A DNA stretch of 64,000 nucleotides from Candidatus Micrarchaeia archaeon (GTDB lineage Archaea > Micrarchaeota > Micrarchaeia > Anstonellales > Anstonellaceae), in contig JBAZYD010000008.1 of the NCBI GenBank assembly GCA_041659465.1, forward strand, positions 7,484 through 71,483. The letters run 5' to 3'. Positions 1 through 64,000 of this stretch are shown piece by piece. Position numbers and translations under genes: made by a program. The first letter of the stretch is position 1, and each line of letters starts with the position of its first letter. The notes beneath the pieces were generated by a model, which did not search any database, had not been told where the DNA came from, and saw nothing but the letters and a program-made list of their open reading frames with translations.

Positions 1-417
1 GAACAGGAACGCGGATTTCCAGAGCGCGCCCTGGCAAAGCGCGAGCACGCGGTTCTGCCTTTTTGCGAGGTAGAGCTCCTTCACTGAATAGACAAGAAGT
101 GCATTTCCCACCCAGATGAACGGGTTGAGGTAGATGAGGGCGAACGATGCGGCGCCGAATATGTAGCCTGCGAGGTATGCCCCGATGCTCGGGAGCACGA
201 TGATTGGCAGCAGGCTCTTGCCGCGGAGGTTGAGCGCGGACAGGACAAGCGCACAGTTCACCACCGTGCCCACCAGGATTTGGGGGTGCCCAAGGACAAA
301 GGGGAGCGAAATCGCGATCACCGCGTAGAGGAGCATCTCCACGTTCTCGCGGATTGCTGTCAGCTGGTATTCCTGCAGGTAAAACGACGCCGGCACGTAT
401 GAGTATTTGTTTTCCAT
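1..417 (-). CDS. integral membrane protein, 3' end cut by window edge
   Basis: Hand translation from the ATG (complement of 415-417) gives MENKYSYVPASFYLQEYQLTAIRENVEMLLYAVIAISLPFVLGHPQILVGTVVNCALVLSALNL... The frame stays open to base 1 and contains several hydrophobic helices. It is absent from the ORF track because it runs off the edge. Confidence 0.6.
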   Translation of the reverse strand, partial: MENKYSYVPASFYLQEYQLTAIRENVEMLLYAVIAISLPFVLGHPQILVGTVVNCALVLSALNLRGKSLLPIIVLPSIGAYLAGYIFGAASFALIYLNPFIWVGNALLVYSVKELYLAKRQNRVLALCQGALWKSAFLF

Positions 418-447
418 GGCAATCACGGCGATTGTACGGAGCTTAGG

Positions 448-456
448 AATATAAAA
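448..456 (+). promoter_or_regulatory. TATA box (aatataaaa) for the hydrogenase operon
   Basis: The A/T box ends 23 nt before the ATG at 479. This is the same geometry seen at many other genes in the window and implies a leaderless mRNA. Confidence 0.5.
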
Positions 457-478
457 GGTACGAACGAATGTTGCGTTA

Positions 479-946
479 ATGGTTAAGGAAAACGGCAAGA
501 AGGACAGCCGCCCCCTGATAAACATACTCCACGAGGTGCAGGAAAAGCACGGCTACATCTCCGAGCACATGCTCAAGCAGATTGCGGTGGAGCAGGACAT
601 TCCGATTTCCCGGCTTTACGGGGTGGTGAAGTTCTATACCATGTTCCACACCGAGCCTCAGGGGAAGTATGTCATCGAGATTTGCGGCTCGCCCTCGTGC
701 GTTCTCAACAACGGCGTGAGGCTTGAAAAGTTCCTGGAGACCGAGCTTTCCACCGCAATAGGGGAAACGAGCAAGGACGGCATGTTTTCCCTTTACAAGA
801 CATCGTGCATAGGGTGCTGCGACGAGGCGCCCGCCATGCTGATAAACGGCGAGCCGCACACCAAGATGACAGTGGAGAGGCTCAAGCTCATCCTGAAAAA
901 GCTTCGCGAAGCCGAGGCAGCGCAGGCGGGAGAAAAAAAGAAGTGA
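479..946 (+). CDS. hydC: NuoE/HydC-like thioredoxin-fold [2Fe-2S] subunit
   Basis: 155 aa with 24-kDa-subunit-like Cys pattern (ICGSPSC ... CIGCCDEAP). It sits directly upstream of the NuoF-like and HydA genes. Confidence 0.85.
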   Translation: MVKENGKKDSRPLINILHEVQEKHGYISEHMLKQIAVEQDIPISRLYGVVKFYTMFHTEPQGKYVIEICGSPSCVLNNGVRLEKFLETELSTAIGETSKDGMFSLYKTSCIGCCDEAPAMLINGEPHTKMTVERLKLILKKLREAEAAQAGEKKK

Positions 947-950
947 CTTG

Positions 951-2072
951 ATGCAGATACTACGCCAGACAAAGCTCGAGGCGCTTGAGAAGGCGCGTTC
1001 ATTGGGACCGGAGGCCACCATTGCCCTGATTGGGAAGCGCGGGCTCGAGGGCAGGGGAGGCGCGGCCTATCCCACCGCGAAGAAGTGGAAAACGTGCAGG
1101 GATGCGCCATCCGACGAGCGGTTCGTGGTTTGCAATGCCGACGAGGGCGAGCCAGGCACCTTCAAGGACAAGCTCATCATTCGGCACAATGCGGAGACCA
1201 TGATAGAGGGCATTCTGATTGCGGCGTATGCCGTTGGCGCCAAGAGATGCTTCATCTACCTGCGGGGGGAATACGATTATCTCCGCCCGCGCCTCCAGGA
1301 GCAGATTGACGACGTGCTTGCGCGCGCGAAGACGGAAGGCGTTACCATCGAGATTGTAAGGGGTGCAGGAGCATACATCTGCGGCGAGGCGACCGCGCTC
1401 CTCCAGTCCATAATGGGCTTTAGGGGAAATGCGATGTGCAAGCCGCCCAACCCCACCACGCACGGGCTTTGGGGAAAGCCCACTGTCATCAACAATGTGG
1501 AAACGCTGACGTGCGCGGCGCAGGCGGTCCTTTTCGACGACTGGGATTCCACGCTCCGCCTGTTCTCGATTTCAGGCAATGTCAAGAACCCCGGCGTGTA
1601 CGAGTTCCCGCTTGGCGTGAAGATGTCCACAATCATAGATGTCGCGCGCCCTGAGAAAAAGCTGAAGGCGATGTCGTTCGGCTGCTTCGGCGGGATAATG
1701 CCCGTGGACGAGAACATGTCCGTGACGCCGGAGACCATCAACATGGAAAAGTGCCAGCACGGCGCGTACAGCATCATTTTCATCGACGAGACGAACAATG
1801 TTGTGGATGTCGCGTATTCCATTGCGAAATTCTACACCTACGAGTCCTGCGGCAAGTGCACGCCCTGCAGGGAGGGCACCATGCGCATGCTCAACCTGCT
1901 CAAGAAGGTGCGCTCGGGCAAGGCCGTGAAAAAGGATTTGGAGCTGATGCGCGAGCTTGCTGTGCACATACAGGACACCGCTTTATGCGGCCTTGGGCAG
2001 ACGTGCGGGAACCACATACTGACAAGCCTTGAGCATTTCCCGAAGGATTACGATGCATTCATGAAAAGATAA
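951..2072 (+). CDS. hydB: NuoF/HydB-like flavoprotein subunit (minimal core)
   Basis: Motifs GRGGAAYPTAKKW, CNADEGEPGTFKD and ESCGKCTPCREGT (N3-type 4Fe-4S). The track start at 948 is TTG; ATG lies at 951. No extra ferredoxin domains are present. Confidence 0.9.
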   Translation: MQILRQTKLEALEKARSLGPEATIALIGKRGLEGRGGAAYPTAKKWKTCRDAPSDERFVVCNADEGEPGTFKDKLIIRHNAETMIEGILIAAYAVGAKRCFIYLRGEYDYLRPRLQEQIDDVLARAKTEGVTIEIVRGAGAYICGEATALLQSIMGFRGNAMCKPPNPTTHGLWGKPTVINNVETLTCAAQAVLFDDWDSTLRLFSISGNVKNPGVYEFPLGVKMSTIIDVARPEKKLKAMSFGCFGGIMPVDENMSVTPETINMEKCQHGAYSIIFIDETNNVVDVAYSIAKFYTYESCGKCTPCREGTMRMLNLLKKVRSGKAVKKDLELMRELAVHIQDTALCGLGQTCGNHILTSLEHFPKDYDAFMKR

Positions 2073-2087
2073 ATACCGGGTCATCAG

Positions 2088-3752
2088 ATGAAAATAAAGC
2101 TGAACAACAACGAAATCGAGGCCGCGGAGGGCAAGTCGCTCCTTGACATCTGCCGCGAGAACGGCATCAATGTGCCAACATTGTGCTACCACGCCAGCAT
2201 GGCGCCGGAGGCGCGCTGCAGGGTGTGCCTGGTGGAAATGGACGGCAAGCTCGTCACATCATGCTCCACAAGGCCGCGAGAGGGCGCATCAATCGTCACC
2301 AATTCGGAGCGCGTGATGAAGGCAAGAAGGCTGAACATGGAGCTCATGGTGCCCGACCCGTCGTGCAAGCGCGAGGACGACTACGAGGTCTGCCAGACCT
2401 ACAAGGAGGTCGGGATGGACAATGCGCGCTTCTCGCAGATAAAGGACTACATACCCGACCTGGGCGCCGCGGTGATACGCGACAACAACAAGTGCATAAA
2501 CTGCGGCAGGTGCGTCAAAGTGTGCGCGGAGATACAGGGGGTCTTCGCGATAGACTTTGCGAGCCGCGCGCACAACGAGCATGTCACCCCGTACTGGGAG
2601 AACCATTTGGCGGACGTTGCCTGCATACGGTGCGGCCAGTGCATACTCAACTGCCCTGTCGGCGCGATTTCTGAAAGGTCCCATATTGAAGAAGTTGTGG
2701 CTGCGCTTGACGACAAGGACAGGCACGTGGTGGTGCAGGTTGCGCCTTCCATCCGGGCGGCCTTAGGCGAGCTTTTCGGCATGCCCGCGGGCGCGCTTGT
2801 GACAGGCAAGACTGTTGCCGCGCTCCGCCGCTGCGGCTTTGCAAAGGTGTTCGACGTGGACTTGGGCGCGGACATCACCATCATGGAGGAGGCGTCCGAG
2901 CTTCTGAGGCGGGTGGAAAACAACGGCAAGCTGCCCATGATTACCACCTGCTGCCCGGGCTGGATACTGATGATGGAATTCTTCTACCATGACCTGATAG
3001 GGAACATGTCCACCTGCCGCTCACCGCACGAGATGCTCGGCATGCTCATCAAGACGTATTATGCGAAAAAGGCGGGCATCAGCCCGAAGAAAATAACCGT
3101 TGTTTCCATCATGCCCTGCACTGCCAAGAAGTTCGAGTCCACGCGGCCAGAGCTTGAAAGCGGGGTGGACTATGTGCTCACCACGCGTGAGCTAGGAAGG
3201 CTCATCAAGATGAAAAAAATCGACTTCGCATCGCTTCCCGACGAGGAATTCGACCCTGCGCTCGGGATTTCGACAGGCGCTGGCGTGATATTCGGGGCGA
3301 CAGGGGGCGTGATGGAGGCTGCGCTGCGCACCGCGCACTTCCTGGCAACAGGGGCGGAGCTTGAGAAGGTTGAGATTGCTGAGATTCGCGGCATGAAAGG
3401 CATGAAGGAAGGCAAGATAGTGCTCAATGGCAAGGAGATACTGTTTGCCTGCGCGCACGGAGGGGCGAACGCGCGCAAGCTCATGGAGATTAAGGACAAG
3501 TACCACTTCATCGAGATAATGGCATGCCCGGGCGGCTGCATCGGGGGCGGCGGGCAGCCCATCTACCGCGACCCCGAGGTGCTGAGGAAGAGGACTGAAG
3601 CCATCTATTCCGCGGACCGCGCAAGCAAATTGCGCCGCTCGCACGAAAACCCGGTGGTGCAGCAGATTTACCGCGAAATGCTCGGCGCGCCGCTTTCCGA
3701 AGAGGCAGAGAGGCTGCTGCACACGCACTATGTAAAGAGGGACAGGTTTTGA
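2088..3752 (+). CDS. hydA: [FeFe]-hydrogenase catalytic subunit
   Basis: H-cluster motifs TTCCPGW, MPCTAKKFE and EIMACPGGCIGGGGQP are all present. The N-terminus has a 2Fe-2S fold (CYHASMAPEARCRVC) and two 4Fe-4S motifs (CINCGRCVKVC, CIRCGQCILNCP). Confidence 0.92.
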   Translation: MKIKLNNNEIEAAEGKSLLDICRENGINVPTLCYHASMAPEARCRVCLVEMDGKLVTSCSTRPREGASIVTNSERVMKARRLNMELMVPDPSCKREDDYEVCQTYKEVGMDNARFSQIKDYIPDLGAAVIRDNNKCINCGRCVKVCAEIQGVFAIDFASRAHNEHVTPYWENHLADVACIRCGQCILNCPVGAISERSHIEEVVAALDDKDRHVVVQVAPSIRAALGELFGMPAGALVTGKTVAALRRCGFAKVFDVDLGADITIMEEASELLRRVENNGKLPMITTCCPGWILMMEFFYHDLIGNMSTCRSPHEMLGMLIKTYYAKKAGISPKKITVVSIMPCTAKKFESTRPELESGVDYVLTTRELGRLIKMKKIDFASLPDEEFDPALGISTGAGVIFGATGGVMEAALRTAHFLATGAELEKVEIAEIRGMKGMKEGKIVLNGKEILFACAHGGANARKLMEIKDKYHFIEIMACPGGCIGGGGQPIYRDPEVLRKRTEAIYSADRASKLRRSHENPVVQQIYREMLGAPLSEEAERLLHTHYVKRDRF

Positions 3753-4086
3753 TTTTCCATTTTTTACAACCCTTTTTAAACCTTTTTAACAGTACCCACA
3801 TGTGCACTCCAAAACATACTCCATAAGGGCAACGGCGGGAAAGCCTGCTTTCCTGGCAAGAAGGCTGCGTGCCTTCAATGGGAAGACGGCACTCCCGCTC
3901 TTGAGAAGCCACCCTGCGAAACTACAGTCGGAAAGGCGCCTGGACGGAAATCATGCCATATGGAGGCAGAAGCGCGGCAAATGCGAATATGGCTATGAAA
4001 CATCGGCTGCAGGCAGCGGGGGAATCGCAGTGAAGGAAAAAGCCTGTGCTGCGTGCCTTTTTATTCCAACGGTGCAATTCCATTCC

Positions 4087-4341
4087 ATGGACAGTGTGGA
4101 ACTCCTTGGGCTTGCCGCTTCGCTGCTTGTGATAGTCTCGTGGATACCCCAGCTGAAAAAGAGCCTCAAGACGCGCCAAATGAAGGATTTTTCCTGGGGC
4201 ATGCTCTCGCTCCTTTTTACCTCGCAGGTCATGTTCCTTGCATACGGGGTCCTCATTGAAAGCCTGCCGGTCGTCCTGACGAATGCATTCACCGCGCTCT
4301 TCATAGGCGCCCTTGCATTCCTCAAAATCAAGCACGGCTAG
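4087..4341 (+). CDS. PQ-loop / SemiSWEET-like small membrane protein
   Basis: 84 aa from the internal ATG at 4087 with three hydrophobic helices and a WIPQLKKSLKTRQMKDFS PQ motif. The 95 codons upstream in the track ORF start at GTG and are Arg-rich and non-protein-like. Confidence 0.65.
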   Translation: MDSVELLGLAASLLVIVSWIPQLKKSLKTRQMKDFSWGMLSLLFTSQVMFLAYGVLIESLPVVLTNAFTALFIGALAFLKIKHG

Positions 4342-4369
4342 CAAAAAACAGTTGCGATGCGGGAAGGCG

Positions 4370-4669
4370 CTACGGGGGCATCCTGTAGACCTGCAGGTGC
4401 GGCACGCCGCCTATGTTTTTAGCGTACGAGACCGCGAGCCCTGCCTTTTTCGCGGCCTGCAAAGCGCGCCTGCCCACGATGTTGGCGTTCTGGGCGGCTT
4501 TCAGCGCCTCCACCGCCTCTTTCTCATCGACTTTTTTCCCCAAGTAGAATGGCGCGTAGGCGGACAGGTCAAGCCTTGCCTTGCCGCTTTCAAGCACCTT
4601 GCCGATGAGCTCGATGTCGCAGAGCGCGACAATCTCGCCGTCAGGGGAGGCGTGCGTTTTCAGGTACAT
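4370..4669 (-). CDS. DUF424-like conserved archaeal protein
   Basis: 99 aa, MYLKTHASPDGEIVALCDIELIGKVL... This matches my recollection of the DUF424 family pattern. A TATA (cctaataaaa, 4690-4699) lies about 26 nt upstream. Confidence 0.6.
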   Translation of the reverse strand: MYLKTHASPDGEIVALCDIELIGKVLESGKARLDLSAYAPFYLGKKVDEKEAVEALKAAQNANIVGRRALQAAKKAGLAVSYAKNIGGVPHLQVYRMPP

Positions 4670-4790
4670 GATGGAAAGTCGGAGGCAAGCCTAATAAAAG
4701 ATGGGGCGGGCGCAAAAGCGCGCGGCGGATAAATGGCGGGCTGCAAAGCCGGGCGTCAGCCTAATAAAATATTGGCATGGAAATCGGAGC

Positions 4791-5459
4791 ATGGGAAATA
4801 TTGCGCGCCCGCTTGCATTCATTATGCTTGCAGCAGCCATCCTGCTTTCCCCCGGGTGCGCGCAAGTCGGCGCGCCCGCCCGGAATGAGACCGCAAGCTC
4901 GGCGAGGTTCATCCTGCCAGCGTCGGATGTTTCATATTATGCGCGCTACACCGTGGAGGAAGGGGGGCCGGCGACAAAGGAGATCTGGCGCGCGAAGGGC
5001 ATGATGAGGATTGACCTGTCTTCGCAGGGGATGCGCGCGCTTTCATTCTTCTTCGTGGATTCGCACGCCTACTCGTGCTCCTACGCGTCATCCAAGCCTG
5101 CGTGCTATGATGTGAGCGGCGCGCTTTCGCAGGGGGATGCGCAGAGGCTGGTGCCGTCGGAAAATGATGCAAAGGGCGGCACGCGGCTGGAAAGCGTCAA
5201 AATCGGCAGCGCAAATGGCAACTGCTACGGGGTTCCAATAGGGATGATGGGCATGCGCAAGCTCTGCTTTGCCCCGCAGGGCGTGGTGGCGTATGATTCG
5301 TACAATGTGAGCAAGGCGCTGCTGCACACCGAATACCTGACGGACATTGAGTACTACGAGGATGGGCTGGGGCCTGATGCCTCGGTGTTCGCGCTCCCCG
5401 CAACGCCTATCCCCGCGCCAGCCGTGCCTGAGCCGGCTGCACCTGATTTTGAAGAATGA
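4791..5459 (+). CDS. predicted lipoprotein, function unknown
   Basis: The internal ATG at 4791 gives MGNIARPLAFIMLAAAILLSPGC (signal peptide plus lipobox-like Cys). A second copy of cctaataaaa (4760-4769) lies about 26 nt upstream. Confidence 0.55.
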   Translation: MGNIARPLAFIMLAAAILLSPGCAQVGAPARNETASSARFILPASDVSYYARYTVEEGGPATKEIWRAKGMMRIDLSSQGMRALSFFFVDSHAYSCSYASSKPACYDVSGALSQGDAQRLVPSENDAKGGTRLESVKIGSANGNCYGVPIGMMGMRKLCFAPQGVVAYDSYNVSKALLHTEYLTDIEYYEDGLGPDASVFALPATPIPAPAVPEPAAPDFEE

Positions 5460-5495
5460 GAAATGCTTACATCTTTTGCCGATGTAAAAAGTCAA

Positions 5496-5609
5496 TGGGC
5501 CCGCGAGGAATCGAACCCCGAATCTTCGCTGTGTAAGAGCGACGTCTTAACCATTGTCGGCTTGCCGGCAAGTTCTTGCCTGCAGGCAAGAGCATTCGAC
5601 TACGGGCCC
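5496..5609 (-). tRNA. tRNA-Val(UAC) with a 41-nt intron in the D-arm
   Basis: Manual fold gives acceptor GGGCCCG/CGGGCCC+A, anticodon arm TCGCT-CTTACAC-AGCGA, variable loop AGATT and T arm CGGGG-TTCGATT-CCTCG. The D arm GTCG-AATGGTTA-AGAC only forms after removing 41 nt (about 5556-5596). The mature tRNA is 73 nt. Confidence 0.8.
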
Positions 5610-5682
5610 AAAGCTTGCGGAGTACCTTCATCGCCAAAAGCCTTAAATACCGCGCATGAGAATTGCCCTCTGGTGATTGATA

Positions 5683-6366
5683 ATGGCGTATGAATACCTG
5701 CTGAACCAGCTCCAAGCAAGTTCTGCCAATTTCATTGGGAACCTGCTTTCAGGCGTGTTTGCGTTTTGTATATTGGCCGCAGTCATGCTAATCGGCATCT
5801 GGGTGGCAAACCTGCTCGGGAAGGTCCTCAATGAGTTCTTCCGCAGGGTGAAGCTCGAGAGCTTCCTGGAAGGCCATGGCGTGCACGATGCCTTCCTCGG
5901 GTTCACGCTTTCCGGGGTCGCGATAATAATGCTCAAGCTGTACGTAGTCGTGGCATTCCTGGGAATCGCCGCCGACCTGGTACAGATGCCCATGCTGTTC
6001 ATGATTGCGGCGCAGGCAATCAATTACCTCCCCTCGCTCGCGCAGGGGCTGGTGATACTGCTCGCGGCGCTGATGGCGGCGGACTACCTCACGGACAGGA
6101 TAAAGGAGAGCAAGAAGCTCCCGTTTGCAAACAGCATCGGGCTCCTTGTGACGCTCTTCATCGCCTACAACGCGCTGGTGATTGCGATGCCCCTCCTGCT
6201 CCCGTCGGCAGACCCGTCCCTGCTTGTCTGGTCGTTCCTGGTGCTGCTCTCGGCTTTCGCAATCGCGCTTGGCTTTGGCGCAGCGATTGCAATCGGGCTT
6301 GGCATGAAGGACACGGTTGCGGAGATTGCCAAGAAGAACAAGGACAAGTTCTCCAAGCTGCTGTAA
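5683..6366 (+). CDS. polytopic membrane protein (TM-helix-repeat, mechanosensitive-channel-like N-region)
   Basis: About 227 aa with 5-6 hydrophobic helices and a charged C-terminal tail. The track start at 5677 is TTG; ATG lies at 5683. Confidence 0.55.
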   Translation: MAYEYLLNQLQASSANFIGNLLSGVFAFCILAAVMLIGIWVANLLGKVLNEFFRRVKLESFLEGHGVHDAFLGFTLSGVAIIMLKLYVVVAFLGIAADLVQMPMLFMIAAQAINYLPSLAQGLVILLAALMAADYLTDRIKESKKLPFANSIGLLVTLFIAYNALVIAMPLLLPSADPSLLVWSFLVLLSAFAIALGFGAAIAIGLGMKDTVAEIAKKNKDKFSKLL

Positions 6367-6373
6367 GGCGGCG

Positions 6374-6401
6374 CTTTTCTCTTTTTTTATTTTTCTTTTT
6401 T
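6374..6401 (+). terminator. T-rich tract between convergent genes
   Basis: The tract cttttctctttttttatttttctttttt follows the stop at 6366. Archaeal termination typically uses oligo-T. Confidence 0.45.
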
Positions 6402-6417
6402 GGGATGAGCGGAAGCT

Positions 6418-7017
6418 TTAGAATTCTATCCTGTCCCCCTCGCGCACCGCGCCTTTCCTCAGCACCTTCATCCTGATGAGGTCTATTACCGTGCTCCCCT
6501 GCGCGTACTTGCACCTGCCCCCGTCAACCGCAAGGTCGCAGCCCGAGAGGATTTCCTGTGCCACGCCTGAAAGCTCGGCTGCATCGCCCTCCCCTGAAAA
6601 ATTCGCGCTTGTCGTGACTATGGGGACGCCCGCGGCCTTGCCCACTGCGCGCATGAATGCATGCTCTGGCACCCGCACGCCGGCCTCCAAAGTTTCCGAG
6701 ACAGGCAGGCGCTGCTTTAGCGGCAGGATGAACGTATAGGGGCCTGGCAGAAGCTCGTGCAGGATTTTTTCCTGGGCGGAAGATGGCTTGCAGAAGCGCA
6801 GGAGCATGGCAAAATCAGGGACGAGGATGGAGAGGGGCTTTCCAGCATCCCGGCGCTTGAGCGCGCGCAGCCTCTTCACAGCGGCTGCATTGGTGGCGTC
6901 GCAGCCCATGCCATAGAGCGTGTCGGTCGGATAAAGGACAATGCCGCCTGCCGTTATTGCGGCAAGGGCAGCTTCAAAGGCGGTGTCGTGGTCCGAAAGA
7001 GGGATTGTGAGAGCCAT
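6418..7017 (-). CDS. tsaC: L-threonylcarbamoyladenylate synthase (YrdC/Sua5 domain)
   Basis: Motifs YPTDTLYGMGCDATN, KPLSILV and TTSANFSG. Confidence 0.85.
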   Translation of the reverse strand: MALTIPLSDHDTAFEAALAAITAGGIVLYPTDTLYGMGCDATNAAAVKRLRALKRRDAGKPLSILVPDFAMLLRFCKPSSAQEKILHELLPGPYTFILPLKQRLPVSETLEAGVRVPEHAFMRAVGKAAGVPIVTTSANFSGEGDAAELSGVAQEILSGCDLAVDGGRCKYAQGSTVIDLIRMKVLRKGAVREGDRIEF

Positions 7018-7077
7018 GGAATCACGATGCCGTGCGTGCAGCGCCGCAATCGGGCGCAGGGGATGCGAATGCCGCAG

Positions 7078-7845
7078 TTAGACTTTCTTCTTCCCTGCCT
7101 CGCGGATTGCGCGCACGAACTCGGCGACCTTTTTCCTCGTGTCCCCGCCTTTTTCAAGCGCGGTGCCGACCTGCACGGCGCCTGCGCCGGCAGCTATCAC
7201 TGCAGCTGCCTCCTGCGGCGTGCGTATGCCGCCTGCGGCGATGTAAGGCACGGATATCACGCGCGAAACCGCAGCCACCATCTCAAGGGGCATATGCCCG
7301 TCCTTTGGGTTGGAGCCGCAGTCCGTGAGCACAAAGCGGCTGCCGGACATCTCTGCCGAAAGGGCGAATGCAGCCGCGATTTGCGGCTTGTCGCGCGGCA
7401 CAAGGTTCACGTCGCCTACAAAGCCCACCGTGCCGCCTGGCGAAATCACTATGTAGCCGACCGGAAGCGCCTCAAGGCCAATCTTGCGCACGGACGGGGC
7501 TGCGAGCATCTGCGCCTGGGAAATCCAGTACGGGTTGCGGCTGTTGAGAAGCGACATGAAATATACAGCGTCCGCGTATTTTGTCACGGTTGAGATGTTG
7601 CCCGGGAACAGCACCACTGGCACGCTAGCTTGTTCCTTTATGCTTTTGGTGACAGTGTCCAAAAGCTCGCCCTGCGCGCCCATGCTGCCGCCGATGAGTA
7701 TGATGTCCGCGCCTCCCTCGCCTGCCGCCGTGCCTGCGGCTATCGCCTCGGATGGCGACTTGTAGTCCACAGGGTCGATGAGCGCAAAGAGCAGCCCGCC
7801 CTTTTTCGCAATGTTGTCCTTGATGTATGTTTCGACTTTGCCCAT
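7078..7845 (-). CDS. geranylgeranylglyceryl phosphate synthase (PcrB family)
   Basis: LFALIDP, ILIGGS, FPGN, LLNSRNPYWI and GGIRTPQEA are present. Start chosen at MGKVETYIKDN (7845). An alternative ATG at 7881 overlaps the upstream stop as TGATG. Confidence 0.85.
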   Translation of the reverse strand: MGKVETYIKDNIAKKGGLLFALIDPVDYKSPSEAIAAGTAAGEGGADIILIGGSMGAQGELLDTVTKSIKEQASVPVVLFPGNISTVTKYADAVYFMSLLNSRNPYWISQAQMLAAPSVRKIGLEALPVGYIVISPGGTVGFVGDVNLVPRDKPQIAAAFALSAEMSGSRFVLTDCGSNPKDGHMPLEMVAAVSRVISVPYIAAGGIRTPQEAAAVIAAGAGAVQVGTALEKGGDTRKKVAEFVRAIREAGKKKV

Positions 7846-7880
7846 TGTATCAAGCCCCGCACATGTGCCTTGTCCTTTCA

Positions 7881-8996
7881 TCAGCCGGTCATTCCTTTCC
7901 TTGCCGTTTGCCGCCATTGGCCGTCCTTTCCCCTTTTCTTCTTCCTGTACTCGCCCGCCATTTGTTTGATGCCCGCAGCCAATTTAACCTTTGCGGAAAA
8001 GCCAAGCTCGCGGCGTGCGCGTTCGGTGGAATATGCCCTGTCAAGCGTGAGCTGCCGTATGTTCTCAGCGTCGAACGGCAGCGGGGCGGCAAGGCCAAGC
8101 GCAGAAAGCAGGCCGCCCACTGCCGAGGCTGATTGCACGAGGAGGAGGGAGGAATGGCGTGTGGGGGCAGGCACATTGAGCGCTTTTGCAGCCATTGCCA
8201 GGAGCTCTTCCTGCGTCGGCGCTTCCTCCCCGACTATGTTGTATTCCCGGCAGGAGACCATGTGCGCGCCAAGCGCTGCGAGCACTGCGCGCGCCGCGTC
8301 GTCCGCGTGCACAAGGGGTATCCTGTTCTGCCCGTCCCCGAATACCCTCATCCTGCCCTTTTCCAGGAACCTGAAAACATCGAAATATCCCTGCTCAAAG
8401 CCCGGGCCGTAAATCATGCCGAAGCGGAGCATCGCCGTGGGAATGCCGCGCCTGTGTGCGCGTGCCTCCCCTTCCGCGGCAAGCTTGCTTTTTCCGTAAG
8501 GGCTTTCTGTTTTTGGCCTGAATTCCTCATCCACTGTTTGCCCCCTGTATTCGCCGTAAATCGAGATGCTGCTTGCCAGCACCAGCTTGGAGAGCTTTTG
8601 CGGGCAGGAGGACACGAGGTTGCGCGTTGCCACTGCATTTGAGAGCTCAAGCTCGCGCCATGGGCGGCTGCCTACCAGGCCTGCAAGGTGGATTGCCCTG
8701 TCCACCCCGGCAAACGCAGTGTATGGCAGCGGGTCGGACGACAGGTCCCAGACAAAGCGCTCCACGCCGCGTGGAAGCTTCGCCATGCTTCCCGGGCGCA
8801 CGATTGCGCGCACTTTTTCCTTCCTTGCCAAAAGCGCCGCTAGCACGTGCCTGCCCAGCCTGCCGCTTGCGCCTGTGAGCAGTATCTTGCGATACGACGG
8901 CAGTTTTGCACGGCAAAACTGCGCCCATTCGAGCGAACGGCTCGAATCGGGAGCATCGCGAGAGATAGGCGCTGATGACGCCTGGATTTTCCCCAT
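7881..8996 (-). CDS. NAD-dependent epimerase/dehydratase (extended SDR)
   Basis: LLTGASGRLGRHV Rossmann motif and a YGKSK catalytic YxxxK. Confidence 0.8.
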   Translation of the reverse strand: MGKIQASSAPISRDAPDSSRSLEWAQFCRAKLPSYRKILLTGASGRLGRHVLAALLARKEKVRAIVRPGSMAKLPRGVERFVWDLSSDPLPYTAFAGVDRAIHLAGLVGSRPWRELELSNAVATRNLVSSCPQKLSKLVLASSISIYGEYRGQTVDEEFRPKTESPYGKSKLAAEGEARAHRRGIPTAMLRFGMIYGPGFEQGYFDVFRFLEKGRMRVFGDGQNRIPLVHADDAARAVLAALGAHMVSCREYNIVGEEAPTQEELLAMAAKALNVPAPTRHSSLLLVQSASAVGGLLSALGLAAPLPFDAENIRQLTLDRAYSTERARRELGFSAKVKLAAGIKQMAGEYRKKKRGKDGQWRQTARKGMTG

Positions 8997-9019
8997 GCCA
9001 TGAATAGGGAAAGCAGGCT

Positions 9020-9027
9020 ATTTATAA
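9020..9027. promoter_or_regulatory. shared central TATA box (atttataa) of a divergent pair
   Basis: It lies 24 nt from the minus-strand ATG at 8996 and 22 nt from the plus-strand ATG at 9049. It is the only A/T box in the 52-bp spacer. Confidence 0.6.
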
Positions 9028-9048
9028 CTTAGCTGAAAATGGGAGGCT

Positions 9049-9660
9049 ATGCTCATTGTCCTTGAAGGCATAGACGGCTCGGGCAAGGGCGGGCAAATCC
9101 GGCGCCTGCTTGCCTTTTTTTCGCAGAACAGGATAAAGTGCAGGCTGCACAAATACCCCACGCGAAGGGCAAAGGACGCATTTTTGCACCTTAAGGGAAA
9201 GAAGGATGTTGCGCCTGATGCGCTTGCGGACGTTTTTGCGGACGATATCGTTGCCGAGAGGAAAAAAATGGAGCGCGAAATCGCCGCTGGTTTTGTGGTG
9301 GTGTGCGACAGGTACCTCCATTCCACGCTCGCCTACCAGGGAGTGGCATTGGGGTTTGCCAAGCTACGGCGGAGGCTTTCAGGCATTGACGCGCTTGTGC
9401 CGGACATCGTCATTCTTCTTGATGTTCCCGCGCGGGTGTCGGGGGAAAGGAAGCGCGCGCAAAAGACGCCTGACAGGTTCGAGAAGGATGTTGCCTTCTT
9501 GGAGAAGGTGCGCGAGAATTACCTGCGCGAGGCGCGCGAAGGGTTCCTTGCCTACAAGTATGCCGTTGTGGACGCATCGCGCGCAAAGGGCGAGGTTTTC
9601 TCCGACGTGGTGCTGCACGTGGAGCCTTTGGTTGTAAAGAGAATGGGGAGAGGGACTTAA
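9049..9660 (+). CDS. tmk: thymidylate kinase
   Basis: MLIVLEGIDGSGKGGQ P-loop and DRYLHSTLAYQG. Confidence 0.85.
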   Translation: MLIVLEGIDGSGKGGQIRRLLAFFSQNRIKCRLHKYPTRRAKDAFLHLKGKKDVAPDALADVFADDIVAERKKMEREIAAGFVVVCDRYLHSTLAYQGVALGFAKLRRRLSGIDALVPDIVILLDVPARVSGERKRAQKTPDRFEKDVAFLEKVRENYLREAREGFLAYKYAVVDASRAKGEVFSDVVLHVEPLVVKRMGRGT

Positions 9661-9663
9661 GGC

Positions 9664-10023
9664 TTACACGCCTTTCTCGCACCGCAGGTCCGCGCGCAGT
9701 TCGCACCGCTCGGCGATTGTGCCGTCCTTTCCGAAGCCGAAGAATGTGAGGCGCAGCACGTAGGTGTCAGGGTAGGAACTGGCGCCGCCGAAGATGCGCA
9801 CTTTTTTCGAGATTCTCTCACCAGGTAGCGCTATGCCGATCCTGAGGCGCCCGTGCGAGAGGAGCTTGTCGGGCGCGAGTGAAATCGCCTCGGGTATCAT
9901 GAGGTCGGCCTCCACCCATAGAGGGGAGGGCGCATCGTTTTTCACGGAAACTTCCATCTCAACCTCGCTGCGCACGTATGAGGGCATGCGGATTGGCGAA
10001 AAATGGGTGTTCGGGTTGAGCAT
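9664..10023 (-). CDS. hypothetical protein
   Basis: 119-aa ORF with an ATG start that fits the shared-TATA geometry. No motif recognised. Confidence 0.45.
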   Translation of the reverse strand: MLNPNTHFSPIRMPSYVRSEVEMEVSVKNDAPSPLWVEADLMIPEAISLAPDKLLSHGRLRIGIALPGERISKKVRIFGGASSYPDTYVLRLTFFGFGKDGTIAERCELRADLRCEKGV

Positions 10024-10044
10024 GCCTTGTATTCGTTGGGGAGA

Positions 10045-10052
10045 TTTTTAAT
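10045..10052. promoter_or_regulatory. shared central TATA box (tttttaat) of a divergent pair
   Basis: It lies 22 nt from the ATG at 10023 (minus) and 23 nt from the ATG at 10075 (plus). Confidence 0.6.
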
Positions 10053-10074
10053 CTTTGGCGCGGCAAGGGGGCAT

Positions 10075-10548
10075 ATGGGAATGCCTGAGAGCGAGCTCAT
10101 ACGCGGCGAGTGCCTGGTGCGCGACCTGCAGTTCAATGAGGAGGCGAAGATGACGCGCAAGTCCCTCGTGCGCTGGCTCGCCCTGTCGCTCGGGCTCATT
10201 TCACCCAATGAAACGCGCGCGGGCTTATTGGAAGTGCTTGAGGCGCTCCTTTATTTCCATTTCCAGAAAAGGCATGGTGGTGCTGACCCTGACATCTACC
10301 AGCTGCTTGGGAAAGTGAAGGAAATCAGGAAGGAGGAGCCCAACCCCAAAGCGGTGCGCTACCACCTGCTCCAGCTCAAGAAGCTGGGGGTCATCGAGGC
10401 AAAAACGCGCAGGTACCGATTCGTGCTCCCGCCCATGCAGGAGGACGACAATCTTGCGTCCGCGCTTTCGTATGTCTACAAGCAGAGGATGGACTCTTCT
10501 TTTGAGAAAATAAGGAAGGCAATGTCGCTGCTTGAGAAGACCCTTTAG
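10075..10548 (+). CDS. winged-helix DNA-binding protein (putative regulator)
   Basis: The internal ATG at 10075 fits the promoter geometry. The C-terminal half (AVRYHLLQLKKLGVIEAKTRRYRFV) looks like a wHTH wing. Confidence 0.5.
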   Translation: MGMPESELIRGECLVRDLQFNEEAKMTRKSLVRWLALSLGLISPNETRAGLLEVLEALLYFHFQKRHGGADPDIYQLLGKVKEIRKEEPNPKAVRYHLLQLKKLGVIEAKTRRYRFVLPPMQEDDNLASALSYVYKQRMDSSFEKIRKAMSLLEKTL

Positions 10549-10558
10549 GATGCAAATA

Positions 10559-11053
10559 CTACAGGAGCGGCTTGCTGGAAAACTCGGTGCGCTCAACGCC
10601 ATTCCTCATTTTGCCGAGAATCTGGGCTATGTTGAAAACCCCGCCGTCAAGGAATTGCACGCTCCTTGCGCCCATTTCATGCAAATCTGAAAGCGCCATG
10701 TACTCGGCCAGGCCTGAGAGGACATATCCCTCATGGGTTCCGGGAGGGGGGTAATTCCTGCTGAAGGCTGTTTTCCCGTCATCTGAAAATCGGAAAGTGA
10801 ACCGCGCTATCCTTGTGTGGTTGTGCTTTAATTGAAGCTCATCCGTGAATTGGGTGTAAAACCGGGGGGAGTCTATCTCCTTTTTCAGCATCTTGCCGGG
10901 CTTGGCGCCGAACCCGTCCGAGATGCCTGCAAGATTGTCATTGCGCCGGAGGGAGAAGATATATACCGAGAGCCTGTCCTTGCCTTTGCCGGAATCGTGC
11001 CTGGTGCCGATTAGGGAAAAATTGGCGCGCCAGTCTTGGGCGTGTTTTTGCAT
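10559..11053 (-). CDS. hypothetical protein
   Basis: 164-aa ORF, last gene of a same-strand run after the HerA-like ATPase. No motif recognised. Confidence 0.45.
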   Translation of the reverse strand: MQKHAQDWRANFSLIGTRHDSGKGKDRLSVYIFSLRRNDNLAGISDGFGAKPGKMLKKEIDSPRFYTQFTDELQLKHNHTRIARFTFRFSDDGKTAFSRNYPPPGTHEGYVLSGLAEYMALSDLHEMGARSVQFLDGGVFNIAQILGKMRNGVERTEFSSKPLL

Positions 11054-11092
11054 GAGTTACTGTTATAAGAAATGTTTATAAATGATGTGTTG

Positions 11093-11917
11093 TCAGGCAG
11101 GCTTCCCGGGCTTGGGGAGCCTGATTGCGGATGCGATGGCCGCAAGCGCGCCCGGGGGCTTTTGCGCAAACTCGCCGTGGGTGTGCTCGCCCTGCGAATG
11201 GAGCGAGCCGCCTATCCGCTTCACCTCGCCCGAGGCAAGCAGCCTCTGCAGCCCCTCCTCCGCGCGCGCAGGCGGGACGGAATGCGTGCGGGAAAACAGG
11301 GCGGCGTCGAACACGCCCCTGTGCATGGAAAGCCAGTCCTGCACAAGCTCCAGAAGCGTGTCGTCCGACACCGATTCCAGCTTCCTTATGCGCGCGGAAA
11401 GGGCTGATATCTGGCGCTCAAGCTCCAGCGACGCAAGCACGCTTTCCTCCGAAGAGCGCAGGAGCGCGCGGTTCTTCGAGAGCAGCGAGCCCAGGTCGGC
11501 GTGCGCATCCGAGCATTTCTTGGCAAGCGATTCATAGGGCGTGCCAGCCACCTTCTCAGCGGCCGAAAGGGAGGGGAGGAGGAGCTTTGCAAGCTCAGAG
11601 GCATTGGCATGCATGGACGGGAACAGCGAAACCACGCGGAGAAGCGTGGCGCATGCGCGCATTTCCTCAAGCTCCGGAGAGAGAGCGGAGGGCGATGAGA
11701 TGGTCATGGAAAGCGACGTGCGCTGCAGCCTGATTTCAAGCCCTGATACTGGCAGGTTGTGCATCCCGCGCCTGCTTTTCCTGATTGTTACGGCTGATTT
11801 CGTGGTTGACACGCTGTCGAAGCCAAGGTTGGACAGCGCCGCAGTGCTGGGCGGGAATTTCCCAGTGAAGGAAACCGGGATTGACCGCTCGAGCTTGAAT
11901 TGGCTTGCAGCTTGCAT
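11093..11917 (-). CDS. hypothetical protein partnered with the HerA-like ATPase
   Basis: ATG at 11917, 5 nt after the ATPase stop and preceded by GGAGGT. About 274 aa with a beta-rich N-terminal part, a coiled-coil-like middle (LELERQISALSARIRKLE) and a possible wHTH C-terminus. The 70 upstream codons in the track ORF overlap the ATPase. Confidence 0.55.
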   Translation of the reverse strand: MQAASQFKLERSIPVSFTGKFPPSTAALSNLGFDSVSTTKSAVTIRKSRRGMHNLPVSGLEIRLQRTSLSMTISSPSALSPELEEMRACATLLRVVSLFPSMHANASELAKLLLPSLSAAEKVAGTPYESLAKKCSDAHADLGSLLSKNRALLRSSEESVLASLELERQISALSARIRKLESVSDDTLLELVQDWLSMHRGVFDAALFSRTHSVPPARAEEGLQRLLASGEVKRIGGSLHSQGEHTHGEFAQKPPGALAAIASAIRLPKPGKPA

Positions 11918-11921
11918 GGCA

Positions 11922-13472
11922 TTACCTCCGTTTTGGCGCTTTGGGCGCCTTGCCGGCGCCGGCCTCGCCCTGGAGAATGGCAATCGCCTCGCCTTCCTGC
12001 CTGCCTGACGGCGACAGGGCGGAAAGTAGCTCGCGCTCCGATGCGCCAAGATCGCGGAGCAGCGAGATTGCGGACGCCTGCCCGTACCCGAATTTCGAAA
12101 GAAGCGCCGCAAACTCCAGCGCCTCAAGCGAGAAGCTGCGCCGCTCGAATTCCGACAGCACGGCGCGCGCCTGCGCGTCGGTCAGCCCGAACGATATGAG
12201 CCTTGATGAAAGCTCCCCTTTCTCGAATTCCAGGTCCATCCCACCACCCCGTATATGCTGCGCTACCAGGAGCTCTTCCCCGTCCACCTTGCGCAGCATG
12301 AAGGTGCGCGGGCAGGCGGCAGGGGACGAGAACTCCAGGTGCACGATTGCCTGCCCCACCGAGAGCGAATGCGACTCCTCCTCGTAAAAGTCAGAATATG
12401 CCAGGGAGGAGCGGACATAGCTGCGCTCCTGGGCATGCGTGAGGCGGAACAGGAGCATGGTGCCCGCGTTTGAGAAGATGCTCCTGTGCACGTCGGTCGG
12501 GCTCTGGGACGCCACAATGAGGCCGAAGCCGTATTTCCTCCCCTCGCGCACGATGGAGACCACGTCCGAGCGCTCGTCCGCCGCTATCTTCCACGCCTCG
12601 TCCACCACCACGAACAGGCGCGGGCGGGAGAGGGAGGAATACTCCGAGGCGCGCATGCTTTCCTTCACGAATTGGAGGATGGAAAGGCCTGCAAGAGAGC
12701 GCAGCGCCTCGGTCGGCAGCGAGTGCAGGTCCACGCAGACCAGCCCGGAGAGGAGGGAGGAAAGCGGCAGGGTGGATTTCGTGAACGAGCCTCCTGATGA
12801 GCAAAGCAGGTTCCTTATGCGCCGCGCGGCTTCCGCCGCATCGGCGCTGCGCCTTGATTGGCGTTCCAGTATGCGCACCACGCTCTCCAGCGTGGGCGGC
12901 CTTTTCCCGCTGTGGAGCCTGCCGCGCGCCTTCCCGGCCCCGGCATATGCCTTCTCCATCGCATCCTCGGTCATCCGGCACTGAGCCGGTGACGATGAGA
13001 TGTCGGTCAGCATGCGCAGCGAATCCATCACCTGCTGCGTGCGCGTGCGGGAGGAGCTTCCCGCCAGCTCGAGCAGGTTGATGCCCTCCTCGCCGAAGGA
13101 AACCACGCGCCCGCCTGCGCTTCGCACCCAGTCCGCGTACTCGCCTGCCCAGTCAAGTATGAGCGCGGACGCGCCAAGCGTGAGCCCTGCGCGCGTGATG
13201 AAGGTCTTTACGAAGTAGGACTTGCCCGAGCCCGTGGTGCCGACCACGCAGAGGTGCGGATTGAGGAGCTTTTTGCTGTTCCAGAAAAACGGCACGCCCA
13301 GGTATTTCGTCCGCCCGATGTAGACGGATTCCGAGGGAGGGGACAGCAGCAAATCTGGCGAAGGCTCAGGCGGCCTGAAAAGGAAGTCGCGTGATGCCAT
13401 CTGCCCCGAAAGCACCTTCTGCGAAGAGAGCATGCCGCACATAAATGGGAAATGGCACCCATAGCGCCCCAC
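11922..13472 (-). CDS. HerA/FtsK-superfamily ATPase (DUF87-like)
   Basis: Walker A VVGTTGSGKS, Walker B LFVVVDEAWK and the signature REGRKYGFGLIVASQSP. The start is uncertain: GTG at 13472 or ATG at 13400. Confidence 0.8.
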   Translation of the reverse strand: MGRYGCHFPFMCGMLSSQKVLSGQMASRDFLFRPPEPSPDLLLSPPSESVYIGRTKYLGVPFFWNSKKLLNPHLCVVGTTGSGKSYFVKTFITRAGLTLGASALILDWAGEYADWVRSAGGRVVSFGEEGINLLELAGSSSRTRTQQVMDSLRMLTDISSSPAQCRMTEDAMEKAYAGAGKARGRLHSGKRPPTLESVVRILERQSRRSADAAEAARRIRNLLCSSGGSFTKSTLPLSSLLSGLVCVDLHSLPTEALRSLAGLSILQFVKESMRASEYSSLSRPRLFVVVDEAWKIAADERSDVVSIVREGRKYGFGLIVASQSPTDVHRSIFSNAGTMLLFRLTHAQERSYVRSSLAYSDFYEEESHSLSVGQAIVHLEFSSPAACPRTFMLRKVDGEELLVAQHIRGGGMDLEFEKGELSSRLISFGLTDAQARAVLSEFERRSFSLEALEFAALLSKFGYGQASAISLLRDLGASERELLSALSPSGRQEGEAIAILQGEAGAGKAPKAPKRR

Positions 13473-13512
13473 GCGCAGGTGGCGTGCCGCACATAAACGG
13501 GATTTTGTATTT

Positions 13513-14460
13513 CTAAAACCGCCCCACTATCTTTTCCCTAAGCGTGTTGAGTATGTCTATCTTGGACGCTTCGGACGCGATGGAGTTGGATGCCACTATC
13601 TCCTCTGCGCCCGCAAGCTGCAGCTTGGTGTAGGCGTCGCCCAGGAACAGCCCGTGCGTGCAGCCGCAGCACACGGACGCGGCGCCGCGCGCAAGCACTG
13701 CCTTGGTGGCGCGTATCATCGTGCCGCCCCCTGCAATCATGTCGTCGAGTATCACCACGTCCCTGTCTTTTACCTCAAAATCTGCCTCAAGGGATTCCAC
13801 ATTGCGCACTGCCTGGCGCTTGTGGTTCTTGTACTCGCCGCGCTTCTTCACCATGCTCTTGCCGTCGGCCTCGTTCACCATGTATGCCGCGCCCTGGTCA
13901 GGGCTTATGAAAAGCGCGTCTGGCTTCCGCGCCTTGAAGTATGCCACCAGCTCCTCGGAAAGCGAGAAGTTCCGAAGCTGCAGGTTGCCATGGCGGAACA
14001 CGCCGGCTTTTTTGAGGAAGTGGCAGTCGAAGGTGGCAACGGACGTGAAGCCCGCGGCGGAAAGCATCTGCAGCACAATTTCGGCCGAGAGCGCCTCCCC
14101 GTGCTTCCAAATCTTGTCCTGGCGCGCGTAGGGGAGATAGGGGATGATTGCCTCTGTGCGGTTGGCGATAGCGCCCACGGTCTTGCCCATTATGAAAAGC
14201 TGGAGAAGCGAGGAGTCCTGCTTTGGGTAGCAGCGATGCAGTATCTGCACGTTCTTGCCGCGGCTTTCCTCAAGCCTGTGCATGAAGATGTGCGACTCCT
14301 TGTCGGGGAAGTTCCTAAGCTCTATGTTTGAGGAGTAGATGTATGAGCAGTTCTGGCTCACCATGAGGTGGTATGGCTTGCCGTCAGGGGGGGAAATCTC
14401 GGATGGAGCCGGCTTGAATTCGGGCGTCTGTTGTGCGCCCTCAGTTGCTTGCGCGACCAT
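13513..14460 (-). CDS. prs: ribose-phosphate pyrophosphokinase
   Basis: IIPYLPYARQDK and the VVILDDMIAGGGTMIRA PRPP-binding loop. TATA tttaaaa (14483-14489) lies 26 nt upstream. Confidence 0.9.
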   Translation of the reverse strand: MVAQATEGAQQTPEFKPAPSEISPPDGKPYHLMVSQNCSYIYSSNIELRNFPDKESHIFMHRLEESRGKNVQILHRCYPKQDSSLLQLFIMGKTVGAIANRTEAIIPYLPYARQDKIWKHGEALSAEIVLQMLSAAGFTSVATFDCHFLKKAGVFRHGNLQLRNFSLSEELVAYFKARKPDALFISPDQGAAYMVNEADGKSMVKKRGEYKNHKRQAVRNVESLEADFEVKDRDVVILDDMIAGGGTMIRATKAVLARGAASVCCGCTHGLFLGDAYTKLQLAGAEEIVASNSIASEASKIDILNTLREKIVGRF

Positions 14461-14544
14461 GATGGAAATTGGGCGAAACGGGTTTAAAAGTCTTGGTGCC
14501 GCCGCCCACTTTTTCCCCTTTTTTTCGAGGCGCGCCTTGGGCGG

Positions 14545-14586
14545 GCGCCCTTGGCTTACTTTTTCCTGAGAAGTTCATCTGCCTCG
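14545..14586. repeat. 42-bp perfect direct repeat, copy A
   Basis: gcgcccttggcttactttttcctgagaagttcatctgcctcg is identical to 15525-15566. Confidence 0.9.
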
Positions 14587-14626
14587 ACTGCGCCCGTGCG
14601 CCGGCGGAGCTATCCAAGATAAGCTG

Positions 14627-15406
14627 CTACAGCTTCACTTGTGCCATATTCTTGCCTATGTATGACTGTGGAGAGTATTTTGTAAACTTCTTCCTACTCC
14701 CGCTTATTTTCCCATTCAGCCTGAAAAACTCGGACGCAAAAGGTTCGCCTTTTTTTGACCTTGCCATCCGCAGCATGACCCCCATGAATGGGTTGATGAC
14801 GTGCACTGTTTTCTTGCCTGAAGACGTGAATATGGCAATATTCGGATCGCCTGTTTCCTCTGCATTCGCGGCAAACCCCCCGGATTCGCATGCGTCCACT
14901 GCCGCTATTTTCTGCCCTTCCAATGAACGGAACCAGGCTACAAACTTCTCGGAGTTGATGCTTGATTTCCTGAAGAAAATGGCCGACTTTCCTTTTTTCC
15001 TGCCCATTTCGCCATGGCCAGAGTATAAAAATAGCGAAACTGCGTCTTTCCCTGCGTTCGAATTGAAAAAATTGTGGATGTTTTTCCAGCTGTCGTCTGA
15101 TGTGTGGAAGATTTGGACAGCAAATCCCTTTGCCTCGAGGTTTTTTGCAATCTTCTTTGGGGCAATCTTTTTGAAGTAGAATTTATGCCCGGAAGCGAAT
15201 ATGAAAAGCGAGAAAAGCGTTGTAAACGTGCCCAATGTAATCAATGAGAAGGCGGAAAGATGTGGATTGATGATTAAACTGATGATTTGCAGGGTAAGCA
15301 CGGCTAGGCACCCCCAACCAAGGCGGCGGGCCATTTTGGATTTGGTTGCGTCTATTACTATTGCAGCCTGCTTTTTGGCAGGTGCGTTGCCAGGTATATC
15401 CTCCAC
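14627..15406 (-). CDS. membrane-anchored clan CD (legumain/caspase-like) cysteine peptidase homolog
   Basis: Two N-terminal TM helices, then LFLYSGHG (catalytic His-Gly) and, about 40 aa later, IAAVDACESGGF (legumain-like Cys). GTG start at 15406 with TATA tttaaaaa (15428-15435) 22 nt upstream. Visibly AT-richer than its neighbours. Confidence 0.6.
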   Translation of the reverse strand: MEDIPGNAPAKKQAAIVIDATKSKMARRLGWGCLAVLTLQIISLIINPHLSAFSLITLGTFTTLFSLFIFASGHKFYFKKIAPKKIAKNLEAKGFAVQIFHTSDDSWKNIHNFFNSNAGKDAVSLFLYSGHGEMGRKKGKSAIFFRKSSINSEKFVAWFRSLEGQKIAAVDACESGGFAANAEETGDPNIAIFTSSGKKTVHVINPFMGVMLRMARSKKGEPFASEFFRLNGKISGSRKKFTKYSPQSYIGKNMAQVKL

Positions 15407-15524
15407 GAGCCAATCTGCCTTGAAGTGTTTAAAAATAATGTGGTTAAAAAGTAAAAAAGTTGTTCGTTAGCGGGCGCGATGGTTTGCATTAATCCGCGCG
15501 GTTGCCGGTGTTTTGCTCGCTTGC

Positions 15525-15566
15525 GCGCCCTTGGCTTACTTTTTCCTGAGAAGTTCATCTGCCTCG
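15525..15566. repeat. 42-bp perfect direct repeat, copy B
   Basis: Identical to 14545-14586. It covers the last 9 codons, the stop and 11 nt downstream of the 53-aa GatE-tail ORF. Confidence 0.9.
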
Positions 15567-15697
15567 GCCGCATCCACCCTCAGGCGGTATTTTGCCATCA
15601 GGCGCGCGAGGTCGAGCTTTTCGCCGGAAATGAGCGCCCCAAGCGCGCTGCCCGTGATTTTTTCGAGCGAGAGCCTGAGCGCTGCATCAGCCGGCAT
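15536..15697 (-). CDS. 53-aa paralog of the GatE C-terminal tail
   Basis: Hand translation: MPADAALRLSLEKITGSALGALISGEKLDLARLMAKYRLRVDAAEADELLRKK. 33 of 49 aligned residues are identical to the last residues of GatE. It is below the track's size cutoff. Confidence 0.5.
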   Translation of the reverse strand: MPADAALRLSLEKITGSALGALISGEKLDLARLMAKYRLRVDAAEADELLRKK

Positions 15698-15712
15698 TGG
15701 GGGCAAACCTGC

Positions 15713-16231
15713 TTAAAGCGGCTCAAACTCCCCGATTTTCCTGTTCTTTCTCACTGCGTTCCACAGGAAGCATCTTCCATTCATGGCAATATAGACGCCG
15801 GGTGGAAGCGCCTGGGCGAAGGCTAGGGCGCTTCCGAAATTGAACAGCCCGTCCGAGCTTCCGAATTTGTATGGCACCATCGCGCCGGTGAGCACGATGG
15901 TCTTGTTCTTTATTTCCCTGGCCAAAACCGCGGCGGTTTCAACCATCGTGTCAGTCCCGTGGGTAATGACGATGTTTTTTGCCGGGCTGCCCTTGCAATT
16001 GTCCGAAATTATTTTCCTGTCGGCATCGGTCATGTCCAGGCTGTCAATCATCATCAGGGTGCGTATTTCCACTTCGACTTTGCACCTGCCTGTTTTCAGT
16101 ATCTCCGGCAAGTGGGTGTCCTTGAAGAACAGCCGCCCGTTCAGCTCATTATACTCTTTGTCAAAAGTTCCGCCAGTAACGAATATTGCTATCTTGCTTT
16201 CATTCATCCAATCAACCCCATGGGAAGTCAT
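15713..16231 (-). CDS. asparaginase/glutaminase N-domain-only protein
   Basis: 172 aa with VTGGTFDKEY and ITHGTDTM, the two Thr motifs of the asparaginase fold. The ATG at 16231 overlaps the gatE stop as ATGA; an alternative ATG lies at 16207. Confidence 0.7.
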   Translation of the reverse strand: MTSHGVDWMNESKIAIFVTGGTFDKEYNELNGRLFFKDTHLPEILKTGRCKVEVEIRTLMMIDSLDMTDADRKIISDNCKGSPAKNIVITHGTDTMVETAAVLAREIKNKTIVLTGAMVPYKFGSSDGLFNFGSALAFAQALPPGVYIAMNGRCFLWNAVRKNRKIGEFEPL

Positions 16232-18150
16232 TTTTTCGTCTTTTTCAGGAATTCCTGCGCTTCCGCCGCGTCCACCCTGAGGCGGTACTTTGCCATGAGC
16301 TCCGCGAGGCTGAGCTTTTCCTCATCGATAAGTGCTGCAAGCGACTTGCCGCTTATTTTGGAAAGCGAGAGCGTTTCCGTTGCAGATTTGGCGGTGGCTG
16401 CTGCGTCTTTGCACATTTCGCGCAGTATGTCCTGCATGGCGGCGCGCGCAAAAACGCCTTCCTGGCAGGCGGAAAGCGCAAAAAGCAGGCGCTCCTCGTC
16501 AAGCGCGCGCGTGTCTGAGCCTTCGCGCTTGAGGGATTGCAGCGTGTTTGTGATGGTGGAGGCGACGAGCTTGCCGTCGATTCCCGCCTCGATTGCGGTA
16601 ATATAAACCGAAAGCTCCGGAGTGAGCGCGCGGCTCTTGTGGGAGGGGGCGTGCGAGAGGAGCCCTTTTGCCGCGGCCAACTGCGCGGAAAGCTCGGCTG
16701 GGAGGGAGGAGAGGGCATCCTTTGTTTCTGCCTCGGATGCCTGGATGGCGCTTGCCGCTTTTTTTGCCGCTGCAAGCATTCCATCAGTTATCGATATGGG
16801 CTCCACGTCGGTTTCGGGATACATGCGCGCCCGGCCTGGCAGCGGGCGCATGTAGCTGGAGGTGCCATCAGGGTTGGCGCGGCGGGTTTCCTCGATTATC
16901 GTGAATCGTATTGCGCGGCTGAAAGCGGCGGAAAGCGCTGCGCGCGCCTTTTTTTCGTCGGCGACCACCAGGAGGAAGGCATCCTCGGGCTTGAGCGAAA
17001 GCGCCATGCGAAGCTCGGAAATCTCGTCGTCCGAAAAGCCGTATTTCTCCATGCTCTCGTCCGAGTGCACCAATCCGCGCACGCCGTAGGCGCGCGCATA
17101 GTCGGCAAGCTCGCTGCCGAAGCGGCGGTTGGGCGAGATTTCAGTGCCGAGAAGCCCTGCGTATTTGGGAAGGGGGATGGCAAGCACGCGCGCATGGCCC
17201 TTGAGCGCCTTTGAGACCATCTGGCACTGCGTGTTCGCAAATGCGTCCGTGATGTCGAATATGCTCTCAGGCGGCAGCTTGCCTGCGAGGCGCGATTTTG
17301 CCTCGGAAAGTACAGATAGGAGCTTTTCCTGGCGCTGCACCTCGAGGTCCACGGTAAGCGCGATTAATGAGAGGTCCTGCACGCCCTTTATTTCCACGCG
17401 CGCGCCTTGCGGGATGGAAATGTTGAGGTCCTGGCGTATGGTGCCTATGCCGCGGCTCACCATGCCGGTTTTCCGCAGCAGCGTGCCTATTGCAAGCGCG
17501 GCTTCCTGCGCCTCCTTTCCAGAGTGCAAATCAGGCGAGGTGGCGATTTCGACAAGGGGAATGCCGAGGCGGGACAGGTCGTATTGCGCATGCTCTCCCC
17601 TGCCTTGCATAGGCTGCCCGCCAGATGTGGAGCCGTCTTTCCCCTCCATTATGCCTGCGCTTTCCTCCTCTATGCAGATTGTCTGTATGGGAAGCTTGCC
17701 GGACTTGGTGCTGATGAAGCCTCCAATCCCGATGATTGCGGTGCGCTGGAAGCCCGAAGTGTTGCTGCCGTCAATCACGTTCTTGCGCATGACATGGAGC
17801 ACGTCCACTGGCTGTGAAGAAAGGAGGGAGCATATCGTGAGGGAGGAGTGCAGGGCTTCGGGCGAGAGGGAGTGCGGCGGCTCCTCGTCGGATTCCACCA
17901 GGCAGGTGGAGGGCGCGGGCGCAACATAGGAGAACGTGCGGCTGCGGCTCGCCTCCGCCGCGGAGGCTGCGTCCACCTCGCCAAGCTCGGAGCGCACGGT
18001 GTGCAGCCTGCGGGTGAAATTTTCGGATTCAGGCGCGCCTTGCGCAGGGCTGGATGGGCCTGCCGTTGCATCGCCTGCCTCAGGTGGCACGCAGGAGCAG
18101 AACAGCTTCCTGCCGGACAGGCGCTGGTGTATTTCAAGGCCGCACATCAT
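16228..18150 (-). CDS. gatE: Glu-tRNA(Gln) amidotransferase subunit E
   Basis: MMCGLEIHQRL N-terminus, a GatB/E-type core and a C-terminal tail. The track start at 18165 is TTG; ATG lies at 18150. Confidence 0.9.
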   Translation of the reverse strand: MMCGLEIHQRLSGRKLFCSCVPPEAGDATAGPSSPAQGAPESENFTRRLHTVRSELGEVDAASAAEASRSRTFSYVAPAPSTCLVESDEEPPHSLSPEALHSSLTICSLLSSQPVDVLHVMRKNVIDGSNTSGFQRTAIIGIGGFISTKSGKLPIQTICIEEESAGIMEGKDGSTSGGQPMQGRGEHAQYDLSRLGIPLVEIATSPDLHSGKEAQEAALAIGTLLRKTGMVSRGIGTIRQDLNISIPQGARVEIKGVQDLSLIALTVDLEVQRQEKLLSVLSEAKSRLAGKLPPESIFDITDAFANTQCQMVSKALKGHARVLAIPLPKYAGLLGTEISPNRRFGSELADYARAYGVRGLVHSDESMEKYGFSDDEISELRMALSLKPEDAFLLVVADEKKARAALSAAFSRAIRFTIIEETRRANPDGTSSYMRPLPGRARMYPETDVEPISITDGMLAAAKKAASAIQASEAETKDALSSLPAELSAQLAAAKGLLSHAPSHKSRALTPELSVYITAIEAGIDGKLVASTITNTLQSLKREGSDTRALDEERLLFALSACQEGVFARAAMQDILREMCKDAAATAKSATETLSLSKISGKSLAALIDEEKLSLAELMAKYRLRVDAAEAQEFLKKTKK

Positions 18151-18173
18151 AGCTACCACGTTCAAACCGCAAA

Positions 18174-19550
18174 CTAGAAGTCAAAATCCACTATTTCCGA
18201 GCGCACGGAAATCTCGCCCGCGATGTTTTTCTCCATCATTTCGCGCACGCGCGCCATTTTCTTCTCGCGCCCAAGCACCCATATCAGCTTGGCGTATGCC
18301 GCCTCCGGCGTGAAGTCGCACATGTGCCCGATTGCGCCTGCCTCGGCAAGCACCCTGCCGGACGAGTAGACGTTGAGGTTTATCCTGCCGTAAATCGTCT
18401 GCGGCGCGATTACCACCGGGATGCCGGAAGAGATGAGCGCGGAAATCTCCTTGATGACCGGCACGGCATCCTTGTTGTTGGAGGTATTCGAGGGCACGTG
18501 CCCAAGCCCGGTACCCGCAATCACCACGCCGTCGTATTTTGAGAGGGAAGCCAGCATTTCAGGCTTTATGCCAGGGTAAGAGTAGATGAGCGCGACGTTG
18601 GGGTTGAGCCTGGTGTCAAGCAAGAGCTTGCCTTGGTTCCTCGGCTGCGCGAGTTGGGAGATTCTCTCGAACTTGCCCGAAAGCGGGGACACGCGCGCTG
18701 CGGGCCTGCAGTTTATGGAACGGAAGGCGTCGCGCCGCGACGTGTGCATCTTTCGCACCTTGGCGCCGAAGTGGAGGAGGCAGGAGTCGTCCGAGAGGTT
18801 CTCATGCATGCAGATGAACACGCCGGACAAATCAGAGCCTGCGCCAAGAAGAGCAGCCTGCATGTTGAGCGCCGCATCGGACGAGCTCCTGTCCGAGCTT
18901 CGCTGGCTGCCTGTGAAAATCACAGGGCAGGGAAGGTTTTGCAGCATGAAAGAGAGCGCCGCGGACGAATAGGACATCGTGTCCGTGCCGTGCGTGATGG
19001 CCACGCCCTGCGCGCCGTCGTTTATTTCGTCGGCCGCAGCCTGCGCGATTTTCTGCCAGTGGACTGGCGTGGTGTCCTCGGATGATATTGAAAAGAGCGA
19101 TTTCGCGCGCAGCGGCTTTTTCGAGAGGTGGGCAAATGCGTCCACAAGCTCCGCAGGCGTGGTTGCCGCATCCACTGCGCCTGTGCGGTAGTCGATTCTG
19201 GAGGCTATGGTGCCTCCGCAGCCCAGTATGGTGAGGAAATCCTTCTTTGGCGCCGAAGCGGCGCGCACCTGAGCAGCCGAGGACGGGGGCTTCCCGGTTT
19301 CGACTACCTTGATTTTCTGCACGTTTTCCTTCCTTATCCCTATGTTGTAGCCTGAGGAAAGCTTGATGGAGATTGCACTTGGGTCGGAGGACGGGAGCAA
19401 TATTCCCTTGTGCTCGCCGCTTGGGCCTGAAACCAGAACCGAGTCGCCCGGCTGGGCGGCGTTTTCAGCCGCGCCTTGCCCGATGGCGCCAGGAACGGCT
19501 TGCCTGCCGGACGGCGCTGCGGGGGCTTTTTGGGATTTTGCCTTTGCCAT
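18174..19550 (-). CDS. gatD: Glu-tRNA(Gln) amidotransferase subunit D
   Basis: Asparaginase-like domain (LGCGGTIAS, ITHGTDTM). The ATG at 19550 (MAKAKSQK...) fits the shared-TATA geometry. The upstream 43 codons of the track ORF overlap the promoter. Confidence 0.9.
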   Translation of the reverse strand: MAKAKSQKAPAAPSGRQAVPGAIGQGAAENAAQPGDSVLVSGPSGEHKGILLPSSDPSAISIKLSSGYNIGIRKENVQKIKVVETGKPPSSAAQVRAASAPKKDFLTILGCGGTIASRIDYRTGAVDAATTPAELVDAFAHLSKKPLRAKSLFSISSEDTTPVHWQKIAQAAADEINDGAQGVAITHGTDTMSYSSAALSFMLQNLPCPVIFTGSQRSSDRSSSDAALNMQAALLGAGSDLSGVFICMHENLSDDSCLLHFGAKVRKMHTSRRDAFRSINCRPAARVSPLSGKFERISQLAQPRNQGKLLLDTRLNPNVALIYSYPGIKPEMLASLSKYDGVVIAGTGLGHVPSNTSNNKDAVPVIKEISALISSGIPVVIAPQTIYGRINLNVYSSGRVLAEAGAIGHMCDFTPEAAYAKLIWVLGREKKMARVREMMEKNIAGEISVRSEIVDFDF

Positions 19551-19571
19551 GCAGGAAATTGGGCGCCTCAG

Positions 19572-19579
19572 TTTTAAAT
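19572..19579. promoter_or_regulatory. shared central TATA box (ttttaaat) of a divergent pair
   Basis: It lies 22 nt from the ATG at 19550 (minus) and 23 nt from the ATG at 19602 (plus). Confidence 0.6.
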
Positions 19580-19601
19580 GGCTAGGTGGCGAAATAGGCA
19601 T

Positions 19602-20690
19602 ATGGGATATGAAGAGAAGCTGCGCGAGCTCGAAGAGGAGATGGCGCGCACGCAGAAGAACAAGGCTACCGAGTACCACATCGGGCTTCTCAAGGCAAAG
19701 ATTGCAAAGCTCAAGCGCGAGATAATCGCGCCCAAGAAATCAGGCGTGAGGACTGGCGGCTTTGACGTCAAGAAAAGCGGGGACGCCACGGTTGTCTTCA
19801 TCGGCTTGCCCTCGGTCGGAAAGTCCACACTGCTGAACGTGCTGACAGGGGCTAAATCAAAAACGGCTTCATATGCCTTCACCACGCTCACATGCATTCC
19901 AGGCGTGATGGAATACAACGGGGCGAAGATACAGCTTTTGGACTTGCCCGGCATTATTGTCGGGGCGAAAGAGGGAAAGGGGCGCGGCAAGGAAGTGCTT
20001 GCTGTTGCAAGGAATGCTGACCTTGTGCTCATACTTCTCGATGTTTTCCAGCCCGGCATCCTTGCGAACATAAAGGACGAGCTTGCGGGCATAGGCATCC
20101 GCCTTGACGAGGAGCCGCCCAAGATATACATTACAAAAAAACTCCGGGGAGGAGTGGAGATAAATTCCACCGTGCCGCTCACCAAGCTGAACGAGAGGAT
20201 GATAACGGGCGTGATAAACGAGTACGGGATGCACAATGCGTCCATTGTCTTCCGCGAGGATGCCACCGTGGACAGGCTCATCGACGTGCTTGCAGGCAAC
20301 CGCAAGTACAACCACTCGCTTGTCGTGCTCAACAAGGTGGACATGGTGAGCGAGGAATACCTCAAGGCGATAAAATTCGACTATGTGCCTGTTTCCGCAG
20401 AGAAAGGGCAGAATGTCGAGGAACTGAAGAAGGCGATTTTTGATGGCCTGCGCATGATGAGGGTGTACACCAAGCCGCGCATGGACGTTGCAGATTTGAA
20501 GGAGCCCATGATGATGAGGACAGGGGCCACTATCGAGGATGCGTGCAACAGGCTGCACCGCGACCTCGCGCGCGACTTCAAGTACGCGCTCGTCTGGGGC
20601 AAGAGCGCGAAATTCCCTGGGCAGAAGGTGGGCATACAGCACGTGCTGCAGGAAGGGGACATTTTCTCGATAATTAAGAAGCAGGGATAG
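19602..20690 (+). CDS. DRG-family GTPase with TGS domain
   Basis: GLPSVGKSTLLN, FTTLTCIPG, DLPGII, NKVD and a C-terminal TGS-like segment. Confidence 0.9.
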   Translation: MGYEEKLRELEEEMARTQKNKATEYHIGLLKAKIAKLKREIIAPKKSGVRTGGFDVKKSGDATVVFIGLPSVGKSTLLNVLTGAKSKTASYAFTTLTCIPGVMEYNGAKIQLLDLPGIIVGAKEGKGRGKEVLAVARNADLVLILLDVFQPGILANIKDELAGIGIRLDEEPPKIYITKKLRGGVEINSTVPLTKLNERMITGVINEYGMHNASIVFREDATVDRLIDVLAGNRKYNHSLVVLNKVDMVSEEYLKAIKFDYVPVSAEKGQNVEELKKAIFDGLRMMRVYTKPRMDVADLKEPMMMRTGATIEDACNRLHRDLARDFKYALVWGKSAKFPGQKVGIQHVLQEGDIFSIIKKQG

Positions 20691-20723
20691 GGCAGCGCTG
20701 CCGCCAAAAAAAACAGTGGTCTG

Positions 20724-21326
20724 ATGATTACAACCATTATCTTTGACCTTTCAGAAGTATATCTTACAGGGCTTCTGGGCGCAGAGCACAACCTGGAAAA
20801 AATACTCGGAATCAAGGCAAATGAGATAAAAAGAGGGCTGACTGGACCGGAATTGGCTGCTTTTTTCCATGGCGAACTGACAGAGGATGAATATTGGCTG
20901 AGAATTATTGAGAAACACAAATGGAAAGCCAGTGCTGGCGAACTCAAGAAAGCCGTCCGGAAAAACTTCAACGAGATAGAGGGAACCAGGAAGATTATGG
21001 AGCAATTGAAGGAGGATGGCTTCAGATTGGGATTGTTATCGGTGCATACGAGGGAATGGGTGGATTACTGCGAGGGAAAATTCGGCTACCATAAATTATT
21101 CCATTCCACGCTGTATTCATTCGAAGCCGCAGCATCAAAGCCGGACAAGAAGGTTTATCGGATGATCCTCACGAAGCTGAAATCATCGCCGGAAGAATGC
21201 ATTTTCATCGATGACCATCCAGAGAACCTGATTCCAGCCAGGGAGATGGGGATGAAGGCTGTTCTTTTCAAGAATTCCAGGCAGTTGAAACGAGACTTGG
21301 CTTTCTTGGGGATTGCTGTACGCTAA
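20724..21326 (+). CDS. HAD-superfamily hydrolase
   Basis: N-terminal IIFDLSEVY (DxS/DxD-type motif I) and FIDDHPEN (motif IV). Visibly AT-richer than its neighbours. Confidence 0.75.
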   Translation: MITTIIFDLSEVYLTGLLGAEHNLEKILGIKANEIKRGLTGPELAAFFHGELTEDEYWLRIIEKHKWKASAGELKKAVRKNFNEIEGTRKIMEQLKEDGFRLGLLSVHTREWVDYCEGKFGYHKLFHSTLYSFEAAASKPDKKVYRMILTKLKSSPEECIFIDDHPENLIPAREMGMKAVLFKNSRQLKRDLAFLGIAVR

Positions 21327-21345
21327 AAAGAAGGATGTAGCTCGG

Positions 21346-21648
21346 CTATTTTTTCCTTATCTTCCTGTTCATCATGAACGCGCCGCCGCGCTTTTGCAGC
21401 GCGATTCTCTCCGAGAAGTCCAGTATCTTGATTTCGTTGCCGCGCTGGATGGCGCTCACCATGGGCTCGCCGCGCTCGCTTGAGAGGGTGAGCTCGGTCT
21501 GCCCCTGCGCCACGGTCACGGTCATGCGCTGGCGGCTGCCGTTGAGGTCGAACTCGAAGCTGTATGCCTTGCCGTCGGAGGTTACGCGCACCTCCTTTAT
21601 CTTGTCCCAGGGGATTGTGCCGGGCTTTGGTAGCTTTTCCTTGCCCAT
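21346..21648 (-). CDS. small hypothetical protein (paralog of 21825-22025)
   Basis: 100 aa. It shares the pattern Y-S-x-x-x-x-x-G-x(5)-T-x-x-V-x(4)-TEL[ST]L with the 66-aa ORF. Confidence 0.5.
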   Translation of the reverse strand: MGKEKLPKPGTIPWDKIKEVRVTSDGKAYSFEFDLNGSRQRMTVTVAQGQTELTLSSERGEPMVSAIQRGNEIKILDFSERIALQKRGGAFMMNRKIRKK

Positions 21649-21656
21649 AAGAAGAC

Positions 21657-21815
21657 CTAAACCCCGTGTACCTTTAAAAGCATCTGTTCGCAGGCCGGGC
21701 CGACTGCCTTGAGCAGCCGCTGCGCATCCTTGCCAGTGAAAATTTCCACCTGCTGCTTGAATGCCTGCCCTTCCTGCGGCGCATTTTTCTGCATTCCGAC
21801 CTGGAAAACGAACAT
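21657..21815 (-). CDS. possible 52-aa small protein
   Basis: Hand translation: MFVFQVGMQKNAPQEGQAFKQQVEIFTGKDAQRLLKAVGPACEQMLLKVHGV. It fills the gap between two same-strand small genes and is below the track cutoff. Confidence 0.3.
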   Translation of the reverse strand: MFVFQVGMQKNAPQEGQAFKQQVEIFTGKDAQRLLKAVGPACEQMLLKVHGV

Positions 21816-21824
21816 GCCAACACC

Positions 21825-22025
21825 TCAGAATTTTTCGTGCGTGACTTCCTTGTCCTCCTCGCGCAGAATCTCGACGAGCTTGCCATCCTTCACCAGGGAA
21901 AGTTCGGTGGAATCCTTGCCGACGCGGAGAGTGAATATCCTGGTTGCGCCGCCAACCTCGAGCTTGACCGAGTATATCGCGTTGCCGTTTGTTTTTTTCG
22001 CGGGCATCTTAGGCAATTTGCTCAA
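21825..22025 (-). CDS. small hypothetical protein (paralog of 21346-21648)
   Basis: 66 aa, AIYSVKLEVGGATRIFTLRVGKDSTELSLVKDGKLVEIL. Confidence 0.5.
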   Translation of the reverse strand: MSKLPKMPAKKTNGNAIYSVKLEVGGATRIFTLRVGKDSTELSLVKDGKLVEILREEDKEVTHEKF

Positions 22026-22275
22026 CTCCGACCGTTGTTTTCATTCCTGCGAGGATTGCAGGGTTCTTCCTTGACTCGGCAATGAGCGACGCGAGGTCCT
22101 TTTTTATCACCGAGTCGAATGGGAACTGGTCCGCCACCTTGGCGAGGAAAAAGAGGGTTTCATTGTTGCGCTTCACAGTGGTCTCCTTGGTGACGAAAAA
22201 CAGGTTTTCCCCGGGTTTGTGGATTTGCCTGCCGATCTTCAATGCCGGCATTTCGATTGTTGCTTCGGGCGCCAT
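22009..22275 (-). CDS. small hypothetical protein
   Basis: ATG at 22275 (MAPEATIEMPALKIG...) chosen from the shared-TATA geometry. It is the first gene of a four-gene small-protein run. Confidence 0.45.
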   Translation of the reverse strand: MAPEATIEMPALKIGRQIHKPGENLFFVTKETTVKRNNETLFFLAKVADQFPFDSVIKKDLASLIAESRKNPAILAGMKTTVGVEQIA

Positions 22276-22298
22276 GCAAAGTTTCTGTTGCCTGCGCC

Positions 22299-22306
22299 TT
22301 ATATAG
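22299..22306. promoter_or_regulatory. shared central TATA box (ttatatag) of a divergent pair
   Basis: It lies 24 nt from the ATG at 22275 (minus) and 23 nt from the ATG at 22329 (plus). Confidence 0.6.
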
Positions 22307-22328
22307 CTTTTCGTCAAATCCAGATATT

Positions 22329-23006
22329 ATGAATGCAAACGAGCTGGTATCGCACCTGCGCCACAAGGGAAAGGAGAAGAACCTGGAGGGCATGGCGAAC
22401 TTCGGCATCAACGTGGACAATGCGTGCGGGGTTGCCATACCGGAGCTTCGGAGGCTTGCAAAGCACATTGGGTTGCACCACGGGCTGGCATCCGACCTGT
22501 GGCGCACGCAGGTGCACGAGGCAAGGATACTTGCGGCGTACATTGACGATTACAAGCGCGTGACCGAGCGGCAGATGGAGGACTGGGTGGCTGATTTTGA
22601 CTCCTGGGACCTGTGCGACCAGGTGTGCGGCAACCTGTTTGACAAGACAGATTTTGCGCACAAGAAGGCGATTGAGTGGAGCTTTCGCAAGGAGGAATAC
22701 GTGAAGCGCGCTGGCTTTGTGCTCATGGCGACACTGGCAGTGCACGACAAGCGCGCGGGAAAGGCGGCGTTCGAGAAGTTCTTCCCGCACATAATCCGAG
22801 GCTCCACTGATGAGAGGAACTTCGTGAAAAAGGCCGTGAACTGGGCGCTTAGGCAGATTGGCAAGAGGAGCCTCACGCTCAACAAGGAGGCGATTGATGT
22901 CGCGCGCCAGATAGCGAAAATCGACTCCCCTTCGGCAAAATGGGTGGCGTCAAACGCGCTCCATGAATTGGAGGGCGAGGCTGTGCAGAAAAGGCTGAAG
23001 GAATGA
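22329..23006 (+). CDS. DNA alkylation repair protein (AlkC/AlkD-like HEAT repeats)
   Basis: The pattern LWRTQVHEARILAAYI ... DSWDLCDQVCGNLF ... EYVKRAGFVLMATLAVHD ... VKKAVNWALRQIGKR matches my recollection of the family. Start taken at the internal ATG at 22329. Confidence 0.75.
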   Translation: MNANELVSHLRHKGKEKNLEGMANFGINVDNACGVAIPELRRLAKHIGLHHGLASDLWRTQVHEARILAAYIDDYKRVTERQMEDWVADFDSWDLCDQVCGNLFDKTDFAHKKAIEWSFRKEEYVKRAGFVLMATLAVHDKRAGKAAFEKFFPHIIRGSTDERNFVKKAVNWALRQIGKRSLTLNKEAIDVARQIAKIDSPSAKWVASNALHELEGEAVQKRLKE

Positions 23007-23055
23007 TTGGGGCTTTTGACCTGAATTAATAAACATGGCTCGCCAATCTGACTGC

Positions 23056-23907
23056 ATGCCAAAAAAACGCGCGGGTTTTGCAGGCAATCTCTGGAATGCC
23101 TGGGTGTGGGTCGCATCAGGCCTACTCCGCGCCCCGTATCTTGCCACTAAATTCTTCATTTGGGCAATGAGCGCTGCCCTGGGCAAAGCGTCTGCGGCAA
23201 GGGAATGTGCAGCGGTAAAATCAAGCAAGCCGCGCACGGGCGCAGTGTATCAGCCGCTTGCGCTCCAAAAACGGCTGGCAGGCAATCTTGACGAATTCGA
23301 GGGGAAGCTGCTGGCGTCAAAAAGCACGATTGGGCTGGTGCTGGGAGCACGGGGGAGCGGCAAGTCGGCACTGGGCATGCGCATACTTGAAAATATTGCC
23401 GCGAAGGGGGGCAGGAAAGTCTGTGCCATGGGCTTTGACGAGTCCGCGCTCCCGGATTGGATACGCCCCGTGCACGGCGTGGAGGAGGTCCCAAACGGCG
23501 CGTTCGTGCTGATTGACGAGGGAGGCATCACTTTCTCCTCACGTTCGTCGCAGTCGCCTGCAAACAAAATCCTGTCTTCATTGCTCCTTGTGGCAAGGCA
23601 CAAGGACCTCTCGGTGCTTTTCATTTCGCAAAATTCCGCCAATCTCGAGATAAACACCATTAGGCAGGCGGATTACCTCCTGATGAGAAAGCCTTCTCTT
23701 CTGCAGAAGGAGTTCGAGCGGAAAAAAATCGGGCAGATTTACGATGAAATAAGCGCGCAGTTTGCAGGCCTGGAAGACACTGGCAGATATTCCACCTACA
23801 TCTATTCAGACGAATTCCGGGGGTTCGCAGCAAACGCGCTTCCGGATTTTTGGAGCCAGAAGGCGAGCAAGTCGTTCGCCGATTTCAAGGCAGGCCGCCC
23901 TAAATGA
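23056..23907 (+). CDS. small FtsK/HerA-superfamily P-loop ATPase (Zot/packaging-ATPase-like)
   Basis: Walker A LGARGSGKSALG, Walker B AFVLIDEGG and the signature VARHKDLSVLFISQNSANL. The start at 23056 fits TATA ttaataaa (23023-23030); the track start is 23035. Confidence 0.65.
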   Translation: MPKKRAGFAGNLWNAWVWVASGLLRAPYLATKFFIWAMSAALGKASAARECAAVKSSKPRTGAVYQPLALQKRLAGNLDEFEGKLLASKSTIGLVLGARGSGKSALGMRILENIAAKGGRKVCAMGFDESALPDWIRPVHGVEEVPNGAFVLIDEGGITFSSRSSQSPANKILSSLLLVARHKDLSVLFISQNSANLEINTIRQADYLLMRKPSLLQKEFERKKIGQIYDEISAQFAGLEDTGRYSTYIYSDEFRGFAANALPDFWSQKASKSFADFKAGRPK

Positions 23908-23924
23908 ATTCGACCGAAGGCGCA

Positions 23925-23981
23925 AGCAGAACGTCGCAACGTTCTGCTGCGCACCAGAACGGTTCGCCGTTCTGGTCGCGC
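23925..23981. repeat. two tandem perfect 10-bp-stem palindromes sharing the CAGAACG/CGTTCTG core
   Basis: The first is AGCAGAACGT-cgca-ACGTTCTGCT (23925-23948). The second is ACCAGAACGG-ttcg-CCGTTCTGGT (23953-23976) plus a GCGC extension. A third imperfect hairpin lies at 23981-24000. Confidence 0.85.
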
Positions 23982-24160
23982 CCCACTGCAAGCAGCGGGG
24001 CATCATCGCCATTCGGTCGAAATATTGCCAGTTGGGCCCGCCGCAAGCGGCGAGGTATCGCCCATCTGGCAATGAAAATCGCAGGCAGCACGGAAAGGCG
24101 ATGCCATCAATAACCATTATTAAGTAATAGCATATAAGATACTGCATAGAAGGTGACCCG

Positions 24161-24838
24161 ATGCCAAAAGCCGCCAATTACACCGACGAGGAAATTCTGC
24201 TTGCGCTAATCTGGACCATGCCCAGCAAGATGACCAAGGGCCAGATTGGCCGCCTGCTTGGGATCAAGTCCGCCGGGCAGAAGCACTGGAGCGAGCGCTT
24301 CCGGAAGCTTGGCGAGAAGGGGCTGCTTTCGATCGACAAGCTGGATGCCGGGGAATTGTTTTTTGGGTCGCCCATCCTCAAGTATTACCTTACCGAGGCG
24401 AACCTGGAGGCAATCTGGCGCCACTATTTCATCAATTACGACGAGCGCCACAGCCTGGTCAACGACCCTTTCCTCACGCCGTTTTCGGCCGGAATCTGGA
24501 ACGTGACTTCCTCGCCTGACTTTTCCAGGCTGGTCGGCTCGAGGTTCAACTACCATTTCCTTTGCGCCAAGAACAAGGCAAACCCGACCAAGCCCATGGA
24601 GAGCATTGCATCGGTAAGCAAGGAAAAGATCTGGAAAGTGATGGATGCCGTGCTTTCAATCGGCTGGAAGACGGAGGCGTACATGAGGAAGCCTGTGCTC
24701 ATGGACACACTGAATTCTGAACAGAAGAAGACTTACAGCATCATAAAGTCGCTTTACGACGGGCAGGTAAAGGAGCACCCGGCGGACTACAGGAAGTTCA
24801 CGGCGCTATTTGAGAAGAACTTCAAATACTACCTGTAA
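24161..24838 (+). CDS. wHTH-containing hypothetical protein
   Basis: The N-terminus (TKGQIGRLLGIKSAGQKHWSERFRKLGEKGLLSI) looks like an HTH; the rest is unknown. TATA catataag lies about 23 nt upstream. Confidence 0.5.
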   Translation: MPKAANYTDEEILLALIWTMPSKMTKGQIGRLLGIKSAGQKHWSERFRKLGEKGLLSIDKLDAGELFFGSPILKYYLTEANLEAIWRHYFINYDERHSLVNDPFLTPFSAGIWNVTSSPDFSRLVGSRFNYHFLCAKNKANPTKPMESIASVSKEKIWKVMDAVLSIGWKTEAYMRKPVLMDTLNSEQKKTYSIIKSLYDGQVKEHPADYRKFTALFEKNFKYYL

Positions 24839-25180
24839 AGCGGCTGGGATGCAGCGATTTTTTGCCAGCCCCTAGTGCCTAATGGCCTGATTTCCGAAGC
24901 CTGCCTCCTCGATGGTTCAATTGAACTTGCCGGCGGCAGCCAGGGGCTAGCATATACAAATATATATGGCTAATACATACCTATATATATTAGTAAGGCT
25001 AATAACCTATTATATTCGTAATAGAAAAGAAGAATGAAAACCAACTGAGACGAAGAAGTGGATTTGTGGAGATTGAGACGGGGGTTGGCTTGGCGCTGAT
25101 GTCGGGCGCGCTTGCCATCCTCGCATCAGTAAAGCTCTTCAGGGCGGGCGTCTAAGCAGGTGGATGGGGAGATGATTTGA

Positions 25181-25612
25181 ATGGGTAAGCACAACACAGT
25201 ATCGGGAATTCTTGTTTTCATCGTCATTTTGACGATTGTGGCAACCACCATCATGGTGATAACCTATGCCACCGGCGTTTTGGCGTCAGCAGTGGCTTTT
25301 GCCTCGTCGGACCAGATTGCCAAGATGCAATCGTGCGGGATAGCCGCCCCGCCTGAATTGTCCAAGCTCCAGGCAGATGTTTCGAGCCTGCTGATTCCGG
25401 CGATTTATGTCGGTTTCCCAAGCCTGATGATATTCATCTCGGCATTGATGTTCATCGCTGGGCACTATTATGGCAGCGATAAGGAAGGGAGCGTCAGCCG
25501 CGAAACCACCGTAACTACAAGCAGCCCGAACAGGAAGCATGGCATGTACGCATCCGGCAGGCGTGTGGAGCAGACGCGGACGCAGAAATCGACCAAGACC
25601 GAAGGGGCATGA
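25181..25612 (+). CDS. membrane protein, function unknown
   Basis: 143 aa with hydrophobic helices and a Ser/Thr/Arg-rich tail. GGAGA lies about 10 nt upstream. Confidence 0.5.
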   Translation: MGKHNTVSGILVFIVILTIVATTIMVITYATGVLASAVAFASSDQIAKMQSCGIAAPPELSKLQADVSSLLIPAIYVGFPSLMIFISALMFIAGHYYGSDKEGSVSRETTVTTSSPNRKHGMYASGRRVEQTRTQKSTKTEGA

Positions 25613-25832
25613 ATCACTCGAAGATGAGTTGAAATGAATATTATACTGAGCTGAAACGAACAACACACCGAGGTGTACATATATGGCAAAGAAAAGCAGG
25701 GGCGGAAGGATGACGGCGGCAAAGAAGCGCGCCGCGGTTGGGAAGGGTGGAAAGGGCATGGTCAAGAACCGGCCGGCAGGAAAGCGCATCATGAGGACAT
25801 AAGCCCTGCGTGCGATGGGATTGGGGGATTTG

Positions 25833-26564
25833 ATGGATACAAAACTTTTGCTGATGGCTTTCGCCATCTTGCCACTTCTGCTGCTGGGCTGCACAGGCGC
25901 CCCGCAACAGCCTTTGGCCCAGCAGCAACCTAACGCCTTGCAGCCTGCGCAGAATCCGCCGGCAATCAACGCAAGGACAGGCGCAAACGTCGAGAACAAC
26001 GCCACGGCCTCTCCGCCGCTGCAATCGCAGCACACCTGCGCCCTCACCCTCAATCCATCGGTCATAGCCCCGGGCGAATCGACTGAAATAGGGTTTGCCG
26101 TGCAGTCGGAGCGGAAGGTGGCGTTCACCTACAACTGCGGCAATGAAATACGCGAGATATCCACAGGCGGCCTCACCAGGGGCTCCAGGCTGTGCCAGTT
26201 TTACACCCCGGGCAATGTGGAAGTCTGGATAAAGGCGGATGGCGCGGTATGCGCGCTGCAGACGCTTGTTGTCCGGCAGCCCCAAACGGCGAAAAGCTGC
26301 TACATTGACCAGTCAAGCGTGAAGCGCGACCTCGCCAACTATGTTTATGAGGCAAGGGTGCAGTTCACCGGCTTTTCGCCCCAGGACGAGCTTGTGTGGG
26401 TATGCGACCGCACCACCACCAGGCACTTGCTTGGAGGCGGGGACCCCGTGGTGGGGATGCCCCTTTACAGCGACATATACTGCGACTTCGCAAGCAGGCC
26501 GGTAAACGACAATATCGGCGTATCGATAGGGAGCGTTTCGTGCGGCAGCATTTCAACCAGATGA
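25833..26564 (+). CDS. predicted lipoprotein, Cys-rich, function unknown
   Basis: MDTKLLLMAFAILPLLLLGC lipobox, a Q/P-rich linker, then a beta-rich Cys-containing region. Confidence 0.55.
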   Translation: MDTKLLLMAFAILPLLLLGCTGAPQQPLAQQQPNALQPAQNPPAINARTGANVENNATASPPLQSQHTCALTLNPSVIAPGESTEIGFAVQSERKVAFTYNCGNEIREISTGGLTRGSRLCQFYTPGNVEVWIKADGAVCALQTLVVRQPQTAKSCYIDQSSVKRDLANYVYEARVQFTGFSPQDELVWVCDRTTTRHLLGGGDPVVGMPLYSDIYCDFASRPVNDNIGVSIGSVSCGSISTR

Positions 26565-26588
26565 GGAAGGATTAACGGGAGTGATTTT

Positions 26589-26858
26589 ATGGCAAAGCAA
26601 TACATAGAGCTTGGGACGCTGATACTCGCATTGGTTGCCCTTTGGCTGCTCATCGTGTTCATCCAGAACCCCATGGCGCTTCTTGTCAATTCAATCTTTG
26701 CAATCGTGCTCCTGATGCTGCTGAACCTGATTTTCAGGGTGGGCATACCCATCAACATAATCACGGTCCTGGTGGTCGCCATAGGCGGCATCATCGGCCT
26801 TCTGCTGATACTGCTGTTGCGCTACTCGAATCTTGCGTTCTATACTGAACGGGCGTGA
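26589..26858 (+). CDS. small 3-TM membrane protein (BofA-like), tandem paralog 1
   Basis: 89 aa, similar to the next ORF (NP-x-x-L-x-x-N-x-x-x-x-I-V-x-x-x-x-x-N). Confidence 0.5.
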   Translation: MAKQYIELGTLILALVALWLLIVFIQNPMALLVNSIFAIVLLMLLNLIFRVGIPINIITVLVVAIGGIIGLLLILLLRYSNLAFYTERA

Positions 26859-26867
26859 GGCGGGAAT

Positions 26868-27119
26868 ATGGCCATGTTTATAGAAATGGGGGCGTTGCTG
26901 GTTGCGGTGTTCATACTGTACCTGCTGTACTCCTTCCTGAAAAATCCCGTGCACCTCGTTGCCAACGCGGTCGTGGGCATCGTAATCTTCCTGATTGTGA
27001 ACATGTTCCTGGTGCAAAATGTCGTAATCAACCTTTTCTCGGTCGGGACCGTTGCGATTGCAGGGATTCCCGGCGTGCTGCTGGTGCTCCTGTTACATTT
27101 CATGGGTTGGGGATTCTAA
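26868..27119 (+). CDS. small 3-TM membrane protein (BofA-like), tandem paralog 2
   Basis: 83 aa, LKNPVHLVANAVVGIVIFLIVNMF, similar to the preceding ORF. Confidence 0.5.
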   Translation: MAMFIEMGALLVAVFILYLLYSFLKNPVHLVANAVVGIVIFLIVNMFLVQNVVINLFSVGTVAIAGIPGVLLVLLLHFMGWGF

Positions 27120-27132
27120 CTAGGTGATATAT

Positions 27133-28197
27133 ATGGAAACAAAAAAAATGCCGTTGCTTTTCGCATTCGCCGTAGTGGCGGCAATCTCGCTTTTTGCCGC
27201 TGGCTGCGCCCAGAATGGCAGTGGTTTGTCTTCAGGCCAGGGAAGGGCGGTGTTCACTGTGGCAGATGCTGCGGCGGACATGGGCACTGTTACAAGCGTG
27301 AAAGTGACTGTGGACCGCCTCGAGGTGCAGCATGCCGCCAGTGGATGGACGACTGTTTCCTCGACCCCGTACACATACGACCTTATGCAGCTTCGGGCAA
27401 GCAAAAGCCAGTCGCTCATGGCTGACGCAAAGCTTGAAGCCGGCTCCTATGGGCAGGTGCGCATGCACATATCCAGGGTGACTGTTACCGATTCTTCCGG
27501 CGAACATGAGGCAAAACTGCCTTCAAACGACCTGAAGATTGTTGGAGGCTTCGAGGTAAAGCCGAATGCAACGACAGTGGTGACCTTTGACTTCCTGGCG
27601 GACAAGTCCGTCCACGTGGCAGGCAATGGCAAGTACATCCTGGCGCCGGTGGTGCGCATGCAGGGGCGGGAAGATGCCGAGGTTGACGCAAGCTCCAGGG
27701 AAGACGTCAAGGTAACCGACGGCAGGGTCAGGACCGACACCGAAGTCGGCATGGATGCCGAGGGCAATGTCGGGGTTGGAGCAGGAATACCTGCAAATGC
27801 CAACATAACAATCGATGGGGGCACCATAGTGGTGCTCGGGCTGCTCCCGCGCGCGTGCACGGCGGATGCAAAGATATGCCAGGATGGCAGCGTGGTGGGC
27901 AGGCAGGGGCCTGATTGCGAGTTTGCAGCATGCCCGCAAGGATGCTCAAAGGAGGCCAAGACCTGCCCGGGCGGCAGCGTGGTGGGCAGGCAGGGGCCTG
28001 ATTGCGAGTTCGAGGCCTGCCCAAAGGAAAACAGCCTGGCAGCATGCATAGCCATTTCCAGCCAGCCTGAACGGCTTTCCTGCATAGCGATGTGGTGCGG
28101 GTCTGAAAACAGGGATTTCAACAAATGCTACAATCTTACAGATGAGAACGACAAGCTCGGGTGCCTGAACAAGTGCAACCCGAACTCGAACATCTGA
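27133..28197 (+). CDS. lipoprotein with DUF4382-like N-domain and two 4-Cys modules
   Basis: METKKMPLLFAFAVVAAISLFAAGC lipobox. The VKVTVDRLEVQ...YDLMQL...GSYGQVRMHISRVTV pattern is followed by ACTADAKICQDGSVVGRQGPDCEFAACP and CSKEAKTCPGGSVVGRQGPDCEFEACP. Confidence 0.65.
   Translation: METKKMPLLFAFAVVAAISLFAAGCAQNGSGLSSGQGRAVFTVADAAADMGTVTSVKVTVDRLEVQHAASGWTTVSSTPYTYDLMQLRASKSQSLMADAKLEAGSYGQVRMHISRVTVTDSSGEHEAKLPSNDLKIVGGFEVKPNATTVVTFDFLADKSVHVAGNGKYILAPVVRMQGREDAEVDASSREDVKVTDGRVRTDTEVGMDAEGNVGVGAGIPANANITIDGGTIVVLGLLPRACTADAKICQDGSVVGRQGPDCEFAACPQGCSKEAKTCPGGSVVGRQGPDCEFEACPKENSLAACIAISSQPERLSCIAMWCGSENRDFNKCYNLTDENDKLGCLNKCNPNSNI
27886..27923 (+). repeat. 38-bp perfect in-frame direct repeat, copy 1
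   Basis: ggcagcgtggtgggcaggcaggggcctgattgcgagtt is identical to 27973-28010 (offset 87 bp, or 29 codons). Confidence 0.9.
27973..28010 (+). repeat. 38-bp perfect in-frame direct repeat, copy 2
   Basis: Identical to 27886-27923. Confidence 0.9.
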
Positions 28198-28463
28198 ATG
28201 GTTCGCAAGGGCAGATAGCCCGAAAGTGGTGCAGGATATGCAAATGTCATTGGCGCGGTTCGGGGCAGATGCTGAAGGCGGGCCAGCAATGCCGGAAGGG
28301 GAGGGCGGAGGCTCGCGCGCCATGGCAGAAGAAGATGCTCCCGGGCCCATTGAAATCGATATTTCAGAGGGCTGGGAGCGGACAGGGGTGGCGGGGCTTT
28401 TCCATAACGCAGCGGAATTCCTTATAATTTCCATTACGGGCTGCGAACCAAGAAGGTGACCAT

Positions 28464-29246
28464 ATGAAGATGATTTTGATGATTGCGGTGCTGTTTGTCT
28501 CGTTGTTTGCATTTGGCTGCACCCAGAATGGGCCTGTTGCTCCGCGCGCGTGCACGGCGGATGCGAAAATATGCCCGGATGGAAGCGCAGTCGGAAGGGC
28601 GGGCCCCAATTGCGAGTTTGCAGCCTGCCCGTCAGGTGGCAACAATACGCCCCCGCCAGGCAACAGCACCACTCCGATAGTGTGCTCATGCCCCAATGAT
28701 CAGGCGCCGGTATGCGGCGCGGACGGCAAGACGTATTCAAATAACTGCTATGCCGCGTGCCTGAATGTGCAGGTGTCCCATTCCGGCAGGTGCGGGTTCG
28801 AAATCTACCCGCCTGCATGCATGGGGGATGCAATTCGCTGCCCTGGCGGCTCGTATGTCTTTAGGGCTGGGCTGGATTGCGCATTTGCAGCCTGCCCGCA
28901 GGCAAATTACACCCTTCCGCCCGCCCCGCCGGCCAACTACACGCTTTATGGGAAGGTGACCATTGGCCCGCTCTGCCCGGTTGAGCCGTGCAGCAGGGTG
29001 TTTGACTATAGCGTGGTGCGCGTGAATGTCTACAACGCCACAAGCAAGGCATTGGTTGTCCAGGCAAGCGCTGCTTCCAGCGGCTATTACGGAGTCAAGC
29101 TCGGGATAGGCAGCTACCTGGTGAATGTGACGGATGCATCGGGCGCATCGTTCGGGCTGCCGCGCCTGGATTACACCCAAGCATTCACAATCGAGAAGGG
29201 GCATTTGGTCCAGATGGACTTTGACATAGACACCGGGATAAGATAG
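28464..29246 (+). CDS. lipoprotein with 4-Cys modules, a Kazal-like domain and a beta-sandwich C-terminus
   Basis: MKMILMIAVLFVSLFAFGC lipobox. It contains ACTADAKICPDGSAVGRAGPNCEFAACP, CSCPNDQAPVCGADGKTYSNNCYAACLNVQVSHSGRC (Kazal pattern, about 28683-28793) and PACMGDAIRCPGGSYVFRAGLDCAFAACP. Confidence 0.65.
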   Translation: MKMILMIAVLFVSLFAFGCTQNGPVAPRACTADAKICPDGSAVGRAGPNCEFAACPSGGNNTPPPGNSTTPIVCSCPNDQAPVCGADGKTYSNNCYAACLNVQVSHSGRCGFEIYPPACMGDAIRCPGGSYVFRAGLDCAFAACPQANYTLPPAPPANYTLYGKVTIGPLCPVEPCSRVFDYSVVRVNVYNATSKALVVQASAASSGYYGVKLGIGSYLVNVTDASGASFGLPRLDYTQAFTIEKGHLVQMDFDIDTGIR

Positions 29247-29263
29247 GCAAGCCAGGCGAAACA

Positions 29264-29593
29264 ATGGGGAAAAACCAGGAAGCGAAAATAACCATCTGCA
29301 CCGCGCCGCCAGGGCTCTATGCCGTGATTAGGGACATGGAGCTGCATTCCGACTCCGACACCATGCATACCGTGCAGGTTGTGACAGCCTTCAAGTACAC
29401 TTATTTTGGCGATGGCGCAGAGAAAATCTTTTCAGAGCCGCTGGTTTATTGCGAAAGCAAGGATACCAATGCGCTTGTTGACGGCAAAATGAAAATAGAG
29501 TTCGTAGGCTCGCATGAAAACTGCGTCCTGAAGATAAAGGAACTGATTTCGCTGCATTATGCAAAGAAGGCCGCCAAAAAGGACGGGGCATGA
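29264..29593 (+). CDS. hypothetical protein
   Basis: 109-aa ORF with no motif recognised. Confidence 0.4.
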   Translation: MGKNQEAKITICTAPPGLYAVIRDMELHSDSDTMHTVQVVTAFKYTYFGDGAEKIFSEPLVYCESKDTNALVDGKMKIEFVGSHENCVLKIKELISLHYAKKAAKKDGA

Positions 29594-29609
29594 TGGCAGC
29601 TGCGCAGTT

Positions 29610-29879
29610 TCAGAACGACCAGTTGAACCTTGGCTGCTTGGACTGCCTCATTATCATTGCTTCGGCGTTAAGATTGCCCGCGAGCTTGTACAGGTCGGGC
29701 TCTTTGCGCTCGTCGCAGGACATCAGGGCTTTATAAAAATCATTTTGCGCGAGCGCGAGCTTCCCGGCATCCCGGCGCCTTATCCCGCGCGAGACGTGCT
29801 CGGCAGAGGTCATTCTGCTGATGAATTTCCTGCCTTCCTGCTTGTTTTGGGGGGATATTTTGCAGTTGAATGCGTACAT
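29610..29879 (-). CDS. hypothetical small helical protein
   Basis: 89-aa ORF, last gene of the minus-strand run 31841 to 29610. Confidence 0.4.
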   Translation of the reverse strand: MYAFNCKISPQNKQEGRKFISRMTSAEHVSRGIRRRDAGKLALAQNDFYKALMSCDERKEPDLYKLAGNLNAEAMIMRQSKQPRFNWSF

Positions 29880-29935
29880 GCCTTCACCAAGGAGATTTGT
29901 GTGGAAAATGATTTAAATGTGAATTTTGGAAGCGC

Positions 29936-31237
29936 TCATTGGAAAGTCGCCTGCAGGAGCTCTGCCGCGCGGATAAAGCCATCCTGCGCCGATGGGAAGT
30001 TTCCCGCCTCAAACGCCAGCACTGCCGAGTTGAGGGCAATGACCGTGCCTTTTAGGTAGGGCTCGTGCCCTTTTTGAAGCTCGTCTAAGATGAAGCGCGG
30101 CTTGTTCGCGTGCACGAAAAGCTCAAGGTGCCCAAGCTTTTTCAGTGAAAGCGCGCGCAGTTCCCGGTTGACGAACTTGTAGAGCCATCTGTAATGAGAT
30201 ATCTGGTAGTCGTCCTTGCCAAGGCTTGGAGGAAGGACCACACCCGCCTCGGCCAGTGCGATGCGCTTGTCGGCGCCGTGCGCGCTCCGTTCCGGGACCC
30301 TGAAAAGCCGGCTGTACGACTCTATCTGGAGCAGTATGTCATTTTTTGGCTCCCGGGCGGCAATCATTCCCCTTAATTCAGCAAGCTTGTCAAGCTTGAT
30401 CTTGTCGAATTGCAGGTATTCATGGATTTTGGCAGGGTTTCCGGCGAATTTCCTCAGCTGGGCATACAGCCATTCATCCCTCAGCTTCCGAAGCGAGCAT
30501 TCCTTGAGGTAGTTGTAATACGAAATGTTGATAATCTGCCTGTCCCTGTAAGCGCCCACCCTGTTCCGCGCTTTCCAGAATTTCGAGCACGCCCTTGCCA
30601 CCTGGAAGTCGCGCTTATGGCCCATTTCCATTGAAATTGCGGTTTCAAGCATGCTCACTGCCTCGCCCACGCTTTCGCGCGCAAGCAGCCTTTTGACCGC
30701 GGCGCGTTTTTTCTGGAGCGTGCTTATATCAAATGACTGGAGAACGGCGATTGCCGCCCGGAGCTCTTCATCGCTGTGGCCGCTCTTCCTTTCGCTTAGC
30801 ATCAGGTTAGCCCTGTCCAGAATCTCCAGGGACGAGCCCGCCCTTGCAAGCTCGTCAGCATAGCCTTTGCGGACGTGCCTGAGGAGCCTGACCGCGGATA
30901 TTATGTGCAATGAGGAGTAGGTCGCCGTCCTGGGAAGGAAGCCGATTTTGAGGACCTCTTCCAACTCCTCCCTCGTCAATTCGCCAATCTTTACCGCGTC
31001 CTCCCGCATGAACTTCAGGACGACATACCACTTGTCAACAAGGATATTCAGCGCGGCAGGGATTAGGGTTTCGACGGCTGCGCCATGCTCGCCCCTACCA
31101 AACATCAATTCCCCGCTTCCAATCGCGCGCTCGTCCATCAGTTTCTTCACAGTGAATGCGGTAACCCTCATTTCCCTGCTCCGCTGGGCAGTGAGCGCTT
31201 GGGTTTCTTTCTGGATGCTTTTCTGGAAATCCGCCAT
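29936..31237 (-). CDS. hypothetical all-alpha protein
   Basis: 433-aa ORF with an ATG start and helical composition. No motif recognised. Confidence 0.55.
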   Translation of the reverse strand: MADFQKSIQKETQALTAQRSREMRVTAFTVKKLMDERAIGSGELMFGRGEHGAAVETLIPAALNILVDKWYVVLKFMREDAVKIGELTREELEEVLKIGFLPRTATYSSLHIISAVRLLRHVRKGYADELARAGSSLEILDRANLMLSERKSGHSDEELRAAIAVLQSFDISTLQKKRAAVKRLLARESVGEAVSMLETAISMEMGHKRDFQVARACSKFWKARNRVGAYRDRQIINISYYNYLKECSLRKLRDEWLYAQLRKFAGNPAKIHEYLQFDKIKLDKLAELRGMIAAREPKNDILLQIESYSRLFRVPERSAHGADKRIALAEAGVVLPPSLGKDDYQISHYRWLYKFVNRELRALSLKKLGHLELFVHANKPRFILDELQKGHEPYLKGTVIALNSAVLAFEAGNFPSAQDGFIRAAELLQATFQ

Positions 31238-31331
31238 GGAAACACTGCTTGTCCCTTAATGGCAAACCTCTTTTAACCATTGTGGGGCACCGGCGGGTAA
31301 GGAAGAAGATGCCAGTAGAGGGCACAATAAG

Positions 31332-31841
31332 TCAAATGAAGCTTTCATTGATTGGCTGCTGCTTCCTAAACGACGCCCTGTCCTGAAGCGGGAGCGCAAG
31401 GTCGGCTTCCCTTTCTTTTTCACCCCTAATCCTATGCTGCAAGATAGATGAGCCGAAAGCAGGCAGGGGAATCCTATGATAGAGGGATATTGCCTTTTGG
31501 ATGTGCTGCAGAGCCAAGTCGTATTCGGCCTGGGTGCATTCTTCATTGTTAAATAGGTCGCGCGCAAGCCGGTACTCTTCTGTTGCGGCTGCCCAGTATT
31601 TCATATCCCTTTGGGCGATCTGCGCGGGCATGCCAAAAATCTGCATGGCTTTTATTTTCCCTTTTAAGGCATAGGCCCAAACTGAAGGCGCCTTGTTCAG
31701 CCAATAGAGCCTGATGGCAGTGTTGATGTTTTCCTGCGCCTGGCCGTATTTGTGGAGCTTGCAATGCCTTGACGCCAGCGCGAAGTGGAAATCGCCGGAT
31801 TTCCGCCTTTCCGCCATCCTTCCCAAGAATTGAGCCGCCAT
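31332..31841 (-). CDS. hypothetical TPR-like helical protein
   Basis: 169 aa with helical-repeat-like segments. The TATA (complement of gatttttaagg) is centred about 26 nt upstream of the ATG at 31841. Confidence 0.5.
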   Translation of the reverse strand: MAAQFLGRMAERRKSGDFHFALASRHCKLHKYGQAQENINTAIRLYWLNKAPSVWAYALKGKIKAMQIFGMPAQIAQRDMKYWAAATEEYRLARDLFNNEECTQAEYDLALQHIQKAISLYHRIPLPAFGSSILQHRIRGEKEREADLALPLQDRASFRKQQPINESFI

Positions 31842-31971
31842 GCATTGTTTCTGGCGCGATGATTTTTAAGGGGTTTCGGCGCGCGATGGTGCGGAATGAG
31901 GAAGGAAAGAAGGGAAAAAGAGAAAAATGAAAGAAGAAAAAACAAAAAGAAAAGGAAAAAGATACTCAAAA

Positions 31972-33996
31972 CTATATTGCCCCAACCTGCTTGCCGGCAA
32001 TGATTGCCGCAACAAGCAAGGAGACGATGTTGAGTATCTTTATCATGGGGTTGAGCGCGGGGCCGGACGTGTCCTTGAATGGGTCGCCGACAGTGTCGCC
32101 CACCACCGCTGCCTTGTGCGCGTCTGAGCCCTTGCCGCCAAAGTGCCCTTCTTCTATGTACTTCTTGGCATTGTCCCATGCCCCTCCTGCGTTGGACATG
32201 AACACTGCCATGAGCTGGCTCACAAGGATTGCGCCTGCAAGGAAGCCGCCCAGCGCCTCAAGCCCGAGCGTGAAGCCAAGCACTATGGGCGTGAGCACCA
32301 CAAGCGCAGCGGGCAGGTAAAGCGAGTCTATCGCGGCCTTGGTGGAGATGTCCACGCATGCCGCGTAGTCAGGGTCCTTGGTGCCTTTCATGATGGCGGG
32401 GTCGCGGAATTGCCTGCGCACCTCCTCCACCACAAGGTTTGCCGCCCTGCCCACAGCCTTCATAGTGAGGGAGGAGAAGATGAATGGCAGCGCGCCTCCG
32501 ATAAGAAGCCCGACGAAAACGTTGGGGAGGGCGATGTTTATCGAGGAAAGCCCGGTGGTCTCAAAGTAGGTGGAGAACAGCGCCACCGCCGCGATTGCCG
32601 CGGAAGAGATGGCAAACCCCTTGGTCACTGCCTTGGTGGTGTTGCCCACTGCGTCCAGCACGTCCATCCTCTTCCTGCCTTTTGCCTCAAGCCCGGACAT
32701 TTCACCAATGCCGTTTGCATTGTCAGAAATCGGGCCAAAGGTGTCCATTGCCATAATCATTGCGGTTGTGGAGAGCATTCCCAAGCCCACAAGCGCGATG
32801 CCGAAATAGCCAAGCCCGAAACCGTAGTAGCCAACCGCAATGGATGCCGCCACCACAAGGACGCCGACCACTGCGGATTCCATGCCAACACCCAACCCTG
32901 CGATGAGGTTGGTGCCCGCGCCGGATTTTGCCGCCGTGGCAATCTCCTGCACGGGCTTGTGCTTGGTGGATGTGTAGTAGTCCGTGAAGCTCATGATGAC
33001 GTGCGTGGCAAACAGGCCTGTAAGGAGCGCAAAGAATGCCGCGCTTGTGTTGAGGACAAAAACGGACAGCGCCGCGAATGCTATCGCTTGGAGCACGGTG
33101 GAATACAGGAAGCCGCGCCTCATTGCCTCGAACGGGTATTCGCTTTCGTTCTTCACGCGCACGAACACGCTGCATGCGAGCGCAATCAGCATGCCAATGC
33201 CTGCCACCAGGAGCGGGAACATTGCGCCTGAAATTCCATATGACACCATCCCAAGCACCATGGTGGAGATGATTGTTACTGTGTATGACTCGAACACGTC
33301 CGCGCCCATGCCTGCGCAGTCGCCCACATTGTCGCCCACATTGTCCGCGATGGTGGCGGGGTTGCGGGGGTCGTCCTCAGGTATTCCCTTCTCCACCTTG
33401 CCGACCAGGTCTGCGCCGACATCCGCCGCCTTGGTGAAAATGCCTCCGCCCACCCTCATAAAAAGCGCGAGGAGGTTTGCGCCGAAGCCAAAGCCTATGA
33501 GCGCCTGGCCTGCTGATGCGAGAGCGGCGCTGTTTGCGCCAAGCGAAAGGTAAACGCCTATGAATACGACTGCGACGCCCAATAGTCCGACTCCCGAGAC
33601 AAGAGAGCCAGACACCACGCCTGCGGAGAAGGGGACGGAAAGCGCATCCTGCATCGAAGAGAGCGATGCCTGCGCTGCGCGCGCGTTGGAGCGCACGGCA
33701 AGGTACATGCCGAAGTAGCCCACAAGGCCGGAGCATACCGCGCCGACCACGAACGCCATGGCGACGAGTGGGCCCAGCGCAAGGTAGACTATGATGGTAA
33801 GAGCGACTGCAAACAATGCAATTGTCCGAAACTGGCGCTTGAGGTAGGCATCCGCGCCCTCGCGGATGGCGCCGGAAATCTTCCTCATCTTTTCCGTGCC
33901 CTCGCTTTTCCTGAAAATCGAGAGCGCGACAAAAACGCCATACACTATTCCGACTACCGCAAGCACCACCGGAAGATAAAGCACGATGTCCGGCAT
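31972..33996 (-). CDS. hppA: membrane-bound ion-translocating pyrophosphatase
   Basis: DNVGDNVGDCAGMGADVFESY, about 15 TM helices and GDTVGDPFKDTSGP. The track start at 34014 is TTG; ATG lies at 33996. Confidence 0.92.
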   Translation of the reverse strand: MPDIVLYLPVVLAVVGIVYGVFVALSIFRKSEGTEKMRKISGAIREGADAYLKRQFRTIALFAVALTIIVYLALGPLVAMAFVVGAVCSGLVGYFGMYLAVRSNARAAQASLSSMQDALSVPFSAGVVSGSLVSGVGLLGVAVVFIGVYLSLGANSAALASAGQALIGFGFGANLLALFMRVGGGIFTKAADVGADLVGKVEKGIPEDDPRNPATIADNVGDNVGDCAGMGADVFESYTVTIISTMVLGMVSYGISGAMFPLLVAGIGMLIALACSVFVRVKNESEYPFEAMRRGFLYSTVLQAIAFAALSVFVLNTSAAFFALLTGLFATHVIMSFTDYYTSTKHKPVQEIATAAKSGAGTNLIAGLGVGMESAVVGVLVVAASIAVGYYGFGLGYFGIALVGLGMLSTTAMIMAMDTFGPISDNANGIGEMSGLEAKGRKRMDVLDAVGNTTKAVTKGFAISSAAIAAVALFSTYFETTGLSSINIALPNVFVGLLIGGALPFIFSSLTMKAVGRAANLVVEEVRRQFRDPAIMKGTKDPDYAACVDISTKAAIDSLYLPAALVVLTPIVLGFTLGLEALGGFLAGAILVSQLMAVFMSNAGGAWDNAKKYIEEGHFGGKGSDAHKAAVVGDTVGDPFKDTSGPALNPMIKILNIVSLLVAAIIAGKQVGAI

Positions 33997-34059
33997 TGTT
34001 CCTGACGCTACCAAATTATCACCTCGGATTTTTTCAGAAATTCAAACGGAATGGGGCGG

Positions 34060-34458
34060 CTAGACGTAATCCAGCTTTGATTTCCCCTTGACGGCAATCA
34101 CCGGCACTCCCAATGCCAGCAGCCGCCTGCGCAGCCCAACGTCGTTGGTGGCAACGCAGGAATGGTTTTTCTGCGCGTATTTAAAAATCCAGTCGTCGGC
34201 GCGGGAAGGGAATCCCTGCTCGGAGACCACCTCAACCGGGAAAAGCGCCTTTATTTTCGGGAGGTTCTGCAGGGCAAAGCGCGCCGCGCGCGCCTTGTTG
34301 CCCGTCTTTCCGGCGATTGTTCCAAGCTCTGCCATCACGGCGGATGGGATGACGAGCGTGAACGGCTCGGCTGCAATGCGCAATAACTCGCCTGGCAGGT
34401 CGAATGCATACTCGAATTGTGACAGGAGCATGTTTGTGTCTATGAGGATTTTCTGCAT
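34060..34458 (-). CDS. PIN-domain protein (Fcf1/Utp24-like)
   Basis: 132 aa from the ATG at 34458, with ILIDTNMLL and CVATNDVGLRRRL. The 149-codon upstream extension in the track is Arg/His-rich and non-protein-like. Confidence 0.75.
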   Translation of the reverse strand: MQKILIDTNMLLSQFEYAFDLPGELLRIAAEPFTLVIPSAVMAELGTIAGKTGNKARAARFALQNLPKIKALFPVEVVSEQGFPSRADDWIFKYAQKNHSCVATNDVGLRRRLLALGVPVIAVKGKSKLDYV

Positions 34459-34479
34459 GCGGCATTTTTGGCTGCAAGG

Positions 34480-34487
34480 TTTTAAAG
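34480..34487. promoter_or_regulatory. shared central TATA box (ttttaaag) of a divergent pair
   Basis: It lies 22 nt from the ATG at 34458 (minus) and 23 nt from the ATG at 34510 (plus). Confidence 0.6.
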
Positions 34488-34509
34488 CGAGACGATGGAG
34501 AAGAAGCGC

Positions 34510-35040
34510 ATGGCAGAGATTTGCATCCTGAGGCTCGGGCACCGCCAGATGCGCGACCAGCGGATTACCACCCATGTTTTCCTTGTGGCGCGCGCGCTGG
34601 GCGCCACCGAAGGCGTGCTTTCCGGCGACCTGGACGAGTCGGTGGTGAAGGGGATTGCGCGCGTTTCGGAAATTTGGGGCGGGGAATTCAAGGTGAGGTA
34701 CGAGCAGAACTGGAAAAGATTCCTCGCGGAGCGCAAGCGCGCAGGCTGGAAGGTGGCGCACCTCACAATGTACGGGGAGGATTTCCGCGCGGCCGCAAAA
34801 AAGCTTTCCGCAAAAAAATGCATAGTCATTGTGGGCGCGGGGAAAGTCCCACGCGAGGCATACGAGCTTGCGGACTTCAACATTTCGGTCACGACGCAGC
34901 CGCATTCGGAAGTGGGCGCGCTTGCGCTTTTCCTGGACAGGTATTTCTCGGGGAAGGAATTGGGGAAAAAATTTTCAGGCAGGCTCACAATTGTGCCAAA
35001 TGCGTGTGGCAAGGTAGTGCTTCATGGTGAAAGCGACTGA
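34510..35040 (+). CDS. tRNA (cytidine56-2'-O)-methyltransferase aTrm56 (SPOUT)
   Basis: MAEICILRLGHRQMRDQRITTHVFLVARALGA matches my recollection of the aTrm56 N-terminus. Start at 34510 from promoter geometry; the track start is 34495. Confidence 0.8.
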   Translation: MAEICILRLGHRQMRDQRITTHVFLVARALGATEGVLSGDLDESVVKGIARVSEIWGGEFKVRYEQNWKRFLAERKRAGWKVAHLTMYGEDFRAAAKKLSAKKCIVIVGAGKVPREAYELADFNISVTTQPHSEVGALALFLDRYFSGKELGKKFSGRLTIVPNACGKVVLHGESD

Positions 35041-35083
35041 AGGGATATATAAAGAGTGGGTCAGAAAAACTGTGTGACTTTGG

Positions 35084-35827
35084 ATGGCTAATCCGAAAAA
35101 TAAATTCAAGGCAGGGAGGGGAAAATCCCGCGGGAATTTTTCCGCGCCGGAATCCAAAAATTCCAGCCTAAAAAAAGCCAGTTCTGCTTCTTATCGCGCC
35201 ACAAAAAAACAGCCAGGGGAAAAAATTGCAAAGCCCCAAGGCGCAGAAAGTGCCCAGGCGGCGCGGCCTTTCGGGAGGAGGGCTCCGTTCTCCAAGGCAA
35301 AAAAAACCTACCCGGCCAGGAAAACCGCGAACGCGGACATCATAGTGAAGCGGAGCACGTATTCCAAGGCTGCAAGGGCCGCAGTGCTTGCGGATGCGGC
35401 CGCGCGCCAGCGGCTCATTGAGATTGGTGGGGAGAACACCATAAACATAATACGAGAGTTCGACATGGACATGAGCGATGACGAGCTTGCGAAAAAAACG
35501 GGTATAAAGCCGAGCGAGGTCCGTGTGGTCCTGAACAGGCTGCACAACCGCGGCGTCTTCGCATACACGCGCGTGCGGGACCGCGACAGCGGCTGGTACT
35601 CGTACATTTGGAAAATGGACGAGGGGCGCCTGAAGGATGTCGGCGGCGCGGTGGTTGCCGAGGAGGCCACGCAGGCGGCAGGGAAGGAAGGTTATAGGTG
35701 CGCATGCTGCAGCCAGCAGAAAATAATGGACTTCTCGGATGCTGTGGACGCGCGCTTCAGGTGCGGCAGCTGTGGAAGCTGCCTTGAATTTTTCGATTCC
35801 AAGCGAAGCAGGCTTGGGAATTTATAG
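35084..35827 (+). CDS. tfe: transcription factor E (TFE alpha) with long basic N-terminal extension
   Basis: Winged helix (IIREFDMDMSDDELAKKTGIKPSEVRVVLNRLHNRGVFAY...WYSYIW) and a zinc ribbon (CACC...CGSCGSC). The first ~100 aa are Lys/Arg/Ala/Ser-rich. Confidence 0.8.
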   Translation: MANPKNKFKAGRGKSRGNFSAPESKNSSLKKASSASYRATKKQPGEKIAKPQGAESAQAARPFGRRAPFSKAKKTYPARKTANADIIVKRSTYSKAARAAVLADAAARQRLIEIGGENTINIIREFDMDMSDDELAKKTGIKPSEVRVVLNRLHNRGVFAYTRVRDRDSGWYSYIWKMDEGRLKDVGGAVVAEEATQAAGKEGYRCACCSQQKIMDFSDAVDARFRCGSCGSCLEFFDSKRSRLGNL

Positions 35828-35956
35828 GCGCTGCCCGCCAATTTCCTAAAGCATGTTTGCCTCTTTTTGCGGAATGGATGGGGAATATTTTCCGCCAAGG
35901 CAAAAAAGTGTGCAATTGCCAAGCTTTTTAATTACCTCATCTCTAATACGCCTTGT

Positions 35957-36031
35957 AGCGGGATAGGGTAGTTTGGAGTGCCCGCTGGGCTCATAACCCA
36001 GAGATCAGTGGTTCAAATCCACTTCCCGCTA
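35957..36031 (+). tRNA. initiator tRNA-Met (CAU)
   Basis: 75 nt with A1:U72 (AGCGGGA/TCCCGCT+A) and anticodon arm CTGGG-CTCATAA-CCCAG carrying three G:C pairs, both archaeal initiator hallmarks. T arm AGTGG-TTCAAAT-CCACT. Confidence 0.9.
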
Positions 36032-36338
36032 TTCTCCTTTTCGCTTTTTTTTGCGTTGGTTTTTCCTTTTTCATTTCCCAAAAAGCCAGGCCCCCACCCG
36101 CCCTGGGACCCCCATACTTCCTATAATAATAAAAGATATATTTGATTGTATATATATGTAACTATGGTTACAATAAACAACTATAAACATCACAAACAAC
36201 AAAAATCATCGAATACAAACGCAAAACACCCACCCTTTATTACCGGAACTCCAGGGGTGGGTGGCTAGAGGCAAAACGGGCAAAAAGGCGCGTGCTGGGG
36301 AATGAAAAACAAAAAGAGGGCCTGGAAAACAAGAACAG

Positions 36339-36623
36339 CTATTCGTCCACACCTGCAGCGGAGGCGGCGCCCTTTGTCACGACCACCACATCCTCAACAG
36401 ACTTGACCGACTTGTAAAGCACGGACTTGTCGCGCAATATCCTCTTGGCCTCCTCCTTTGAAACAGAATTGAGGGGCTCCATTGTCAGGCGGATGATTTC
36501 CCCCTTCTCAAGGTCAAGGAGAATCTCCTGGACGCGGCCCAGGAACTTGCCGCCGTCTGTGTAGATGTCCATCCCATATATCTTCGAAACTTTTGTCGTC
36601 ATAAGTATCACCTTAATCTGCAT
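36339..36623 (-). CDS. PRC-barrel domain protein
   Basis: 94 aa, SKIYGMDIYTDGGKFLGRVQEILLDLEKGEI. TATA aatttaaaaat (36648-36658) lies upstream. Confidence 0.7.
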   Translation of the reverse strand: MQIKVILMTTKVSKIYGMDIYTDGGKFLGRVQEILLDLEKGEIIRLTMEPLNSVSKEEAKRILRDKSVLYKSVKSVEDVVVVTKGAASAAGVDE

Positions 36624-36683
36624 GCCTGTCGTTTCTTCTCGGTTCCAATTTAAAAATCTTCCTTACACGCTCCCGTTCCAGCG

Positions 36684-37688
36684 CTACCTTTCCCGCTTTG
36701 TGATGTACGCAGCGAGCCTGGCAAGAAGGCCACTGGCCCTGTTGCGCGGCAGGCACTCAAGCTCGGACAGGGACGACTCCACCACGCCTGCCGCGTACCT
36801 CATCGCCTTTTCCGGCGCCCCCGACTCCTTTAGGAGCGACAGCGCCTCTGCAACGTCTTCCTTGCCCTTGTTTTTCTTCCGAAGAAGCGCCCCCAACTGC
36901 GCGCGCTTCGCGCCGGGAAGCATCCTAAGCGCCCACATTGTGATGAGGGTGCGCTTCCCCTCCCTTATATCCCCGCCAATCTCTTTCTTGTATTTTTTTT
37001 CATCACCAATGATATTCAGCACATCATCGATTATTTGGAAGCTCACGCCAATGCCCATGCCGAACCGCGCCATCGCCCTGCACGTCTTTTCATCCGCGCC
37101 GCCAAGGAGCGCCCCCACTCCGCACGAAACCCCGATGAGCGCGCCGGTCTTGCCGCCGACCATCCTCAGGTATTCGCTTTCCGAGATGTCCCATGCATTG
37201 TCATTGTGCCAGCCAAGCTCGAGCGCCTGCCCCTCCAGCACTTCCGTGAAGGCAAAGAGCAGCTGCTGCTGCGCCTTTTCCCGCCTTTGGCTCTGTATGG
37301 ACAGCGTCTCGCGCCACACCATCATGAACAGCCCGTCGCCGGCATTGAGCGCAAGGGGCACGCCGTATTTAACATGCATGCACGGCTTGCCGCGCCGCAT
37401 CTCCGAGGCGTCCTCAATGTCGTCATGTATCAATGTGAAGTTGTGGAACATCTCGATTGCGGTCGCGGCCTTCAGGGCGTCTTCCTTCCTGCCCCCCACT
37501 GCCTCGCAGGAAAGCATGCAAAGGGCCGGGCGTATCCCCTTCCCCTCAACCAGCAGGAATTCCGAAAGAAGGCCGTAAACCGCGGCAGGCTCCTGCTTCT
37601 CGCTGAATATCTCCTTGAGCCTTGCGTGCACCGGCGCATTCAGGCGCGCAAGCTCGCCTTCAAGACCAACAATGTCGGTTTCTGCCAT
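36684..37688 (-). CDS. polyprenyl (geranylgeranyl) diphosphate synthase
   Basis: FARM LIHDDIED and SARM FQIIDDVLN motifs. Confidence 0.9.
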   Translation of the reverse strand: MAETDIVGLEGELARLNAPVHARLKEIFSEKQEPAAVYGLLSEFLLVEGKGIRPALCMLSCEAVGGRKEDALKAATAIEMFHNFTLIHDDIEDASEMRRGKPCMHVKYGVPLALNAGDGLFMMVWRETLSIQSQRREKAQQQLLFAFTEVLEGQALELGWHNDNAWDISESEYLRMVGGKTGALIGVSCGVGALLGGADEKTCRAMARFGMGIGVSFQIIDDVLNIIGDEKKYKKEIGGDIREGKRTLITMWALRMLPGAKRAQLGALLRKKNKGKEDVAEALSLLKESGAPEKAMRYAAGVVESSLSELECLPRNRASGLLARLAAYITKRER

Positions 37689-37752
37689 CGAATCAACAGC
37701 CGAGGATGGGCAAAGAACTTTTATATCCTTCCATCCTTAATGCCTCGATTGG

Positions 37753-37849
37753 GGGCCCATAGCTCAGCTTGGTAGAGCAGTGGACTCTTATGCTCGCATG
37801 CGCGCGCAGAGCCATCCACGTGTCGTGGGTTCGAATCCCACTGGGCCCG
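37753..37849 (+). tRNA. tRNA-Lys(CUU) with 23-nt canonical (37/38) intron
   Basis: Acceptor GGGCCCA/TGGGCCC+G, D arm GCTC-AGCTTGGTA-GAGC, anticodon stem GTGGA/TCCAC and loop CTCTTA|intron 37791-37813|A. T arm GTGGG-TTCGAAT-CCCAC. The mature tRNA is 74 nt. Confidence 0.85.
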
Positions 37850-37869
37850 CTCCCGTCCTTCTTTTCAGT

Positions 37870-39384
37870 TCAGTTGATGACTGTCTTGTTGATCGTGTCG
37901 TTTGCCGTGGAATTGCCGGGTATGAGGCTTTTCAGGTATTCCTGGAACGCCTGGTCCTCCACGCCATTTATGCACGAGTAGTAAGTCTCGTTTTTTGCAA
38001 ACCCGCAATAGCCTTCCAGGCAGCCGCACGGCACCCCGCTGAGGCACGAATATGCCGGATGGGTGCTGTTGGCAAAGGAGGCAGTCGAATTCCTCGGGGC
38101 GCAGTACTGGTTCGCGTTCCCGAACGTCTTGCAGTCCTTGTCCTCAACACAGTTCCGCGCCGCATATGCCTTTGCAGCAAGCGCGGACGCAGCCTCCACT
38201 TTCTTCTGCCCTGCAGTCGCGGCGGCTATGCAGTTTGATGAAAGGCTTGCGTTCTTCACGCTCTTGCAGAGCCCGAAGTCGCCATTCTCGCCCGCGACCG
38301 CAATATAGCAGTCGTCCGCGAGCATGGGGAGTGTGCCACAAATCGTGCTGTTGAGCGTTCCCTGGGCCACGATGATGCTGCAGCTCTCGAATTCATTGGG
38401 CGTCTTGATGAGCTTGCAGGTTTCCCAGTCTCCCCTGTCCGCGGCGATGCTCTTGAGGCAGGTGTCCTGCTCCGCCCCGCTCTTTGCAAAGCATGCGGCC
38501 CTGTCGGCGTAATCTTTCGTCGACTTTGAATAGAAGTCGATGAATGCCAGTGCAGTGGCCATCCTTGCCTGCTTCTCTGGGAATGGCCGGCTGGCCGGCG
38601 CCGCGCCGGAGTATTCCGTGTCGTAGAAGCCCGGCGTGCCGCGGTTGCTGTAGGACGCGTGGCTTTTCACCATGAGCCCGGTCTGCCTGTCTATCCAGAA
38701 AGTTACGCGCTGGTCGGTTATCGAAAGCAGGCTCTCGTCGTTCGGGGATTTCCCGAGCGAAATCATCTGCTGGACCGTGAGGTTGCTGTAGTCAAGTGTG
38801 TAGGATATCTTCTGCGTGTCGAAATTCCCGACTTTCTCCTCCACCATGCCCGAGTCGAGCCTGATGGCCCCTGTGGCGATATGCTTCCTGGTGTCGTCTT
38901 TCTGGCTGAGGTAGGCGCGCGGGTTTGGCCGCAATATCTTCAGCCCCGCCGCAATGTCTGCCATGTCGCTGTTGTTCCCGCCGACGGCGCATTCCGCCTC
39001 GCCGCCATACTCCAAGCAGATAGTGTCCGACAGGTTGTCCTTACCGAAAAAGCCGTACATCTTCCCGAACGAGCCGCGCACGCCGACGAAGCTGTCGCTC
39101 CCGTTCTTCACAAGGGTGTACTCGCTTTTGACCCCGTTGTCATTCACCGTATAGTTCAGGAAATAGTCTGAAAGCGCCGCCCCGCTGTCAAAGCTTGCAA
39201 GGAGGAGCCTCGCCTCCGGGGTGGCAAGCGGGAGGGCGGGGTTTGGCTGGGCTGGCGGCGCAGCGCCCCCGAAAAAGCCCCCATAGAAGCCTATCGCGGC
39301 AAGCGCAGCAACAATCACCACTGCGGCAAAAGCCAGAATCTTCGGGTCAGCCCCTTTTTTCGCGGTGTTCGCAGCATCTGCCAT
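37870..39384 (-). CDS. N-terminally anchored extracellular protein, Cys-rich C-terminus
   Basis: MADAANTAKKGADPKILAFAAVVIVAALAAIGF anchor, many N-x-S/T sequons and a Cys-rich C-terminal third. No enzymatic motif recognised. Confidence 0.55.
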   Translation of the reverse strand: MADAANTAKKGADPKILAFAAVVIVAALAAIGFYGGFFGGAAPPAQPNPALPLATPEARLLLASFDSGAALSDYFLNYTVNDNGVKSEYTLVKNGSDSFVGVRGSFGKMYGFFGKDNLSDTICLEYGGEAECAVGGNNSDMADIAAGLKILRPNPRAYLSQKDDTRKHIATGAIRLDSGMVEEKVGNFDTQKISYTLDYSNLTVQQMISLGKSPNDESLLSITDQRVTFWIDRQTGLMVKSHASYSNRGTPGFYDTEYSGAAPASRPFPEKQARMATALAFIDFYSKSTKDYADRAACFAKSGAEQDTCLKSIAADRGDWETCKLIKTPNEFESCSIIVAQGTLNSTICGTLPMLADDCYIAVAGENGDFGLCKSVKNASLSSNCIAAATAGQKKVEAASALAAKAYAARNCVEDKDCKTFGNANQYCAPRNSTASFANSTHPAYSCLSGVPCGCLEGYCGFAKNETYYSCINGVEDQAFQEYLKSLIPGNSTANDTINKTVIN

Positions 39385-39470
39385 ATTCCCACCTTCCTCT
39401 CCTTGTGGAAGCAATCAGGTTATAAGCGGTTCGTTTTTGTTCGCAGCCTTCCTCAGCCCCTGTCCGCCAG

Positions 39471-40625
39471 CTATCTTCCGGCAATTATTTTTATAATATC
39501 CCCGTTTTCAAGCGCGTGCTCAGCGCCCACGCGCAGGTGGCGCCTGCAGTCCACTGCGCCTATGAACTTGTGCGCCAGGTCTGTGTGCACCATCGCGGCA
39601 AGCTGCAGGGCGGTGGTGCCCTTTGGCACGAGATACGCGTCCGGCAGCACCTCTCCCTTGTTGTTCGAGTACTTATGCTCGTCCTCAACAGGGTAGACTA
39701 TGATGCAATTCAGGTGCCGGTAGACTATGTAGTCTATGATTTGCTGCACCCCGCTGCCGCTGTTTGCGGCAAGCACGCGCTTCATGGCAGACAGCGCCGA
39801 AGCCTGCTTCTCGTTCGGTGCCCCCTTGACTGAAAAATCCAGGTCCCCTGGCCTATACTCCACCATACCTGCATGCTCAGCTTTGCGCAGGGCAAGCTCC
39901 ACTGCCGCGCTGCACGGCATGGACGGCCTCCCGGATTCGCGCTTTACCCTCTCGTACCCGTCCCGCGCGCCCGCGATGTCCATCTTGTTGCATGCAACGA
40001 CGATAGGCATCCTCATCTCCACCAGCTTTCTTGCCAGCCGCTTCGCCCCTTCGGCATCCGGCAGGCCCGCAGCCACATCCAGCCCGCACTCAAGCGCAGC
40101 CCTGTGCAGCATTGCCTCTGTGATTTTCAGGCCGGTGAGCGAGCCTGCCAGCCCGGCTGCGCCCTTTCCCTTTGCCCCCCGCGCCATGATGTCGGAAAGC
40201 CACAGCGCTATCTCCTCTTGCAGGAACGCGACTTCCTCGGCGGGCGAGGCTGATTCGCAGGGGTTTCCCTGCAAGTCGGTTTTCCCCGTGGCATCCACCA
40301 CCTGGATGAGCACGTCTGCCTCGCGTATGCTGTCCAGGAACTTGTTGCCCAATCCCTTCCCGGCGTGCGCATCCGGCACCAGCCCCGGCACGTCTATCAT
40401 GCCGACCGGCACAAGGCGCACTCCGCCCGAGCACCTGCTGTTCTTCGGGTTGCACGAGGGCAAGCCCAGCTCAGCATGCGGGCATGGCGCGCGCACATAG
40501 GTGACGCCCCTGTTTGGCGTAATCGTGGTGAAAGGGTAATTCGCAATCTGGACATCCACCAGCGTGGCTGCCGCAAAGAATGTGCTTTTGCCCTTGTTGG
40601 GCGCCCCCACCACGCCGATAAGCAT
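39471..40625 (-). CDS. Obg/YchF-family GTPase with TGS domain
   Basis: GAPNKGKST, YPFTTITPN, DVPGLV, CNKMD and a C-terminal TGS-like segment (LENGDIIKII). ATG at 40625 fits TATA gtttaaaac (40648-40656). Confidence 0.85.
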   Translation of the reverse strand: MLIGVVGAPNKGKSTFFAAATLVDVQIANYPFTTITPNRGVTYVRAPCPHAELGLPSCNPKNSRCSGGVRLVPVGMIDVPGLVPDAHAGKGLGNKFLDSIREADVLIQVVDATGKTDLQGNPCESASPAEEVAFLQEEIALWLSDIMARGAKGKGAAGLAGSLTGLKITEAMLHRAALECGLDVAAGLPDAEGAKRLARKLVEMRMPIVVACNKMDIAGARDGYERVKRESGRPSMPCSAAVELALRKAEHAGMVEYRPGDLDFSVKGAPNEKQASALSAMKRVLAANSGSGVQQIIDYIVYRHLNCIIVYPVEDEHKYSNNKGEVLPDAYLVPKGTTALQLAAMVHTDLAHKFIGAVDCRRHLRVGAEHALENGDIIKIIAGR

Positions 40626-40719
40626 AAGCATATTTTATATGGCTGAAGTTTAAAACATAGCCTGATGAAGCATTATTTATAAACACAAGGATTCTCAAAA
40701 AACCACGCAAAGTGATGCG

Positions 40720-41607
40720 ATGAAACAGGCAATCCCATTGAAGAAATTCGCCGCCGCCCTGTTGATAGCCTCGGTAGTCGGTTGCTCGCCATACCATTAC
40801 GCCAACGTCAAGGCAAGGCAGTATGCAAAGCAGCACCCGAAAACCGGCGTTTCAGTGCACCGGCCGCAGCCCCGCAAGAAAGCAGCGCCGATTTTCCGCC
40901 TGAAGCCCATGATGCCCCTTGTTGAAACAGGCGCTGCCAGTGCCGTCCCGCAGACGCTAATGCCAATAAAAGCCGCGCCAGCGCCGCCTCAGGCGGCAAG
41001 GATGCCTGCAAGCCAAATCCTCTTGGAAATCTACTCCTCCGGGCTGCCCAAGGGAATGGTCTCGCCAGCCTCGCTTGCGGCGGCATACAGCTCCTACTCG
41101 AACGCGGTGATGAACGGCAGCATAAAGAAAGGCAAGTTCGTGGTGGTGGACTTCACAAAGGAAAGCAGCGCAAACCGGCTGGCTGTCGTGGATTTTGAGA
41201 CAGGCGCGTTCTTTGGCGCAATCAAGGTGATGCATGGGTCCGGCAGCGGGGACCTCAAGACGGTTCAGCGGGTCTCGAACATCCCCGGCTCCTATGCAAC
41301 CCCTGGCGGCCTCCTGCGCATCTGCGGCGTGAACGGCGGCTCCTGGGAAGGATGGCTGCTTGAGGGATTGGAGAAGGGGAACAGCAATAGCAGGGAAAGG
41401 GACATCCTTCTGCACATGCTGGACATCCCGCCTGCCAATAGCAGCAAAGGCCCGGATTATCCGACCTATGGCTGCCTGGGCGTCAATTTCGAGGATGCAA
41501 AACGCATAGGCCTGCCTGTGGCGCGCTCCGAGATGACGCGCAGCGTCCAGCAGGAGTGGGTTGGGCGCGGGATTTACGTCTACTTCCCTGGCGGGGCAAA
41601 AAAATGA
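40720..41607 (+). CDS. L,D-transpeptidase catalytic-domain-like lipoprotein (YkuD_2-like)
   Basis: LLIASVVGC lipobox. The pattern VMHGSGSGD...VSNIPGSYATPGG...LLEGLEKGNSNSRERDILLHM...TYGCLGV resembles the YkuD_2 family pattern (HG..SG, FSN..GS, LEGLEKG.N.N, GC). Confidence 0.7.
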   Translation: MKQAIPLKKFAAALLIASVVGCSPYHYANVKARQYAKQHPKTGVSVHRPQPRKKAAPIFRLKPMMPLVETGAASAVPQTLMPIKAAPAPPQAARMPASQILLEIYSSGLPKGMVSPASLAAAYSSYSNAVMNGSIKKGKFVVVDFTKESSANRLAVVDFETGAFFGAIKVMHGSGSGDLKTVQRVSNIPGSYATPGGLLRICGVNGGSWEGWLLEGLEKGNSNSRERDILLHMLDIPPANSSKGPDYPTYGCLGVNFEDAKRIGLPVARSEMTRSVQQEWVGRGIYVYFPGGAKK

Positions 41608-41690
41608 TTTGCGCAGGAAGGGCGGCTGCCACCGTGGCAGCGCCTGCGCCGTTCCGGTGTTGTTAAAAAAACAATGCCCCATATCGCCCT

Positions 41691-44600
41691 ATGCACTCCG
41701 ACGCGCTGCAGCGGAAGGTCCGGGAAGCCGCCTCAAAGGCAAAGGAGGCCCCTGCCAACTTTTCCAAGGAGCACATAGTGGTGACTTATTCTTTCAACGG
41801 AAGGCAGGGCCAGCGGGTGCTCCGCTGCGAGGGCACGGACGCATTCGGCTCAACACTGTATTACGATTATCGGACCAATGCCGTCAAGTCCCTTGAGGCG
41901 CACGCGCGCAGCTGGGGAGTCACGAACCTCAAGGAGACCCATAAGGCAGACCTTGCCAACCTGAAAGCCACCCGGATAGACGCAACCAGCCAGCAGGAAG
42001 AAGGGCGCACGCAAGCGCCGCAGCAGCCGCAAAACAATGCCGACACTTCGCACCGCCCGCCGCGCCAGGCGCCGCCGCAGCCAGGGCAAACACCACAGCA
42101 GTCTCAAAACACCGCCGACACCGCGCACCGCCAAGCGCCCGGCAACGGAAACCAGGGCGTTCCTCCAACCCAAAACCAGCCTGTGCAGCCAGGGCAAAAC
42201 CAGCATCAGCAGCAGCCCGGCAACGGAGGGCAGGGACAGCCTCCCACCCAAAATCAGCCCGCGCAAAGGCCAAGGCAGAGGCGGCCAGCCAGGCAAAAGC
42301 CAGTTGACGGGAAATTAAGCCCAAAAGCAGCAGAGCCCAAAGCCCCGTTCGAGCCGCCGCAGGGCAGGCCCGCCGGCACTGCAAAGACAGACGCGTTTAC
42401 CGAGCTTTCCAGGCCCATGCCGATTTTCGACTATTTCAAGCGCTACTACAGCGGAACAGTCCACTGCGCAAGCTTTGCATGGGGCATATCAATGTCCTAC
42501 CTTTGCGCCGAGCAGGGCCGCTCAGCGGTGATTTTCCCGGTAAGCAGCTGGAAGCTCAAGGATTACCTTACGAACAGGAAAAACAAGGAAATCACAGCAC
42601 TGGTAAAGCAGCTTGACATCCCTGTAAGGACAAACAAGGACTATTACGACATACTCGCCAACACACAAGGCAGGCTGCAGCCTGGCGCGGTAATGACCCT
42701 GGACAGCGGGCATGCGTGGGAGGGCAAGCTGAAAAACCAGCCCACGCACACCATGGTCTATCTCGGATATGGCTACTGGGCCGACAACCGGGATGACAAG
42801 CAGGTAATCAAAGTCAAGTACAGCGAAGCGGTGGCGCGCTCTGGCGATGCCGCGGCATTTTCAGCCCAAGCTGCCAAGGAGACAAAGAACGCGGTCATAG
42901 TCTCGCCTTCCGACCTGCTCGCCCTAAAAAACAACGGCGACTGGCTGCGCAAGGGGAACCATGTGCTTGCGCGCGAGGGCGGGGAATATTTCCTCTACAA
43001 ATGCAGCGACGACGACCTGACCTCCTTCAAGCGGCTGGCGTCCGTGCCTGCAAGCAGCGGGGCGGCAGGGGTTGCCAATGTGATAAACAACCCATGGGTG
43101 GACATGGCGTCCGCGGATGCGAAGAAAATAGGCTCCCTGAAAGAGGGGGAATGCGCATTCCTGTCCCCGCAAATAAACAACCAGTACATATTCAGCAGCC
43201 TGGACGGCGGTGTTGCAAGGTCCATCCGGATGTTCGGCAAGGACGTCTTCACAGGGTTCCAAGGCAACGGGCCGACACCTGTCCAGGGGCTGGACGGCAA
43301 GGACTATTGGGTGAAGCGGGAATTCACCGCCAGCGGCCTGCCTGAAATATGCGTCTATTCCCCGTCAACAGATGTGGTCTACTACATCGTGCAGAAGAAC
43401 GGAGCAAACCTTGGCATCTCGGTGAAAAAGCACTGGTTCCTCGACCGTTTCGAGTGGAGCGGCGGCTCGGGCGTTTACCAGGTGGACATCGACAAGATGC
43501 CCCCCGCGAAGAAACGGGCAATTTCATCCCAGGATTTCGGGCTGCAAAGCGTGACTGCCGAGGGCTTTGCCGCGCTGCTTTCCAAGACATACAGCATCCA
43601 ATTCGAATACGCCCTCAACGAGATAATGCGCCAGAACCCAGCAATACCCTACCCGCGCGCCAAGGTGAGGAGCATTTCCGTCGTCCTTGCGGTTATCCTG
43701 CCTGACGTCAAAATAGGCCGCATCACCGGGCCGATTGAAAGGCTGGAGACGCCTGCGGAGCGCAGGCTGGTGCACGAAATAAGGGACCAAAAGCCCAATT
43801 ACACCCCCAGGGACAAGGAGGAGGTGAACATCAGGAGCGCTGTGATTCTCCGCGGCGACGCATACCTGAAGAGATGCAGCGACATAGACAGCAAGTATTA
43901 CAAGCTCGGCATCATGGCGTCAAACGTGGGCGCGCTCCAGGTGATTCTCTACAACGAGCTTTTCAGCTCGCCAAAGTCGCTTGATGAAAAGTACCGCGAA
44001 CAGGGATTTTTCAGCGACAGGGAAGCCGGGAAATCCCGTGCACGGGAACTGTTCGGGATAGATGGCAATGCAATCGGTGATGCCGTTGCAAAAATCCGGG
44101 GCAAGAACGATTCCCGCCTGGACTCCTGGGGGCCGTTCCAGACCAACATAGACTACGTGCGCTACTACCTGGAAGGCTACCACATGCGCAAGGTGGCCGG
44201 CGGGAAGGAGAAGTACCTGCCCGATGACGCGCTTGGGGCAAAGCGGCGCGAAGAGATTGGCGCCCTCCTGGCAAGCGCAGGCGCAAGCAAGGAAACGCTT
44301 TTCACGCTCAGGAAATATGCCGCATTGCCGCAGAACAAGCGCGAGCTTGTGGCGGACATGCTTTATGATTTCACGTTTGCCCTTTATTTTGCCAACAAGC
44401 TGCTCTCGGAAAACAAAAGCGTGATAGAGGACCAGGCAAAAAAGATCGCCGGCCGGAAATACTGGGGCGCCGACCTTGAGATGACCAGCGTGCTTGCCTA
44501 CAACAGGGGCATAGTAAGGGCAAACACCGCGATATTCCAGCAGAACCTTCTCCTGGTCGGGCAAACCGTCGCTGGCCAGGCAATGGCATCCAAGGACCAG

Positions 44601-45455
44601 GGCGCGCGCGACACGGCGCGCGAGCTTTATTCGACTTTGAAGAAACTGCAGATTGACGGGCTGCTATCCGGGGGCATCCCCACAACAATGGGCTCGCTTC
44701 GCTCCACTATGGACCTATTTCACCCTGGCACGTCGGATTACGGCGGAAAGGAAAGCAACACATTCAAGGCGTTCAAGCTCATCTGCGCGCTAAAAGGGAT
44801 AGGCTATTTCCGCCTGGGCACGAAAACATATGATGCGCAGAAAATGGGCCTTGACGAGTTCGCCCAGGCATTCGGCACAAATGGCAACTACAAGCGGGCG
44901 TTCGAATTCTTTGAATTGCCGCAATTCGCCGAAGGGGATTTCGCGTCCAAAACCGACAAGGGAAACAAGCATCCATACCCCGCCCTCAACTACGCGTTCC
45001 TGAGCAGCGTGTCGGAAAGCAACAAAAAGGCGCTTACGAGCTACCTGGCATCATACATGTTCTACATAAAGCCGGTGGAGGAGGAGCCGCACGGCCCGAC
45101 ATATTCCAGCGCCACCCTGAAGCTCGACAGGTATGATTGGGCAACCGGGAGGGAGTCAAACAAGATAAACATCGCATACACCGTCCCGTATTCCCCCGGG
45201 CTTGGCACCATGAGCGTCTACAACATCAAGGGCGAGAAAGTCGCCACAATATTTGAAAACGCGCGCCAGAACGAGGGCAAGTACCGCAGGGCATCCCCTG
45301 CCCTTCCCCCAGGCGTCTATGCAGTGAAATACACTGTCGGCACGCTGAGCGTGGCGTCCACCATCACCATCCTGCCTTCCTCCGGGGCGGCCAGCGCCCA
45401 GGGCGCGCCCATAGTGTCGCCCACCACCGCAAAGAAAGCGCCCCCGAAAAAGTGA
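41691..45455 (+). CDS. 1254-aa multidomain protein: Q/P-rich repeats, NlpC/P60-like Cys peptidase, possible lysozyme/SLT-like region, FlgD-Ig-like C-terminus
   Basis: Cys motif GTVHCASFAW (Cys259) and His motif PTHTMVYLGYG (His353) preceded by LQPGAVMTL. Later come SWGPFQTNIDY and VLAYNRGI (SLT-like). The C-terminal segment is MSVYNIKGEKVATIFENARQNEGKY...LPPGVYAVKYTVG. No signal peptide was seen. Confidence 0.7.
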   Translation: MHSDALQRKVREAASKAKEAPANFSKEHIVVTYSFNGRQGQRVLRCEGTDAFGSTLYYDYRTNAVKSLEAHARSWGVTNLKETHKADLANLKATRIDATSQQEEGRTQAPQQPQNNADTSHRPPRQAPPQPGQTPQQSQNTADTAHRQAPGNGNQGVPPTQNQPVQPGQNQHQQQPGNGGQGQPPTQNQPAQRPRQRRPARQKPVDGKLSPKAAEPKAPFEPPQGRPAGTAKTDAFTELSRPMPIFDYFKRYYSGTVHCASFAWGISMSYLCAEQGRSAVIFPVSSWKLKDYLTNRKNKEITALVKQLDIPVRTNKDYYDILANTQGRLQPGAVMTLDSGHAWEGKLKNQPTHTMVYLGYGYWADNRDDKQVIKVKYSEAVARSGDAAAFSAQAAKETKNAVIVSPSDLLALKNNGDWLRKGNHVLAREGGEYFLYKCSDDDLTSFKRLASVPASSGAAGVANVINNPWVDMASADAKKIGSLKEGECAFLSPQINNQYIFSSLDGGVARSIRMFGKDVFTGFQGNGPTPVQGLDGKDYWVKREFTASGLPEICVYSPSTDVVYYIVQKNGANLGISVKKHWFLDRFEWSGGSGVYQVDIDKMPPAKKRAISSQDFGLQSVTAEGFAALLSKTYSIQFEYALNEIMRQNPAIPYPRAKVRSISVVLAVILPDVKIGRITGPIERLETPAERRLVHEIRDQKPNYTPRDKEEVNIRSAVILRGDAYLKRCSDIDSKYYKLGIMASNVGALQVILYNELFSSPKSLDEKYREQGFFSDREAGKSRARELFGIDGNAIGDAVAKIRGKNDSRLDSWGPFQTNIDYVRYYLEGYHMRKVAGGKEKYLPDDALGAKRREEIGALLASAGASKETLFTLRKYAALPQNKRELVADMLYDFTFALYFANKLLSENKSVIEDQAKKIAGRKYWGADLEMTSVLAYNRGIVRANTAIFQQNLLLVGQTVAGQAMASKDQGARDTARELYSTLKKLQIDGLLSGGIPTTMGSLRSTMDLFHPGTSDYGGKESNTFKAFKLICALKGIGYFRLGTKTYDAQKMGLDEFAQAFGTNGNYKRAFEFFELPQFAEGDFASKTDKGNKHPYPALNYAFLSSVSESNKKALTSYLASYMFYIKPVEEEPHGPTYSSATLKLDRYDWATGRESNKINIAYTVPYSPGLGTMSVYNIKGEKVATIFENARQNEGKYRRASPALPPGVYAVKYTVGTLSVASTITILPSSGAASAQGAPIVSPTTAKKAPPKK

Positions 45456-45510
45456 CGCTGCCCCTTTGGCTGGCGAGAGCGTTTTAAACCCCTTCATCCC
45501 GACTATTGGC

Positions 45511-46707
45511 ATGGCATCTTCCGGGGGCAAACCGACGCTTTCCTCCCTCATTGGCAACCCGACCGCCATAGCGGCGGCAAGGGCATGGGCGCAGGGCTGG
45601 CAGGACGGGAAGCGGCAGCCACCCCTTCTCATCACAGGCTCCACAGGCACAGGCAAGACCGCGCTTGCTCACGCGATTGCAGGCGAATTCGGCTGGGAGC
45701 TTTTCGAGTTCAACGCATCCGACTTCAGGAACGAGGAAAACGTCACCGCGCTGCTCTCGCACTCCACGACGTCCTCCTCCCTTTTCGGCGGCACGCGCCT
45801 CATCCTGATTGACGATGCTGACTCCCTTTCCGGCACTGCCGACAGGGGCGGGGCAGGCGCAATCGCAAAAGTATTGGCAGGCGCACGCCAGCCAGTCATC
45901 CTGACCGCAGCCGACTACTATGACAGGAAGATGTCCTCGATAAAGGCGCACTGCCAGCAACTTGAGCTCCGCCGCTCGCATGTCTCCACAATCGCGAAAT
46001 TCCTGGGGCGGGAGGCGGCCTCGCGCGGCATTGCGCTTGCAGAAGGCGACGCGGAAAAAATCGCGCAGGCGGCCGCGGGGGACATCCGCGCCGCGCTCAA
46101 CGACCTTGCCGCGCACAACACGTCCGCAAGCCGCGACCGGGAGAAGAACATATTCGACATCATGCGCGACATCTTCAAGGCGGAAAAATACTCCGACGCG
46201 CGCAAGGCGGCGTTCTCATCCGAAGCGGACCACGACACGCTCAAGCTCTGGATTGCGCAAAACCTCCCGACGGCATGTGCCAAGCCGTTTGACCTGGCCG
46301 AAGGCTACAACAGGCTCTCGCGCGCAGACATGTTCGACGGCAGGATAAAGCGCACGCAATACTGGGGCTACCTGCGCTACTCTTCCGACCTGATGACTGC
46401 AGGGGTGTCACTTTCAAAATCATCGCCATCGCAGCAGCACGGCTTTGTGCCATTTGCATACCCGGACTACATCCGCGCCATGGGCTCGTCGAAATCCGCG
46501 CGCACGCTGCGGAAGGGCGCGCTGTCCAAAATCGCGCGCATGTGCCACTGCTCCATTGCGCAGGCTGGGGGCTACCTGCCGCTGTTTGAGCTGGTGGCAA
46601 AAAAGGACGGGGCGGCATTCGGCGAGCTGTTTGACGAGGACGAGCTAGCATTTATAATGAAGAAGGATGCGAAGAAGGCAGCAGCAAGGAAAAAGGCAAA
46701 GGAGTAG
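45511..46707 (+). CDS. rfcL: replication factor C large subunit
   Basis: LLITGSTGTGKTALAHAIA, LILIDDADSL and GDIRAALNDL. ATG at 45511 with TATA ttttaaac (45482-45489) about 22 nt upstream. The track start at 45466 is TTG. Confidence 0.75.
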   Translation: MASSGGKPTLSSLIGNPTAIAAARAWAQGWQDGKRQPPLLITGSTGTGKTALAHAIAGEFGWELFEFNASDFRNEENVTALLSHSTTSSSLFGGTRLILIDDADSLSGTADRGGAGAIAKVLAGARQPVILTAADYYDRKMSSIKAHCQQLELRRSHVSTIAKFLGREAASRGIALAEGDAEKIAQAAAGDIRAALNDLAAHNTSASRDREKNIFDIMRDIFKAEKYSDARKAAFSSEADHDTLKLWIAQNLPTACAKPFDLAEGYNRLSRADMFDGRIKRTQYWGYLRYSSDLMTAGVSLSKSSPSQQHGFVPFAYPDYIRAMGSSKSARTLRKGALSKIARMCHCSIAQAGGYLPLFELVAKKDGAAFGELFDEDELAFIMKKDAKKAAARKKAKE

Positions 46708-46710
46708 CAT

Positions 46711-46822
46711 CACACTCTCACGCCCGAAGCCCATGCCTTTCAGGCATGGGTAAAGGCAGATCATCTTTGTCCAACATTTTCCATCCGTAACAGAAGCCCA
46801 TGCCTTTAGGCGTGGGAGTGTG
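46711..46822 (+). ncRNA. structured RNA element (14-bp closing helix, internal hairpin, 15-nt direct repeat)
   Basis: CACACTCTCACGCC (46711-46724) pairs with GGCGTGGGAGTGTG (46809-46822), with one G.U. Hairpin CCCATGCCT-ttc-AGGCATGGG lies at 46730-46750. gaagcccatgccttt occurs twice. TAAAGGCA (46751-46758) can pair with TGCCTTTA (46801-46808). Confidence 0.4.
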
Positions 46823-46827
46823 TCACC

Positions 46828-47325
46828 ATGCTCGAACCAACCGCAAAAGACGCAAAGCTTTTCACTGAGGCCGACGTGGCACTTGCGCAGAAATTCCGCG
46901 AAGCGGGCTTTGGCCTCTACAAGGAAGGCGAACTGCTCCTCTCGCCCCTTGAAGCAGGCTACCTGGTGAAAATCGGCAAGGCAAAGCTCGCGTCAGGCAC
47001 GCTCGCCTCTTTCACAGGCGCGCAGAAGAAGCGCGACAAGGCATTCCCATTCGCGCTTTCAGTGTACTTCATCATCCGCCAGACCGGCAGGATGGTCGCG
47101 CCGTTCGAAAAGACAACGCAATATTTCCGCGCATACGCGCCCGGCGTGGGGCGCACCGAGAACCGCCCCTCCCAGCTGATATGCCTCTTGCCAGGCGTTG
47201 CCCCATCGACAAAACAGCTGGTCGAGCAGGTGAAAATCGCGCACCTCGCGCGGCTCGAGCTCATAATCGCATGCGGAACGGAAGAGGAGCCGCACTTCTA
47301 CAAATTGTCGGCGTTCAATTTCTGA
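46828..47325 (+). CDS. short tRNA-splicing-endonuclease-like protein (EndA paralog, possibly non-catalytic)
   Basis: 165 aa. LLLSPLEAGYLVKIG resembles the EndA N-domain, VYFIIRQTGRMV...YFRAY the C-domain, and LIIACGTEEEPHFYKL the C-terminal strand. No clear His/Lys catalytic pair was seen. Confidence 0.5.
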   Translation: MLEPTAKDAKLFTEADVALAQKFREAGFGLYKEGELLLSPLEAGYLVKIGKAKLASGTLASFTGAQKKRDKAFPFALSVYFIIRQTGRMVAPFEKTTQYFRAYAPGVGRTENRPSQLICLLPGVAPSTKQLVEQVKIAHLARLELIIACGTEEEPHFYKLSAFNF

Positions 47326-47335
47326 CAAATTCGCA

Positions 47336-48157
47336 TCATTCTTTTTTCTCAGGGTAAAGATACTCCTGGTTCTCCTGGAACTTCTTTTTTCCATACCACA
47401 TGATTTCCAGCTTCTCGCGCGAGATTTTCAGGTACTCCCTGTCCTGCGAATGCACCTCCAGCGTGATGGTGCCGTCGTAAAAGGCTTTCAGCTCCTTTAC
47501 AGCGCGCGCGATGTCTATCTTGCCGGCGCCAAGCGGAAGGTGCTGGTCAGCGCGCCTGTCGTTGTCGTGCAGGTGCACGTGCTTCACCCTCTTCTTGAAC
47601 TGCGCAAGGTAATTCTCCAGCCCCTCGCCGTCTGCTGTGGATGCATGCCCGACATCGAGCGTCATCCCCATTCCAGACTCGGAAAAGAGGAGCTTGAACT
47701 CGCGGATGGAAAACGAGCTTGCGTTGAAATTCTCCACAAGAAGCTCAAGCCCTCGCACCTCTGCTTCCTTGTGCAGCTTCCGTATGTTTTCCACTGTCTT
47801 TGCCACCCTCACCCCGCGCTCCTCGATGCCTGCGGGCAGGAACTCGGTGTGGAGCGTCGCCTTTTTCGCGCCAAACAAGGCCGCAGTGTCAAACGCGCGG
47901 CAAAATTCCAGGTTTATGGCTTCCTGCACCGAGGGGTACGGGTGCGCCACAGAAAAATACCAAGGCATGTGCGCAAGCACCCCGAAATTGTACGAGGAAA
48001 GCGCATCCAGCACCGCCTGCCTTTCCTTCAGCAGCCTGTCAGGGCGCGCGAGCGGCGCCTCGATGGTCAGCTCGAAATAGTCAAAGCCCATCTCGCCGAA
48101 AAGCGCGATTTCATCCGCAACACCCTTCTTCGGGTCGTTCATTGCGCCGATTATCAT
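47336..48157 (-). CDS. xylose-isomerase-like TIM-barrel protein (sugar phosphate isomerase/epimerase family)
   Basis: 273 aa, FDYFELTIE...HTEF...VKHVHLHDN pattern. Confidence 0.7.
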   Translation of the reverse strand: MIIGAMNDPKKGVADEIALFGEMGFDYFELTIEAPLARPDRLLKERQAVLDALSSYNFGVLAHMPWYFSVAHPYPSVQEAINLEFCRAFDTAALFGAKKATLHTEFLPAGIEERGVRVAKTVENIRKLHKEAEVRGLELLVENFNASSFSIREFKLLFSESGMGMTLDVGHASTADGEGLENYLAQFKKRVKHVHLHDNDRRADQHLPLGAGKIDIARAVKELKAFYDGTITLEVHSQDREYLKISREKLEIMWYGKKKFQENQEYLYPEKKE

Positions 48158-48168
48158 GCAAATCTCCC

Positions 48169-48597
48169 CTAAAATGCGGCTTCTGCCATTTCCAGCCTCT
48201 TGTGCCTCTCCTGCTCAAGCTCTTTCTTCCTCTCTTTATAGATTTTGTGAAGCACTCCCACTGTCCTTGCGTTTATCTTGACCTTGCCCCCATGCGGCCG
48301 CAGCGCGCCTGAGAACGTTTTCGGGATGTGCAGCAACTCATGTATGATGACCTTCTCCTTCTCCTCATCGGAGAGCGGGTCATAGTGCTGCGTGAGCACC
48401 TCTATTATGTAAAACGTGCCGACCGAGAGCGCCTTCTGCCAGATGTCCGGCAGGTTCCAAATCCTGGCGTACGCGCGCGCCGTGGCATTCCTCGACCGCA
48501 TGCAGATTATCCTGAACTCATTCACATGCCCGTAGGACAGCACGTCCACTATCTCGGAAACCTTCCTCTCGACATCAGGGGCCATCTCCACGTCCAT
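48169..48597 (-). CDS. HExxH metallopeptidase-like protein
   Basis: 142 aa with the IIHELLHIP zinc motif. Confidence 0.55.
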   Translation of the reverse strand: MDVEMAPDVERKVSEIVDVLSYGHVNEFRIICMRSRNATARAYARIWNLPDIWQKALSVGTFYIIEVLTQHYDPLSDEEKEKVIIHELLHIPKTFSGALRPHGGKVKINARTVGVLHKIYKERKKELEQERHKRLEMAEAAF

Positions 48598-48619
48598 GGC
48601 TAAATTTCCTGCATTCTCA

Positions 48620-48627
48620 TTTTATAA
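48620..48627. promoter_or_regulatory. shared central TATA box (ttttataa) of a divergent pair
   Basis: It lies 23 nt from the ATG at 48597 (minus) and 23 nt from the ATG at 48650 (plus). Confidence 0.6.
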
Positions 48628-48649
48628 CTGCGCCGCCAAATTACCGCGT

Positions 48650-50017
48650 ATGGGGGACGGGCAAGGGTTTTTCGCGCGCTGCGCAAAGGCGCGCGATGAG
48701 GTTTCGCGCATGCGCGCGCCGCTATTGGTGCACCACTACGACTGCGACGGCATCACCTCCGGCGCCATAGTGACGGGCTCGCTTGGAAAGATGGGCAAGC
48801 CCTGCCGCGTGCAGTCTGTGCGCAAGCTGGACGCGGAATTCCTCGCCTCGATTGCGCACGAGCCGGAAATAATATTCTCAGACCTTGGCAGCGGGACGGC
48901 GGAAATCGATTCCCTGGCAGGCAACGTGGTGGTGATAGACCACCACCAGCCGAAAAGCAGCGCGCACCTGCAGGCAAACCCCCACCTGTTCGGCTTTGAC
49001 GGCGGGACGGACATCTCTGCAGCAGGCTGCGCATATTTTGTCTTCGGGGAATTCGTGGAGCTGGGAATTGTCGGCGCAATAGGCGATGTCCAGGCCCCGC
49101 TTTGCAGCCTGAACAAAATCATGCTCGACCAAGCGGTGGCGCAGGGCGCAATATCCGTGGAAAAGGACATACTGCTGTTCGGCAGGAACAGCCGCCCGCT
49201 GAAGCAATTCCTTCTCTATGCGGACGAGCCTTACCTGCCAGGCATCACTGGGCAGGATGACGCCTGCAATGCGCTGCTGCAGGAGCTTGGCATTCCGCAA
49301 AAGCAAAAGGGCGCGGCAAATGGCGGCGAGCAGGGCGATGGCATCGGAGCGCTCGGAAGCGGCGAAAAATGGAGGACGTACTCCGACCTTTCCTTCACTG
49401 AGCGCCGCGCGCTCGTTTCCTCGCTTGCAAAGCTTCTTGCCATGCGCTCCTCGCCCGAAGCGGCCCTGCGCCTTGTCGGAGACACGTATAATCTTCTTCG
49501 CATGCCTCAGGGCACGCTCCTTCGCGACGCATCCGAATTCTCCACTCTCCTCAATGCATGCGGCAGGAACAACAGGCCCGAGCTTGGCGTGTCCGTGTGC
49601 CTGCAGCGGCAAGGCGCATACGAGGAGGCGCAGGCGCTCCTTGCAGAGCACCGCAAGAACCTGCGCGCGGGGATTGAGTTTGCGTCCAAGAACACGCAGG
49701 ACATCGGCAAGTTCCTGCTGCTGGACGCGCGCGGAGTGATTCCCGACAGCATAATTGGCGTGGTGGCTGGCATGCTCTACGCAGGCTCGCGCAAAAAGCC
49801 CATACTCGCGCTCTCGCTTGAGGCGCCTGGCAAGATAAAACTGTCCACAAGGGGCACGCGCGCGCTCGTGGAAGCAGGGTTGAACCTCGGAAAAATCCTC
49901 TCGGAATGCTGCGCGCAGGTCGGCGGCGCGGGCGGCGGGCACAACATCGCGGCAGGGGCGAGCATACCTGAAGAAAAGCTGGATGACTTCCTAAAAGAGT
50001 TTGCCTCCCGCTTGTGA
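48650..50017 (+). CDS. DHH/DHHA1 phosphoesterase (archaeal RecJ/GAN-like)
   Basis: HHYDCDGITSG, VIDHHQP and GGGHNIAAGA. Start at 48650 from promoter geometry; the track start is 48596. Confidence 0.8.
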   Translation: MGDGQGFFARCAKARDEVSRMRAPLLVHHYDCDGITSGAIVTGSLGKMGKPCRVQSVRKLDAEFLASIAHEPEIIFSDLGSGTAEIDSLAGNVVVIDHHQPKSSAHLQANPHLFGFDGGTDISAAGCAYFVFGEFVELGIVGAIGDVQAPLCSLNKIMLDQAVAQGAISVEKDILLFGRNSRPLKQFLLYADEPYLPGITGQDDACNALLQELGIPQKQKGAANGGEQGDGIGALGSGEKWRTYSDLSFTERRALVSSLAKLLAMRSSPEAALRLVGDTYNLLRMPQGTLLRDASEFSTLLNACGRNNRPELGVSVCLQRQGAYEEAQALLAEHRKNLRAGIEFASKNTQDIGKFLLLDARGVIPDSIIGVVAGMLYAGSRKKPILALSLEAPGKIKLSTRGTRALVEAGLNLGKILSECCAQVGGAGGGHNIAAGASIPEEKLDDFLKEFASRL

Positions 50018-50135
50018 TATGGCGCCGCCGCTGGCTTGGGGCGCCGATATGTTCCTACTGGAGCTTGCCGCGCGGCTGTGAGCCTGCACAGCCTGTTTTG
50101 AAGGAATTTGCTGCAAAGCTCTGAAAACGCCCGCG

Positions 50136-50684
50136 CTACGGCTTTTTCAGCCCGAACTTCCCAGTCCCGTATTTATCCCAATACATCCATTTCTTCTCAA
50201 GTTCAACGCCGGCGCTCTCCTTGATATAATCGCCAATTGTGGAATATAATCCAAATCTAAGTTCACCGGCGCTTGCCCCGAAAATATTGTTGATTGGCGC
50301 GTGGAGGATGGCAAACCAAAAGCGCGTTGAAAAAAAGGCCTTTGCCCCGCCATCATCCCGAATGCAGTCCCCTATTATTTTTCTGACCGCTTCTTCAAGC
50401 TTCTCCTTGTTATCTGTGTTGGCTTTAAGCGCATTGGAAATTTTCTTTGAAAGGCTCCAAAGAAAACCATCGCCGATTATTCCTTCGTTGTATGCAGTCT
50501 GAAGATGGTTTTTCGGCTTGCCATTTTGGGCAACGCAGGCATTTTTCAAAGCCAGAAAGCATGCGCGTTCCGAAGATTTTGCCCTTTGCGTGTCTTGGAT
50601 GGTTGGGATGGTTGAATTCTTGGCGGACTGCTGGGGGGTTACTGCGTTGGCGGGAGATTTCTTATATATCTGGAATTGGAACAT
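50136..50684 (-). CDS. hypothetical protein
   Basis: 182 aa from the ATG at 50684. TATA tttaaat (50707-50713) is centred 26 nt upstream. AT-richer than its neighbours. The track's longer start would overlap the next gene. Confidence 0.45.
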   Translation of the reverse strand: MFQFQIYKKSPANAVTPQQSAKNSTIPTIQDTQRAKSSERACFLALKNACVAQNGKPKNHLQTAYNEGIIGDGFLWSLSKKISNALKANTDNKEKLEEAVRKIIGDCIRDDGGAKAFFSTRFWFAILHAPINNIFGASAGELRFGLYSTIGDYIKESAGVELEKKWMYWDKYGTGKFGLKKP

Positions 50685-50776
50685 GTATAAAAAATGGCAG
50701 AAACAGTTTAAATCGATTTCCCCAACGCCACGATTTCCTAAAGGATTTTGTCGCACGGCTTTGATTTTTGGCAGTT

Positions 50777-53104
50777 CTAGGATTCCAGCTTCCCTATTGC
50801 GTACCAACAAGCAAGCGCAACCAGCGCGCCCATGAAAACAAGCGGGTAAAGCCAGCCTGCGGGCTTAGGCTCGAGGGCAATATCGAACTTCCCGCGCGGT
50901 ATGCCGCTAACATAGACTGCATTGTCGTTGCCGTACGATACTGCGCATCCTTCTGCCCCACTGCACGCAAGCGCGCCCGGAAGCGAATCCCGCCTTATCC
51001 TGACTGTGCAGCTGCCGGCCAGGCACTCCCCCTGCACGCTTCCCCTGTCATAATCGAACGAATATCCGTCCAAGCGCGCATCGCCGCTTTCCAGTTTTGC
51101 CGCCCCCACCACGCCATTGAGGGCAAAGAGCCGGTTGCTTCCCCCGTAGGCGATTTCCTCCAGCCGCGTCTCGCTTTTGAAGCCCAGGTATTCCTGCCAT
51201 CTTGTGTTGCCGGATGCGCTGGCGACCAATTTGACATTGCCCAGGAGCAGGTACCTGCAGCGCGCTTTTGCCATTGCATTGATGATGCCATCTGAGGAAT
51301 CAAGCCCCGTGATGGCAGTCCTCTCCAACCCCTCATCGTAAATAGGATACTGGGAAACATCCGTCTTTCCCTGCACGAACACGCACCCATCCCCGGTTAT
51401 CCCGTATGCGGATTGGAGATCGGAATATTCCGCGGCAACGGCAAGCGATGCCGCCTCGTTGTGGTACTGGTCCATGGTGGACAGCGCCGTGGAGGCGAAA
51501 ACCACCGCGAGCGGGGCAAGGATGGCAAGGCAAAACGACACTGTTGCATCCAGCCTGTCGAGCTTCAGGCGCCCCCTGGCCTTTTCCACCCACGCAGCCG
51601 CAAGCTCAAAGGCAAGCAGCGCCCCTGCGCCGGAAATGAAAAAGACCGGCAGGAAAAAGGACGGCATGAACCGCAGGCCATCCATGAAGGGCGCGAGCCT
51701 GTTCATCTCAGGGCTTGTGGCAACGGCAAAGACAAGCGCGCAGGCGGCAAAAAGGAAGAGGAGGAACCTCTCGCGCCTTGAGACTGCCGCGGCCACGCCT
51801 GCGATGAAAAGCAGCGGCAGGATGAAATAGCCCAGCTGGAAAAAGCCCACCAGCGACCAGCCAATGCCCTCGGGGCTCGCCCCTCCCACAGCAGAACTTC
51901 CAAGGCCCCCATCATTGGCGGCAGAAATGGCAAACGGCGCAAGCAGGAATGCGGCTGCCGCTGCGCATGCAATGCCCAGGAGAATCGCCCTCCTGGCATC
52001 CGATGCAACGAGCGAAAGGGCGAGGAGCGCGCCCATCCCGATGGCAAGCGCCATGAATATTCTCTGGTTCGACGCGACTGCAAGCACAAAAAACAGGAGG
52101 GAAAGCCAAAAGCCGCGCCTCTTCCCCTCTATTGCAAATTCATATGCGAACAGGAGCGACAGCAGCGAGAGCGATGTGGCAAGGGTATGCGCGGTCATGC
52201 CGTACATGAACAGGTCCGCGCCTCCGCCCACCACCATGCCCTGGCTTGGGAGGAAAAGGTAAATCAGGGCTGCAAACAGGAAGGTGGCATCCTTGCCCCT
52301 TGACAGCTTGCGCGAAAAAAGCCAGAACACCGCAACCGGCAGGAAAAACAGGAGGATTTCCCAAAGCTTGTAGGCATACTGGCGGCTCGTCCCGGTCAAA
52401 ATATAAATGAGCGACGCAGGCATGGCAGAAAGGAACGTGTACTCTGCGTATGGCCACTGCAGGCGCTGCAGGTGGCTCGCCCCCACCATCACGCGGTGGA
52501 TGTGGAAAGGCGCGTCCACGCCGTAAAACGAGGAAGGCACTGCGGCGTTCGGGCTGGCCCGCCACCCTCCCTCCAGCCTGACGCTGACCGGGGCATCAAT
52601 GTGCGTTTCCATTGCCTTGTCGAAAAACGCGCGCCTGATTAGCCCTGCGCCTGATGGCTCTGCAAGCGCGGCTTCCTTTGCAAAGACCCCGACTGCAACA
52701 TCCCCCTCAGCCTCAACCGGGTAGTCCTTTCCCGCAACGCAGGGCGAGCAGGCAGCCTTCCCGTTCACCGTAATTTTTGTGACATTTGCGGTCTGGTCCA
52801 TGGATGCATAGGAAACTGACGCGACGCGCCCGTTGCCAGAAAACACGGCGCCTGCGCCCATGCCCTGCGCATGCGGCAGCTTGAAAAGAACGGCGTTCCC
52901 GGCAGCATATGCATGGCCGCTTCCGTTTGCCACATCCACTTCCTGGAAATGGAGCCCGGGTTCCAGTGCCCCCAGGCGGACCGCAAAAACAAGGCAGGAC
53001 AGGAGCACAATAATGGCTGGCAGGTTCGCGCCAATCCTCTCCACAATTTCCCTGGAAGGATGAGCCACTGCTTTCCATGCGCGGGGGGTTTTTTTCCCTT
53101 TCAC
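50777..53104 (-). CDS. large polytopic membrane protein, possible GT-C-type glycosyltransferase
   Basis: 775 aa with more than 10 TM helices between two soluble domains. The GTG start overlaps the upstream GT2 stop as GTGA. The functional guess comes from context only. Confidence 0.5.
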   Translation of the reverse strand: MKGKKTPRAWKAVAHPSREIVERIGANLPAIIVLLSCLVFAVRLGALEPGLHFQEVDVANGSGHAYAAGNAVLFKLPHAQGMGAGAVFSGNGRVASVSYASMDQTANVTKITVNGKAACSPCVAGKDYPVEAEGDVAVGVFAKEAALAEPSGAGLIRRAFFDKAMETHIDAPVSVRLEGGWRASPNAAVPSSFYGVDAPFHIHRVMVGASHLQRLQWPYAEYTFLSAMPASLIYILTGTSRQYAYKLWEILLFFLPVAVFWLFSRKLSRGKDATFLFAALIYLFLPSQGMVVGGGADLFMYGMTAHTLATSLSLLSLLFAYEFAIEGKRRGFWLSLLFFVLAVASNQRIFMALAIGMGALLALSLVASDARRAILLGIACAAAAAFLLAPFAISAANDGGLGSSAVGGASPEGIGWSLVGFFQLGYFILPLLFIAGVAAAVSRRERFLLFLFAACALVFAVATSPEMNRLAPFMDGLRFMPSFFLPVFFISGAGALLAFELAAAWVEKARGRLKLDRLDATVSFCLAILAPLAVVFASTALSTMDQYHNEAASLAVAAEYSDLQSAYGITGDGCVFVQGKTDVSQYPIYDEGLERTAITGLDSSDGIINAMAKARCRYLLLGNVKLVASASGNTRWQEYLGFKSETRLEEIAYGGSNRLFALNGVVGAAKLESGDARLDGYSFDYDRGSVQGECLAGSCTVRIRRDSLPGALACSGAEGCAVSYGNDNAVYVSGIPRGKFDIALEPKPAGWLYPLVFMGALVALACWYAIGKLES

Positions 53105-53985
53105 GTCTTCTCCCTCGTCTCGAGCATTTTCTTAAGGGTGTAAAGGTTCAGGCCGATGAGCACCATTATCATGCCCGCGATGCCGAAAAACACGGTGAGG
53201 AACGCAGAGCCGGTGGCAAGCTCGTGCCTCGTGTAAAACGTATCCACCACAAAAATCCCTAGCAGCGCGGAAACAACGAGCATCAGCGTGCCCATGCCTG
53301 CAAAAAGCGCAAGCGGGTTTTTCCTGATGAGCAGGCCTGCAAAATAATCCACGAGCCCCGCGCCCTGCGCGAACGGGTTGTTCTTCTCTGGAAAATATTT
53401 CACGTGCACCGGCACTTCCGCCACCCTCAGGCCCGCATGCTGCGCCGACGATACCATTTCCGCCCCGCCCGCATACCCGTCCGAGGCAACCGCCATCTTC
53501 CCGGCGGCCAATTTTGAAAAGGCACGGAAGCCGCACTGCGCGTCGACCTCCTTTTTCCCGTTGTGCGCGGATGTCAGCTTGTTGATGAATGCCACGCCCT
53601 CGCGCCTCCCGACCGGTGCCGAGACGAATTTCCCAAGGAAGCGCGAGCCTTGGCAAAAGTCCGCCCTTCCTTCAAGCACGGGCTGCGCCACTATCGGAAT
53701 CTCGCCGGCATCGTGCTGCCCGTCAGCGTCAACAATGACAAATGCATCGGCGTCCATCCCACGCGCGGCGGAAAGGGCGCTCTTGAGCGCAGCGCCGTAC
53801 CCTTTGTTTCCCCTATGCGCTATCACGCTTGCCCCTGCTTTGCGTGCAATCTCGGCGGTCCTGTCACCCGAGCCATCATCAATTACGAAAACATCGCCGT
53901 ATTTTTTCGAAAGCAGGACTGAGGAGCCTATGTTCCTCTCCTCATTGTAGGCAGGGATGAAAATTGCGATTTTCCCGCGCGTCAT
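53101..53985 (-). CDS. GT2 dolichyl-phosphate sugar synthase-like glycosyltransferase
   Basis: IFIPAYNEERNIG, VIDDGSGDRT, DADGQHD and two C-terminal TM helices. The ATG overlaps the topA stop as ATGA. Confidence 0.8.
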   Translation of the reverse strand: MTRGKIAIFIPAYNEERNIGSSVLLSKKYGDVFVIDDGSGDRTAEIARKAGASVIAHRGNKGYGAALKSALSAARGMDADAFVIVDADGQHDAGEIPIVAQPVLEGRADFCQGSRFLGKFVSAPVGRREGVAFINKLTSAHNGKKEVDAQCGFRAFSKLAAGKMAVASDGYAGGAEMVSSAQHAGLRVAEVPVHVKYFPEKNNPFAQGAGLVDYFAGLLIRKNPLALFAGMGTLMLVVSALLGIFVVDTFYTRHELATGSAFLTVFFGIAGMIMVLIGLNLYTLKKMLETREKT

Positions 53986-56309
53986 TTTTTCTCACCGGTT
54001 TTCCTTTTTTTCGAAGGAGCTTTCCTTTTCGCCTCCGCCTTTTTCACAGCAATCGGGGCTGCAATAGCTTGGGCTGCCATGGTTGCTGAGGGAGCCGCGC
54101 TTGCTGCAGCGGGCTGCGCCGCCTTTGGGCTTGGAATTGCCCGGGCTGCGCTTGCCAATGGCTCCGTTGCCTTTGCAATGGGCGCAGCGGCTATCGTTGC
54201 GGCTGGCGCCTTTGCCGCCCCCTTTGCAGTGCCTGCAGGCGCCGCCGCGGCTTTTGCCGCGGAAGAGGGCGCGCTCCTCTGGTAATTCGGAGAGCCCCAG
54301 TTCTTTTTGGTTTCACATGTCGGGTCAATGCACATCTCAAAGGGCTTTTTTGCCTTCCTTATCACGCGCACGAGCGGCGTGCCGCACTTCTCGCACGCCT
54401 TGCCAAGCGGCATTATCTTGGCTTCCTGCGGAAGCGGGTACGTCGCCTTGCAATCCGGATAGCCGGAGCAGCCCACGAACTGCTTGCCCATGCGCGAGCG
54501 TATCGCGCGCAGGTCCCCGCCGCACTTCACGCACTTGCCGAGCATGCTGTCCGCAAAATCCTTCTGCCGCAGGCCGGACAGCAGCCCGAAGCCAATGTCC
54601 TTCTCGTTCCCCTCGAATTTCTTAAGTATCGCATCAAGCACTTTCTTGCCATCCTCTATTGCCTTCTTCTCATTCTCCCCGTCGGCAATCTTCTCCATCT
54701 CCTCCTCAATCGACTTGGTGAGCTCCTCGTCCATGATTTCCGGCGCCACTTTTGCCAAGAGGTCATAGACTGCCAGCCCAAAAGGCGTCGCCCTGATGCT
54801 TTCACCCTCAAGATAGCCTCTCTTGAAGAGCGTCTCAATGACCGCCGCCCTTGTCGCCTTCGTGCCAAGGTTCATTTTCTCAAGCTCGGAAATTATGGAA
54901 GCGGCAGTATACCTCCTTGGAGGCTGCGTTTTCTTTTCATCCACTTTGAATCCGGACACCGCCACTTTCTCGCCTTCAACAAAGGCAGGGAGCGTGATTT
55001 CATCCATCTTCACGTAAGGCGCATACGCGTCGAACCAGCCCATCTCCACGGTCCTGCTGCCTGATGCGGCATAGTGCTCTGTCCCTGAAAGCAGCGACAC
55101 CTTCAAAGTCTCGCGCTTTGCAGGCTTGCCAAAGCAGGCCAGGAACCTTTTTGCAATCAGGTCGTACAGGCGCATCTCCTTGTCGCCCACCTGCCCTCCC
55201 TGCCCTGTCGGGTGTATCGCAGGGTGGGCTGGGTCTTCCTTCTTTCCCTCTGCAGGGGTGAACCTTCCTTCCGCAATCTGCGCCTTTGCGGTTTTTTCAT
55301 AAGCTGGGTTTTTGGAAAGCGACTCCACAATTTTTCTCAGGTTCAGCTTCGCCGGGAGCTTCTGCGAGCTTGTCCTCGGGTATGAAATCATGGATGCCTC
55401 GTAAAGCGTCTGCGCAAGCTCCAAAGTCCTTGCGGGCGCAATGCCCAATGCGCGGTGCGCCTCGACCTGCAGGCTGGTCAGGTCAAACGGCGGCGGCGGC
55501 GCCTGGAGCCAGTCCTTCCTCTCCACCTTTTCCACGCTGCCGTCCGCGGACGACGCCTTCATGGCGCCGTCGGCTTCCTCGCGCTTCTCAAACCTTCCCT
55601 TTACATTGTCGAACCTGACATCCTTTGCCTTGCACCAAAGTTCCCAGTATGGCTTTGAAACGAATGCGGAAATTTCCTTTTCCTTCTTGGCAAGGATTGC
55701 AAGCGCCGGCCCCTGCACCCTGCCTATGCTCATGGTCTGCTTGTAGCTTGCTCCTGCGCTCCTGATGGATGCCATGAGCGCGCGGGACAGGTTTATGCCA
55801 TAGTACCAGTCCAGTATGTGGCGCGCCTCGCCTGCAAGCGCATTTTCCACGTCAAGCTTCCCCCTCTCAAGATAGGCATTTTCCAGGTCATCTTGGGTGA
55901 GCGCCGAGAACTTCATGCGGCTCCCCACCTCTGTGCCGCAGGCAAACCGGAGTGCATTATAGCCGATAAGGCTTCCCTCCACGTCGTAGTCGCAGGCGCA
56001 GATGTACTCGTCAGCGCCCGGCGCGAGCTTCTTTATGGCATCCACGTATTTCTTGGTGTAGTCCGCGTCCTTCTCCACTTCGGAGCTTGGCGCCCATTCG
56101 ATATTGTAGACCGGATAGCCGCCCGTCCCTTCTGCCTGACGCAATGTGTACAGGTGCCCCACAGCCGAGACAACGACGATGTGCGCCCCGTCGCGCTCCA
56201 CTTCGTAATATGGCACGCCGTTTGCAGACTTCCTGTCAGCCTTCCCCCTACCTATGGCATACGCTATCTTCTCTGCAACCTTTGGCTTTTCGCAAATAAC
56301 AAGCTTCAT
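53982..56309 (-). CDS. topA: DNA topoisomerase IA with zinc ribbons and Ala/Lys-rich tail
   Basis: TOPRIM MKLVICEKP, DYDVEG, active-site ISYPRTSS, CVKCGG...CSGYPDC and CEKCGT...DPTC zinc ribbons, and a ~100-aa Ala-rich basic tail. Confidence 0.9.
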   Translation of the reverse strand: MKLVICEKPKVAEKIAYAIGRGKADRKSANGVPYYEVERDGAHIVVVSAVGHLYTLRQAEGTGGYPVYNIEWAPSSEVEKDADYTKKYVDAIKKLAPGADEYICACDYDVEGSLIGYNALRFACGTEVGSRMKFSALTQDDLENAYLERGKLDVENALAGEARHILDWYYGINLSRALMASIRSAGASYKQTMSIGRVQGPALAILAKKEKEISAFVSKPYWELWCKAKDVRFDNVKGRFEKREEADGAMKASSADGSVEKVERKDWLQAPPPPFDLTSLQVEAHRALGIAPARTLELAQTLYEASMISYPRTSSQKLPAKLNLRKIVESLSKNPAYEKTAKAQIAEGRFTPAEGKKEDPAHPAIHPTGQGGQVGDKEMRLYDLIAKRFLACFGKPAKRETLKVSLLSGTEHYAASGSRTVEMGWFDAYAPYVKMDEITLPAFVEGEKVAVSGFKVDEKKTQPPRRYTAASIISELEKMNLGTKATRAAVIETLFKRGYLEGESIRATPFGLAVYDLLAKVAPEIMDEELTKSIEEEMEKIADGENEKKAIEDGKKVLDAILKKFEGNEKDIGFGLLSGLRQKDFADSMLGKCVKCGGDLRAIRSRMGKQFVGCSGYPDCKATYPLPQEAKIMPLGKACEKCGTPLVRVIRKAKKPFEMCIDPTCETKKNWGSPNYQRSAPSSAAKAAAAPAGTAKGAAKAPAATIAAAPIAKATEPLASAARAIPSPKAAQPAAASAAPSATMAAQAIAAPIAVKKAEAKRKAPSKKRKTGEKK

Positions 56310-56388
56310 TCACGCTCGCCCCACGGGTTTCTCTTTTTTGCATAAACCTTTTAACCTGCGCCTGCGATATTCCTTCCGGGGTGGGGCA

Positions 56389-56640
56389 ATGGGTGGCAGG
56401 GGTCAGCTTTCCGCGGAAATGCTCGTTGTTTTGGTGGTTATCCTTGGGCTAGCCGTGATACTGGCAAGCACCATGCTCAAGAGCGCGAACAAGGCCGCAT
56501 CAAGCGCGGACGCCAAGACAGACGCGGTGCTTGCGGCATCCGACAAGGGCGTCACCAAGGGCGTGAGCGGCGACTACTGCGCAACGGATGCCGACTGCGC
56601 GTCGAGCAGCTGCGATTCCTATACGAACAAATGCGTATGA
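56389..56640 (+). CDS. type IV pilin-like protein (class III signal peptide)
   Basis: 83 aa from the internal ATG. MGGRG|QLSAEMLVVLVVILGLAV has a short basic leader, Gly, then Q-x-S-x-E and a hydrophobic helix. Confidence 0.6.
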   Translation: MGGRGQLSAEMLVVLVVILGLAVILASTMLKSANKAASSADAKTDAVLAASDKGVTKGVSGDYCATDADCASSSCDSYTNKCV

Positions 56641-56699
56641 GCGCAAGCGTGCCGCGCAACAGGGAACAATGCGTATGATTTGAAAAGGCGGCGGTAATT

Positions 56700-57143
56700 A
56701 TGCCTTGCCCCCCACATTCACGCGCGCAAGCCTCAATCGAAACCCTGCTCGTCTTCCTCATTTTCCTCTCGGCATTCGGCATAGTCTATGCAGCTTCCTC
56801 GCGCCTGGCATCAGCCTCGCAGTCGCGCCTTGACACGTCGCTCTCGCAGTCCTCGTTCTCCGATTTTGCGGCAAAGCTCCAGTCCGCCTGCTCGCTTGGC
56901 AGCGGGAACGTGCGCGAAGTGGAAGTGAAAGGAACGCCTGCAACACTCGTGCTGGCATCAGATGGTGCAAAACAGGCTCCCCTCGCGCAGGGCAGCGCAG
57001 GCAACTCCATCATCTTCACCGCTGGCAACTTTTCCGCGCGCGCAAGCTCAGGCTGCGAAATCACGCTTGCCGCAGGCGCGCCCGCGCGCTCTTTCCGGAT
57101 AGAAAACAGGGATGGCGTGGTTGAAATAACAACGCCCGCCTGA
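56700..57143 (+). CDS. type IV pilin-like protein (class III signal peptide)
   Basis: MPCPPHSRAQASIETLLVFLIFLSAFGIV has the same Q-x-S-x-E plus hydrophobic-helix pattern. Confidence 0.5.
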   Translation: MPCPPHSRAQASIETLLVFLIFLSAFGIVYAASSRLASASQSRLDTSLSQSSFSDFAAKLQSACSLGSGNVREVEVKGTPATLVLASDGAKQAPLAQGSAGNSIIFTAGNFSARASSGCEITLAAGAPARSFRIENRDGVVEITTPA

Positions 57144-57188
57144 GCAGATGATGGCAACCTTAATAAGAAACAGGCAAGAAATAGTGCC

Positions 57189-58070
57189 ATGTCTGACGAA
57201 GGAACTCCTTACCTCTATTTGGCGCTTACCATCCTTTTATGGTCTGCAACTCCTGCCGTGGCAAAGCTTGCATTGGCAGAAATAAACAACGTGCAGATGC
57301 TTTTCTACAATAACATTGTGGGCATAATTGTGCTATCTGCAATCATCATCTTCCAAAAAAAGCAGCGCCTGTTTTCAAACTACTCCAAAGGCGATTACCT
57401 CAAGATGCTCGGAATGGGGTTCCTTGGCCTTTACCTGTACTATATTTTCCTCTACGGCAGCTTCAGCATCGCACCCGCCGGCCAGGCCAACATGATAAAC
57501 TACCTATGGCCGGTTTTTGTGGTGTTATTCTCCATCCTGATTTTGAAAGAGAAGTTCACATGGAAGACGTTTCTTGCGATTTTTCTTGGTTTTTTGGGCG
57601 CCATTCTCGTGGTTACCCGGGGCAACCTCTCAAATTTGCAAAACGAATACACCTTTGGGTATTTCCTGGCCTTTTGCGCGGCAGCCTGCTACGGGCTCTT
57701 TTCAGTATTGGGAAAAAAGCTCAACTATGATAAATTCACCAGCATGCTTGTCTTCTATGTCGCGTCCCTTCTCCTGATAACGCCCACCATGCTGGTGTTC
57801 TCAAAATTCATCATTCCCCAGTCGCCAACCACGTGGCTCGTCATACTTTTCTTGGGAGGGCTGTCAAATTCGCTGGGATTTGTATTTTGGTTCAAGGCGC
57901 TTGAGAAAGGCAAGACCCACCGCATGGCGAATTTAATCTACATCACGCCATTTGTTTCCCTGATATATGTGTATTTCCTTAATGGAGAAGTAATCCCTGT
58001 AATTTCCATTGCTGGACTGGCGCTCATTATAGGCGGGGTGCTGTTACAGCTCAAAACCGGAGAAAAATAA
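57189..58070 (+). CDS. EamA/DMT-family transporter
   Basis: 293 aa, about 10 TM helices arranged as two repeats. TATA ttaataag (57160-57167) lies 22 nt upstream. AT-richer than its neighbours. Confidence 0.75.
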   Translation: MSDEGTPYLYLALTILLWSATPAVAKLALAEINNVQMLFYNNIVGIIVLSAIIIFQKKQRLFSNYSKGDYLKMLGMGFLGLYLYYIFLYGSFSIAPAGQANMINYLWPVFVVLFSILILKEKFTWKTFLAIFLGFLGAILVVTRGNLSNLQNEYTFGYFLAFCAAACYGLFSVLGKKLNYDKFTSMLVFYVASLLLITPTMLVFSKFIIPQSPTTWLVILFLGGLSNSLGFVFWFKALEKGKTHRMANLIYITPFVSLIYVYFLNGEVIPVISIAGLALIIGGVLLQLKTGEK

Positions 58071-58095
58071 TAGCTTAACCGCCAGCGAGCCCGGC

Positions 58096-58695
58096 CTAGC
58101 CCAAAAATTCCTTCACGAACGCAGCGCATGCCTTCTCATTCATGCCATCAAGCATGATGGAGCGCACTCCCGCGCCCTCCCCCGCCTGCATGTCCTCCAG
58201 ATTGTCGCCGACAAAAACAGCCTTGTCCGCGCGCACACCGAGCCTAGCAAGCGCAAGCCTTATCATCGTCGGGTCAGGCTTGACAGGCGCGTCACCGCTT
58301 GTCATCACAGCCTCGAAATATTTCTCGATGCCGATTTGCCGAAGCACCGCGATTGCGCTTGATTTCCTGTTGCTTGCTGCGGCAAGCCGGTAGCGCGCGG
58401 CAAGCGCAGGCACTTGCGCGGCAAGCATGGACGGTTTTACAAGCGCCATATTTTCGTTCGTAAGCTCCCGCAGCCTGTCAAGCATTGCCGCAAGCTTCGC
58501 CCTGTCCGCGGAAAGCGATGGCGCCAGCGCAATGAGCACGGATTCCGCCGAATGTGCGGAGGACATCGAGTCGATGCGCGCATCAGGCACGTCAAAGCCG
58601 AATTCCCTCATGAGGCATTTCGTATTGTGAGAAATCGCCTCGCGCGAATCCGCAAGCACGCCGTCGATGTCGAAAATAATCGCCTTTATTGCCAT
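58096..58695 (-). CDS. HAD-superfamily phosphatase
   Basis: MAIKAIIFDIDGVLADS (motif I) and VFVGDNLEDMQAG (motif IV). Confidence 0.75.
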   Translation of the reverse strand: MAIKAIIFDIDGVLADSREAISHNTKCLMREFGFDVPDARIDSMSSAHSAESVLIALAPSLSADRAKLAAMLDRLRELTNENMALVKPSMLAAQVPALAARYRLAAASNRKSSAIAVLRQIGIEKYFEAVMTSGDAPVKPDPTMIRLALARLGVRADKAVFVGDNLEDMQAGEGAGVRSIMLDGMNEKACAAFVKEFLG

Positions 58696-59774
58696 AAAAT
58701 CTTCCGGTTTTTCTCGGTTTCCCCGTCCCTGCACAGCAACGCCACGCGCGATGGTGAATGAATGTCCACCAATTTATATCCCGTCATCTTGGCAAGCTTT
58801 CCTGCAATGGCCTCGATTTCCTCCATCTTCAGCATGGACCCAAGCGCCAATCCCCGCGCAGGCTCGCGCGCGCCGCCCACAAACACCATGCTCTTCACTT
58901 CGACATAATGCGGCTTGGCAAGCTTAATCTGCGCGGCATAGCCCTCCAAGTCGCAGTCATTCACCCCGCGCGCAATTGTCATCCTAAGCACGGTCCTCGT
59001 TTTCTTCCCAATTTCCGGCATCATATCTAGCGTGCGCAGGTATTTTTTCCATAAGCCTGGCGTGGATGGGCGTATGAAGCGCCGGTAAACATCCTCGTTC
59101 GGCGCAACCATGGAGACATAGAACTGCGTTGGCAGCACTTTCCATTTTGCAACAGCTTCCGGCAATGTCCCGTTCGTGACGACAAACGTGGTCATGCCGC
59201 GCGCATGGAAATCAGCAAGCAGCCCGTCCATCTTAGGGTACATCGTGGGCTCCCCGGTAAGCGACAGGGCAACATGTTTTGGGGAAAGGGCTTCAACGTA
59301 TAGGGATTTTTTCACTTCCGGATTGCCTCCAAAGCCAGCCACCAGCGTTTTCTGAGCTTTCACCAGCCCGTCGGCAATGTCTTCCGGCTCCCCCCACGAA
59401 AAGCCTTTCACATCGCCGTATTTGTCCTCAGATTGGAGCTGCGGCTCCAATACAGACAAATTTCTCCGAAATTTGTCTCTTTCCGGCATCATCCTCCAGC
59501 AGAAGACGCACGCGTGGTTGCAGAACTGCAAAACTGGCGTGCACTGCAGGCAGCGGTGCGAGGAAATCCCATAGAACTTTGATTTGTAGCATTCGCCGCG
59601 CCCTTTGAGCGACTCGCCAGCCCAATGGCAAAGCTTCGCGGCTGAGTGCTCGCCCACCACGGCATACTTCTGGTTCACAAGCTTCGCGAGCATCCTGTCC
59701 GGCAGGCTGGCGTTCCTGCGCCTAAGCGCGTCATAGTGCTTCCCCTTTCCCAGCTTCCTCCTCTGCCTTGCCAT
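58686..59774 (-). CDS. taw1: tRNA 4-demethylwyosine synthase (Taw1/Tyw1, radical SAM)
   Basis: CNHACVFCWR radical-SAM CxxxCxxC plus upstream Cys residues. TATA gttttaaacc (59797-59806) lies upstream of the ATG at 59774. Confidence 0.85.
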   Translation of the reverse strand: MARQRRKLGKGKHYDALRRRNASLPDRMLAKLVNQKYAVVGEHSAAKLCHWAGESLKGRGECYKSKFYGISSHRCLQCTPVLQFCNHACVFCWRMMPERDKFRRNLSVLEPQLQSEDKYGDVKGFSWGEPEDIADGLVKAQKTLVAGFGGNPEVKKSLYVEALSPKHVALSLTGEPTMYPKMDGLLADFHARGMTTFVVTNGTLPEAVAKWKVLPTQFYVSMVAPNEDVYRRFIRPSTPGLWKKYLRTLDMMPEIGKKTRTVLRMTIARGVNDCDLEGYAAQIKLAKPHYVEVKSMVFVGGAREPARGLALGSMLKMEEIEAIAGKLAKMTGYKLVDIHSPSRVALLCRDGETEKNRKILWQ

Positions 59775-59875
59775 GTTCCCATTCCCCCTCACTCACGTTT
59801 TAAACCTTGTGGGGCAATACACGAACAGCAGTCTTCCGGGGATATTTTTTTCAATGCCCCCAAGAGCGTGAAAAA

Positions 59876-61081
59876 ATGGCAATCAAACTCGATTTTTCCC
59901 CAAAGAAAAAATCCGCGTGCGTATCCGAGCCCGAGTCAGTCTCATCGCTTGTGAACGGGCACTACGGCTACATGAAAAAAGGCGTCATCCACCTTTTCCC
60001 CGAGGAGGCGCTGTATCTTATGGACATACGGAACGCGCGCGCGTTCGACTCGTCGCTGAACGAATACCGCTTCAACCACGTGGCCGCCGCCTTTGAGCGC
60101 AAAAAGCAGATGGCGCGCTACTTCACCTACAAGGACTGGCGCGACAGGGGGCTTATTGCGCGGCAGGTGAGCGAAATCTGCGAGCGCTACGGCAGGAACA
60201 ACAGCATCAAATACCCGTCGGGGAATCTCAGGCTTGACAAATACTCCCTAGTCGGCCGCTTCTACCCTGACGACCTGTGGTCCATAATCGACGACGAGGA
60301 AGTCGGCAAGCGCCTGTATGAGGAGCACTGGTTCGGCCAGTTCGGCTCCTACAAGGCCGAGCAGCGCGGCAGGCTTTCCAAGCTTGATGCATACGAGACG
60401 CTTTTCCTCATGCGCCATTCCGGCATGCGCCTGGAAAATGCGGATGAGAGCGGCGTGATTCGCGCCGCCAGGCGCCAGCACAAGGACTTTTTGCACCTGT
60501 ACGAAGTTTACGAGGACTGGCGCCTGCACGGTTTCGTTCTCAAGACAGGCTTCAAGTTCGGCACGCACTTCAGGCTTTACTTCCCGGGCGCCTCGCCGGC
60601 GCGCGAGGGCAAGGAATGGATTCACAGCAAGCACGTGGTGCACTGCTTCCCCCGCGCAAGCAAGCTGCTCATATCCGAGTGGGCGCGCGCAATCCGCGTT
60701 GCGCACTCTGTGAAAAAGACATTCCTTCTTGCGATACCTGGCGAGGCGAAAAAGAAAGCGAAGGCAACTGCAAAGAAGGCAAAGGCGGAATCGGCAGATC
60801 TCCACACCGCTCTTGATTTCCTCCTCTACCACCGCCAGCACGGCGGCATCGAGAACCCGAAAACCGGCAAGCCCAAATACCTGATGTTCTCGCTTTCCGA
60901 GGAGGAGCACATAGGCGGCGAGGAGCTTGCGGATGCAATCGCGCAGTGCAAGCGGATTGGGCTTGAGCTGCTGCTTGCTATCTGCGACCGCGAAACATCT
61001 GTCACATACTACCTGGTGAAAAGGCTCGAGGTGCCTGGGAGCACGCGCGAGTACTACGAAATAGAGTGGGTGCAGCCTTAA
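59876..61081 (+). CDS. endA: tRNA splicing endonuclease, long three-unit form
   Basis: 401 aa. The catalytic unit is YEDWRLHGFVLKTGFKFGTHFRLY...HSKHVVH...VKKTFLLAI. An N-terminal extra unit (LFPEEALYLMD...YFTYKDWRDRGLIA) and a C-terminal extra unit (GLELLLAICDRETSVTYYLV) flank it. Confidence 0.85.
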   Translation: MAIKLDFSPKKKSACVSEPESVSSLVNGHYGYMKKGVIHLFPEEALYLMDIRNARAFDSSLNEYRFNHVAAAFERKKQMARYFTYKDWRDRGLIARQVSEICERYGRNNSIKYPSGNLRLDKYSLVGRFYPDDLWSIIDDEEVGKRLYEEHWFGQFGSYKAEQRGRLSKLDAYETLFLMRHSGMRLENADESGVIRAARRQHKDFLHLYEVYEDWRLHGFVLKTGFKFGTHFRLYFPGASPAREGKEWIHSKHVVHCFPRASKLLISEWARAIRVAHSVKKTFLLAIPGEAKKKAKATAKKAKAESADLHTALDFLLYHRQHGGIENPKTGKPKYLMFSLSEEEHIGGEELADAIAQCKRIGLELLLAICDRETSVTYYLVKRLEVPGSTREYYEIEWVQP

Positions 61082-62016
61082 TTCTTCACTTCTGGGTGCA
61101 GCCTCAGAAGCTCGGACATCTTATCCTTGTATTCAAAGTCATTCGGCGAAAGCACCAGCGCCGTCTTCAGGTAGGCATACGCATTGGCATAATCTTTCCT
61201 CGCCATCTTGACTTTATAGAATTGGTAATGCAGCATATCATCCACCATGTCCAGCCCAAGCCCGCGGTTTAGGTCATTTTCCGCACCATTGAAGTCCTTC
61301 AACTGGGTCTTGAACAATGCCCGGTTGTAGTATAGCCTTGCAACTCCTGGCGCCAATGCGATTGCCGTGTCCGCCAGGGCGATGGCGACCTCTGGCGATC
61401 CTCCCCTGTACTTTTTCAGGGCAAGATTGTTGTAAACAACAAACGACGCCGTCTTCACATCATCCGTCTCAAGGCATATCGGGCCGTACTTGCTTTCTAA
61501 CGATGCCTTATTCACCGGATCAAAGGAGCCTGCTATATCGGCGTAATATTTGCCATCCAGCATAAGCAGCATATGGTCGCGGGTAAAGACAAATGAAACA
61601 CGGTAGCCCCTCATGCTGGCGATTTGCGCCCCGACAAAGCAACCCCTGTCGCAGTCATAGTCGCCTGCCATAACTCCCTCAAAAAGGGCATAATTTATGT
61701 TGGTTCCTCCTGTTTTCAAAGAGCGCCTGAGAAAATCGAAAAATCCAGCATAATCCGCATACGGTATGCTTTTGGATCCGTCAAAAAGCCGCCCCACCAG
61801 CTTGACTACTGTGTCCCTGGTGCTGGCAATGTAATATCCATTCCTTTCCTCAATCCCCAGGCGATAAAGAGGGGGAGGGGCATCTTTGAACTTTGCCCAT
61901 TCCTTATTATCGCCGGGCTTAGGCGCTTCAATCACTCTCGCGCTGGCGTATTGGGCCTTAAGCGGTGACAGGCCAGCTGCCACAAAAGCAACAGTCAGTG
62001 CCACTCGCCCAGCCAT
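61078..62016 (-). CDS. secreted protein with possible transglutaminase-like core and C-terminal TPR-like repeats
   Basis: The ATG at 62016 gives the signal peptide MAGRVALTVAFVAAGLSPLKAQ. It contains GDYDCDRGCF...TRDHMLLML and a TPR-like C-terminus. AT-richer than its neighbours. Confidence 0.45.
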   Translation of the reverse strand: MAGRVALTVAFVAAGLSPLKAQYASARVIEAPKPGDNKEWAKFKDAPPPLYRLGIEERNGYYIASTRDTVVKLVGRLFDGSKSIPYADYAGFFDFLRRSLKTGGTNINYALFEGVMAGDYDCDRGCFVGAQIASMRGYRVSFVFTRDHMLLMLDGKYYADIAGSFDPVNKASLESKYGPICLETDDVKTASFVVYNNLALKKYRGGSPEVAIALADTAIALAPGVARLYYNRALFKTQLKDFNGAENDLNRGLGLDMVDDMLHYQFYKVKMARKDYANAYAYLKTALVLSPNDFEYKDKMSELLRLHPEVKN

Positions 62017-62039
62017 TCCCACAAAATTCACCAAAGCAG

Positions 62040-62735
62040 CTACTTCTTTACTGTTTTAGCCGGTATGTAATCAACGCTCATCCCATTGAGGTTATAGTTG
62101 CTGGCTTTTCCATATTCAGAGCCATCGTCATTCCTGGGCACAGTCTTGTATGCCGCGTTGTCCAAGTGTTTGGAAGGCAAGTCGTTCTGGGGGTGCGTGT
62201 TGTCTGTAATGTATGGGCTTCCTCCGAGTTCTCCCCTTCCAATCCTGGAAAATTGTGTCAAAGGCTCGAGCACAGGGTATTTTTTTACCAGGGCAAATGC
62301 CTTTGCCGCCGAATCCTCATCCGGCTTATATCCTGCCCCCTTTCCGCCCAGCTGCAGGTAAATGTCCCTGGGCCCGGGCATTGTCGCGCTTGTTGAGAAT
62401 TCACTCTTTGCAGTGAACATTTTAACCTTGGAAATGACCTCTGTCTGATAGGCAGTTATGCTCCTTATGAGGATTTCCCTGTCCTTGGGCTCTATATTCG
62501 GGTCAATGTTGATTTCATTCTTCACTTTTTCGCATGTTGCAAGCACAGTATTCAGATCCTTTATTGCCTTTTCACCCTTGGCATCCTTTCCAGAAATCAG
62601 ATAGGTCTTGCTCCCTTCCACAATCCTGAACTCTGCAACGGTGTTATAGGTCTGGAGTTTATTTGATTTAACCTCAAATTCCGGCAAGTTCCTCTTGAAT
62701 GCAATCGGTTTTGCTTCCACCTGAAACGTCAACAT
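62040..62735 (-). CDS. hypothetical protein
   Basis: 231 aa. The ATG is preceded by AGGAGG 7 nt upstream, an SD-led start unlike most genes here. AT-richer than its neighbours. Confidence 0.45.
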   Translation of the reverse strand: MLTFQVEAKPIAFKRNLPEFEVKSNKLQTYNTVAEFRIVEGSKTYLISGKDAKGEKAIKDLNTVLATCEKVKNEINIDPNIEPKDREILIRSITAYQTEVISKVKMFTAKSEFSTSATMPGPRDIYLQLGGKGAGYKPDEDSAAKAFALVKKYPVLEPLTQFSRIGRGELGGSPYITDNTHPQNDLPSKHLDNAAYKTVPRNDDGSEYGKASNYNLNGMSVDYIPAKTVKK

Positions 62736-62813
62736 AATCCCGCCTCCTATGCCTGATAGCCTTGAATTGTGGTATTTATATGGATATCAAGGTATTTAAA
62801 CCCTCGCTTCGCC

Positions 62814-63743
62814 TCAAGCAAGCGCCGCCATCACCTTCTTGACAAGCGCCTTGCTTCCCATGTAAAGCGGCACGCGCGCGTCCACGTCCTTGTCGGCAAC
62901 GTCGAGAAGGGAGCACTCCCCAGACCAGCTCGCGCCGCCGGCTTGCTCCATCAGGAATGCCATGGGCTGCGCCTCGTAATATAGGCGGAGCTTGCCCTTT
63001 GCGCTTTTCGCGGTGGACGGGTAGGCGAATATGCCTCCCCTGTGGAGCACCTGTGAAAAGTCGGCCACAAAAGTGCCGGAATAGCGCGCCTTCATCCTTT
63101 CGTTCTTGAACAGGCCCTTGCCGAATTTCAGGAACTGCGGGCTCCAGTCCATCGGGTCGCCCCCCAATCCGAAAACCTCTCCTGGCTCAGGCACCTTCAT
63201 ATTGCCCGCAAGAAGCAAAAACTGCGCATGCCCTTCCCCGTCATAATGCTTGACGAATTCATGCGTCCCCTTTCCCGTGGTATAGACAAACGTGTTCACA
63301 GGCCCGTAAAGCTTGTAGAATGCAGCCACCAGCTTCCTGCCTTTCTGCGGCAGGTCATCCCGGTAAACCCCCACAATGGTGCCGAATGCGTTGTTGCTCA
63401 CGATGTTCGAGCTCCCATCCAGCGGGTCCATGGCGACCACGAACGGCGCAAGGGCGTGCCCGAGCAGGGGCTCTTTCAGCTCCTCGGAGTAAACCTTGCG
63501 CACCAGCCCGGTTTTCAGCAGGCAGTCGCACAAATAGCCGTTCACCCACTCGTCAAGCTTCGCCACGGCTTCGCCGTACTTGTTCGGCTCCCCCATGGTG
63601 CCGCGCAGGTATTTTGGGAACTGGTGCTGCGCGTCGAGCGCCACAAAGGCGAACGATATTATGAGCCTGCGCAGGTCCAGCGGCACCTCCTCGCGCTTGA
63701 GATGCTGCGAAAGCGTGACGACTTCCTCGGGTTTTTTGGCCAT
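62814..63743 (-). CDS. fbp: fructose-1,6-bisphosphatase class I
   Basis: VAMDPLDGSSNI and LRLYYEAQPMAFLMEQAGG. ATG at 63743. Confidence 0.85.
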   Translation of the reverse strand: MAKKPEEVVTLSQHLKREEVPLDLRRLIISFAFVALDAQHQFPKYLRGTMGEPNKYGEAVAKLDEWVNGYLCDCLLKTGLVRKVYSEELKEPLLGHALAPFVVAMDPLDGSSNIVSNNAFGTIVGVYRDDLPQKGRKLVAAFYKLYGPVNTFVYTTGKGTHEFVKHYDGEGHAQFLLLAGNMKVPEPGEVFGLGGDPMDWSPQFLKFGKGLFKNERMKARYSGTFVADFSQVLHRGGIFAYPSTAKSAKGKLRLYYEAQPMAFLMEQAGGASWSGECSLLDVADKDVDARVPLYMGSKALVKKVMAALA

Positions 63744-63753
63744 GCAATTCCCC

Positions 63754-64000
63754 CTACCTGTAAACAATCTTCTTGATTTCTTCCGCAATTTTCATGGGGT
63801 CGTCGTGCTGCCACACGTTCCTGCCCACTGCCATGCCCACGCCGCCAGCGGCAAGCACCTCCTTTACCTTTGCGCAGAATTCCGAGTCGCTCTGCTTGCT
63901 TCCGCCCGCGGAAATCACCTTGCACCTGCCTGCCGCGGCAACCACTTTCGAAAACCCGTCCACGCTGCCGGTGTAATTCACCTTCACGATGTCCGCGCCA
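63754..64000 (-). CDS. class I fructose-bisphosphate aldolase (DhnA/FbaB type), 5' part outside window
   Basis: The C-terminal 81 aa are visible, including VKVNYTGSVDGF and GMAVGRNVWQ. The frame is open to the window edge. Confidence 0.7.
   Translation of the reverse strand, partial: GADIVKVNYTGSVDGFSKVVAAAGRCKVISAGGSKQSDSEFCAKVKEVLAAGGVGMAVGRNVWQHDDPMKIAEEIKKIVYR

What the first reader, a model, noticed from the sequence alone, without database searches (positions are those of the whole stretch)
59876..61081. Three-unit tRNA splicing endonuclease
At about 401 aa this EndA is more than twice the length of the homotetrameric archaeal enzyme. It reads as three concatenated endonuclease-like units. 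The central unit has the catalytic Y/H/K context (GTHFRLY, HSKHVVH). The flanking N- and C-terminal units keep only structural motifs. A three-unit EndA with broad substrate specificity has been described from ultrasmall ARMAN archaea. Its presence here agrees with the non-canonical tRNA-Val intron and hints at the lineage.
Basis: partly seen in the sequence, partly recalled or inferred. Interest (0 to 1): 0.6.

Follow-up and report, generated by a model that had tools for sequence, protein, structure and literature searches.

The report
Three-unit (ε-type) archaeal tRNA splicing endonuclease
This gene encodes the already-described "three-unit" tRNA-intron-cutting enzyme of ultrasmall Micrarchaeota archaea, with every known functional residue intact and two intron-containing tRNA genes in the same window; it is a clear but ordinary member of a known enzyme type.

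Summary
ORF 59876..61081 (+) encodes a 401-aa protein carrying the quoted motifs. It aligns end to end (52.5% identity, E 1e-125) with ARMAN-2 EndA (PDB 4FZ2/9W2K), the founding ε2 "three-unit" tRNA splicing endonuclease. An AlphaFold model (pLDDT 85) superposes on that structure at TM 0.90, against 0.48 for two-unit α'2 enzymes. The published unit boundaries map cleanly onto it: αN, linker 1, catalytic α, Lys-rich linker 2, βC. The catalytic triad (Y235/H250/K281), the ASL Tyr-Lys (Y159/K160), the RNA-binding R274/W398 and the dimerisation pair K223/D371 are invariant in 44 homologues. By fold, the three "units" amount to two EndA units, because αN and βC together form one composite structural unit. 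The window holds a tRNA-Lys(CUU) with a strict canonical BHB intron and a tRNA-Val(UAC) with a 41-nt D-loop intron in a relaxed BHB. Nearest relatives (96%) are groundwater Micrarchaeota MAGs. Dimerisation and cleavage were not testable. Verdict: a new member of a known kind, of low interest. Two side observations are more interesting. A conserved single-unit EndA-like pseudo-enzyme (46828..47325) co-occurs with the ε enzyme. ε-type genes also occur in MAGs labelled Aenigmatarchaeota.

The parts
59876..61081 (+). epsilon-type EndA gene (401 aa plus stop)
   Evidence: ORF and translation; PDB 4fz2 E 1.4e-125 over the full length; Foldseek TM 0.90/0.94 to 9w2k_B
59842..59851 (+). TATA-like A/T run (ATATTTTTTT) about 30 nt upstream of the ATG; possible archaeal promoter for a short-leader transcript (inferred)
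   Evidence: Sequence read; inference from general archaeal promoter geometry, not tested
59879..60163 (+). alphaN unit (aa 2-96): EndA N-terminal subdomain plus first helix and strand of a C-terminal domain; no catalytic residues
   Evidence: Mapped from ARMAN-2 residues 2-97; Pfam tRNA_int_endo_N aa 13-50, E 5.3e-5 when scanned alone; aa 82-94 align with aa 209-221 of the alpha unit, E 3e-4
60164..60247 (+). linker 1 (aa 97-124)
   Evidence: Mapped from ARMAN-2 residues 98-125
60248..60736 (+). catalytic alpha unit (aa 125-287): complete EndA unit with Y235 (60578-60580), H250 (60623-60625), K281 (60716-60718), pocket K223, R274
   Evidence: Pfam N-terminal plus catalytic domain hits (E 5.6e-20) when scanned alone; residue mapping; invariant in 44/44 sequences
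60344..60376 (+). ARMAN-specific loop (ASL, aa 157-167, GSYKAEQRGRL) with Y159 and K160, the broad-specificity determinant
   Evidence: Maps to ARMAN-2 158-168; Y and K invariant in 44/44; role shown for ARMAN-2 by mutagenesis and the RNA complex
60737..60817 (+). linker 2 (aa 288-314), Lys/Ala-rich, 15 aa longer than in ARMAN-2, predicted disordered
   Evidence: pLDDT <50 at 295-303; family range 11-39 aa, always Lys-rich
60818..61078 (+). betaC unit (aa 315-401): beta-subunit-type C-terminal subdomain with L10-loop D371 (60986-60988) and RNA-binding W398; no triad
   Evidence: Family profile hits the beta subunits NEQ261 (2.8e-5) and PAE0789 (5e-4); Pfam tRNA_int_endo profile positions 27-85 only; catalytic-Lys position aligns with L363 (weak); D371 and W398 invariant
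37753..37849 (+). tRNA-Lys(CUU) gene with a 23-nt intron (37791-37813 by the BHB rule) at canonical position 37/38 in a strict hBHBh' motif: predicted substrate
   Evidence: ARAGORN -i; Rfam 59.2 bits; the MFE fold shows a 4-bp helix flanked by two 3-nt bulges
5496..5609 (-). tRNA-Val(UAC) gene with a 41-nt intron (5554-5594) after nt 15 in the D-loop; H helix GUCG/CGAC, each strand followed by AA|U; relaxed HBh'-type BHB: predicted substrate that needs a broad-specificity enzyme
   Evidence: Sequence; constrained fold -45.4 vs MFE -48.9 kcal/mol; the spliced product is called as a 73-nt tRNA-Val(tac) cloverleaf; Rfam sub-threshold 27.6 bits; ARAGORN -i mis-calls the locus as tRNA-Cys

Best explanation
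The gene encodes an epsilon-type tRNA (RNA) splicing endonuclease, the orthologue of ARMAN-2 EndA in a groundwater Micrarchaeota archaeon. Shown here: one polypeptide carries, in order, an N-terminal EndA subdomain (alphaN), a complete catalytic EndA unit (alpha) and a beta-subunit-type C-terminal subdomain (betaC). Inferred from the ARMAN-2 structures and mutants: alphaN and betaC pack into one composite structural unit, and two protomers dimerise when the acidic L10 loop of betaC (D371) enters the basic pocket of the other protomer's alpha unit (K223). This places two active sites (Y235/H250/K281) at the spacing of the two bulges of a bulge-helix-bulge RNA. R274 and W398 hold the bulged base. 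Y159 and K160 in the lineage-specific ASL loop clamp the bulge backbone, so relaxed BHB motifs at non-canonical positions are cut as well as strict ones, leaving 2',3'-cyclic phosphate and 5'-OH ends for ligation. Predicted substrates in this window are pre-tRNA-Lys(CUU), with a strict BHB at 37/38, and pre-tRNA-Val(UAC), with a relaxed BHB in the D-loop.
For: Full-length alignment to 4fz2 at E 1.4e-125 and 52.5% global identity with unit-by-unit mapping. Unit boundaries, the triad, R275/W384 and ASL K161 were defined experimentally for ARMAN-2. The roles of Y160/K161 come from the RNA complex and mutants. The K224E and D357A mutants lose dimerisation and activity. All eleven equivalent residues are invariant in 44 homologues and in 40 or more genome-derived copies. 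The model has pLDDT 85.4 and pTM 0.84, and Foldseek gives TM 0.90/0.94 to 9w2k_B and 0.89/0.92 to 4fz2_A, but only 0.48/0.62 to alpha'2 enzymes. Per-unit Pfam scans give N-domain / N-domain plus catalytic domain / C-domain only. The family profile links betaC to the beta subunits NEQ261 and PAE0789. Intron-bearing tRNA genes of both kinds are present. No second catalytic EndA is in the window.
Against: Nothing contradicts it. Dimerisation, RNA cleavage and substrate breadth are inferred from a 52%-identical characterised orthologue and were not measured. Direct unit-to-unit profile alignments within the protein are weak (E 3e-4 and 0.011). The tRNA-Val BHB model is 3.5 kcal/mol above the unconstrained MFE. 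A conserved non-catalytic EndA-like paralogue in the same genome leaves open that the in vivo assembly is not only epsilon2.
Confidence: 0.93

Rival explanations
1. In vivo the epsilon protein does not act only as a homodimer. It works with, or is regulated by, the conserved 165-aa single-unit EndA-like pseudo-enzyme encoded about 13 kb away (46828..47325), giving a heteromeric or alternative assembly.
For: The paralogue has a confident full EndA fold (pLDDT 88.8, TM 0.80 to M. jannaschii EndA). It is conserved in 64 relatives. It lies in the same genomes as epsilon EndA, on contigs matched by length and scaffold number. It keeps the Tyr, an acidic L10-like loop and a C-terminal strand, but lacks the catalytic His and Lys.
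Against: ARMAN-2 epsilon protein alone dimerises and cuts both strict and relaxed BHB substrates in vitro. In the epsilon2 dimer all four unit positions are already filled. There is no interaction evidence, and the two genes are not adjacent.
Confidence: 0.1
2. It is an ordinary two-unit alpha'2-type EndA (two tandem complete units) misread as three units.
For: The length (401 aa) is near that of two-unit enzymes (305-359 aa chains). By fold content it equals two EndA units.
Against: The domain order is N / N+C / C, not N+C / N+C. In the phmmer alignment to A. fulgidus EndA, the N- and C-halves of its first repeat (residues 14-78 and 96-144) align to query 24-93 and 340-392, on either side of the catalytic unit. 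TM is only 0.48/0.62 to alpha'2 structures against 0.90 to epsilon. The ASL insert is present, and the second RNA-recognition residue is Trp, as in the epsilon and (alpha-beta)2 types, not the second Arg of the alpha'2 and alpha4 types.
Confidence: 0.02
3. It is an inactive relic or a fusion with an unrelated domain.
For: The flanking units lack catalytic residues. Linker 2 is low-complexity and predicted disordered.
Against: The ORF is intact. All catalytic, RNA-binding and dimerisation residues are invariant across a family spanning 60-96% identity. Every segment matches EndA families only. No other catalytic EndA is in the window, while intron-bearing tRNAs require one.
Confidence: 0.02

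Closest known systems
ARMAN-2 (Candidatus Micrarchaeum acidiphilum) epsilon2 EndA, PDB 4FZ2 and 9W2K (Fujishima 2011, PMC3239211; Hirata 2012, PMC3488258; Miyata 2025, PMC12397907)
   Same: Same alphaN-linker-alpha-linker-betaC order over the full length. Same triad, R/W RNA-recognition pair, ASL Tyr-Lys, pocket Lys and L10 Asp. TM 0.89-0.90.
   Different: Only 52.5% identical. Linker 2 is 15 aa longer and Lys/Ala-rich. The ARMAN-2 loop residues K241/K244 are S240/R243 here; they were dispensable in ARMAN-2. The host is a neutral groundwater lineage rather than one from acid mine drainage.
epsilon2-type EndA of Candidatus Mancarchaeum acidiphilum Mia14 (noted in Kaneta 2018, PMC5829648)
   Same: Another Micrarchaeota orthologue recognised in the literature as epsilon2 with the L2 (ASL) loop.
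   Different: Not compared directly here. It is known only from sequence.
(alpha-beta)2 EndA of Crenarchaeota and Nanoarchaeum (e.g. A. pernix 3P1Z, N. equitans 3IEY, P. aerophilum 2ZYZ)
   Same: Broad substrate specificity, the Arg + Trp recognition pair, and a Lys-bearing loop near the active site. The betaC unit is homologous to the C-terminal part of their beta subunits.
   Different: The alpha and beta subunits are separate genes there. Their loop (CSL) is unrelated in sequence to the ASL. Here beta is reduced to its C-terminal subdomain and fused after alpha.
alpha'2 EndA of Archaeoglobus fulgidus (1R0V, 2GJW)
   Same: A homodimer of a polypeptide containing one catalytic and one structural unit. 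Same catalytic chemistry. The alpha unit aligns at E 1e-19.
   Different: Two contiguous complete units in the order structural then catalytic. No ASL and narrow specificity. TM only 0.48/0.62.

Membership tests
epsilon2-type (three-unit) archaeal EndA | Single polypeptide of about 390 aa with unit order alphaN - linker 1 - alpha - linker 2 - betaC | tested here: met
   End-to-end alignment to 4fz2; boundaries mapped; per-segment Pfam gives N / N+C / C
epsilon2-type (three-unit) archaeal EndA | Protomer fold matches the ARMAN-2 crystal structure | tested here: met
   AF2 pLDDT 85.4; Foldseek TM 0.90/0.94 (9w2k_B) and 0.89/0.92 (4fz2_A)
epsilon2-type (three-unit) archaeal EndA | Catalytic triad Tyr/His/Lys in the central alpha unit only | tested here: met
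   Y235/H250/K281 equal ARMAN-2 Y236/H251/K282 and are invariant in 44/44. The alphaN scan shows no catalytic domain. In betaC the Lys position aligns with Leu363 (weak alignment).
epsilon2-type (three-unit) archaeal EndA | ARMAN-specific loop (ASL) with Tyr-Lys next to the active site | tested here: met
   GSYKAEQRG at aa 157-165; Y159/K160 equal Y160/K161; invariant
epsilon2-type (three-unit) archaeal EndA | Arg + Trp bulge-recognition pair (R275/W384 in ARMAN-2) | tested here: met
   R274 and W398, invariant
epsilon2-type (three-unit) archaeal EndA | L10-loop Asp in betaC and basic-pocket Lys in alpha, required for dimerisation (D357 and K224 in ARMAN-2) | tested here: met
   D371 and K223 are present and invariant. 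This tests the residues only, not the interaction.
epsilon2-type (three-unit) archaeal EndA | Forms a homodimer | not testable with these tools
   Needs SEC-MALS or cross-linking, or a multimer prediction; only single-chain prediction was available
epsilon2-type (three-unit) archaeal EndA | [quoted passage not shown] | not testable with these tools
   Only the predicted substrates could be shown: a strict BHB in tRNA-Lys and a relaxed BHB in tRNA-Val
alpha'2-type EndA | Two contiguous complete EndA units (structural, then catalytic) in one chain | tested here: not met
   The structural unit is split around the catalytic unit; TM 0.48/0.62
alpha4-type EndA | Single catalytic unit of about 170-180 aa forming a homotetramer | tested here: not met
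   401 aa with three segments. The only single-unit EndA-like gene in the window (46828..47325) lacks the catalytic His and Lys.
(alpha-beta)2-type EndA | Separate alpha (catalytic) and beta (structural) genes; Crenarchaea-specific loop | tested here: not met
   alpha and betaC are fused in one ORF. The loop is ASL-type, not CSL.

The most novel reading that the evidence does not exclude
Micrarchaeota may not rely on a simple epsilon2 homodimer. A conserved, previously undiscussed single-unit EndA-like pseudo-enzyme accompanies the epsilon gene across the group. It has the full EndA fold, keeps the Tyr and lacks the catalytic His; in the clade containing this window the catalytic Lys is also lost. 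It may be a functional partner, for example a regulatory or substrate-selecting subunit, or an independent BHB-RNA-binding protein. That would amount to a further EndA architecture. Separately, intact epsilon-type genes in MAGs labelled Aenigmatarchaeota would mean the epsilon type is older or more mobile than the literature states.
Probability: 0.15. Interest if true: 0.6.

Novelty: new member of a known kind. Interest (0 to 1): 0.25.

Why it matters
The finding itself adds little. The ε2 enzyme has been known since 2011, its structure was solved in 2012 and its RNA complex in 2025, and near-identical proteins (96%) already sit in public Micrarchaeota MAGs annotated as "tRNA-intron lyase". 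Its practical value lies in annotation. It marks the window as Micrarchaeota-like, explains why tRNA genes here escape standard finders, and predicts that more disrupted tRNA genes exist in this genome. The family-wide invariance of ASL Tyr-Lys, the triad, R/W and the L10/pocket pair supports, by comparison, the mechanistic model built on the single ARMAN-2 enzyme. The two side observations could interest people who study EndA evolution, since papers up to 2025 list the ε type only for ARMAN-1/-2 and Mancarchaeum. They are the co-occurring pseudo-EndA paralogue and the ε-type genes in Aenigmatarchaeota-labelled MAGs.

Tried and rejected
- **Standard tRNA finders:** default ARAGORN and Rfam at gathering threshold miss the tRNA-Val. 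ARAGORN -i calls the locus "tRNA-Cys(gca) with a 28-nt intron". I rejected that call after reading the sequence and showing that the product spliced at 15/16 is a clean tRNA-Val(tac).
- **Unconstrained folding:** the MFE fold of pre-tRNA-Val gives a non-cloverleaf structure, so a constrained fold was needed.
- **More tRNA genes:** a T-arm motif scan found no further candidates, and its match count was at chance level.
- **Unit-to-unit profile alignment:** hhalign between the three units gave only short, weak matches (E 3e-4, 0.011, 0.48). It cannot on its own prove that the units are related, so the per-unit Pfam and PDB profile hits carry that argument.
- **TTG start at 59807:** rejected, because all homologues begin at the ATG-equivalent Met.
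- **Long Lys/Ala-rich linker 2 as a special insert:** rejected, because linker 2 is 11-39 aa and Lys-rich throughout the family.
- **Literature:** searches for an EndA paralogue in Micrarchaeota found nothing. The only EndA paper mentioning Aenigmarchaeota uses the word solely to spell out the DPANN acronym.
- **Promoter scan:** the sigma-70 promoter/terminator tool was not used, because it does not model archaeal promoters.
- **Expression data:** no RNA-seq run holding this sequence was found; all listed runs were DNA metagenomes.
Full report

Yes. An ORF runs 59807..61081 on the + strand from a TTG. In a 44-sequence family alignment every member starts at the equivalent Met. An A/T-rich TATA-like run (59842-59851) lies about 30 nt upstream of that ATG and downstream of the TTG (the promoter reading is my inference). 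I therefore take 59876 as the start. The quoted motifs are present: GTHFRLY at aa 229-235 and HSKHVVH at aa 250-256.

**2. What is it?**

- **Family matches.** Pfam finds the EndA catalytic domain (aa 205-288, E 8.5e-29) and the EndA N-terminal domain. NCBIfam finds tRNA-intron lyase models, plus weak β-subunit models over aa 329-384.
- **Best solved structure.** Against PDB sequences the best hit is 4fz2_A (the same sequence as 9w2k), E 1.4e-125, aligned over aa 2-401 against 2-387. Every other EndA matches only the central part, at E 1e-19 or weaker. 4FZ2 is the ε2 "three-unit" EndA of Candidatus Micrarchaeum acidiphilum ARMAN-2 (PMC3488258). 9W2K is its complex with BHB RNA (PMC12397907).
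- **Unit map.** Global identity to ARMAN-2 EndA is 52.5%. The published boundaries map as follows:
  - αN: aa 2-96
  - linker 1: aa 97-124
  - α: aa 125-287
  - linker 2: aa 288-314
  - βC: aa 315-401
- **Fold.** An AlphaFold2 model built on the family alignment has pLDDT 85.4 and pTM 0.84. It is of low confidence only in the ASL loop, in one short loop and in linker 2. Foldseek places it on 9w2k_B at TM 0.90/0.94 and on 4fz2_A at 0.89/0.92. Two-unit α'2 enzymes reach only 0.48/0.62.

**3.

Each segment was scanned separately against Pfam:
- Segment 1 hits only the EndA N-terminal domain (E 5.3e-5).
- Segment 2 hits the N-terminal domain and the catalytic domain (E 5.6e-20), so it is a full unit.
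- Segment 3 hits only the distal part of the C-terminal-domain model (profile positions 27-85, E 2e-5).

A profile of the family also links segment 3 to the structural β subunits NEQ261 (2.8e-5) and PAE0789 (5e-4). In the phmmer alignment to A. fulgidus α'2 EndA, the two halves of that enzyme's first (structural) repeat align to query 24-93 and 340-392. These lie on either side of the catalytic unit (individually weak).

Within the protein, aa 82-94 (YFTYKDWRDRGLI) align with aa 209-221 of the α unit, the first helix of the C-terminal domain (E 3e-4). The βC helix-strand at aa 350-369 aligns with α aa 268-287 and puts Leu363 at the catalytic-Lys position (E 0.011, weak).

There is therefore no unrelated fusion partner, and there are three sequence units as the field defines them. 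By fold, however, αN and βC make up one composite structural unit. The protomer thus equals two EndA units, not three complete ones, exactly as described for the crystal structure.

**4. Functional residues**

The ARMAN-2 residues shown experimentally to matter all have identical counterparts here:

| Role | ARMAN-2 | This protein | Source of the ARMAN-2 evidence |
|---|---|---|---|
| Catalytic triad | Y236 / H251 / K282 | Y235 / H250 / K281 | |
| Bulge recognition | R275 / W384 | R274 / W398 | |
| ASL loop | Y160 / K161 | Y159 / K160 | |
| Further contacts | K228, S252 | K227, S251 | |
| Dimerisation (pocket / L10 loop) | K224 / D357 | K223 / D371 | |

All of these are invariant in 44/44 aligned homologues spanning 60-96% identity. 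They are also conserved in nearly all copies recovered from GTDB species genomes. Linker 2 is hypervariable (11-39 aa) and always Lys-rich, so the long Lys/Ala stretch here is unremarkable.

**5. Substrates in the window**

- **tRNA-Lys(CUU), 37753-37849.** It has a 23-nt intron at 37/38. Its MFE fold is a textbook hBHBh' motif: the anticodon stem is extended by CUCU/AGAG and flanked by the 3-nt bulges UA|U and CC|A.
- **tRNA-Val(UAC), 5496-5609, minus strand.** Standard finders miss or mis-call it. Reading the sequence shows GGGCCCG...CGGGCCC acceptor strands, a UAC anticodon arm and 41 extra nt after position 15. The D-stem strand GUCG pairs with CGAC at the intron's 3' end. Each strand is followed by AA|U, and an intron-internal helix stacks on the 5' side, but no outer exon helix closes the 3' bulge. 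I read this as a relaxed HBh'-type BHB. A fold constrained to this model costs -45.4 against an MFE of -48.9 kcal/mol. The spliced product is called as a 73-nt tRNA-Val(tac) cloverleaf.
- **tRNA-Met, 35956-36032.** It has no intron.

Two of the three tRNA genes are therefore disrupted, one of them non-canonically. That fits the enzyme-tRNA co-evolution described for ARMAN-2. Cleavage itself is inferred, not shown.

**6. Distribution and lineage**

The word-indexed search found 1320 relatives. The best 120 are 60-96% identical and nearly all full-length (about 385-446 aa, with a few shorter partial sequences). Every named one comes from Micrarchaeota, Micrarchaeia, Anstonellales or Gugararchaeum, or is labelled only "uncultured archaeon", and most are annotated "tRNA-intron lyase". 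In GTDB species genomes the closest copies (96%) are in three Micrarchaeota MAGs. The sequence is most complete in a groundwater metagenome run. The lineage hint is therefore right.

One caveat applies. Seven MAGs labelled Aenigmatarchaeota carry homologues at 39-46% identity: six are full-length ε-type genes of 385-410 aa, and the seventh (L044) is cut off by the end of its contig. The six full-length copies have the same key residues, apart from D371G in L043, and they form their own clade. The EndA literature I read lists the ε type only for ARMAN-1/-2 and Mancarchaeum Mia14.

**7. Surroundings**

Head-to-head with EndA, across an 83-bp spacer, lies a radical-SAM gene with a wyosine-formation domain (Taw1/TYW1-like; 58686..59792, minus strand). 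It is another tRNA-maturation gene. The pairing is conserved in about 19 of 45 related loci. Further upstream is a HAD hydrolase. Downstream are a TPR protein and a gene without family matches.

**8. An unexpected second EndA-like gene**

A weak tblastn hit of the ε protein against the window (E 0.28) led to ORF 46828..47325 (+), 165 aa.
- **Single-sequence matches** are sub-threshold (Pfam E 0.006 and 0.05; PDB 5x89 at 6.7e-5).
- **Homologues.** It has 64 homologues (49-91% identity), all unnamed or from Micrarchaeota and mostly annotated "hypothetical".
- **Profile matches.** A profile of them matches A. fulgidus EndA at 7e-14 and M. jannaschii α4 EndA over its full length at 2.6e-8.
- **Fold.** Its model (pLDDT 88.8) superposes on 1a79_A at TM 0.80/0.78.
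- **Catalytic residues.** In the profile-profile alignment with the ε family, Tyr103 aligns with Y235. The catalytic His aligns with an invariant Pro114, and the catalytic Lys with an invariant Leu143. It is therefore a conserved pseudo-enzyme.
- **Co-occurrence with ε EndA.** In one relative the paralogue lies on a 97,003-bp contig of the same length and scaffold number as the contig carrying ε EndA, about 14 kb away. The spacing in the window is about 13 kb, and the upstream AAA+ neighbour is the same. A more distant His-less version is annotated "tRNA-splicing endonuclease" in Candidatus Anstonella stagnisolia. It lies on a 920,852-bp contig matching in length the one that carries an ε EndA.
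- **Family size.** The exhaustive search shows a narrow core family (6 clusters at E ≤ 1e-30) and a wider tier of similar His-less single-unit proteins.
- **Role.** Its function is unexplained. ARMAN-2 ε protein works alone in vitro, so I treat a partnership as a low-probability novel reading.

**9. Verdict**

This is a new, uncharacterised member of a known and structurally solved enzyme type, and a specialist would not be surprised by it. Homodimerisation and cleavage specificity remain inferred from a 52%-identical orthologue. Interest is 0.25, and the side observations account for most of that.

Noticed in passing
window 46828-47325 (+): A second EndA-like gene of 165 aa. It is a complete single EndA unit by profile (AFU EndA 7e-14) and by fold (TM 0.80 to 1a79_A), but the catalytic His and Lys are replaced by an invariant Pro114 and Leu143. 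It is conserved in 64 Micrarchaeota relatives, mostly annotated 'hypothetical', and occurs in the same genomes as the epsilon EndA. Its function is unknown.
   Followed up: yes
L039-L045 (e.g. L040 2881-4113, L042 2908-4101): Six full-length epsilon-type EndA genes (385-410 aa, 39-46% identity) in MAGs labelled Candidatus Aenigmatarchaeota, plus a seventh copy (L044) cut off by the end of its contig. All key residues are kept in the six full-length copies except D371G in L043. They form their own clade together with two 'uncultured archaeon' copies (L035, L038). The EndA papers I read list the epsilon type only for ARMAN-1/-2 and Mancarchaeum. MAG taxonomy and contamination were not checked.
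   Followed up: partly
window 58686-59792 (-): The divergent neighbour, 83 bp from the EndA start, is a radical-SAM plus Wyosine_form protein (Taw1/TYW1-like tRNA-modification enzyme). The head-to-head Taw1-EndA pair is conserved in about 19 of 45 related loci.
   Followed up: partly
window 5496-5609 (-): The tRNA-Val(UAC) gene is invisible to default ARAGORN and to Rfam at gathering threshold (27.6 vs 29 bits), and ARAGORN -i mis-calls it as tRNA-Cys. Its 41-nt intron holds three copies of the CUUGCC/GGCAAG palindrome halves, which allow alternative hairpins.
   Followed up: yes
window 60737-60817 (+) and alignment A1: Linker 2 of the epsilon family varies widely in length (11-39 aa) but is always Lys-rich, and it is predicted disordered here. 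It may be a flexible basic tether or an RNA-contacting tail.
   Followed up: partly
window, around 36000: GC skew is positive from 1 to about 36 kb and negative from about 36 to 64 kb, with the cumulative maximum near 36 kb, close to the tRNA-Met and tRNA-Lys genes. This could be a switch in coding-strand bias or a replication landmark.
   Followed up: no
window 45466-46707 (+): An AAA+ ATPase gene (RFC-large-subunit-like by eye) ends about 120 nt upstream of the pseudo-EndA paralogue. In a relative (L046) the two genes are only 7 nt apart, which suggests co-transcription.
   Followed up: partly
L012 (JAOAJL010000001.1): The epsilon EndA copy in this MAG reads as only 365 aa and lacks the part of betaC that carries the L10 Asp and the Trp. 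This may be a frameshift, an assembly error or a truncated gene (compare P0057, 350 aa).
   Followed up: no
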